DNA of 40,061 bases from Schizochytrium sp. TIO01 (taxonomy: Eukaryota > Protista > Bigyra: Labyrinthulomycetes). The notes under the pieces are model-generated. The model worked only from the letters and a program-made list of their open reading frames with translations, was not told where the DNA came from and did no database searches. The translations under genes and the position numbers were made by a program. The stretch covers positions 1-40,061 of the forward strand of contig SMSO01000017.1 in the NCBI GenBank assembly GCA_004764695.1, written 5' to 3'. This document shows, piece by piece, positions 1-40,061 of the stretch; the stretch's first letter is position 1; every line of letters starts with the position of its first letter.

Positions 1-736
1 CATCGAGGCATGCCCCCCCAACCACCCACTCACTCATCGAGGTGCGCACCCCCAGCCAGCTCTTGCCCGCCTTCGAAAGTCTAGCTAGGTTACCTGTTCC
101 TCTCAAACATCTTGCGAGTCTCGATGAGGAACGGCACCGCAGCCTCACGGGTGTTAGTTTCTTGAGCGAGCGGGGAGCGCATTCTTCGAACCTGCTAATA
201 GGAACCCAGCATGCGGGAGGAAGGAAATCATGAAGTTTGCCGCCGGTGAGGGAAACTGTCATCCTACCGTTGATCCGCCTGAGTGGTAACCTCCGAGCCC
301 AGGATCCGACTCGGCTGCGAAAGCTTGTCCTGTCAGCACCGACGTTCTCTTCCTTTAGTTTCTGCTACATTTGTTGCGCCAACCAAGAAGTTATTCGGTG
401 CGCACAAATGGCTCGAGAACGGCACAGCGAGACCTATGCCACGGCCCAGGCTAGTCCGTAGGTCTCATGGTGATGGTGGTGGTGCCCAGGTTAGTACTGC
501 GCGCTGGCGAAATCGAGGCCTTAAGGCAGGAGCTGCAACCTTGCCTGGTGCCTTCCAGAGATCGCTGCTGCTCGAGATAAACGAGACGAAGCAACTGTGG
601 AGACACAAGTCACTGTCAGCAGCGATGCCGGAGCTTGTGTGACCTGAGGCACGGCTCTGGCGTGTTTCTGTGAGCAGCGGCAAGCGTAGAGCAGCGAGAC
701 CTGACCAAGAACCTGGTCGCAAAGGCCACAACGCGA

Positions 737-808
<72 letters not shown>
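737..808. repeat. (GCTT)18 microsatellite
   Basis: Perfect tetranucleotide run read directly; explains the spurious LLAC/SKQA ORFs. Confidence 0.95.
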
Positions 809-811
<3 letters not shown>

Positions 812-1213
812 CGCTCGCTTGCATTGGGGACCTCAGAGAACCAGACAGCCTGCAGTGAAGATGGTGTTGGCGGCCCTCGTGCAACTTAAAGTTCCTGCGG
901 CGCCTTCAACTTCGTCGTAGCAGTAAAACTAAACTAGACGCTCCAGCGGGTTGAGTGATTTCGTGAACACTTTGCAACTGCAGCTAGTGCAGATTCTGTA
1001 CAAGGCACCTACCTACCAACCTGACTGACTGACTGACTGACTGACTGATTGACTGACTGCTGCGCAGGCCCACCCACTCATTGCGTCCGTGTTTGCCTTG
1101 GACACCTCGTCACTCTGGCAGTCCATAGGTATGCCACCACCACCACCACCACCAAACCAATCGCGATGGTCTATCCTCGCTGCCTGCGAACTTGCCTCAA
1201 GCTTGCCTCGACC

Positions 1214-1249
1214 TTGAAGGAGATCTTGAAGGAGATCTTGAAGGAGATC
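1214..1249. repeat. 12-bp tandem repeat (TTGAAGGAGATC)x3
   Basis: Read directly. Confidence 0.9.
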
Positions 1250-2386
1250 CTGCGACCTTGAGCTCTGCAACTGCACCACAATCTGTGTAGGAACCAGTTC
1301 CACTACTCGCGCCTAATACTTTCTAGCGCAGCACATACATGGTGAAGTTCCGACTAGTGCAATTTCATGCTACACTCCAGCACCACCGCAATCAAATCCA
1401 TCAGCGTGAGCTGATTTACGTCTGCTTCAAGACCTGCTCGGTCGGCTTCAGCGCGGAGATCGATTATTTTGGGCTTCAAACTCCGCAACAGCAGCAAAAG
1501 TATTTGAGTCATCGTCTTCAACTAGGGTTGTCTTGACAGCACAGATGTGGTTCTTCACCGGTTCCATCCTCGTTCTGTTCTACCGGGTTCGATGATCTAT
1601 CAAAGCTGCAACTTGTGTAGAACCGGACACCGTGTATTCAATGTTTTCATCTAAGCAATACGACCAGTCTTGTAATAGCAGCTTTTCGCAGAGAAGCTTC
1701 CTATGTCCCCACTTTTTGGGGGTTTGCTTCAGTGCTGTCTTCCAATTTTAATTTTAATTTTATAGTTTAATTTTATGAATATTGCTTTTTCTAAGTTGAT
1801 AAATAAACTTAGAATGATTTTGTTAAAAAATAAAGACGAAGCTGAATTATAGGTTAAGAAACAATGGAAGGCCCACTTCGTGTATTTTCATGGTATTCAT
1901 GGCCACAAGCGACCGATCAATCAATCAATCAATCAGGACTTCAGGGCTTCAAGCAATGGTTGGGATTGGATTTCCTTCTGGTATCAATGACTTTCATTGC
2001 ATTCCTGCAGCCAGAGCGTGCTTGTTGATTTGACTGTGGAAGGATCACAATTGCAGCAGCCAATAAATAAACAAATAAATAAACAAATAAATAAACAAAT
2101 AAACAAATAAACAAATAGATAATCTTCACTCTTTCCCATTGCCAACTACAATCAATCACCTCCTACTATTCCAAAGTGCAGCCTTCTTTATTTTATTTTC
2201 CTTTATGACCATCTTTTAATAACAGAACATGCAGAAAGGAGGTCCTTTCAGATTCTTGGTTTCCGCTTTCTTTCAGTCCCATTCTTTTTCAATAAACCAG
2301 CGAAAGCCTAAGTTTCCGTGCTTACCACACTATGTAGCACAATGCTGTTTATTTATTCTTGGTAAGCAAGTAAGCAAGCAAGCAAC

Positions 2387-2419
<33 letters not shown>

Positions 2420-5271
2420 AAGCACTGAAGAAGCTTTCTTTACAGAATGAAAGAAAACCAAAGAATCCCTAAACTTGAGCAATTCTAGGGATTATCGATC
2501 TCCATTCTGCCGCTGTATACTTGCAGAAAGCTGCGCCATATTCACGGACGCCCTGTAATTAAGCCGTGCTCCTCGTGTCTTTCCTCTCCACCCCTTGCGT
2601 CCTTGCGGCCTCTTTTGGATATCCCGTTCGTACGTCGCTCTCCGTCGATTGCTTTCTTGGCCACCGTTCTCTCTCTTGGGCTTACAGCCGTCCTCAAGGG
2701 TCTCTTATCCATTCATAGCTGACTGCTACGCCATAAAGTGGCACCAATGCTAATACGTGGCTAGTGTTTACTCGTAGGCCCTCTGATCATGGCAAGCCTC
2801 CTCCTGCGTATCAGGTAATAGAAGCACCACCTCCCACTTCATGCTTGGCTGCGACTGAAAAGATAATTCCATTCCATTTCATTCTATTCCATTGCGTCGA
2901 TCATTTGTAGAAGTTAAGTTGCGTTTGTTTGCATGGAAATATCACTGGGACAGTGAAATAAGGGCGTGTATGCAGCTGTCGTTTGCGGGTTACTCGATGC
3001 GAAGAGGTCGCTTCGAAGTCACTTTAAAGGCCTGCCTAAATCTCCGTCCATCGACTGTTCACAACAGACCGTGATCGCTCTGCTTATTGCTTTACTTCTG
3101 CTTTACTTCCTTCATTTATTTATCCATTCATTTGTTTGTTTATGCATTCATTCATTTGTTTGTGTGTTTGTTTGTGTTTGTTTATTCATTTGTTTGTTTG
3201 TTTGTTTGTTTGTTTGTTTGTTTGCCTCACTGTGCTTCGTTTGCTCTGCTTTAGTTTGCTTCGCTTCTCTTTTCTTCTGCTTTTCTTGAGCTTTTGCTGT
3301 ACAGCTAAGGTTAAATAATAATCACATGTGATCAGATCTATGAATTCCGCCAATCTCTGCGCCACCACTGTGCGGCAGAGACCACCGCGGCGGTCCAGGG
3401 AGCTCGGGCGCTGGCCGCCTGCTGTCCTGCCGCCTCGCTGCCTTCCTTGGCGCCGGCCTGCGCGACGACTTCACGCACGGTTCTTGCTGGTTTGGTGCTG
3501 GTCTCGAGGTTTGATTGATGGGACGAATGAGCTTTGTGCCCACTTTTATTTACTTAGTGGTTTACAATTTTAAATAAAACTTACTTACTTTTTTACTTTT
3601 TTACTTCTTTTAAAAGTCATTTAGGTGCTTCGTTAGCTGCATCGTAGGAATGACTGTATGTATATATATGTGCTTACTCTCCGTGGACGCCCTCGCCCAA
3701 GCCGAGAATTTCTGCTTTACTTACTTACTCACTTACTAGCTTACTTACTTTACTTACTCTGGCCTGCTATGTAATTTATTTATAGCTTGGCTCACGATTG
3801 AATGAATGAATATGGTTGAATGAGTGAATCCAACTGGAATAAATGAATATAGTTGAATGAATGAATATAGTTGAATGAATGAATACAATTCAATGACTAA
3901 ATGAATGAATGAATATAATTGAATGAATGACACCTAAACTTGTAGGTAAGGTACGTACTACCTACAAGACTTGACAAATAATAATAACAGATCGATCAAC
4001 GAGTCCTGGTGTCAATTTTATGACTACTTCTTGAATTGCGAGTTGCGCAGTGCTGGCGTGTATCATCAGCCTTCGTCTCAACGAGGTTCTCTCCTGGTGG
4101 CGGTACCTTTGCATCTTTGACTTTATTCTTCTTTCAATGTGCTCGCAAGTCGGGAGTCTGAAATGTCGAGGGATCCTTCATAGATTTGCACGCTTGGTAG
4201 GACCATCCGTCATCATGATCAGTCCGCTGTGATATCATGTGTGTATCTATCGCCTCGTACCTCTCCATTTGAAGGGTGCGTGCGGTCAAAGGAGTCAAAG
4301 TCAGCTAAACTAAACTAACTCATTGGACAATCCATCAGTTCGTCTCAAGGGCTATGCACCTCTGAACAAGCAAACTTGCAGGTGCAAACTCGCAGGTGGA
4401 CGAGTGATTGATCGATACAGCCACCTGCATTGGCTACTCTGTGGGTGGGACTCCGTGCTTCGCAGCATTCGCAATTCAATCGATATCATCCACGGAGCAC
4501 ACACCCAAAAGCAAGCACGATCCACAGCATCCTCGAGTGACCTCTCTCAGTTATCGCCGATAATCGTTGACGTTGTGGACGATGTCCTCATTGATGAGTT
4601 GGCGGTTGTTGTTGTTGTTGTTGTTGTTGAAATCGGCAATGGACTGCGCTCCTCGAACTCCTGTGATGTTTGCTTTCCCTAGCCCTGAAGCGCATCTCAC
4701 GAAAGCCAACATGCGCGATGCTCTAGTCCAGTTCGCCCCACAACCCAAAGAACCCTGCAGGAAACGCTCATCTCATCTTCTCTGCTCCTCCCTAAGACCC
4801 TCCCTGGAACGCTCTCTCTCTCTCGCACGCCGCTGCAGGTAGCGACAGAATTTGCAGAGCTGCCGACCAACCCTGCAGACAAAGAAGAGCCCAAAGCTCA
4901 TCCATCAGAGCAGATGATCGATCGTCTCCGCATCGATTTGCTCTCTCACCACTTTTCTTCGCTCCATCGCTCAGGGTGTCCTCCACCGCGACTCTCGGCC
5001 TCTGTCCTCTCTGTCCCTCACTTACTCGAGTCTCTGCTACTGCTGGGGTTAGTTCCATAGTCCTCAGGTAAAAGAACAGGAAGAACGCGATCCGTTTGTG
5101 GTCACTCGTGCCTACGCTGCCTAGCGATTACTCTAGCAGGCACCGGATCCGGGTAGCCAGCTGATTCGCGAGTTGGCTGGCGGTAGGAGTCTCCTAGGCG
5201 CAAGTAGCTCAGCCTGCCAAGAAATAGTAGCTTGAAATAAGAGACAATGGCAAAGAAATAAACGAATAAAC

Positions 5272-5342
5272 GAATGAATGAATGAATGAATGAATGAATG
5301 AATGAATGAATAGATCAATAGATCAATAGATCAATAGATCAA
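5272..5342. repeat. Compound (GAAT)n + (TAGATCAA)4 microsatellite
   Basis: Read directly. Confidence 0.9.
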
Positions 5343-5486
5343 GAGACTAACGTGCCTAATGGGCGTTTCTGCCGGGAGCAAGTGCGAGAACAGCTCTTTG
5401 GCCAGAGAAGAAAGGTGACTCGCGGACGAAGCGCAGAGAGCCCTGAGCTGCAGATGAATCTTTACAACGCGACGCTCAGAGCTTTA

Positions 5487-5525
5487 GAAGAAGAAGAAGA
5501 AGAAGAAGAAGAAGAAGAAGAAGAA
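5487..5525. repeat. (GAA)13 microsatellite
   Basis: Read directly; gives the poly-E run in a spurious ORF. Confidence 0.9.
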
Positions 5526-7240
5526 AGCGATTCTTCAATTCGGGTACGTCATCGCGACGTCATGTCAGATACGATTTTCATCCCAAAAGAGAATTCCGGC
5601 TTCTGTGAAACCCTTTTATCTCTTATTCCCTATTTAATATACTTTATCAATAAAAACGTATATTTATATACACACATATAAATAATATTTAAAAAAAAAA
5701 TAAACTTGCAGAAGCCAATTCTCTCACTCCTTCAGTTTACAACTTCCCTTTTGTTTATCCATTTGTCCATCTATTTGATGCAGCATAAACAGCGCAATGA
5801 ATGAAAGATTTGCTCGTCTCCTCCATACCTTCCTAACTAATGCCCTCCCTCCATAGATAGATAACAAAGCCAACCGGAAAAGCTCAAGCTCAAGCTCGAG
5901 CTCAAGCTCGAGCTCGAGCTCACTCAGTTCATCTCGGGTAGAGGCCTGCTTGCTTGCTTGCTTGCTGGATTGATTATTGCTGCTTGCTCGAGCTCAAAGT
6001 CGCGGCTTCTGCGGCCGCCCTTTTCTCCGGTCTCGAGAATGCTGGTTTCGAGCAGTTCGAAACAGTCTGCAATGGCGATGGCGCAAATCTCACAGGGAAA
6101 CTTGGGTCTTAAGTTCTTCCTTCCTTCCTTCTTCTCTCTCTATCCCCAAAGTAAGTAAGTAAGTAAGTAAGTAAGTATGTATAAATAAGTGCATATTACC
6201 GGCTGCTTTCTTTCCTTTCCTTTCCTTTCCTTTTCTTTTTCTGCAATTAATTTAATTAACTCATTTTTTAAGGTTAACAAAAGCAGAGTAGGAGGAAACG
6301 AACAGCATTTGCGCTGCTTTGCTTTACCTTTAGAAGAAGGAGAAAAGGAATAAAAGTTTTTTTGTTTTTTTTTTTTAAGTGGGTGGACGGTCGGTCTTCT
6401 TGGAAGGGCGGTTGTTGCTGGTACGTTGAAGAAGGCAGAGAAGAGAAACCTTGAAACCCGCGCCCTGGAAAGCTTGGAGGCGCGCGCTTCAAGCCGCCGA
6501 GGCCGGTCGGAGGCTGCTGCAAACTGCGCTTCAAGCCGCCTGCCGCCTCCCCGCGACCTCCTTCGCAGGCCTGGGCCGGCTGGATTGGGACTCGGGCGGT
6601 TTGTTTGCAGGGCCTATCATTGCACCACTGCATAACCATCGTACCTATAGAACTTACTTCTTAAATGTGCTGTTTAGCAGAGAAAACAGACAGGAAAAGA
6701 GAAAAGAAAAAGAAAAAAGGAAATGTGTGATGAGATAAATGGCGAAATGGGAATTTCGAAGGTGAGATCGCCAAGTTTGGCATGAATCAGTCCACATTGC
6801 CATCGATCGGGGCCTTCAGCAGACTCTTCAACGTGCACTACGCCCAAGCTGGACAGGGGAAATGTGCCTCTTTTCACTGGTTTTCCAGCCTTGCCAGATG
6901 AAAGAACGTGCGATGCGATGTGGTGTGATGTGGTGGCCATGATATGATGGATACTCTTCTTCTCTTGAAGTAACAAACTCCATTTCCCTTCTCTTTTTTT
7001 CCTTTTTTAAAAAAAGAGATGTGTATATAATTTATTTAAAAATATATACATATATGTATAAAAGCAGCAGTGGTAACATCATAATAAGATAATGGTTCAA
7101 TCGTAACTGCATCGCTCTCCTCTCTAATCCCTCATCAAACCCACGAAAACATGACGACGCAAGACAATTCCTCGATTCTGTATCCCTTAGGTACTTAATT
7201 GAGTGGGCCACGATCAGTTAATGAATATATGAATGAATGT

Positions 7241-7460
<220 letters not shown>

Positions 7461-8065
7461 GTCCCAAAAGAATACCATACTTTGAGTGTCGCCAGCACTG
7501 CTATCGCGAACTACGCTCTTTTCTGCTTAGTTATCAACGGCGACATTGCTCGAAGCAGCAGAGTGCCATACTATCCATGTAGATATGTATGTCTTACCTA
7601 CCAAAGGCAGGTTAGTAAATGTGTGTGTGCATGAATGAAAGAATAAAAGAATGAGTGAATGTATGTTTATATGACGAATTGAGATCATGTATGCCACTGG
7701 CACTCTGCTCAATCTCGCAGCTCTTTCGCAGAGGTACATTGACTGCTGCTTCGTGGCATACGTGGCTACACATCGCGATGGTGAGTGAGTGGTCTTCGAT
7801 CGACCTGTCGAGTGACTTGAATTGAGTTAACTTGACTTGACTTGAGCGATCTTGTCCATGTCACTGCGCTGGAGAAGATTACCCATCCTGGTGCTTCTCT
7901 TTCTTTCTCTTTCTTGGCCTCTCTTCTTATTCCCGGTCTCCGCCTTTCTTCCCTTTCATCTCCAGTATGGCTTTTTTCCCTTCGCACTCCTGCCGCGAGA
8001 ACGGCATAGGAGTCCCTACCGCCTGCTACGCCCGCTGCGTGCTGAGCTTTGTTTATGCCTAAACA

Positions 8066-8101
<36 letters not shown>

Positions 8102-10185
8102 AGGGAAGAAAGAGAGTCAATGAATGAGCGAATAAACGGCCTCTTTCTTCTTCTTCTTCACACTGCTGCGCTTCCTTTGATGCTTTTCTTTCGCACTAAA
8201 GCCTCTCGTGCGTGGATACACATATATGCATTCACTCATGCATGCATGCAAGCATGCATAGATACGTACGTGCAGACAGACAGACCGTGATCAGAGTCGA
8301 TCTTTTCTGTTCTTCGCCGTGCCAATAACTGACCAGCCAACCAAACAGACCCATCAATCAATTGCTCAATCAATCAGTTTCGATAGAGCTGCTTTTGTTC
8401 CATTATCAATCAATCAATTAAACAAACAATCAAACAAACAAACAAACAAACAAACAAACAAACCAATCAAAAAGAAAAAGAGTGCTTATTCCTCGAAAAC
8501 AACAACAACAACAACAACATCAACATTGCCGGGAGCCAGGAGCTCGCTGGCTTCGCCTCGCGCCGGAAGTCTAGTCCATTCTGTGCGATGAATGAGGCAG
8601 CAAGCTCGCTGGCTGGCTGGATGGCAGGCAGGCAGGCAGGCTGGCTGGCTGGCTAGCTAGCCACTCACGATCGAAGGAGGAGCTCTGCTCTGAAGCGCCA
8701 TTCTGAGCGATCGATCGATCGATCGATGCAGACCCACTCATGTCTTCTTTCCTTTCTTTCCTTTTTGGACCTCTCTAATCAAAGAAATAAAGAAATAAAG
8801 AAACAAAGAAATAAAGAAACAAAGAAACAAAGAAACACCTGTGATCGCTCGTGAGTCGAGGCGGTAATAGTGGCACGCTGGAGGACCCGTTTTAATGCAA
8901 CGGCCATGGGGTGGTCAGATGTTAAGGGCGTGCAGTGAGGGAAAGTAGTCAGTCAGTCGAACTACTTAGAGAAAGAAAGAATGATTGAGAAGGTTTGTTG
9001 AGTTTAGAATTGTTATTGTAAAGGGGCGAAAAGAAAAGAGAAATGGTTATCATTGAGCGATCGCCATTATGGCATCATATATGACAGTGGATGAAAGAGT
9101 TGATGCGTGCGTATTCATTCATTCATTCATTCATTCATTCGCGAGGGGTGGATAATAGAGCAGAGACCTTACGGAGAAGATGAGTGATTGAGAGGTGGTG
9201 CCTACGAGCTTATGCGTGAGAACGTACGTGGACCCACCCACATGTCGTGCTTGGTTACGGGCTGCTGGAGAAGATTGAAGCTGTTCACAGCCATTGCGGC
9301 AATGGAGAACGCTGCCGACGAAGAAAACGCACGTTTCCTTCTTTCTTTATTATTTATTACTTTATTTACCACTTTCTTTGTTTATCTTATCACTTTCTTT
9401 ATTTATTACTTTCTTCGCATTGATTGATTCACAGAGTATTGTGAATAATAAACGAAAGAAAGAATGAACCAATCGCTCATGAACCAATCGACAGTCAGCT
9501 AAAGCTTGAAACCCGAGCTGTACCTAAGAACCGATTTTTGTTTCTCTGTCAGATTTAGACAAAGAGAGAGAGAATGAAAGAGTGAGTGAGTGAGTGAGCG
9601 AGTGAAGCGCTGTTGTTAAACTGAAAAAAGAAAAGAATTGTCGAAGAATGAATAATATATGTTTAAAATAAAAAAGCGGACAGAGAAACGCTGCTTCCAA
9701 AAGGGAAGCAGCAGGAAAAGAAAAGAAAGAAAAGAAAAGACACAGAAACAGGAACAGAAAGGCGAAAGCAGCACCTTCAGAGTGGAAATCGCTCCTCTTC
9801 TTCTGCTTCTTCTTCTTCTTCTTCTTCAGAAAGAAGCACAGCGTCCAAGGACTCAGGTGCTTTACATCACGCACGTCGCTGCTGCTTCTTCGTGCCTTCG
9901 CAAAGAAATGAATCGATGACTTGGTCTGGTGAAAGAACGATGAATGAATCAGTCAATCAGTCAATCGATTAATGCAGAAGAAATAGTGAATGAAGGAATG
10001 AAGGAATGAATGAATGGGAAGTGCGCTAGTTAATATATGCACACGCGTCCCACCAAAGTTGAGAGTATCAGAGAAACAAGTGAAAAGGAGTCCTCTTCTT
10101 TTCTTTTCTTTTTGCCTTTTCTCGCGTGCTTTCTCTTTCTTGAGAGTTAGTTACTATGGAGGAAGCAGAGGAAAACAGAAAGAAT

Positions 10186-10236
10186 GAAAAGAAAAGAAAA
10201 GAAAAGAAAAGAAAAGAAAGGAAAAGAAAAGAAAAA
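10186..10236. repeat. (GAAAA)n pentanucleotide repeat upstream of the carrier gene
   Basis: Read directly. Confidence 0.85.
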
Positions 10237-10501
10237 AGTGGTAAGTGTATGTCTGTTCTGTATGTAATTTATGGTAACATTACTTTATAATAAATGAATT
10301 GGGAATCAAAGCGCCAAAGCCAAAGCCGATTGGAGCCTCAGCAAACCCGTAATTCGCAAGTTTCTAATCAACCTCACGGACCTCAAAGCAGCTAGCTTAA
10401 GCAAGCAAGCAGCAAGCAGGCCGCTGGCAGTGTGAGGCAGGTCTCTTTGAGCACCAGCCGCTTATTCAACTGCGAAAATAGCAGAATCAGCTGCAGGAAA
10501 G

Positions 10502-11455
10502 ATGGTCTCTACGGAGCTTAATGCCGTGCTTAAGCGCAACGCAAGCAACTCCGCTGTGGCAGCTCGTGCCGTGCAAAATGAGGTTCGCCGTGGCGTCTCT
10601 GCAGTCGGCCGCGTCCCCAACTCAACCCGTGAGCGCATGATTGCTCCCATCTCTGGCTTCGCATCTGCTGCCATCGAGATCTCCACGCTCTGGCCTGCAG
10701 AGTACGCCAAAACTGCCCTTCAACTTAACAAGGACAACAAAGACTTCCGCATCATGAGCCACATGAAGGAGCGTGGCTTCGGTATCTACCGTGGCTTGGC
10801 GCCGCTGTTGATCGGAGCACCCCTCCAGGGTCTCCTCCGCTTCTCCACCCTCGACTACTTTAACCGTACTCTCGCAGACCCCACCACTGGTCGCCTCTCC
10901 GTCGCATCTGGACTCTGCGCAGGTATTGGTGCCGGAATCCTCGAGTCTCTTCTTGTTGTTACTCCTATGGAGACTGTCAAGACCCAGCTCATCCACGCAA
11001 ACAAGGGCCTTGTTGAGGGCACCAAGTTCATCATTCAGACCCAGGGCATCTCCGGTATGTACAAGGGCTGCGGCGCCACCATCGCCAAGTCCGCAAGTAA
11101 CCAGGCTCTTCGCTTTGTGATCTTCAATACCTACAAGAACTACATGCTTGAGAACCCCACCGAGCAGAAGCTCACCGCTGGCCAGGCTCTCTTTGGCGGT
11201 ATGCTTGCTGGTGCTCTTGGAGCCCTCGGCAACACACCCATTGACACCATCAAGTCCCGCACCCAGGGTCTTGACGGCCACCGCTACAAGAACATGTTCC
11301 ACTGCGGTTACACCATGGTCAAGGAGGAGGGCCCCCTCAGTCTCTACAAGGGTTTGATCCCGCGTCTCGCACGCACCCTCCCTGGCCAGGGTATCATCTT
11401 CTGCTCTTACGAGATGATTAGCACCTCTCTCCGCGGCGTCTTGCTTGATGAGTAA
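10502..11455 (+). CDS. Mitochondrial carrier family (SLC25) protein, tricarboxylate/citrate transporter-like (SLC25A1/CTP1 type), 317 aa
   Basis: Three Px[DE]xxK signatures (PAEYAKTALQ, PMETVKTQL, PIDTIKSRTQ), [DE]G-x-x-x-x-Y-[KR]G motifs (GFGIYRG, QGISGMYKG, EEGPLSLYKG), strong C-ending codon bias, no intron needed. The signature context resembles citrate carriers; the substrate call is an inference. Confidence 0.93.
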   Translation: MVSTELNAVLKRNASNSAVAARAVQNEVRRGVSAVGRVPNSTRERMIAPISGFASAAIEISTLWPAEYAKTALQLNKDNKDFRIMSHMKERGFGIYRGLAPLLIGAPLQGLLRFSTLDYFNRTLADPTTGRLSVASGLCAGIGAGILESLLVVTPMETVKTQLIHANKGLVEGTKFIIQTQGISGMYKGCGATIAKSASNQALRFVIFNTYKNYMLENPTEQKLTAGQALFGGMLAGALGALGNTPIDTIKSRTQGLDGHRYKNMFHCGYTMVKEEGPLSLYKGLIPRLARTLPGQGIIFCSYEMISTSLRGVLLDE

Positions 11456-13440
11456 GTGCCTTGGAATTACGAAAGCTTCTACGCTCGTGGTGCTTGCACT
11501 GCCCACATCAAATTCAATTCGCATATGCCCAAAAACCCAAAACATTCATAGATCATCCACTTGTCTATGCGCTCCTTTCCTCGCTTTGGCAGTAGATGAG
11601 GCCTCTCTTTAGAGATAGACCTCATATGCCTGCTATTGCGTGCGCATGACACTCCAAGGCAACGGCTTCCTGTTAGGGTGCCCGAGCTCTTCGTCTATCG
11701 GCTTAGATTTGCCTGCTTTCACTCTTTCGAAAAAAGAAAAAAAAAATCGCTGTACATTGAAATCATTGCAACCCCGCACGTCAGAGTCTTCCTTCGTGAC
11801 TTTCTGACTTTAATAACTCTGTTTCCCCCCCTAATCATGAATATGCTCCGTGCGCAAGTTTCTCTTTTGTTTCAAAATTTTCTCTTTCCTGATGATAATT
11901 CCTTCTTCAGAGTACGTGTTGCTCTTATACAAGCTGTCTCCTTTATCTCTTGTGAGACCATGGTTGTAGTTTCAAAGAAGAACATTTTGTTGGCTTGCTT
12001 GTCTATCTATCTCTTCGTTTTACTGACCCTTTTAAAAGCGAATCGCCTTGTATATATGTAAATGGTCCTTCGTGACGTTACGCGCCATCCTGCATCGGCG
12101 ACTAGTCGGACCCCACAATAAAAAGCTACTACCAATCCCTCCACAGATTAAAAATGACCGCTAAATCACCTTGGTGATTACGAATGAGTCAACAGTCAAG
12201 CCCTTTCGCCAATACCTCCTGCTACTAGCTCAGCTCCATATTTCTGTGAAGGCTACCCATCAGATTTACGATGAGCCCTATACATTGCAACAGAATTCAA
12301 TACCAACAAGTATTAGTCATCTTGACTTAGTAGGGTATGACTTTCTTCTGTGGTAGGACAAAGATGTAATGATACTATCTAGCGCACATGATAGGAAGCT
12401 GCTGAATAGAACAGACGCAGATCGTAACATTCACATGCGGCGATCACGAACTTGAAACATCGTGTAGAAGACACTGCCAGAGTAAGACAACAGTGATATC
12501 TCAAGAAGAGAATTAGCAGATCTGAAACTAAGAACCCACCATAAGGAATTACATCTTTATCGTTAAATACACAATGCTAATAGATAATAAAACGTCAACC
12601 GATGATTGAAGTAACCAAGAGTAATTGGTCTTTGCAATGATGTACAGATTGAGAAAATATCCCCGAATTATGTTTGAATATGTCTACGTTGGCATCCAAT
12701 CTTTATCCCAGCATGTCTTTGGTCTGAAGTGCTTCCTCTATAATTCTTCGACGGGTCTTCTTCTGGAATCCCACGACCTACAGACGTGTTGATTTTCCTG
12801 AGACAGCATGTAGCTAGTTACACCTTGATGATTAGACGCAAAATGTTACTTATGAAGGAATAATTAGCCAAACTTCTCTAGAGGGAAAAAGGTAGTTTGC
12901 CGAAACTTTTAAGAGTGTGATAACCAGACACATTTTGGTCCGGTTAAGTCCGAAGAGTAGAGATCAATCACTGTCATAATCGCAAAATATCCGAATTCAC
13001 ATTCTACCAATCGTGTATCCATGTGTGGATCTCACTATTTGTCTATATGCGTCCTTTTATTTAAGTAGTCTTCCTATCAAGAAATTTGAACGGTTACAAA
13101 GGACTCTGGTGATGTCCTGTCTTCACGATCCCTGGACAATTTATCTTACCAGATCTAATCACAGAGCTACATACATATAGAGCTGACGTTACTACTTGAG
13201 GTGAGATATCTAAACAAAGAAACATAGAGACAAACAAGGTGTTGCTTTGCTAGAGTTCTTATTGTGCTATTTTCAGTCTAAGAAGAATAAAGTATCACAA
13301 AAGGGCTACCACGTCCGTGGTTGTTCATGAGGCGATATTGTATACCCACCGTTTGATATAACAAGTATGTTAGGATCTAGATCGATGGTTGAACTTACGA
13401 GTTGACCCGGCTCCTGCAATTATCTATATGTCTCTACACA

Positions 13441-13479
13441 GTGAAATAAAGTGAAATAAAGTGAAATAAAGTGAAATAA
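13441..13479. repeat. 10-bp tandem repeat (GTGAAATAAA)x4
   Basis: Read directly. Confidence 0.9.
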
Positions 13480-15634
13480 TCTCCCAATTGGAATATGAAT
13501 CAGACTACCTTGAAATTCAATTTCAAAGACGGCAGATCTCTGACCCTAATAGGATCCAGAGCGTAACAAGCCCTCTTCAGTATACGTTAAGGTTGTTGGC
13601 CTCATCTTCCCAGTCAATCACTAGCTGGCCAGATTTATATTTCAGCAATTCAACTAGATCTTAATCGGTTCTCGCGGGGCAATGGCACAGCATAACAATT
13701 CTGACAATGATAGCTTTGCAATACAGCATATAACAACATACTCTTGCAACATTCAACTTCTAATACAACCAAATCTTTTCGTGAAAACTCAATCTGACTT
13801 GCACATCTTAGTCTGAAGTGCGAATATCTTTTAGGGTTCCAAAGGATCTGGGTTGTCGGCGTTTAGATAATGAGTTTGTAGCAACGAATTGCCTCTTTGT
13901 TGGGGAACACCTTGTCATTGTATGCTTTAACACATAACGAATGCACCATTCATGATATGGAATAGGAAGGAAATCATTCTCAGCTTCCTTGTTTGCGGTT
14001 ATATCGTAATCAAAGATGCGATTTTTATTAAAATGTGTTGTTGAGAGTTCAATCAATTACTCTACGCGTTAATTAAGCTTTAATTCTGGGCGCATGTTGA
14101 TGCATATAATATTGTTGTAGGAAATGGGCATATTGCCTTTTCGTAGTAATGTTTAAATTTTGTGTTGATAATTCCATCGAAAATGTATTTTATTAGTATA
14201 TTCTATTAATAGATCATTTCTCCTATAAGCCATAGGGTGATGCTCAAAGTAGTGAAGTAAAGCATGAGCTTAATTGGTTCACAAATATATGGATGAAATA
14301 TGAATAAACGCAGAAATCACTCATCGGAAAAACATGTCAATTCACATCGCAGAGGTTCGTAATACTCTGGCACGTGTAAGCACACTTCAAGTAGAGTAGT
14401 ATATTACTGAATCCCAAGGATCAACTTAGACTTTGCAAGAACCTAAAATTAATAAACACAATCTAATCTAGTCAATCTTGAACTTTACATACGCGTGTAC
14501 AATAAACTTTCGGATCATGTCAGAAAATCCGAGCGGTCAGAACAGCCAAAAGAATAAAGGTGTACCCTAGTCTTTTCACTTTACATTTTTTTCACCACTC
14601 TTATGTTTAACTGCACTGGGGATACAACACCGCCGTAGGTAGCCTAGTTCGTTCAAGTTTTTGGAGGCTTCGTTCACTAAGCCTAGTAGTAGTAAGTTTT
14701 CCTCACCTTTGCGTTTTTGTGTTCTGTTCTCCTTGGTTTTGGGGTGTGCGCTCACATTATGGAGCTGTGGTCCCGGACCAATTAAAAATCTCGCGATTGC
14801 AAGAAGTGAACTTCATGTTGTCTCTGCAAGTCGTCTCTGCCATAGGCCGAGCGGAATAAGGAAATCATGTTCTTGACTCAATCTCAATGGATATACCTAT
14901 GTTCACTCCCTCGGAGGCAAGACAGGCATGAATTAATCTATGTGAGGTCTTAGTTCGGATTGTACAAAGGGACTTCGGTGCGAACGAGGGAGTCCCTCCT
15001 TCAGCATTTTTAATCACAATTTGTGTGCATTGCTGGCTCCTCTTTAGCTGATCAAAATTTCATGGAACAAGCTATTGACACAGGCTGCGTGTTCCTTAAA
15101 TCCTTTATTGGGCAATAGACGAAGAAGGCAACAAACTACCTCTAGGTAAACAAGCCGAGAGTTTGTACATAAGACATCAGCAAAACCTCACCAAAGGTAA
15201 GCCTGAACGACCAGCGTTGTAACTCGCGTGCGACGCGCTACCTTTTGGTCGCTCGTTTGATAGCCTAATTAATGGAGTCTCAGAACTCTCGGCTAAGCCA
15301 GCTAACATATTTTACTAATCCTTGTTGTACCAAAATGGGTACCAGATCGACTTGGAGCAGATCGATTGTGGCGTGCGCTCAAATCAAGTAGCACGTGGCT
15401 ACCCAAGAGTAGTAGGGGCTAGGAAGAAATAGAAGAGGCACAAGCCACTTTAGTGAATAGAACGCAGTTCACGTGCACAATAAAGGGATGGTTATAAAGT
15501 ATTTAGTAAAATAGAGTACCTAGTGATGTCGCCGTCTATAGCGTAAAAGTACTCATGAGTTCAAGAAAGCAATTTCGCAATGTTGGCTAGTTTGGGCGAC
15601 CAAGTTAACCTCGCAACGTCACAGCACAAGCAGG

Positions 15635-16110
15635 ATGGTGTGCTTGTTCAGTATCCACAACACAGATGATGCGTGCTGCAGTGGGTACTGCACGGGGCAT
15701 GACATGTGCTTGCCTAATATATGGTTCGTGGAGTGCCAGAACTACGGTGGAAGTAGCTACGAGCTTCAAGTGCGCAAGACTTTGTATTATTTCATTGCCG
15801 CTTACTATGGTGTTTTCTTAATAGTCTTTTTCTTTGCTTTGCATTTCATGAAAAAGCGTGAAGCAGACCTCCCTCCTGAATCTCGAGTGCTTACGGCAAA
15901 GCTCGCCCTTGGCTGGTTCGCTGCTACGCTTGTTTTTGGCGCTTGTGGTTTCATCGCATGTATTTCTATGTCAAGATGACTGTAAATCAGAACCACAAAT
16001 ATGTCTCTGCTGCAACTACTGTTTGGGGAAATAACTCAAATCAAGTAAAGCCTGATGATCCGGCCTCTACGTCAAAACCACCGCAAGATTTTGATGCAGC
16101 CAGCGTATAA
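15635..16110 (+). pseudogene. Small Cys-rich two-TM membrane protein, probably frameshifted (pseudogene or consensus error)
   Basis: ORF 15635-15979 has a knottin-like DDACCSGYC..C..C motif and two hydrophobic segments. One extra T in the TTT at 15963-15965 would continue it as FYVKMTVNQNHK...PPQDFDAASV* to 16110. Confidence 0.45.
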
Positions 16111-16973
16111 AATATGCTACCCTCTTCACAGAGTGCAAGCTTTAGAAATGTCAGTGCTGGGGCATGCGTCGCTTAGCAAGCAGCTTTGTGATTGTGTATA
16201 AATGTGGCTTAGGCAAGTTCAATCTTCTGCGACACATACAGCAGCGTTAGTCCAAAGGGGTGAACCTTTTGGATGGTACTTAAAGCGCTATCAAATGTGC
16301 CTCGACCTGTAATGCTGCTCTCTTTATACCAGCATGGCTGTTCTGGGTTATGCACTGTTGATCTTTATGGCCAGGTATTCTCTCTATTTGCTCTTTTTGT
16401 TGCAGTGGCAAGTCATGTGTATTCCCAACATCCTTAATTAAAGTAAATACCAACAACAGATCACTATCGTATTTTTGTGGACTATATCGTATGTTATTTA
16501 CTTTAAATAGGTAGTGGATTTCTTTATTTGCTCACTTTACCCTGTATCAATTTTCGAGACATTAGTTAGCCCTGAGGCTAATTCCACAATAAATAGCAAT
16601 ATACATAGAATGTCTTTTTCTCTGCTGCTGCTACTACTGCTGTTCCTGCTCCTACTTCGAGTTGCATGTTTACCAACCAGAGGTCAGCGGTAAAGATATG
16701 TATTGGCAGGATGTTCGAAGGTTTGGAGAATACCTCGTGAGGCTTAACAATGTGTCAAATAAAGATACAATTGTAAAATTCAATACAATGCTAACAACTA
16801 AAACTCAAATTGTTGGCTGGGGCATCAAACAACGCAGTCTTTCAACGGTAGATTATGTTTCCCTTAGTCCATCAATATATACGGAACAATCCATCATGAA
16901 ACGATTTTTAATTACCAGAATCTAAACCAAAATATACTCTAGTTCCTTCAACTTTACATTTGATTACTGGGGA

Positions 16974-17238
16974 CTAACCTAACTAACCTACCTAACTAAC
17001 CTAACCTAACCTAACCTAACCTAACCTAACCTAACCTAACCTAACCTAACCTAACCTAACCTATACCTAACCTAACCTAACCTAACCTAAAACCTAACCT
17101 AACCTTACCTAACCTAACCTAACCTAACCTAACCTAACCTAACCTAACCTAACCTTAACCTAACCTTACCTTACCTAACCTTACCTAACCTTACCTAACC
17201 TTACCTAACCTTACCTAACCTTACCTAACCTTACCTAA
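16974..17238. repeat. Telomeric repeat tract (CCTAA)n = (TTAGG)n on the minus strand, with proximal (CCTTACCTAA)7 variant
   Basis: ~265 bp of CCTAA read directly. TTAGG is the telomere repeat reported for Aurantiochytrium. The orientation is that of a left chromosome end. Confidence 0.92.
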
Positions 17239-18709
17239 TGATTGTTTATTATGGTGTTTCTTAATGGTTTTACAATAAAAATTTTAATGAAGAATTAAAA
17301 ATATTTTCTTTTTTAAAAGAAAAAATTTTTACGCGCCTGCTGACATTCGTGGATATGGGAGACTTCAATAAGAACCGTCTATAATACGATGGAAGTCCTT
17401 TTGTCTAATTTTTTTAAGTATTTTCTCATCATCATTTTAACCTGTATCTGCGATGAGTTGTGAAGCGTTCTACTGGTGCTTGTAGATAGTTTCTAACTAT
17501 TTTATTGATAGAGTTATGACACTGCAAAGTCTGCCTGTTCTCCTTATTAGTTATATGAGAAACTTAGAAATAACTTTCAAAGTCAATAAAACTCAATTTG
17601 AAGTTTTAGTTTTCTTAATGAAGACAGGTTTCCTGTCGTATTGCGCAGCAGCTTTCCGATAGTACCATTCCATGATTAATAGGTGACTCATTTGTTGAGC
17701 AAATGAATCTTATGCTAACCATTTAATTTTATGTGCTGCTAAAAATTAGAGTGATAGCTAAGACCTGTTCCCTGTAGCGTGCAAGAAGATTTCTTCTCAT
17801 CAAGCAAATGTGTCCATCTTAGCCATGAACGAGCTACCGAGTGGTTCTTGTGGAAAAGTTCTACCTACTTTTTTGATTGCGTAAAAACACTACTAAACTC
17901 GGTTCCTCCTCCTTAATAATGATATGAGAAACTAAGAAATAACTTTCGAAAGTCAATAAAAACATAAATATAATTTTAATTTCTCTTAGCAAACGCATCT
18001 ACCCTGTTGCAAAGTGACACATGTTTCCAAGGGTACCATTCGATGATTATTATATAACCCGGTTTTTGAGAAAATTAATCTTGTACTAAACATTTTGTTT
18101 TATATCCTCCTTACAAATAGAGTGCCATATTGATGTTTTTTTTCTCAATCTTGCAAGAATATTTTTTATCATAAATCAAATGCGCGCATCTTAACAGTTC
18201 ATGAATTATCGAATTGTGCTTGTAGAAATGCTCTGGCTATTGCATTGATAAAGTCAGAACACTACTAATTTCGGTTCCTTCCCCATATTATTAATATGAA
18301 AGACCAAAAAATATCTTTTAAAGGTCAATAAAATCATAATCATAGTTTTGTTTTTATAAATCAAGATATTTTCCCTAATGTAAATTGAAACAGCTTTCCA
18401 ACGGTACCATTCCATGATTAATATCTTTCCCCGTTGTTGAGAAAATGAATCTTATTCTAAACAATTGATTCTCTGTCCTGCTAACAAATAGAGTGATAAC
18501 CTCCAGCTTCATTTCTCAAGCTTGGAAGAAAATTATTTCTCATAAATCAAATGCACTTATCTTATTATTTCATGAACTATTGAGTGGTGTTTGTAGAAAA
18601 GCTCTGCTTATTCTGTTCATAGTGTCAAGAGATAATCTATATATGGGACCGGGGTATACTAGGTATTGACGAGTGGTCATTAGTCACGCCTTTTTATAGC
18701 CCCTTAACA

Positions 18710-18720
18710 GATTAAGAGTC
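18710..18720 (+). promoter_or_regulatory. TRIM primer-binding site complementary to the tRNA-Lys(CUU) anticodon arm
   Basis: GATTAAGAGTC is the reverse complement of GACTCTTAATC, the conserved anticodon stem-loop of eukaryotic tRNA-Lys(CUU). It abuts the 5' LTR. Confidence 0.75.
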
Positions 18721-18723
18721 AAA

Positions 18724-18778
18724 TAGCTGAAACTCTAGGAGATAGAGTTGCCGTATGTTGGTCCCGGGTTCGATCCCC
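18724..18778 (+). promoter_or_regulatory. tRNA-like Pol III internal promoter (A-box-like TAGCTGAA, B-box GGTTCGATCCC) inside the TRIM
   Basis: GGTCCCGGGTTCGATCCCC (18760-18778) matches a tRNA variable loop plus T-arm. The A-to-B spacing (~44 nt) is close to that of a tRNA gene. Confidence 0.55.
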
Positions 18779-21700
18779 CCATGATGTAAGTGCCTGGAAA
18801 AAGAAGGACTTACTGGGGGGTAGGGGTGTCCTATTCCTGCTGGGATGTCGAATCAGTCTCTAACCGAAATATGAACCTTTCGCCCAGAGAATGGGGGGGT
18901 GTCAAGAGATAATCTATATATGGGACCGGGGTATACTAGGTATTGACGAGTGGTCATTAGTCACGCCTTTTTATAGCCCCTTAACACATAGAGTTAAAAC
19001 ACTACTAAACTTAGTTCTTTCCCCTTATTAATAATGAGAAACTAAGAAATAGCTTTGAAAAGTCAATAAAAACATAATCATATTTTAATTTTTTCTGAAC
19101 CAACACCTCTACCTTGTTGTAAATTTCACCAGCTTTGCAACGGTACCCCTCCATGATAAATATATTTTACCATTGTTGAGAAAATGAATATTATACTAAT
19201 TATTTAATTCTTTATTTTTTTGACAATTAGAGTGACAACTTGGAGCTTTCTTTCTTAAGCTTGAAAGTATATTATTTCTCGCAAATCAAATGCAGGCATC
19301 TCAGCAATTTATGTGCTATCACGTTATCGCTACAGGAAAGTTTTGGATATTCTATTGACAGAGTTAGAACACTACTAAACTCGTTTCTTTCTCCCTATTT
19401 TTAATATGAGAGACCAAAGAATAACTTTCAAAGATCAGTAAAAATAACTTTTAAAATCATTTCGCTTGAGAAAACACATTTCCCCTGTTGCAAATTGAAG
19501 TGGCTTTCCAACGGTACCGCTCGATGATTAATAGATTATCTCATTGTTGAGAAAACGAATTTTATACTCATTAATTTATTCTTTATCCTGCCAACAAATA
19601 GAGTGACAATTTAGAGCTTCTTTTCTCAAGCTTGCAAGAAGCTTTTCTCTTATGAATCAAATGTGAGCATTGCAGCAAGTAATGGGCTATCGAGTGGATC
19701 TTCTAGAAAATTTCTGGTTTTTCTGTTCATAGAGTTAGAACTCTACTAAACTTAGCTCTTTCTCCTTATGAGTAATATGAGAAACTAAGAAATAACTTTC
19801 AAAAGTTAATAAAAACAAAACCATAATTTTATTTTTTTTTAACGAACACATCTACCCGGTTGTAAATGTTTCAAGCTTTCCAATGGTACCACTGGATGAT
19901 TAATAGATTATCTCATTGTTGAGAAAATGAACATTATACTAATCAATTTATTCTTTATCCTGCTCACAAATAGAGTGACAACTTGGAGCCTCTTTTCTCA
20001 AGCTTGCAAGTATGTTTTTTCTCATAAATCAAATACACGTATCTTAACAATTCATGAACTATTGAATGGTGCTTGTAGAAAAGCTCTGTCTATTCTATTG
20101 ATAAAGTTAGAACACTACTAAACTCAGCTCTTTCTCCTTATTAATAATATGAGAGACTAAGAAATATCTTTCAAAAGTTAATAAAAACAAAACCATAATT
20201 TTATTTTTTCTGAACCAACACATCTACCCTGTTGTAAATTCAAGCAGCTTTCCAATGGTACCACTGGATGATTAATATATTATCTCATTGTTGAGAAAAT
20301 GAATATTATACTAATCAATTTATTCTTTATCCTGCTCACAAATAGTGACAACTTGGAGCTTCTTTTCTCAAGCTTGCAAGTATGTTTTTTCTCATAAATC
20401 AAATACACGCAACTTAACAATTCATGAGCTATCGAATGGGGCTTGTAGTAAAGCTCTGGCTATTCTATTGATAAAGTTAGAACACTACTAAACTTGGTAC
20501 CTTCCCCCTATTAATAATATGAGAGACCAAAATTAAACTTTCAAAGCTCAGTAAAACTATATATTAAAAGTATTTTTTCTGAGAAAACACATCTACCCTG
20601 TTGTAAATTCAAACAGCTTTCCAATGGTACCACTCGATGATTAATATATTATCTCATTGTTGAGATATTGAATCTTATACTATTCATTTTGCCCTTTATC
20701 CTGCTAATAAATAGAGTAACAACTTGGAGCTTCTTTTCTCAAGCTTGCAAAAATATTTTCAATCATAAATCAGACGCGGTTATCTCAAAAATTCATGATT
20801 TATCGAATGGTGCTTGTAACAAAGTTCTGTCTGTTATAGTAATAGAGTTATAACACTACTAAACTCGGTTTCTCCCCCTATTAATAATATGAGAAACAAA
20901 GAAATATCTTTCAAAAGTCAATAGAACATAGTCATATATTTTTTTTCCTCTGAACCAACACATGTATCCTGTTGTAAATTGCAACAGCTTTCCAACGGTA
21001 CCAATCCATGATTAATATATTGCTTAATCATTGAGAAAATGAATCTTGTACAAATCTTTTAATTCTTTCTTTTGTTATTAAATAGAGTAACAACTTAGAG
21101 CTTCTTTTCTCAAACTTGAAAAAAGATTTTCTCTCATAAATCAAATGCGGCCATCTCCACAATTCATGCGCTATCGAATGGTTCTTCTAGAAAAGTTCTG
21201 TGTACTCTACTCATAGAGTTAAAACACTACTAAACTCGGTTCCTTTCCCCTATTAATAATATGAGAGACAAAAATTAAACTTTCAAAGGTCAGTAAAACT
21301 ATATGTTAAAGTATTTTTCTGAGAAATTACATCTACCCTGTTGCAATTTCAAGCCGCTTTCCAATGGTACCAGTCCATGATTTATATATTTTCCCGTTGT
21401 TGAGAAAATGCATCTTATACTAATCATTTAATTCTTTCTTTTGTTATCAAATAGAGTGACAACTTAGAGCTTCTTTTCTCAATCTTGCAAGAAGCTTTTC
21501 TCTCATAAATCAAACGCGGCCATCTCAACAATTCTTGAGCTATCGAATTGTGTTTGTAGAAAAGTTCTGTATATTCTACTCAAAGAGTTAGGACACTACT
21601 AAACTCGGCTCCACCCCCCTATTAATAATATGAGAGACTAAAGAATAACTTTCAAAGGTCAATAAAACTATATGTTAAAAGTATTGTTTTCTGAGAAAAC

Positions 21701-22306
21701 GCATCTACCCTGTTGTAGATCTTAACAGCTTTCCAACGGTATCACTCCATGATTAATATCTTTCCCCATTGTTGAGAAAATGAACCTTATAGTAGCAAAT
21801 GTTTTCTTATCCTGCCATTAAACAAAGTAACAACTTGGAGCTTTTTTACTCGAGCTTGCAAGCAAGTATTTCTCATAAATCAAATACACAGATCTTAACA
21901 ATTCATACGCTATCGAGTGGGACTTGTGGCAAAGCTCTGTCTATTCTATTAATAGAGTTAGAACACTACTAAACTCGGTTTCTCTCCCTATAAATAATAT
22001 GAGAAACAAAAAAATATCTTTCAAAAGACAATAAAACATAATCATTATTTTATTTTTTCTGAACCAACACATCTCCCCTGTCGTAAATTGAATCTACTTT
22101 CCATCGGTACCACCCCATCATTAATATCTTTCCCCGTTGTTGAGAAAATGATTTTATACTAGCCGTTTAATTCTCTATCCTGCTCACAAATAGAGTAGCA
22201 ACTTGGAGCTTCTTTTCTGAAGCTTGCAAAAACATGTTTTCTCATAAATCAAATGCACGTATCTCATTAAAACGTGAACTATTGAGTGCTTTTTATAGAA
22301 AAGTTT

Positions 22307-22772
22307 TGTTGAATGCTGTAGAGTGACAGAGACTCGAAAGGTTGTTTACTTTTTAGGTTGAGGTTGTATAGTTTGAGGTCTGCTGACATACTGCCGGCAG
22401 TGAAGAAGTTATTTCTACTCAGTCTCTGTTACACATGTCCTTTATTAGTGGCGGCCACCGAGCGGAAAACCGCAACTACTAGTGTTTAGTCCATGTGTCC
22501 CTTAGTGAGTATTTGTTTTCTTGATAAAGATTCTCCTACGTTCTTTGATACTTTTACAGTGGTATTATGGGTTAATACTCGTGTTCATGTATATAATTCA
22601 CGAGCATTACCCTAACCCTACTACTGCAAAAGGTATAATAAGAAAGTTAAGAGATTCTTTGTTGTCCAATGCTTAACCTTTACCCTAACCCTACCTCTGT
22701 AAAAGGTATGATTAGAAAGGCAGGAGACTCCTTGTTATCCCGACTCGGGACCAACAATTCGTCTAGACAACA
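22307..22772 (-). repeat. Copia 3' LTR (466 bp, TG...CA)
   Basis: TGTTG...CAACA termini; preceded on the minus strand by the polypurine tract GGGGAGGTG (22781-22773). Confidence 0.95.
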
Positions 22773-25700
22773 CACCTCCCCAAACTTCTTAGACGTGAGC
22801 CTTGTTCCTAGAAGTGCAGATACAGAGCGATCCGTATCTCCGGGAGTTACGTGCCCAAGAAAAGCAAGGCAGATGCGGTAGATATGATAGTGATGAAGCT
22901 CCCGACTAAGGTGTTTGGTCAACACGTCAGCTGGATTGGTCCGAGTGTTTTCATAGGATAGAGAAATGATGTTGTCCTCTAAAAGTTGATGAAGATGGTG
23001 TCTGCGAATGTCCACATGCTTAGAGTTGTTGCCAACGCTCAAGTTTCGAATCAAAGGGATGATAGCTTGGTTGTCCGTGTATAGTGGCGATGCATCGGCT
23101 TGGGGACAGCCCAGAAAATCTAAGATGCGACGGTTCCAAATAATGGCTTTAGCGGCTTCGTTCGCAGCGTAGAGTTCTGCCTCAGTTGAGGAAAGTGCCA
23201 CAGTTCGTTCTGTACTAGACTTTGTCAGAATGGTAGACCCATTAACTGCTAGCAGGTAGCCAAGCGTAGAACGTCGTGTGTAAGGGCAAGGCGCGTAAGA
23301 GGCATCGCACCAAGCTTCAAGCTTTATGTCCGAAAGTTGTATGGCTCCTCGTAAGACTATCCCGATGTTGCTTGTGCCAGCAAGGTAACGTAAAACAGCT
23401 TTGGCTGCTGTAAAGTGTTCTTCGGTTGCTGCACGGTTGTGTCTACCAAGTTCTTTAACTGCGAATGCAATGTCGGGGCGTGTATTGACTATCCATTGAA
23501 GACTTCCCACCAATGACTGATAAAGGGGATCAGTTTTGGCCTCCTTAGGAAATGTTAACGGGTTTGCAGATGCAGGAGTGATGCGTGGTTGACAATTGTT
23601 AAGACCATGAGTTTCGAGAAGTTCCTCAATAAAGTCGGCATGATCTAACAAAGCGATCTTGGAACTTCGATTGATCGTAAGGTGCGCTCCAAGGTATCGA
23701 ACACGTTTGTTGTCAGGTAAATGTTCGAAGTCCACTTTGTCGTTCCCAAAATATGATTTTAAATGACCTTCAAGAGCTTTGACACTCGAGGTAGGACCAG
23801 AAACCAAACCATCATCGACATGGGTAGACACTGTCAGGTTCAGGCCTTTATGATGGAAAAGGCATGCATCATCGGGGCAAGGTGCTAAGCCAAAAGCATC
23901 AAAAGCATGCGCTAGTTCTTTGTAAAATCTTAGCGGAGCAGATGAGATGCCATAGACAGATTTCAGAAGGCGATAGTAAGTGTATTCACCGTAGAAAGTC
24001 CGTACTCGTATGAAAATGTCTTTGTCATGTACCGGTGCAGTGAGGAAAGCACTTGTAATGTCGAAAATAGCAAAGTCATGCTCCTGTGTAAGACCCAAGG
24101 TAATTTGGATGCGTACGGAAGATGGCATCGTAACTGGTGATGCTACTTCTTGTTCAGAGGTTGGTTCTTGATCACCGCGAACAACAAGTCTCATCTTAAG
24201 TCTACGGCGCCCTTCGTTGTCTGCGGGCTTTTTCTTGTAGACCTTCATGACATCTAAGACTTTTCCACGCACCTCCGACTTTGGGACTTCTTGCAGGGTT
24301 TCTTGTGCTGCATGATTTGCCATTTCTTCATCGTCTGTTTTCCTCCACATGGCTTTCTCATAGTCGCTGTAAAGTCGAAGATCACTTTCGTGACGAGGCT
24401 CGCGAACAGGTCTGCGTGGGTCCTCGTAAACGTGAGTGTTTGAAGTAGAAGCTTCCTGATTGTTCACCTCCTTCGTCAACAAAGCTGGAGCTGAAGTTGA
24501 GGAACTTGGATGGAAGGTTTTACCACTTCTTGTTGTAGAGCCGGTGTCGACGTCGCCAAGAATTGGATCTACCCAATGGAATTTGTTGTTTGCTATTTGT
24601 AGAACTTGTCCAGGGTATAATGGACCAGCATCAACAAATTCACGAAGAGCTTGCTTAAACTCGGAGGAGTAAGACGGTTTCTGTTTATACTTACGCGGTG
24701 GTTTCTGTGAAGAATCCACCTCCTGCTCAATGATGGTAACATCGGGCACCTCCTTCTCTATAATGGTAGCGTCTGGCCCCTCCTGATCAATGTTAATAAG
24801 ATCAGGCACCTCCTGATCAATGCTAATAAGATCAGGCACCTCCTGCTGAAAGTCTATAAGGTCGGACACCTCCTGCTCTGGACTGGATGTTGCGGGAGTA
24901 CTTTGGGCAGGATAGCTAAAATGTAGATCTGCTTCGTTTTCGCCAGAAGAGCCTGCGAGATCAAAGTTGGCAGAGACTTCTTTAGTGAAGGAGGGGCTGG
25001 AGGGATAGGTGATCTCTGAAGAGTTTGAAGGAAGAACCAGAGGCGAGGCATCTTTGGTAAGAGGGTGGAAAAAATCAGAACTCGATGGACTCGAAGTAAT
25101 GTCACCGTAATCGTTGGAGAAAACCTTTACTGGGGCAGTATTGTGTAAAGAGTTGTTCAGAAGTTGCTTGCGAATGTAGTCAGATGATTCAGAAAGCTGA
25201 GGAAGGTAAGGCAGAGCACGGTAGCTCCGCGAAAAGACGATGCGGCGAGAGTCCAAAGACATGATGCGTGATGTCCCAAAGCTATGTCGAGAACTGCAGC
25301 CCAGAAAAATACCAAGGCTTCCTTTGGCAGCAAAGTCGCTTTTAGTTGCAACACTGGGATTGTGTTGATGGTAGGCAACAAGGGTGCCAAATTGTCGACT
25401 TGGAGACAAATCGGCAGTACCACATCCATGAATGACAGCAGGCACCTTAGAGGTCCGAGGCGATGGAAGGCGGTTAAGGGTCCAACATGCGTAATCAGTT
25501 GCAAAATCCCAAAAGGTGCTCGGGAGATTGCAGTCATGAAGATAGGACCAAGCGAGGCGAGAAACGAGACCTACTGTGCGTTCAGCGACGCCATGAGTAC
25601 CGTGTTCATGGGGAGATGCAAATTGCAGTTTCCAATTGTACAAGTCCATTTGCTCCTGTACAAGTTTAGAAGCGAAAGCATGATCAGCGATGAGAGTTAA

Positions 25701-27662
25701 GCCTTCAGGGGTTGAAGTTTTCCCGGGAGCGGCGCCGAGCCAGTCTCTGCGCCACGCCCGAATGGCTTTGACAAGTGTTTCGGCATTGCACTCAGGAAAC
25801 GAATAGCATCGCCGATACTTGGAGTAATCGTCCACAAAGACAACACAGTATTTATTGCCTGTGCTGGAGCGCGTTTTAATACCAAGCAGGTCGACATGTG
25901 ATACTTGGCGCGGACCGGTACTGCGAGGTGAGTGAGGTCCTTTACGAATGGGAGAGCGCGATGAGTCACCTTGAGCACAGCCAGGGCAGACTGGAAAAGA
26001 TCCTTGTATTTTCGCAAGAGGGAGTCCCGAAACTTGTTTTGATATAGCATCAAGTGTTTCGAATGAGCGATGTCCAGCTCTACGATGGGCCTCAAGAATG
26101 TCGAGTCCGGCAAACACTGGTGTTGCAGTTGGTTCGCTGGTAGTGTCCTGTGCATAAGTCAATGCGTTGTTACAAAATTGTAAAGGGATCTCTTGATTTT
26201 GCCAGACAAGGACTTGGCGATCTTTGGTAATGTGTAGCTCGGCTCCAGCAGCGTGTAGAGCAGCGAGACTTTCAAGTACAGCTGGGGCCCTGTCATGTAC
26301 TTGAGCAGGTATGGCGGGGGCGTTGGGAATGAATGGCGATAGGTAAGTGCCTACACTGTCTGGATTTTGTAATTCACCTGAGACACCTACAATAGGTGTT
26401 GCTTTTTGTAGAGGTAGTTCAGAATGAATGTGTCGACGGCTAGGAACAACTGTAACACCAGCTCCACTGTCAATAACAGTTGAAGGAAAAGCATTGCCAC
26501 CAAGGTAAGCAGACTTTGAAAAATCTTTTACGTTAGCAGCAAAGTATTCCTCAGTGGGAACGCTGCGGCAGACTATGGCCTTGTGACCTGGTTTGTTGCA
26601 GCGGGCGCAACGAACTCTAGGGTCAAGGGTGCAATTGTCGGTGGCGTGATTTTGCGCGCAACGAAGACAACGGTGGGAGTTGTTTCGATGAGAGCCATGG
26701 TATCTGCCACGAGAACGGTAATTGCGGGGCTGCGGAGGGCTTGGAGAGTTGCCAAAGGCTTGGCTAACAGCTGCAGCGAGTTGTAAAAGTGTCGCGTCAG
26801 TAGAAGCGCCAAAAGCACCAGTCACTTCATTGGAAACAGAAGTGTTGGCAGCTTTAGCAGATTCCATAGTCAGGCCGGTGCGTTCGTGAATGACACGGAA
26901 TGTCAGAGTAGAGTGAGCGTAGAGATCAGCCTTGATCTTGTCATACTCTGCAGGGAGCTGTTGGATGTAGCTGAACAGCATGATAGACTGTAACGTAGGG
27001 CGAGTCTTTTCGAGCTTGGCAATGGCGGTGTTCAACTTGTCGATGTGGTCGTCCAGCTTGGAGCGATCCTCGTGGGGCTTGGGACAAGCGGCCATGACAC
27101 TCATCAGCTCTTTCCAACGACGCTGTTGGTTGAGTCTAGAGTGCTGGTTGAAGCGTTGTCTTAGCACGTACCACCCGACAAGGCCGCTGCCTTTGGCATA
27201 CCTGGAGCGTATGACCGAAGACAGGGATGACTTCTTGAAACCTTCGAGCAGGAAGAGTGCCAACACAGAGTCCTGGGCTTTGCAAATGGATGCCGGCTGG
27301 CCAGGTTTCCATGTATTGATGTCCTTGAAGGGAAGTTCGTAGTAGCCGCAGAAGCCTTCGAAGAAATCGGAGTATTCTTCAAAGTCGCCGTCGTACGTTG
27401 GTGTCGAGCGATTATTTTCGAAGTAGCGCTTGATACCTTTGATGAGAGCCGGGGTCTCAGGTTGGTAATGAATGGTTGGGGCTGACTCGGACGCCAGCAG
27501 AAAGTCCAGGTTGTCGCTGGAGTGCATCGCGGTGGCAGGGACCGCGGGGAGGGGACCATGAAAGTTGGCGGTTGCCATACTTTCACTGTCGTCATCATCG
27601 TCGTCTTCATACACGACGGAGGCGACCTCCTCATGTTCGGAGGCTACTTCTTCTTGCACCAT
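22680..27662 (-). CDS. Copia Gag-Pol polyprotein, 1660 aa
   Basis: Zn knuckles CLRCAQNHATDNC and CARCNKPGHKAIVC; protease VIDSGA; integrase HRRAGH..CPGC with DDE region (HVDL, FVDDYS, IADH, VAERT) and GIFLG; RT FDITSAFL and HVDDGL; RNase H WCDASYA, STEAEL, YTDNQA, NPADVLTK. Confidence 0.97.
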   Translation of the reverse strand: MVQEEVASEHEEVASVVYEDDDDDDSESMATANFHGPLPAVPATAMHSSDNLDFLLASESAPTIHYQPETPALIKGIKRYFENNRSTPTYDGDFEEYSDFFEGFCGYYELPFKDINTWKPGQPASICKAQDSVLALFLLEGFKKSSLSSVIRSRYAKGSGLVGWYVLRQRFNQHSRLNQQRRWKELMSVMAACPKPHEDRSKLDDHIDKLNTAIAKLEKTRPTLQSIMLFSYIQQLPAEYDKIKADLYAHSTLTFRVIHERTGLTMESAKAANTSVSNEVTGAFGASTDATLLQLAAAVSQAFGNSPSPPQPRNYRSRGRYHGSHRNNSHRCLRCAQNHATDNCTLDPRVRCARCNKPGHKAIVCRSVPTEEYFAANVKDFSKSAYLGGNAFPSTVIDSGAGVTVVPSRRHIHSELPLQKATPIVGVSGELQNPDSVGTYLSPFIPNAPAIPAQVHDRAPAVLESLAALHAAGAELHITKDRQVLVWQNQEIPLQFCNNALTYAQDTTSEPTATPVFAGLDILEAHRRAGHRSFETLDAISKQVSGLPLAKIQGSFPVCPGCAQGDSSRSPIRKGPHSPRSTGPRQVSHVDLLGIKTRSSTGNKYCVVFVDDYSKYRRCYSFPECNAETLVKAIRAWRRDWLGAAPGKTSTPEGLTLIADHAFASKLVQEQMDLYNWKLQFASPHEHGTHGVAERTVGLVSRLAWSYLHDCNLPSTFWDFATDYACWTLNRLPSPRTSKVPAVIHGCGTADLSPSRQFGTLVAYHQHNPSVATKSDFAAKGSLGIFLGCSSRHSFGTSRIMSLDSRRIVFSRSYRALPYLPQLSESSDYIRKQLLNNSLHNTAPVKVFSNDYGDITSSPSSSDFFHPLTKDASPLVLPSNSSEITYPSSPSFTKEVSANFDLAGSSGENEADLHFSYPAQSTPATSSPEQEVSDLIDFQQEVPDLISIDQEVPDLINIDQEGPDATIIEKEVPDVTIIEQEVDSSQKPPRKYKQKPSYSSEFKQALREFVDAGPLYPGQVLQIANNKFHWVDPILGDVDTGSTTRSGKTFHPSSSTSAPALLTKEVNNQEASTSNTHVYEDPRRPVREPRHESDLRLYSDYEKAMWRKTDDEEMANHAAQETLQEVPKSEVRGKVLDVMKVYKKKPADNEGRRRLKMRLVVRGDQEPTSEQEVASPVTMPSSVRIQITLGLTQEHDFAIFDITSAFLTAPVHDKDIFIRVRTFYGEYTYYRLLKSVYGISSAPLRFYKELAHAFDAFGLAPCPDDACLFHHKGLNLTVSTHVDDGLVSGPTSSVKALEGHLKSYFGNDKVDFEHLPDNKRVRYLGAHLTINRSSKIALLDHADFIEELLETHGLNNCQPRITPASANPLTFPKEAKTDPLYQSLVGSLQWIVNTRPDIAFAVKELGRHNRAATEEHFTAAKAVLRYLAGTSNIGIVLRGAIQLSDIKLEAWCDASYAPCPYTRRSTLGYLLAVNGSTILTKSSTERTVALSSTEAELYAANEAAKAIIWNRRILDFLGCPQADASPLYTDNQAIIPLIRNLSVGNNSKHVDIRRHHLHQLLEDNIISLSYENTRTNPADVLTKHLSRELHHYHIYRICLAFLGHVTPGDTDRSVSALLGTRLTSKKFGEVCCLDELLVPSRDNKESPAFLIIPFTEVGLG
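24721..24870 (-). repeat. 30-bp coding tandem repeat x5 in the integrase-RT linker (EVPDLISIDQ-like)
   Basis: Period-30 repeats read directly; they encode EVSDLIDFQQ EVPDLISIDQ EVPDLINIDQ EGPDATIIEK EVPDVTIIEQ. Confidence 0.9.
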
Positions 27663-27713
27663 GGTCGGGCCAGTGCAGAGAGTGCGCGGGGCAGCAAAGA
27701 ACGAGAGTTAATA

Positions 27714-27724
27714 GGCCAATAACC
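27714..27724 (-). promoter_or_regulatory. Copia primer-binding site, half-tRNA type (GGTTATTGGCC)
   Basis: Lies 3 nt inside the 5' LTR. It resembles the GGTTATGGGCC-type PBS of copia/Ty5, which pairs with the tRNA-iMet anticodon arm. There is no TGG start. Confidence 0.7.
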
Positions 27725-27727
27725 TTT

Positions 27728-28193
27728 TGTTGAATGCTGTAGAGTGACAGAGACTCGAAAGGTTGTTTACTTTTTAGGTTGAGGTTGTATAGTTTGAGGT
27801 CTGCTGACATACTGCCGGCAGTGAAGAAGTTATTTCTACTCAGTCTCTGTTACACATGTCCTTTATTAGTGGCGGCCACCGAGCGGAAAACCGCAACTAC
27901 TAGTGTTTAGTCCATGTGTCCCTTAGTGAGTATTTGTTTTCTTGATAAAGATTCTCCTACGTTCTTTGATACTTTTACAGTGGTATTATGGGTTAATACT
28001 CGTGTTCATGTATATAATTCACGAGCATTACCCTAACCCTACTACTGCAAAAGGTATAATAAGAAAGTTAAGAGATTCTTTGTTGTCCAATGCTTAACCT
28101 TTACCCTAACCCTACCTCTGTAAAAGGTATGATTAGAAAGGCAGGAGACTCCTTGTTATCCCGACTCGGGACCAACAATTCGTCTAGACAACA
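27728..28193 (-). repeat. Copia 5' LTR (466 bp, TG...CA)
   Basis: Same sequence as 22307-22772. Confidence 0.95.
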
Positions 28194-28198
28194 AAAAG

Positions 28199-29330
28199 TT
28201 CTGGCTTTTCTTTTCATAGAGCTAGAACAATACTAAACTCAGTTATTTCTCCTTATTAATAATATGAGAAACCAAAAATAAACTTTCAAAGGTCAGTAAA
28301 ACTATATGTTAAAAGTATTTTTTCTGAGAAAACACATCTACCCTGTGTCAAATCTTAACAGCTTTCTAACGGTACCACTCCATGATTAATATCTTTCCCC
28401 GTTGTTGAGAAAATGAACCTTATACTAATCATTTTGCTGCGCACAAATAGAGTGGCAACTTAGAGCTTCTTTTCTCAGGCTTGACAGGGTCTTTTTTCTC
28501 ACAAATCAAATTCGGGCATCTCAGCATTTCGTGTGCTATCAAGGGACTCCTATATCAAAGTCCTTTCTATTCTATTCATTGAGTTAGAACACTACTAAAC
28601 TCAGTTCTTACTCCCTATTAATGATATGGGCGACTAAGAAATAACTTTCAAAGGTCAGTAAAAATAAATTTAAAAATATTTCGCCTGAGAAAACACATCT
28701 ACCCTGTTGTAAATCTTAACAGCTTTCCAACGGTACCACCTGATGATTAATATCTTACCCCGTTGTTGAGAAAATGAACCTTATACTAATCCTTTTTCTG
28801 CTCACAAATAGAGTGCCAACTTAGAGCTTCTTTTCTCAGGCTTGCAAGAAGAGTTTCTCTCATAAATCAAATGCACCCACTTTCAATATTACTCAGCTAT
28901 CAGACGATACTTGTAGCAAAGTTCTGTCTATTATATGCATAAAGTTACAACACTACTAAACTCGTTTCCTTCCCCATATTAATAATATGAGAGACCAAGA
29001 AATAACTTTCAAAGGTCAGTAAAAACACATGGGAGATGTGTTTTCTCAAAAACAAATACTTCAACATGTTGCAAATTTCGGAAGCTTTCTGATGATACTT
29101 CTGAAACATTAATATCTTTAGTGGTTAATGACATATTGTCCCTTGTGAGGATCCATCAACTGCTTGTTTAAATAAAGTGATAAATAGGAGCTACTTTTCG
29201 CAAGCTTGAAAACATATTTCTTCGCAGCTATTATGACTATCCTGTGGTAACAACGAAGCACTTCCCGACGGTGCTTGTCGAAAAGACCTTACAATTTTAT
29301 CAAGAAAGTTATAACAGTACTAAGTTTAGT
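28199..29330. repeat. Subtelomeric array, continuation after the copia insertion (~361-364-bp units)
   Basis: Anchors at ~28227, 28589, 28950 and 29314; units are shorter and increasingly diverged. Confidence 0.88.
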
Positions 29331-30200
29331 TCTTTCTCTTATTAATAACATAGAAGAGTAACATTTTCTTTTAGAAGTTCGAAAAATACTTTCAAAGAGT
29401 TGTTTTTTCTCACTCATGCCATCCTCCGTATTCTGTATTGCTTGCGCTTTCTACTGATCCAAATCTTTAAATGATCAATAAAGTAGTTGTGGAGATAATG
29501 GGGTTTTGAAGAAGTGGGAGGCTGCTGCCAAATACCTGGAAGGGTATTTTCTCACAATATTAGAATGATTTCCTCTTGAGAACTTCAATAGAACAGCTCT
29601 CCATAAATTTGCTGATCTAATGGTGCAAAAATAACATGTGTCTGTCGAGTAGTTGTCGAGAAAATATGTCTTTCTTTCTTTCGATAATCCATCAGTTGCC
29701 TGATAAAGTAATCACTTGGAGCTTCTTTCTGCAAGCTTGAAAACATATTTTTTCGCAACGATTATAACTATCATGTGGTAAAACCGACGCAGGTCCCGTC
29801 AGTGCTTGTCAAAAAGATCTAGCTATTTTATCCAGAAAGTTACAACAGTACTAAGTTTAGTTCTTTCCTCTTATTAATAGTATGGAACAGTAACATTTTC
29901 TTTTAAAAGTTCGAAAAATACTTTCAAAGATTTGTTTTTTCGCACTCCTGCCATCATCCGTATTTGGTATTTCTTGCGCTTTCTACTGATCCAAGTCTTT
30001 AAATGGTCAATAAAGTAGTTGTGGAGATAATGGGGTTTTGAAGAAGTGGGAGGCTGCTGCCAAATACCTGGAAGGGTATTTTCTCATAATTTTAGAATGA
30101 TTTCCTCTTGAGAACTTCAATAGTACAGCTCTCCATAAATTGGCTGATCGAATGGTGCAAGAATAACATGTGTCTCTCAAGTAGTTGTCGAGAAAAGCTG
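29165..30200. repeat. ~531-bp tandem repeat, 2 copies, related to the 370-bp family
   Basis: GCAAGCTTGAAAACATATTT at ~29200 and ~29731; ACAGTACTAAG at 29314 and 29845. It shares CAAGCTTG and ACA.TACTAA motifs with the 370-bp unit. Confidence 0.88.
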
Positions 30201-30219
30201 TCATTCCTTCTTTATTCTG

Positions 30220-31895
30220 AGTTAAATTAAAAATAATTTAAAAAGATGGCAACTACGTAGGGGTCAAACTCAATGTTGCCGAGAGTATTTTTCAATTCGG
30301 GCACACCAATTCTATGCAAAATTAAATTTCCGATCTAATGATATCATTTTTATGGATCTCACTTCTCTTGGTGTTGACAAAATACCCCTTTATGCAAAGT
30401 AATAGTATATTGAAAAAGACAGAGCCAGTTGAAAGAAACGTCTTAACTATACTGTAGGGGTCTTCTGAGCCATTAATAAAATGTTTTTTAACTTTTGGGC
30501 TGTCACAAAGTTCATACTTTCCAAATCCTAGCTGGCAGTCCAAAATCGAAAAATATCGATCAACTCCCCATCGAGAAAAGACCCCCTCAATAGTATCTTT
30601 TTCTTACTTTCTTTTTAAAATTAAAAACCTTCAGTTAGATTTAAAAGAAAATTAAAAGATGGCAACTACGTAGGGGTCAAACTCGATGTTGCCGAGAGTA
30701 TTTTTCATTTATGACACGCCTATCCTATTCAAAATCGAATTTCCGATTTAGTGATACCATTGTTATGGATCTCACTTTTCTTGGTGTTGACAAAATACCC
30801 CATTGTTCAAAGTAACAATATATTGAGAAAGACAGAGCGAGTAAAAAGAAACGCCTTAACTATACTGTAGGGGTCTTCCGAGCCATTAATAAAATGTTTT
30901 TTAACTTTTGGGCTGTCACAAAGTTCATACTTTCCAAATCCTAGCTTGCAGTTCAAAAACGAAAAACATCGATCAACTCCTCATCGAGAAAAGACCCCCT
31001 CAATAGTATGTTTTCTTACTTTCTTTTTTAAAATTAAAAACCTTCAGTTAGATTTAAAAGAAAATTAAAAGATGGCAACTACGTAGGGGTCAAACTCGAT
31101 GTTGCCGAGAGTATTTTTCATTTATGACACGCCTATCCTATTCAAAATCGAATTTCCGATTTAGTGATACCATTGTTATGGATCTCACTTTTCTTGGTGT
31201 TGACAAAATACCCCATTGTTCAAAGTAACAATATATTGAGAAAGACAGAGCGAGTAAAAAGAAACGCCTTAACTATACTGTAGGGGTCTTCTGAGCCATC
31301 AATAAAATGTTTTTTAAATTTTGGGCTGTCACAATGTTCATACGTTATGAATCCTAGCTCGTAGGCCAAAAACGAAAAACATCGATCAACTCCTCGTCGA
31401 GAAAAGACCCCCTCAATAGCATTATTCTTACTTTCTTTTTAAAATTAAAAACCTTTAAATAGATTTAAAAGAAAATTAAAAGATGGCAACTACGTAGGGG
31501 TCAAACTCGATATTGCCGACCGTATTTTTCATTTATGACACGCCTATCCTATGCAAAATTGAATCTCCTATCCAATGATACCACTGTTATGGACCTCTCT
31601 TTGTTTGGTGTAGATTAAATACCTCTTTGTTCAAAGTGATAGTATATTGAGAAAGACGGAGCGAGTTGAAAGAAACGTCTTAACTATACTGTAGGGGTCT
31701 TCTGAGCTATCAATCAAACTATTTTTTACCTTTTGGTCTCCTACAATGTTCATACGCTCTGACGCCTTATCCTGGTCCAAAAACGAAAATTATTGATCAA
31801 CTCCTGGTCGAGAAAATACCCCCTCAATAGCATTATTTTTACTTTCTTTTTTAAATTAAAAACCTTTTAAACAATTCTTTAAATTTAAAAGAAAG
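30220..31895. repeat. ~412-bp tandem repeat, 4 copies
   Basis: GATGGCAACTACGTAGGGGTCAAACTC starts at 30245, 30658, 31071 and 31482. Confidence 0.93.
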
Positions 31896-32467
31896 CATAA
31901 AAATATTTTAAATAACCTAACGACGGTTCTCTGTTTAAAACGTACTATTATTTCCTCTATCTATCACCTAGTACCCCCCGTTCCCCATACTATTACTTTA
32001 AAAACTTTTAACATCTTTGATTAATGTTTTGTCTATATGAGCCTATAATAATATTTTTTATAAAATATTTAAAAAGAAAAACATTTTTTTTCCTCCACCA
32101 AACTCTGCAATTTTCCTTATTATCTCATTCTTTTTCGTTAACAAATAAATTTTCTGTCTTTCTTTTCTCCACCTTCCTATACTTTCATCTAACTTCTTCT
32201 TATTCAGTGTTCCCCCTTGAAAGTTTCCCTCTAACTTTTCCAGCTTATGGTTTACCCCATGTAAAACATAAATATAAATTTGTTAAACAACATTTAAAGG
32301 AAAAAGGCTTTAATAACCTTATTGTTTGCCATACTTCTGCACTACTACTTGCCTAAGTTTTGCTCCAGCCAGCTAAACAAGATGACTTGTTCAACCTTCG
32401 TCTGGCTATTGCCGGCCGGGGGTCGCTCTAAGAGATTATTTCAAAAATAAACCCTCTGACAAATAAA

Positions 32468-32535
32468 AAAGGGAGCTCCACCAGTTCCTTACTTACTCTG
32501 TATAGAGTATAGCAACAACTAATGAAACTCCCTTT
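32468..32535 (-). other. 68-nt RNA hairpin followed by a U-run, downstream of 28S (3' ETS processing/termination signal or small ncRNA)
   Basis: Hand-folded: 19-bp + 5-bp + 6-bp stems with an AUAC loop. Five G-U pairs work only on the minus (rRNA-sense) strand. Confidence 0.6.
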
Positions 32536-32871
32536 CTACTTCATGACTATCGCATTTCTTTATCTAAACTCTAACCCTCCTCTAATCACCTTCCCAACCA
32601 TGTACTTATTCTCCATTCATATGCCTTACTTTCCATAATCAACTCTCTCCAACACCCCAAACCCACTTCTTACTCCACAAAGTTCTCATTTCAAATTAGC
32701 CTATTGTTTCCCCTACTTACCCACTAACAACCCATGTTCCCTGCCCTTGTATAATATCCAAGCAGAACTTCATCTAAAATCATCTCAAACAATCACACCC
32801 TCACGCCGGGAGTCCCCAACAATAAAAAATAATAAAAAAGAAAAAAGAAAAATATACCTTTCAAAGGCATA

Positions 32872-33248
32872 ACAGATCAACGGAACGAAGGCCAAACCTC
32901 AGCAGATCGTAGGGCAAGGCCTACTCTCATGCTTACAGTACCCCGTCCAAGCTAAGTCGTCTACAAAGGATCTCTTGCTTGATTCGTTGAAATTGTGATG
33001 AGAGAAAGCGCTGATTTTGACAGCACTGGTTTCAATCGGTTTACAAAAATTGTATAGATACTCGTAGTAACTAATCAAGCATGTAATATCATCGCCTTCA
33101 GCATCGTTTCGGACTTAGAGGCGTTCAGCCCTGAACGAACGCATGATAGCTTTGCGGCATTGACTTTTCAGACAACCGCGTTACCAATGATGCGGTCCAA
33201 AGGTTCCTCTCGTACTAACCTGAACTACTGGTACGACAACAACTTCAT

Positions 33249-33304
<56 letters not shown>

Positions 33305-33349
33305 TTAACGGGTGAACAATCCGACCATTGCGCCCTTCTGCAAGCGCAG

Positions 33350-33383
<34 letters not shown>

Positions 33384-33406
33384 AACGTCGCTATGAACGC
33401 TTGGCT

Positions 33407-33449
<43 letters not shown>

Positions 33450-40061: not shown

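Follow-up and report, generated by a model that had tools for sequence, protein, structure and literature searches.

A 364-bp element in the 40,061-nt stretch of DNA analysed here (the window; Schizochytrium sp. TIO01, contig SMSO01000017.1) raises the question of whether a miniature LTR element, a TRIM, carries a tRNA-derived Pol III cassette with a SINE-like head, as the first-pass annotation of this DNA had claimed. Direct reading and a repeat finder both identified two 87-bp LTRs that are 100% identical and have TG..CA ends (TGTCAAG...TTAACA). They enclose an interior of 190 bp, which is too short for gag/pol coding (Table 1). The identical LTRs, the CATAG target-site duplication (TSD) and the PPT described earlier were all borne out by direct reading, and the PBS, previously claimed without specification, can now be given as the first 14 nt downstream of the 5' LTR. 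The reported lack of TTTT in the interior and the position of the T5 in the 3' LTR were also correct. The lack of TTTT is not unusual, since we estimate that more than half of such 190-nt sequences would be free of it by chance. Nor did the interior show unusual RNA structure (whole-interior fold z = -0.73).

Table 1. Features of the TRIM and its flanks, in window positions
Feature	Position	Strand	Remark
Left TSD, CATAG	18618-18622	+	Repeated at 18987-18991; direct reading
5' LTR, 87 bp, TGTCAAGAG...CCTTAACA	18623-18709	+	Identical to 3' LTR
TATA-like TATATAT in 5' LTR	18638-18644	+	Putative promoter role
T5 in 5' LTR	18691-18695	+	Direct reading
PBS, GATTAAGAGTCAAA, half-tRNA type	18710-18723	+	Fully complementary to positions 27-40 of host tRNA-Lys(CUU)
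TAGCTGAA, the 'A box' of the first-pass annotation	18724-18731	+	Only TAGCT fits TRGCY; G18/G19 part absent
7-bp hairpin, AACTCTA-GGAGA-TAGAGTT	18731-18749	+	Predicted, in MFE and centroid folds
tRNA-like patch, GGTCCCGGGTTCGATCCCC, sense orientation	18760-18778	+	tRNA positions about 45-63
Canonical B-box, GGTTCGATCCC, inside patch	18767-18777	+	Sequence match to host tRNAs
Long imperfect hairpin, CCCCCCA...GTAAGT / ACTTAC..TGGGGGG	18775-18820	+	Predicted fold
PPT, AGAGAATGGGGGGG, G-rich	18886-18899	+	Abuts 3' LTR; direct reading
3' LTR, 87 bp	18900-18986	+	Identical to 5' LTR; direct reading and repeat finder
T5 in 3' LTR	18968-18972	+	Direct reading
Right TSD, CATAG	18987-18991	+	Direct reading

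A genome-wide check of copy number and tandem arrays recovered at least 33 complete copies (96-100% identical), whose flanking sequences fall into 24 different pairs, together with solo LTRs and two tandem LTR-int-LTR-int-LTR forms. The separate insertions number about 21, and 20 have their own perfect 5-bp TSD. Most copies sit within a 371-bp subtelomeric satellite. The element is a real, recently active, mobile non-coding TRIM; the earlier identification is upheld by the LTRs, PBS, PPT and TSD, by many young independent insertions and by the tandem forms. Two pattern scans of metagenomes returned no relatives. The 24 distinct copies provide only 31 variable alignment columns, about 20 of them in the interior, which are too few for a test of box conservation. 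One variable site falls within the 19-nt tRNA-like patch, and two copies with distinct flank pairs read TTGC at the position of the 'A box'.

The PBS directly adjoins the terminal CA of the 5' LTR and is complementary at 14 of 14 positions to the anticodon arm of host tRNA-Lys(CUU) (E = 3.7e-4 against six tRNAs). Judged from this pairing, the PBS is real but unconventional, being of the half-tRNA type known from copia and Ty5. Both half-tRNA priming and 5-bp TSDs are characteristic of Copia elements (PMC10886601, PMC6317226), and the half-tRNA primer species listed in these papers are iMet, Ile, Tyr, Asp, Asn and Arg. Half-tRNA-primed Copia elements include Drosophila copia, yeast Ty5, plant Osser, Bryco and Bianca and Copia families of Puccinia, and Candida elements with an internal tRNA-Arg or tRNA-iMet PBS are primed likewise. 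The TRIM resembles this group in that its PBS pairs with the anticodon stem-loop instead of the tRNA 3' end, in the predicted primer 3' end at position 39-40 and in its putative helper from the Copia superfamily, but it differs in the tRNA species, Lys(CUU). Two other readings of priming were rejected. Self-priming as in Tf1 found no convincing PBS-LTR complementarity by eye. On the minus strand, the reverse complement TGGGGGGATCGAACCCGGGACC is PBS-like, and this reading was discarded because the sequence abuts no LTR, lacks the acceptor-stem portion that a true tRNA 3' end would have and has no PPT in that orientation.

The same 14-mer is common to four Copia copies (C8:151066, C21:8299, C21:16249 and C36:5011093), and in each of them an RVT_2 match in a 1671-aa open frame follows exactly 3377 nt downstream. 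These four copies are likely the helpers that would mobilise the TRIM in trans. At the single Copia 3' end that could be compared, the PPT/U3 junction, CCAGAGCATTGGGGGCAGGGGG followed by TGTC, is similar to that of the TRIM (shuffle p = 0.007). The TRIM and its Copia partner have unrelated LTR bodies, and they also differ at more than three positions both in the terminal 13 nt of the LTR and in the 10 nt that follow the PBS. The 'A box' TAGCTGAA was not found in the Copia partner, and the 19-nt patch is absent within 2 mismatches near the Copia PBS sites. A TRIM LTR formed by deletion from the 582-bp LTR of the helper was ruled out, because the similarity is limited to the starting TGTC and the CTT..CA end. 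The Copia element of the window itself (about 22304-28193) was also rejected as a helper, since it has no homology to the TRIM and a different PBS (GGTTATTGGCC).

The tRNA resemblance of the interior is centred on the 19-mer GGTCCCGGGTTCGATCCCC, which matches host tRNA-Thr(CGT) and tRNA-Ile(AAT) at 18 of 19 positions and tRNA-Lys(CUU) at 17 of 19. The B-box within it, GGTTCGATCCC, is identical to the B-box of host tRNA-Lys and tRNA-Ile. All 31 exact matches to the 19-mer in the genome are TRIM copies, and the near-matches listed comprise tRNA genes and a single variant copy of the TRIM. The 19-mer pattern gave 95 genome matches, all of them tRNA genes or TRIM copies, while the reversed-pattern control gave 0. 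By our estimate, about 2e-4 matches at 18/19 would be expected by chance between the 190-nt interior and the tRNA set, so that alignment to the host tRNAs places this resemblance beyond chance. The patch is sharply bounded and runs from the variable loop through the 5' strand of the T stem and the T loop into the beginning of the 3' strand. Only 3 of the 5 T-stem pairs are present and the MFE structure pairs the patch elsewhere; no T-arm hairpin is predicted to form because the 3' end of the patch is used by the hairpin at 18775-18820. On these comparisons we regard the 19-nt patch as truly tRNA-derived.

The claim of a tRNA-derived Pol III cassette or SINE-like head could not be sustained, as the tRNA-like part amounts to a single 19-nt patch without a cloverleaf, an acceptor stem or a significant A box. 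Of the two boxes proposed at near-tRNA spacing, box B is perfect and TAGCT lies 36 nt from the patch, the same spacing as in tRNA-Thr(CGT) (chance p about 0.02, a post hoc estimate), but box A lacks the G18/G19 part, with no YGG following at the tRNA offset. In anchored alignments to six host tRNAs (2000 shuffles each), the 43 nt at 18717-18759 matched the 5' two-thirds of these tRNAs no better than shuffles did (p 0.07-0.9). The Rfam tRNA model RF00005 had no match at E<=10, even in a 96-nt scan, and neither the tRNA nor the 5S model matched 18500-19100 at this threshold. ARAGORN found 0 genes from its default threshold down to 70%; a call appeared at 60%, where 183 of 200 random pieces of the window were also called, and is noise. 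A whole-tRNA origin was therefore rejected, with nothing above noise from Rfam or from relaxed ARAGORN with its noise control. Direct reading revealed no acceptor stem, and the genome contains no free SINE family carrying the patch. The first-pass annotation was right that an RNA starting at the 'A box', directly 3' of the PBS, would lack R-U5. Such a Pol III RNA could not transpose and cannot explain the spread of the TRIM.

How does this element compare with known short retroelements? Like TRIMs generally, it has short TG..CA LTRs, a PBS and a PPT, is non-coding, shorter than 1 kb and flanked by a 5-bp TSD, and it shares with them the solo LTRs, the tandem LTR-int-LTR-int-LTR forms and a probable reliance on an autonomous LTR element. 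LTRs, a PBS and a PPT are all missing from SINEs, which have a tRNA-like head at the 5' end, bearing A and B boxes, and a tail that is A-rich or related to a LINE. The TRIM is, like tRNA-derived SINEs (SINE2), a small retroelement without coding capacity that contains a motif resembling a B-box, but it has no tRNA-like head or SINE-type tail and its interior is not shared with a free SINE. The impression that tRNA-bearing TRIMs were undescribed is outdated and is corrected here, as Helenus TRIMs have tRNA-derived boxes A and B (PMC10886601). Kojima 2024 groups Helenus with Cassandra and Ajax as 'TRIMp3' and suggests that this group arose when SINEs inserted into TRIMs (PMC10886601). In these published elements it is the LTR that houses the promoter derived from a small RNA, with both boxes kept (PMC10886601), so that the RNA carries R. 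Our element also contains tRNA-like sequence with a B-box, and the fungal Helenus elements have an anticodon-loop PBS, a 5-bp TSD and Copia helpers with unrelated LTRs (PMC10886601), much as seen here. It differs from TRIMp3 in that the patch is interior, is confined to the T-arm region and lacks a convincing A box; comparison of its LTR with the host tRNAs gave no match beyond 7-mers, and the LTR shows no promoter of the TRIMp3 type. Other differences from known TRIMs are the thraustochytrid host, the half-tRNA PBS to tRNA-Lys(CUU) and the length, 364 bp being short against Helenus, for which 311-1263 bp has been reported (PMC10886601).

Together, our results make it probable that the element is an ordinary non-autonomous TRIM of an Aurantiochytrium-like thraustochytrid, mobilised by Copia and primed by tRNA-Lys(CUU), which has captured a patch of tRNA. 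Its RNA would be transcribed from its own LTR, probably by a Pol II promoter that includes the TATA-like box at 18638-18644, and would rely on the Copia family with the 1671-aa open frame (RVT_2) for packaging and copying in trans. The primer of the minus strand may be a 5' tRNA-Lys(CUU) fragment that ends at position 40 and pairs with the 14-nt PBS, and the plus strand would start at the G-rich PPT. Integration would then create the 5-bp duplications, mostly in the 371-bp subtelomeric satellite. The patch is most likely a short captured piece of tRNA and not a working tRNA-type Pol III gene; it may have been acquired, for example, when reverse transcriptase switched template onto a co-packaged tRNA. 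A switch of this kind during minus-strand synthesis would result in the sense orientation of the patch.

Two features sit less easily with a captured piece. The B-box is perfect and of the host type and the borders of the patch are sharp, where decay would be expected of a neutral relic, although the TRIM family is too young for this to have taken place. The other is TAGCT at a tRNA-like spacing from the patch. The unrelated LTR bodies of the TRIM and the Copia, and their differences at the LTR end and just past the PBS, also count against the overall reading.

One alternative, which we consider unlikely, is that a type-2 Pol III promoter of tRNA origin is at work in the interior, its A box at 18724 and its B box at 18767. 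It would give rise to an ncRNA of about 250 nt terminated by the T5 of the 3' LTR, or would act as a TFIIIC-bound insulator or positioning site. The B-box shared with host tRNA-Lys and tRNA-Ile genes, the 18/19 match to real tRNAs, TAGCT at the tRNA-Thr spacing and the lack of TTTT before the T5 are all consistent with such a promoter, and TRIMs with Pol III promoters are known in Cassandra, Helenus and Ajax (PMC10886601). However, every published TRIMp3 promoter is in the LTR (PMC10886601), the A box here is missing its G18/G19 half and is replaced by TTGC in the two copies mentioned above, no tRNA model or cloverleaf fits, the region upstream of the patch is indistinguishable from shuffles, and the lack of TTTT is expected by chance. 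Moreover, with R-U5 and most or all of the PBS missing from the RNA, an interior promoter could not be maintained by selection on the TRIM itself, and copies at 96-100% identity are too alike to show conservation of the boxes. The same TAGCT and T-arm patch at tRNA spacing could be the last, functionless remnants of a decayed whole tRNA gene or tRNA-derived SINE, in line with the SINE insertions proposed for TRIMp3 (PMC10886601). We find this decidedly improbable, since residual similarity is lacking both in the stretch that separates the two islands and beyond the patch, there is no acceptor stem, the interior is shared with no SINE or other repeat, and uniform decay should not leave an 18/19 19-mer beside wholly unrelated flanks.

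The T-arm look-alike might instead be a cis-acting signal for retrotransposition, for example a tRNA mimic that gives the TRIM RNA an edge in the competition for packaging or for factors selecting or cleaving the primer tRNA. Its location 36 nt downstream of a tRNA-dependent PBS would suit this role, as would the T loop that its closest tRNAs share with the primer tRNA-Lys (13 contiguous identical nt). Nevertheless, nothing like the patch occurs, at up to 2 mismatches, near the identical PBS of the Copia family, and the TRIM patch is not predicted to fold as a T hairpin (3/5 stem pairs). To our knowledge, a tRNA-mimic cis signal of this kind has no precedent, and we regard the idea as very unlikely. 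Pure coincidence is hardly credible: the patch is indeed short, G+C-rich and of low complexity, yet only about 2e-4 matches at 18/19 would be expected, and the control with the reversed pattern stayed empty against 95 matches confined to tRNA genes and TRIM copies.

Our search of the literature on TRIMs in thraustochytrids found no describing paper, and the present analysis adds a very young TRIM and its likely Copia helper for this stramenopile group. As far as sequence complementarity can tell, it would also extend half-tRNA priming to tRNA-Lys(CUU), beyond the species listed in the papers cited above (PMC10886601, PMC6317226). For annotation, a perfect B-box inside a repeat is insufficient to call a Pol III gene or a SINE. 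There is a small chance that the interior B-box is functional and that each copy seeds, in the subtelomeric satellite, a site like an 'extra-TFIIIC' site or a weak internal Pol III unit. If so, this TRIM would spread Pol III-factor sites from its interior and not from its LTR, unlike Helenus, Cassandra and Ajax. If the B-box binds TFIIIC, the roughly 30 copies in the subtelomeric satellite could affect the chromatin of chromosome ends.

Direct reading and a repeat finder bore out the TRIM (a miniature non-coding LTR retrotransposon) described in the first-pass annotation, with its identical 87-bp LTRs, CATAG duplication and polypurine tract, and direct reading placed the motifs and T5 runs where they had been reported. 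The TRIM sits within an AT-rich 371-bp tandem repeat and interrupts the array; a 361-371 bp tandem repeat occupies 18987-22256 and 28195-29025 of the window.

Features of the TRIM and of the Copia-type element in the window
Feature	Position	Strand	Description	Basis
LTRs	18623-18709 and 18900-18986		87-bp direct repeats, identical, TGTCAAG...CCTTAACA	direct reading of 18400-19200 and repeat finder
Interior	between the two LTRs		190 bp	direct reading and repeat finder
CATAG target-site duplication	18618-18622 and 18987-18991		either side of the TRIM	direct reading
Polypurine tract	18886-18899		AGAGAATGGGGGGG, abuts 3′ LTR	direct reading
Supposed A box	18724-18731		TAGCTGAA	direct reading
tRNA-like 19-mer	18760-18778		GGTCCCGGGTTCGATCCCC	direct reading
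T5 runs	18691-18695 and 18968-18972			direct reading
TATA-like TATATAT	18638-18644		in 5′ LTR	
Very young intact Copia-type element	~22304-28193	minus	469-bp LTRs 100% identical, TSD CTTTT, 1660-aa ORF with RVT_2	

A search of the 64-Mb assembly (37 contigs, the window being contig C16) for copy number and tandem arrays, as the first-pass annotation had proposed, returned 33 matches to the full TRIM (96-100% identity) and 11 more to the LTR alone. Two tandem LTR-interior-LTR-interior-LTR arrays are present (C24:27388-28028 and C12:21435-22074). Flanks were compared for every copy within the fetched loci, giving 24 distinct flank pairs, or about 21 insertions once the two arrays and one duplicated locus are merged; the subtelomeric 371-bp satellite hosts 19 of the 24 pairs genome-wide. 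Twenty of the ~21 insertions have their own perfect 5-bp duplication (e.g. CTATT, TTACT, CGTTT, AAATA, TAGAC, AAGTC). The sole imperfect one, of 4 bp (GTAT), belongs to the copy at 186-547 of locus L022 (G000:C3:2319665-2320026) and its C36 duplicate, and this copy is nested within a fragment of another TRIM LTR. Another copy is inserted in the LTR of a Copia element. Since many insertions carry their own duplications and the copies are near-identical, the element is real and very young, a non-coding LTR element of the TRIM type. Relatives were not found in metagenome pattern scans.

Raw copy counts are inflated by duplicated chromosome ends. The window TRIM and the copy at C33:1886 have identical flanks, and thus C16 duplicates the C33 chromosome end. 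Identical flanks also occur in an inverted pair (G000:C33:1977200-1977563 (-) and C33:1980357-1980720 (+)) and in two places each for C16 and the start of C33, C3 and C36, and C13 versus C24 and C30; some chromosome-end stretches are therefore present more than once, whether through segmental or palindromic duplication or because contigs are redundant.

Direct reading found no TGG 3′ of the 5′ LTR. The first 14 nt after this LTR, GATTAAGAGTCAAA, are the exact reverse complement of TTTGACTCTTAATC, which a pattern search located in 25 host genes; those checked are tRNA-Lys(CTT) by ARAGORN. The complement spans tRNA-Lys positions 27-40 (standard numbering), the anticodon arm, and this 14/14 antisense match is one of only two significant BLAST hits between the TRIM and six host tRNAs. 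Judged from the sequence, the geometry fits a primer ending 3′ at C40, i.e. half-tRNA priming. Drosophila copia and Ty5 prime in this way. Half-tRNA priming is also described in several plant Copia lineages (PMC6317226), in Candida elements (PMC4139406) and in Puccinia Copia elements and Helenus TRIMs (PMC10886601).

Besides the TRIM copies and tRNA-Lys genes, the 14-mer occurs at just five genome sites. At four of them (C8:151066, C21:8299, C21:16249 and C36:5011093), a match to RVT_2, the Copia-type reverse transcriptase, lies exactly 3377 nt downstream on the same strand, each time in a 1671-aa open frame. Locus L007 includes the 3′ end of one copy of this likely helper family, the first on C21, which has a 582-bp LTR, TGTCGGAG...GCTTGTCA. 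At the PPT/U3 junction, CCAGAGCATTGGGGGCAGGGGG|TGTC in the helper and CCAGAGAATGGGGGGG|TGTC in the TRIM are more similar than shuffles (p = 0.007, one helper 3′ end). Comparison of the TRIM LTR body with the L007 LTR showed no relation, and more than three mismatches separate the two elements in the last 13 LTR nt and again in the 10 nt 3′ of the PBS. The pair thus resembles Helenus and its Copia helpers, which have a common PBS and unrelated LTRs (Kojima 2024, PMC10886601). Two 1671-aa helper copies lie on the same strand, 7950 bp apart, at G000:C21:4260-16262 (-), and may form a tandem or nested array at the contig end; next to them are one TRIM copy, at C21:1880-2243, and one solo LTR of the TRIM, at C21:745-831.

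The window's own Copia is inserted in the same satellite as the TRIM, and no homology between the two was found. Its PBS, GGTTATTGGCC, is unlike that of the TRIM and looks like an anticodon-arm half-tRNA site, iMet- or Ile-like. Elsewhere, the window contains a telomere-like tract of ~53 CTAAC copies (16974-17238), internal to the contig rather than terminal, a separate 413-bp tandem repeat (30220-31866; 4 copies, ~90% identity) and a near-perfect (ATCA)55 microsatellite (7241-7460). At 10502-11455 (+), a 317-aa ORF containing three mitochondrial-carrier repeats (Pfam PF00153) is an ordinary host gene near chromosome-end repeats.

The first-pass annotation read the TRIM interior as a tRNA-derived Pol III cassette. 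The tRNA likeness of the 19-mer held: allowing up to two mismatches, it has 95 genome matches, against 0 for the reversed control, and we estimate the chance expectation for such a match at ~2e-4. All 31 exact matches are TRIM copies; one-mismatch matches are tRNA-Thr(CGT) and tRNA-Ile(AAT) genes, together with a single variant TRIM insertion that occurs in both of two duplicated loci, C3:2321117 and C36:35264, and tRNA-Lys(CTT) is among the two-mismatch matches. The 19-mer spans the variable loop, the T-stem 5′ strand, the T loop and the beginning of the 3′ strand, and its B-box, GGTTCGATCCC, is that of host tRNA-Lys and tRNA-Ile genes. By these matches it is a genuine tRNA-like sequence, and its B-box could bind TFIIIC. 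Host tRNA genes are clustered head to tail at high density, with 12 tRNA-Ile(AAT) genes in 4.9 kb at locus L063 (G000:C35:1170800-1175700) and at least 13 tRNA-Lys(CTT) genes at ~209 bp spacing at G000:C35:886110-888667.

The cassette itself was not supported. The acceptor stem is absent and the T stem would pair at only 3/5 positions; the Rfam tRNA model gave no match at E<=10 in a 601-nt or a 96-nt scan, and ARAGORN found no tRNA in the TRIM at thresholds from default to 70%. A "tRNA-Ser" called at 60% is noise; at that threshold 183 of 200 random pieces of the window are called as well. The proposed A box, directly 3′ of the PBS, has TAGCT without the G18/G19 half; in two copies with distinct flank pairs the sequence there is TTGC. 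Aligned with the 5′ two-thirds of each of six host tRNAs, the 43 nt from the supposed 5′ end to the patch score no higher than shuffled sequence (p 0.07-0.9). Folding of the interior is likewise no better than shuffles (z = -0.73), and the predicted fold places the 3′ end of the 19-mer in a long hairpin, paired with a G-run downstream of it, and not in a T arm. The genome search found the interior in no other repeat, and there is thus no source SINE; the helper has no 19-mer-like patch near its PBS. Of the 31 variable columns in the alignment of the copies, about 20 fall in the interior and one in the 19-mer, the copies being too alike to show constraint on the boxes.

Spread of the TRIM needs an RNA that has R at each end, and such an RNA must therefore start in the 5′ LTR, probably by Pol II from the TATA-like motif. 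A Pol III RNA from the interior boxes would begin at ~18706-18717. R-U5 would be missing from it, as would the PBS, wholly or for the most part, and reverse transcription could not turn it into a new copy; from a tandem array, it would stop at the T5 of the first LTR. Since it would yield no new copy, selection on the TRIM could not maintain such a promoter. The 19-mer is more probably a short tRNA capture. A sense-strand tRNA piece would be left if reverse transcriptase, while making the minus strand, switched onto a co-packaged tRNA and then back. The sense orientation and sharp 19-nt borders of the patch are consistent with this.

Published TRIMs whose Pol III promoter derives from a small RNA are grouped as TRIMp3, comprising Cassandra and Ajax with 5S sequence and Helenus with tRNA sequence, in all of which the promoter lies within the LTR (Kojima 2024, PMC10886601). 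The claim that no such element had been described is thus superseded by Helenus, although its promoter is in the LTR; the window TRIM lacks this defining LTR promoter and is therefore not classed as Helenus. Together, our results partly confirm the earlier observation and partly support its interpretation, in that the TRIM is real and the Pol III cassette was not borne out. The window element is a TRIM of canonical form in a thraustochytrid, with a half-tRNA PBS and a probable Copia helper.
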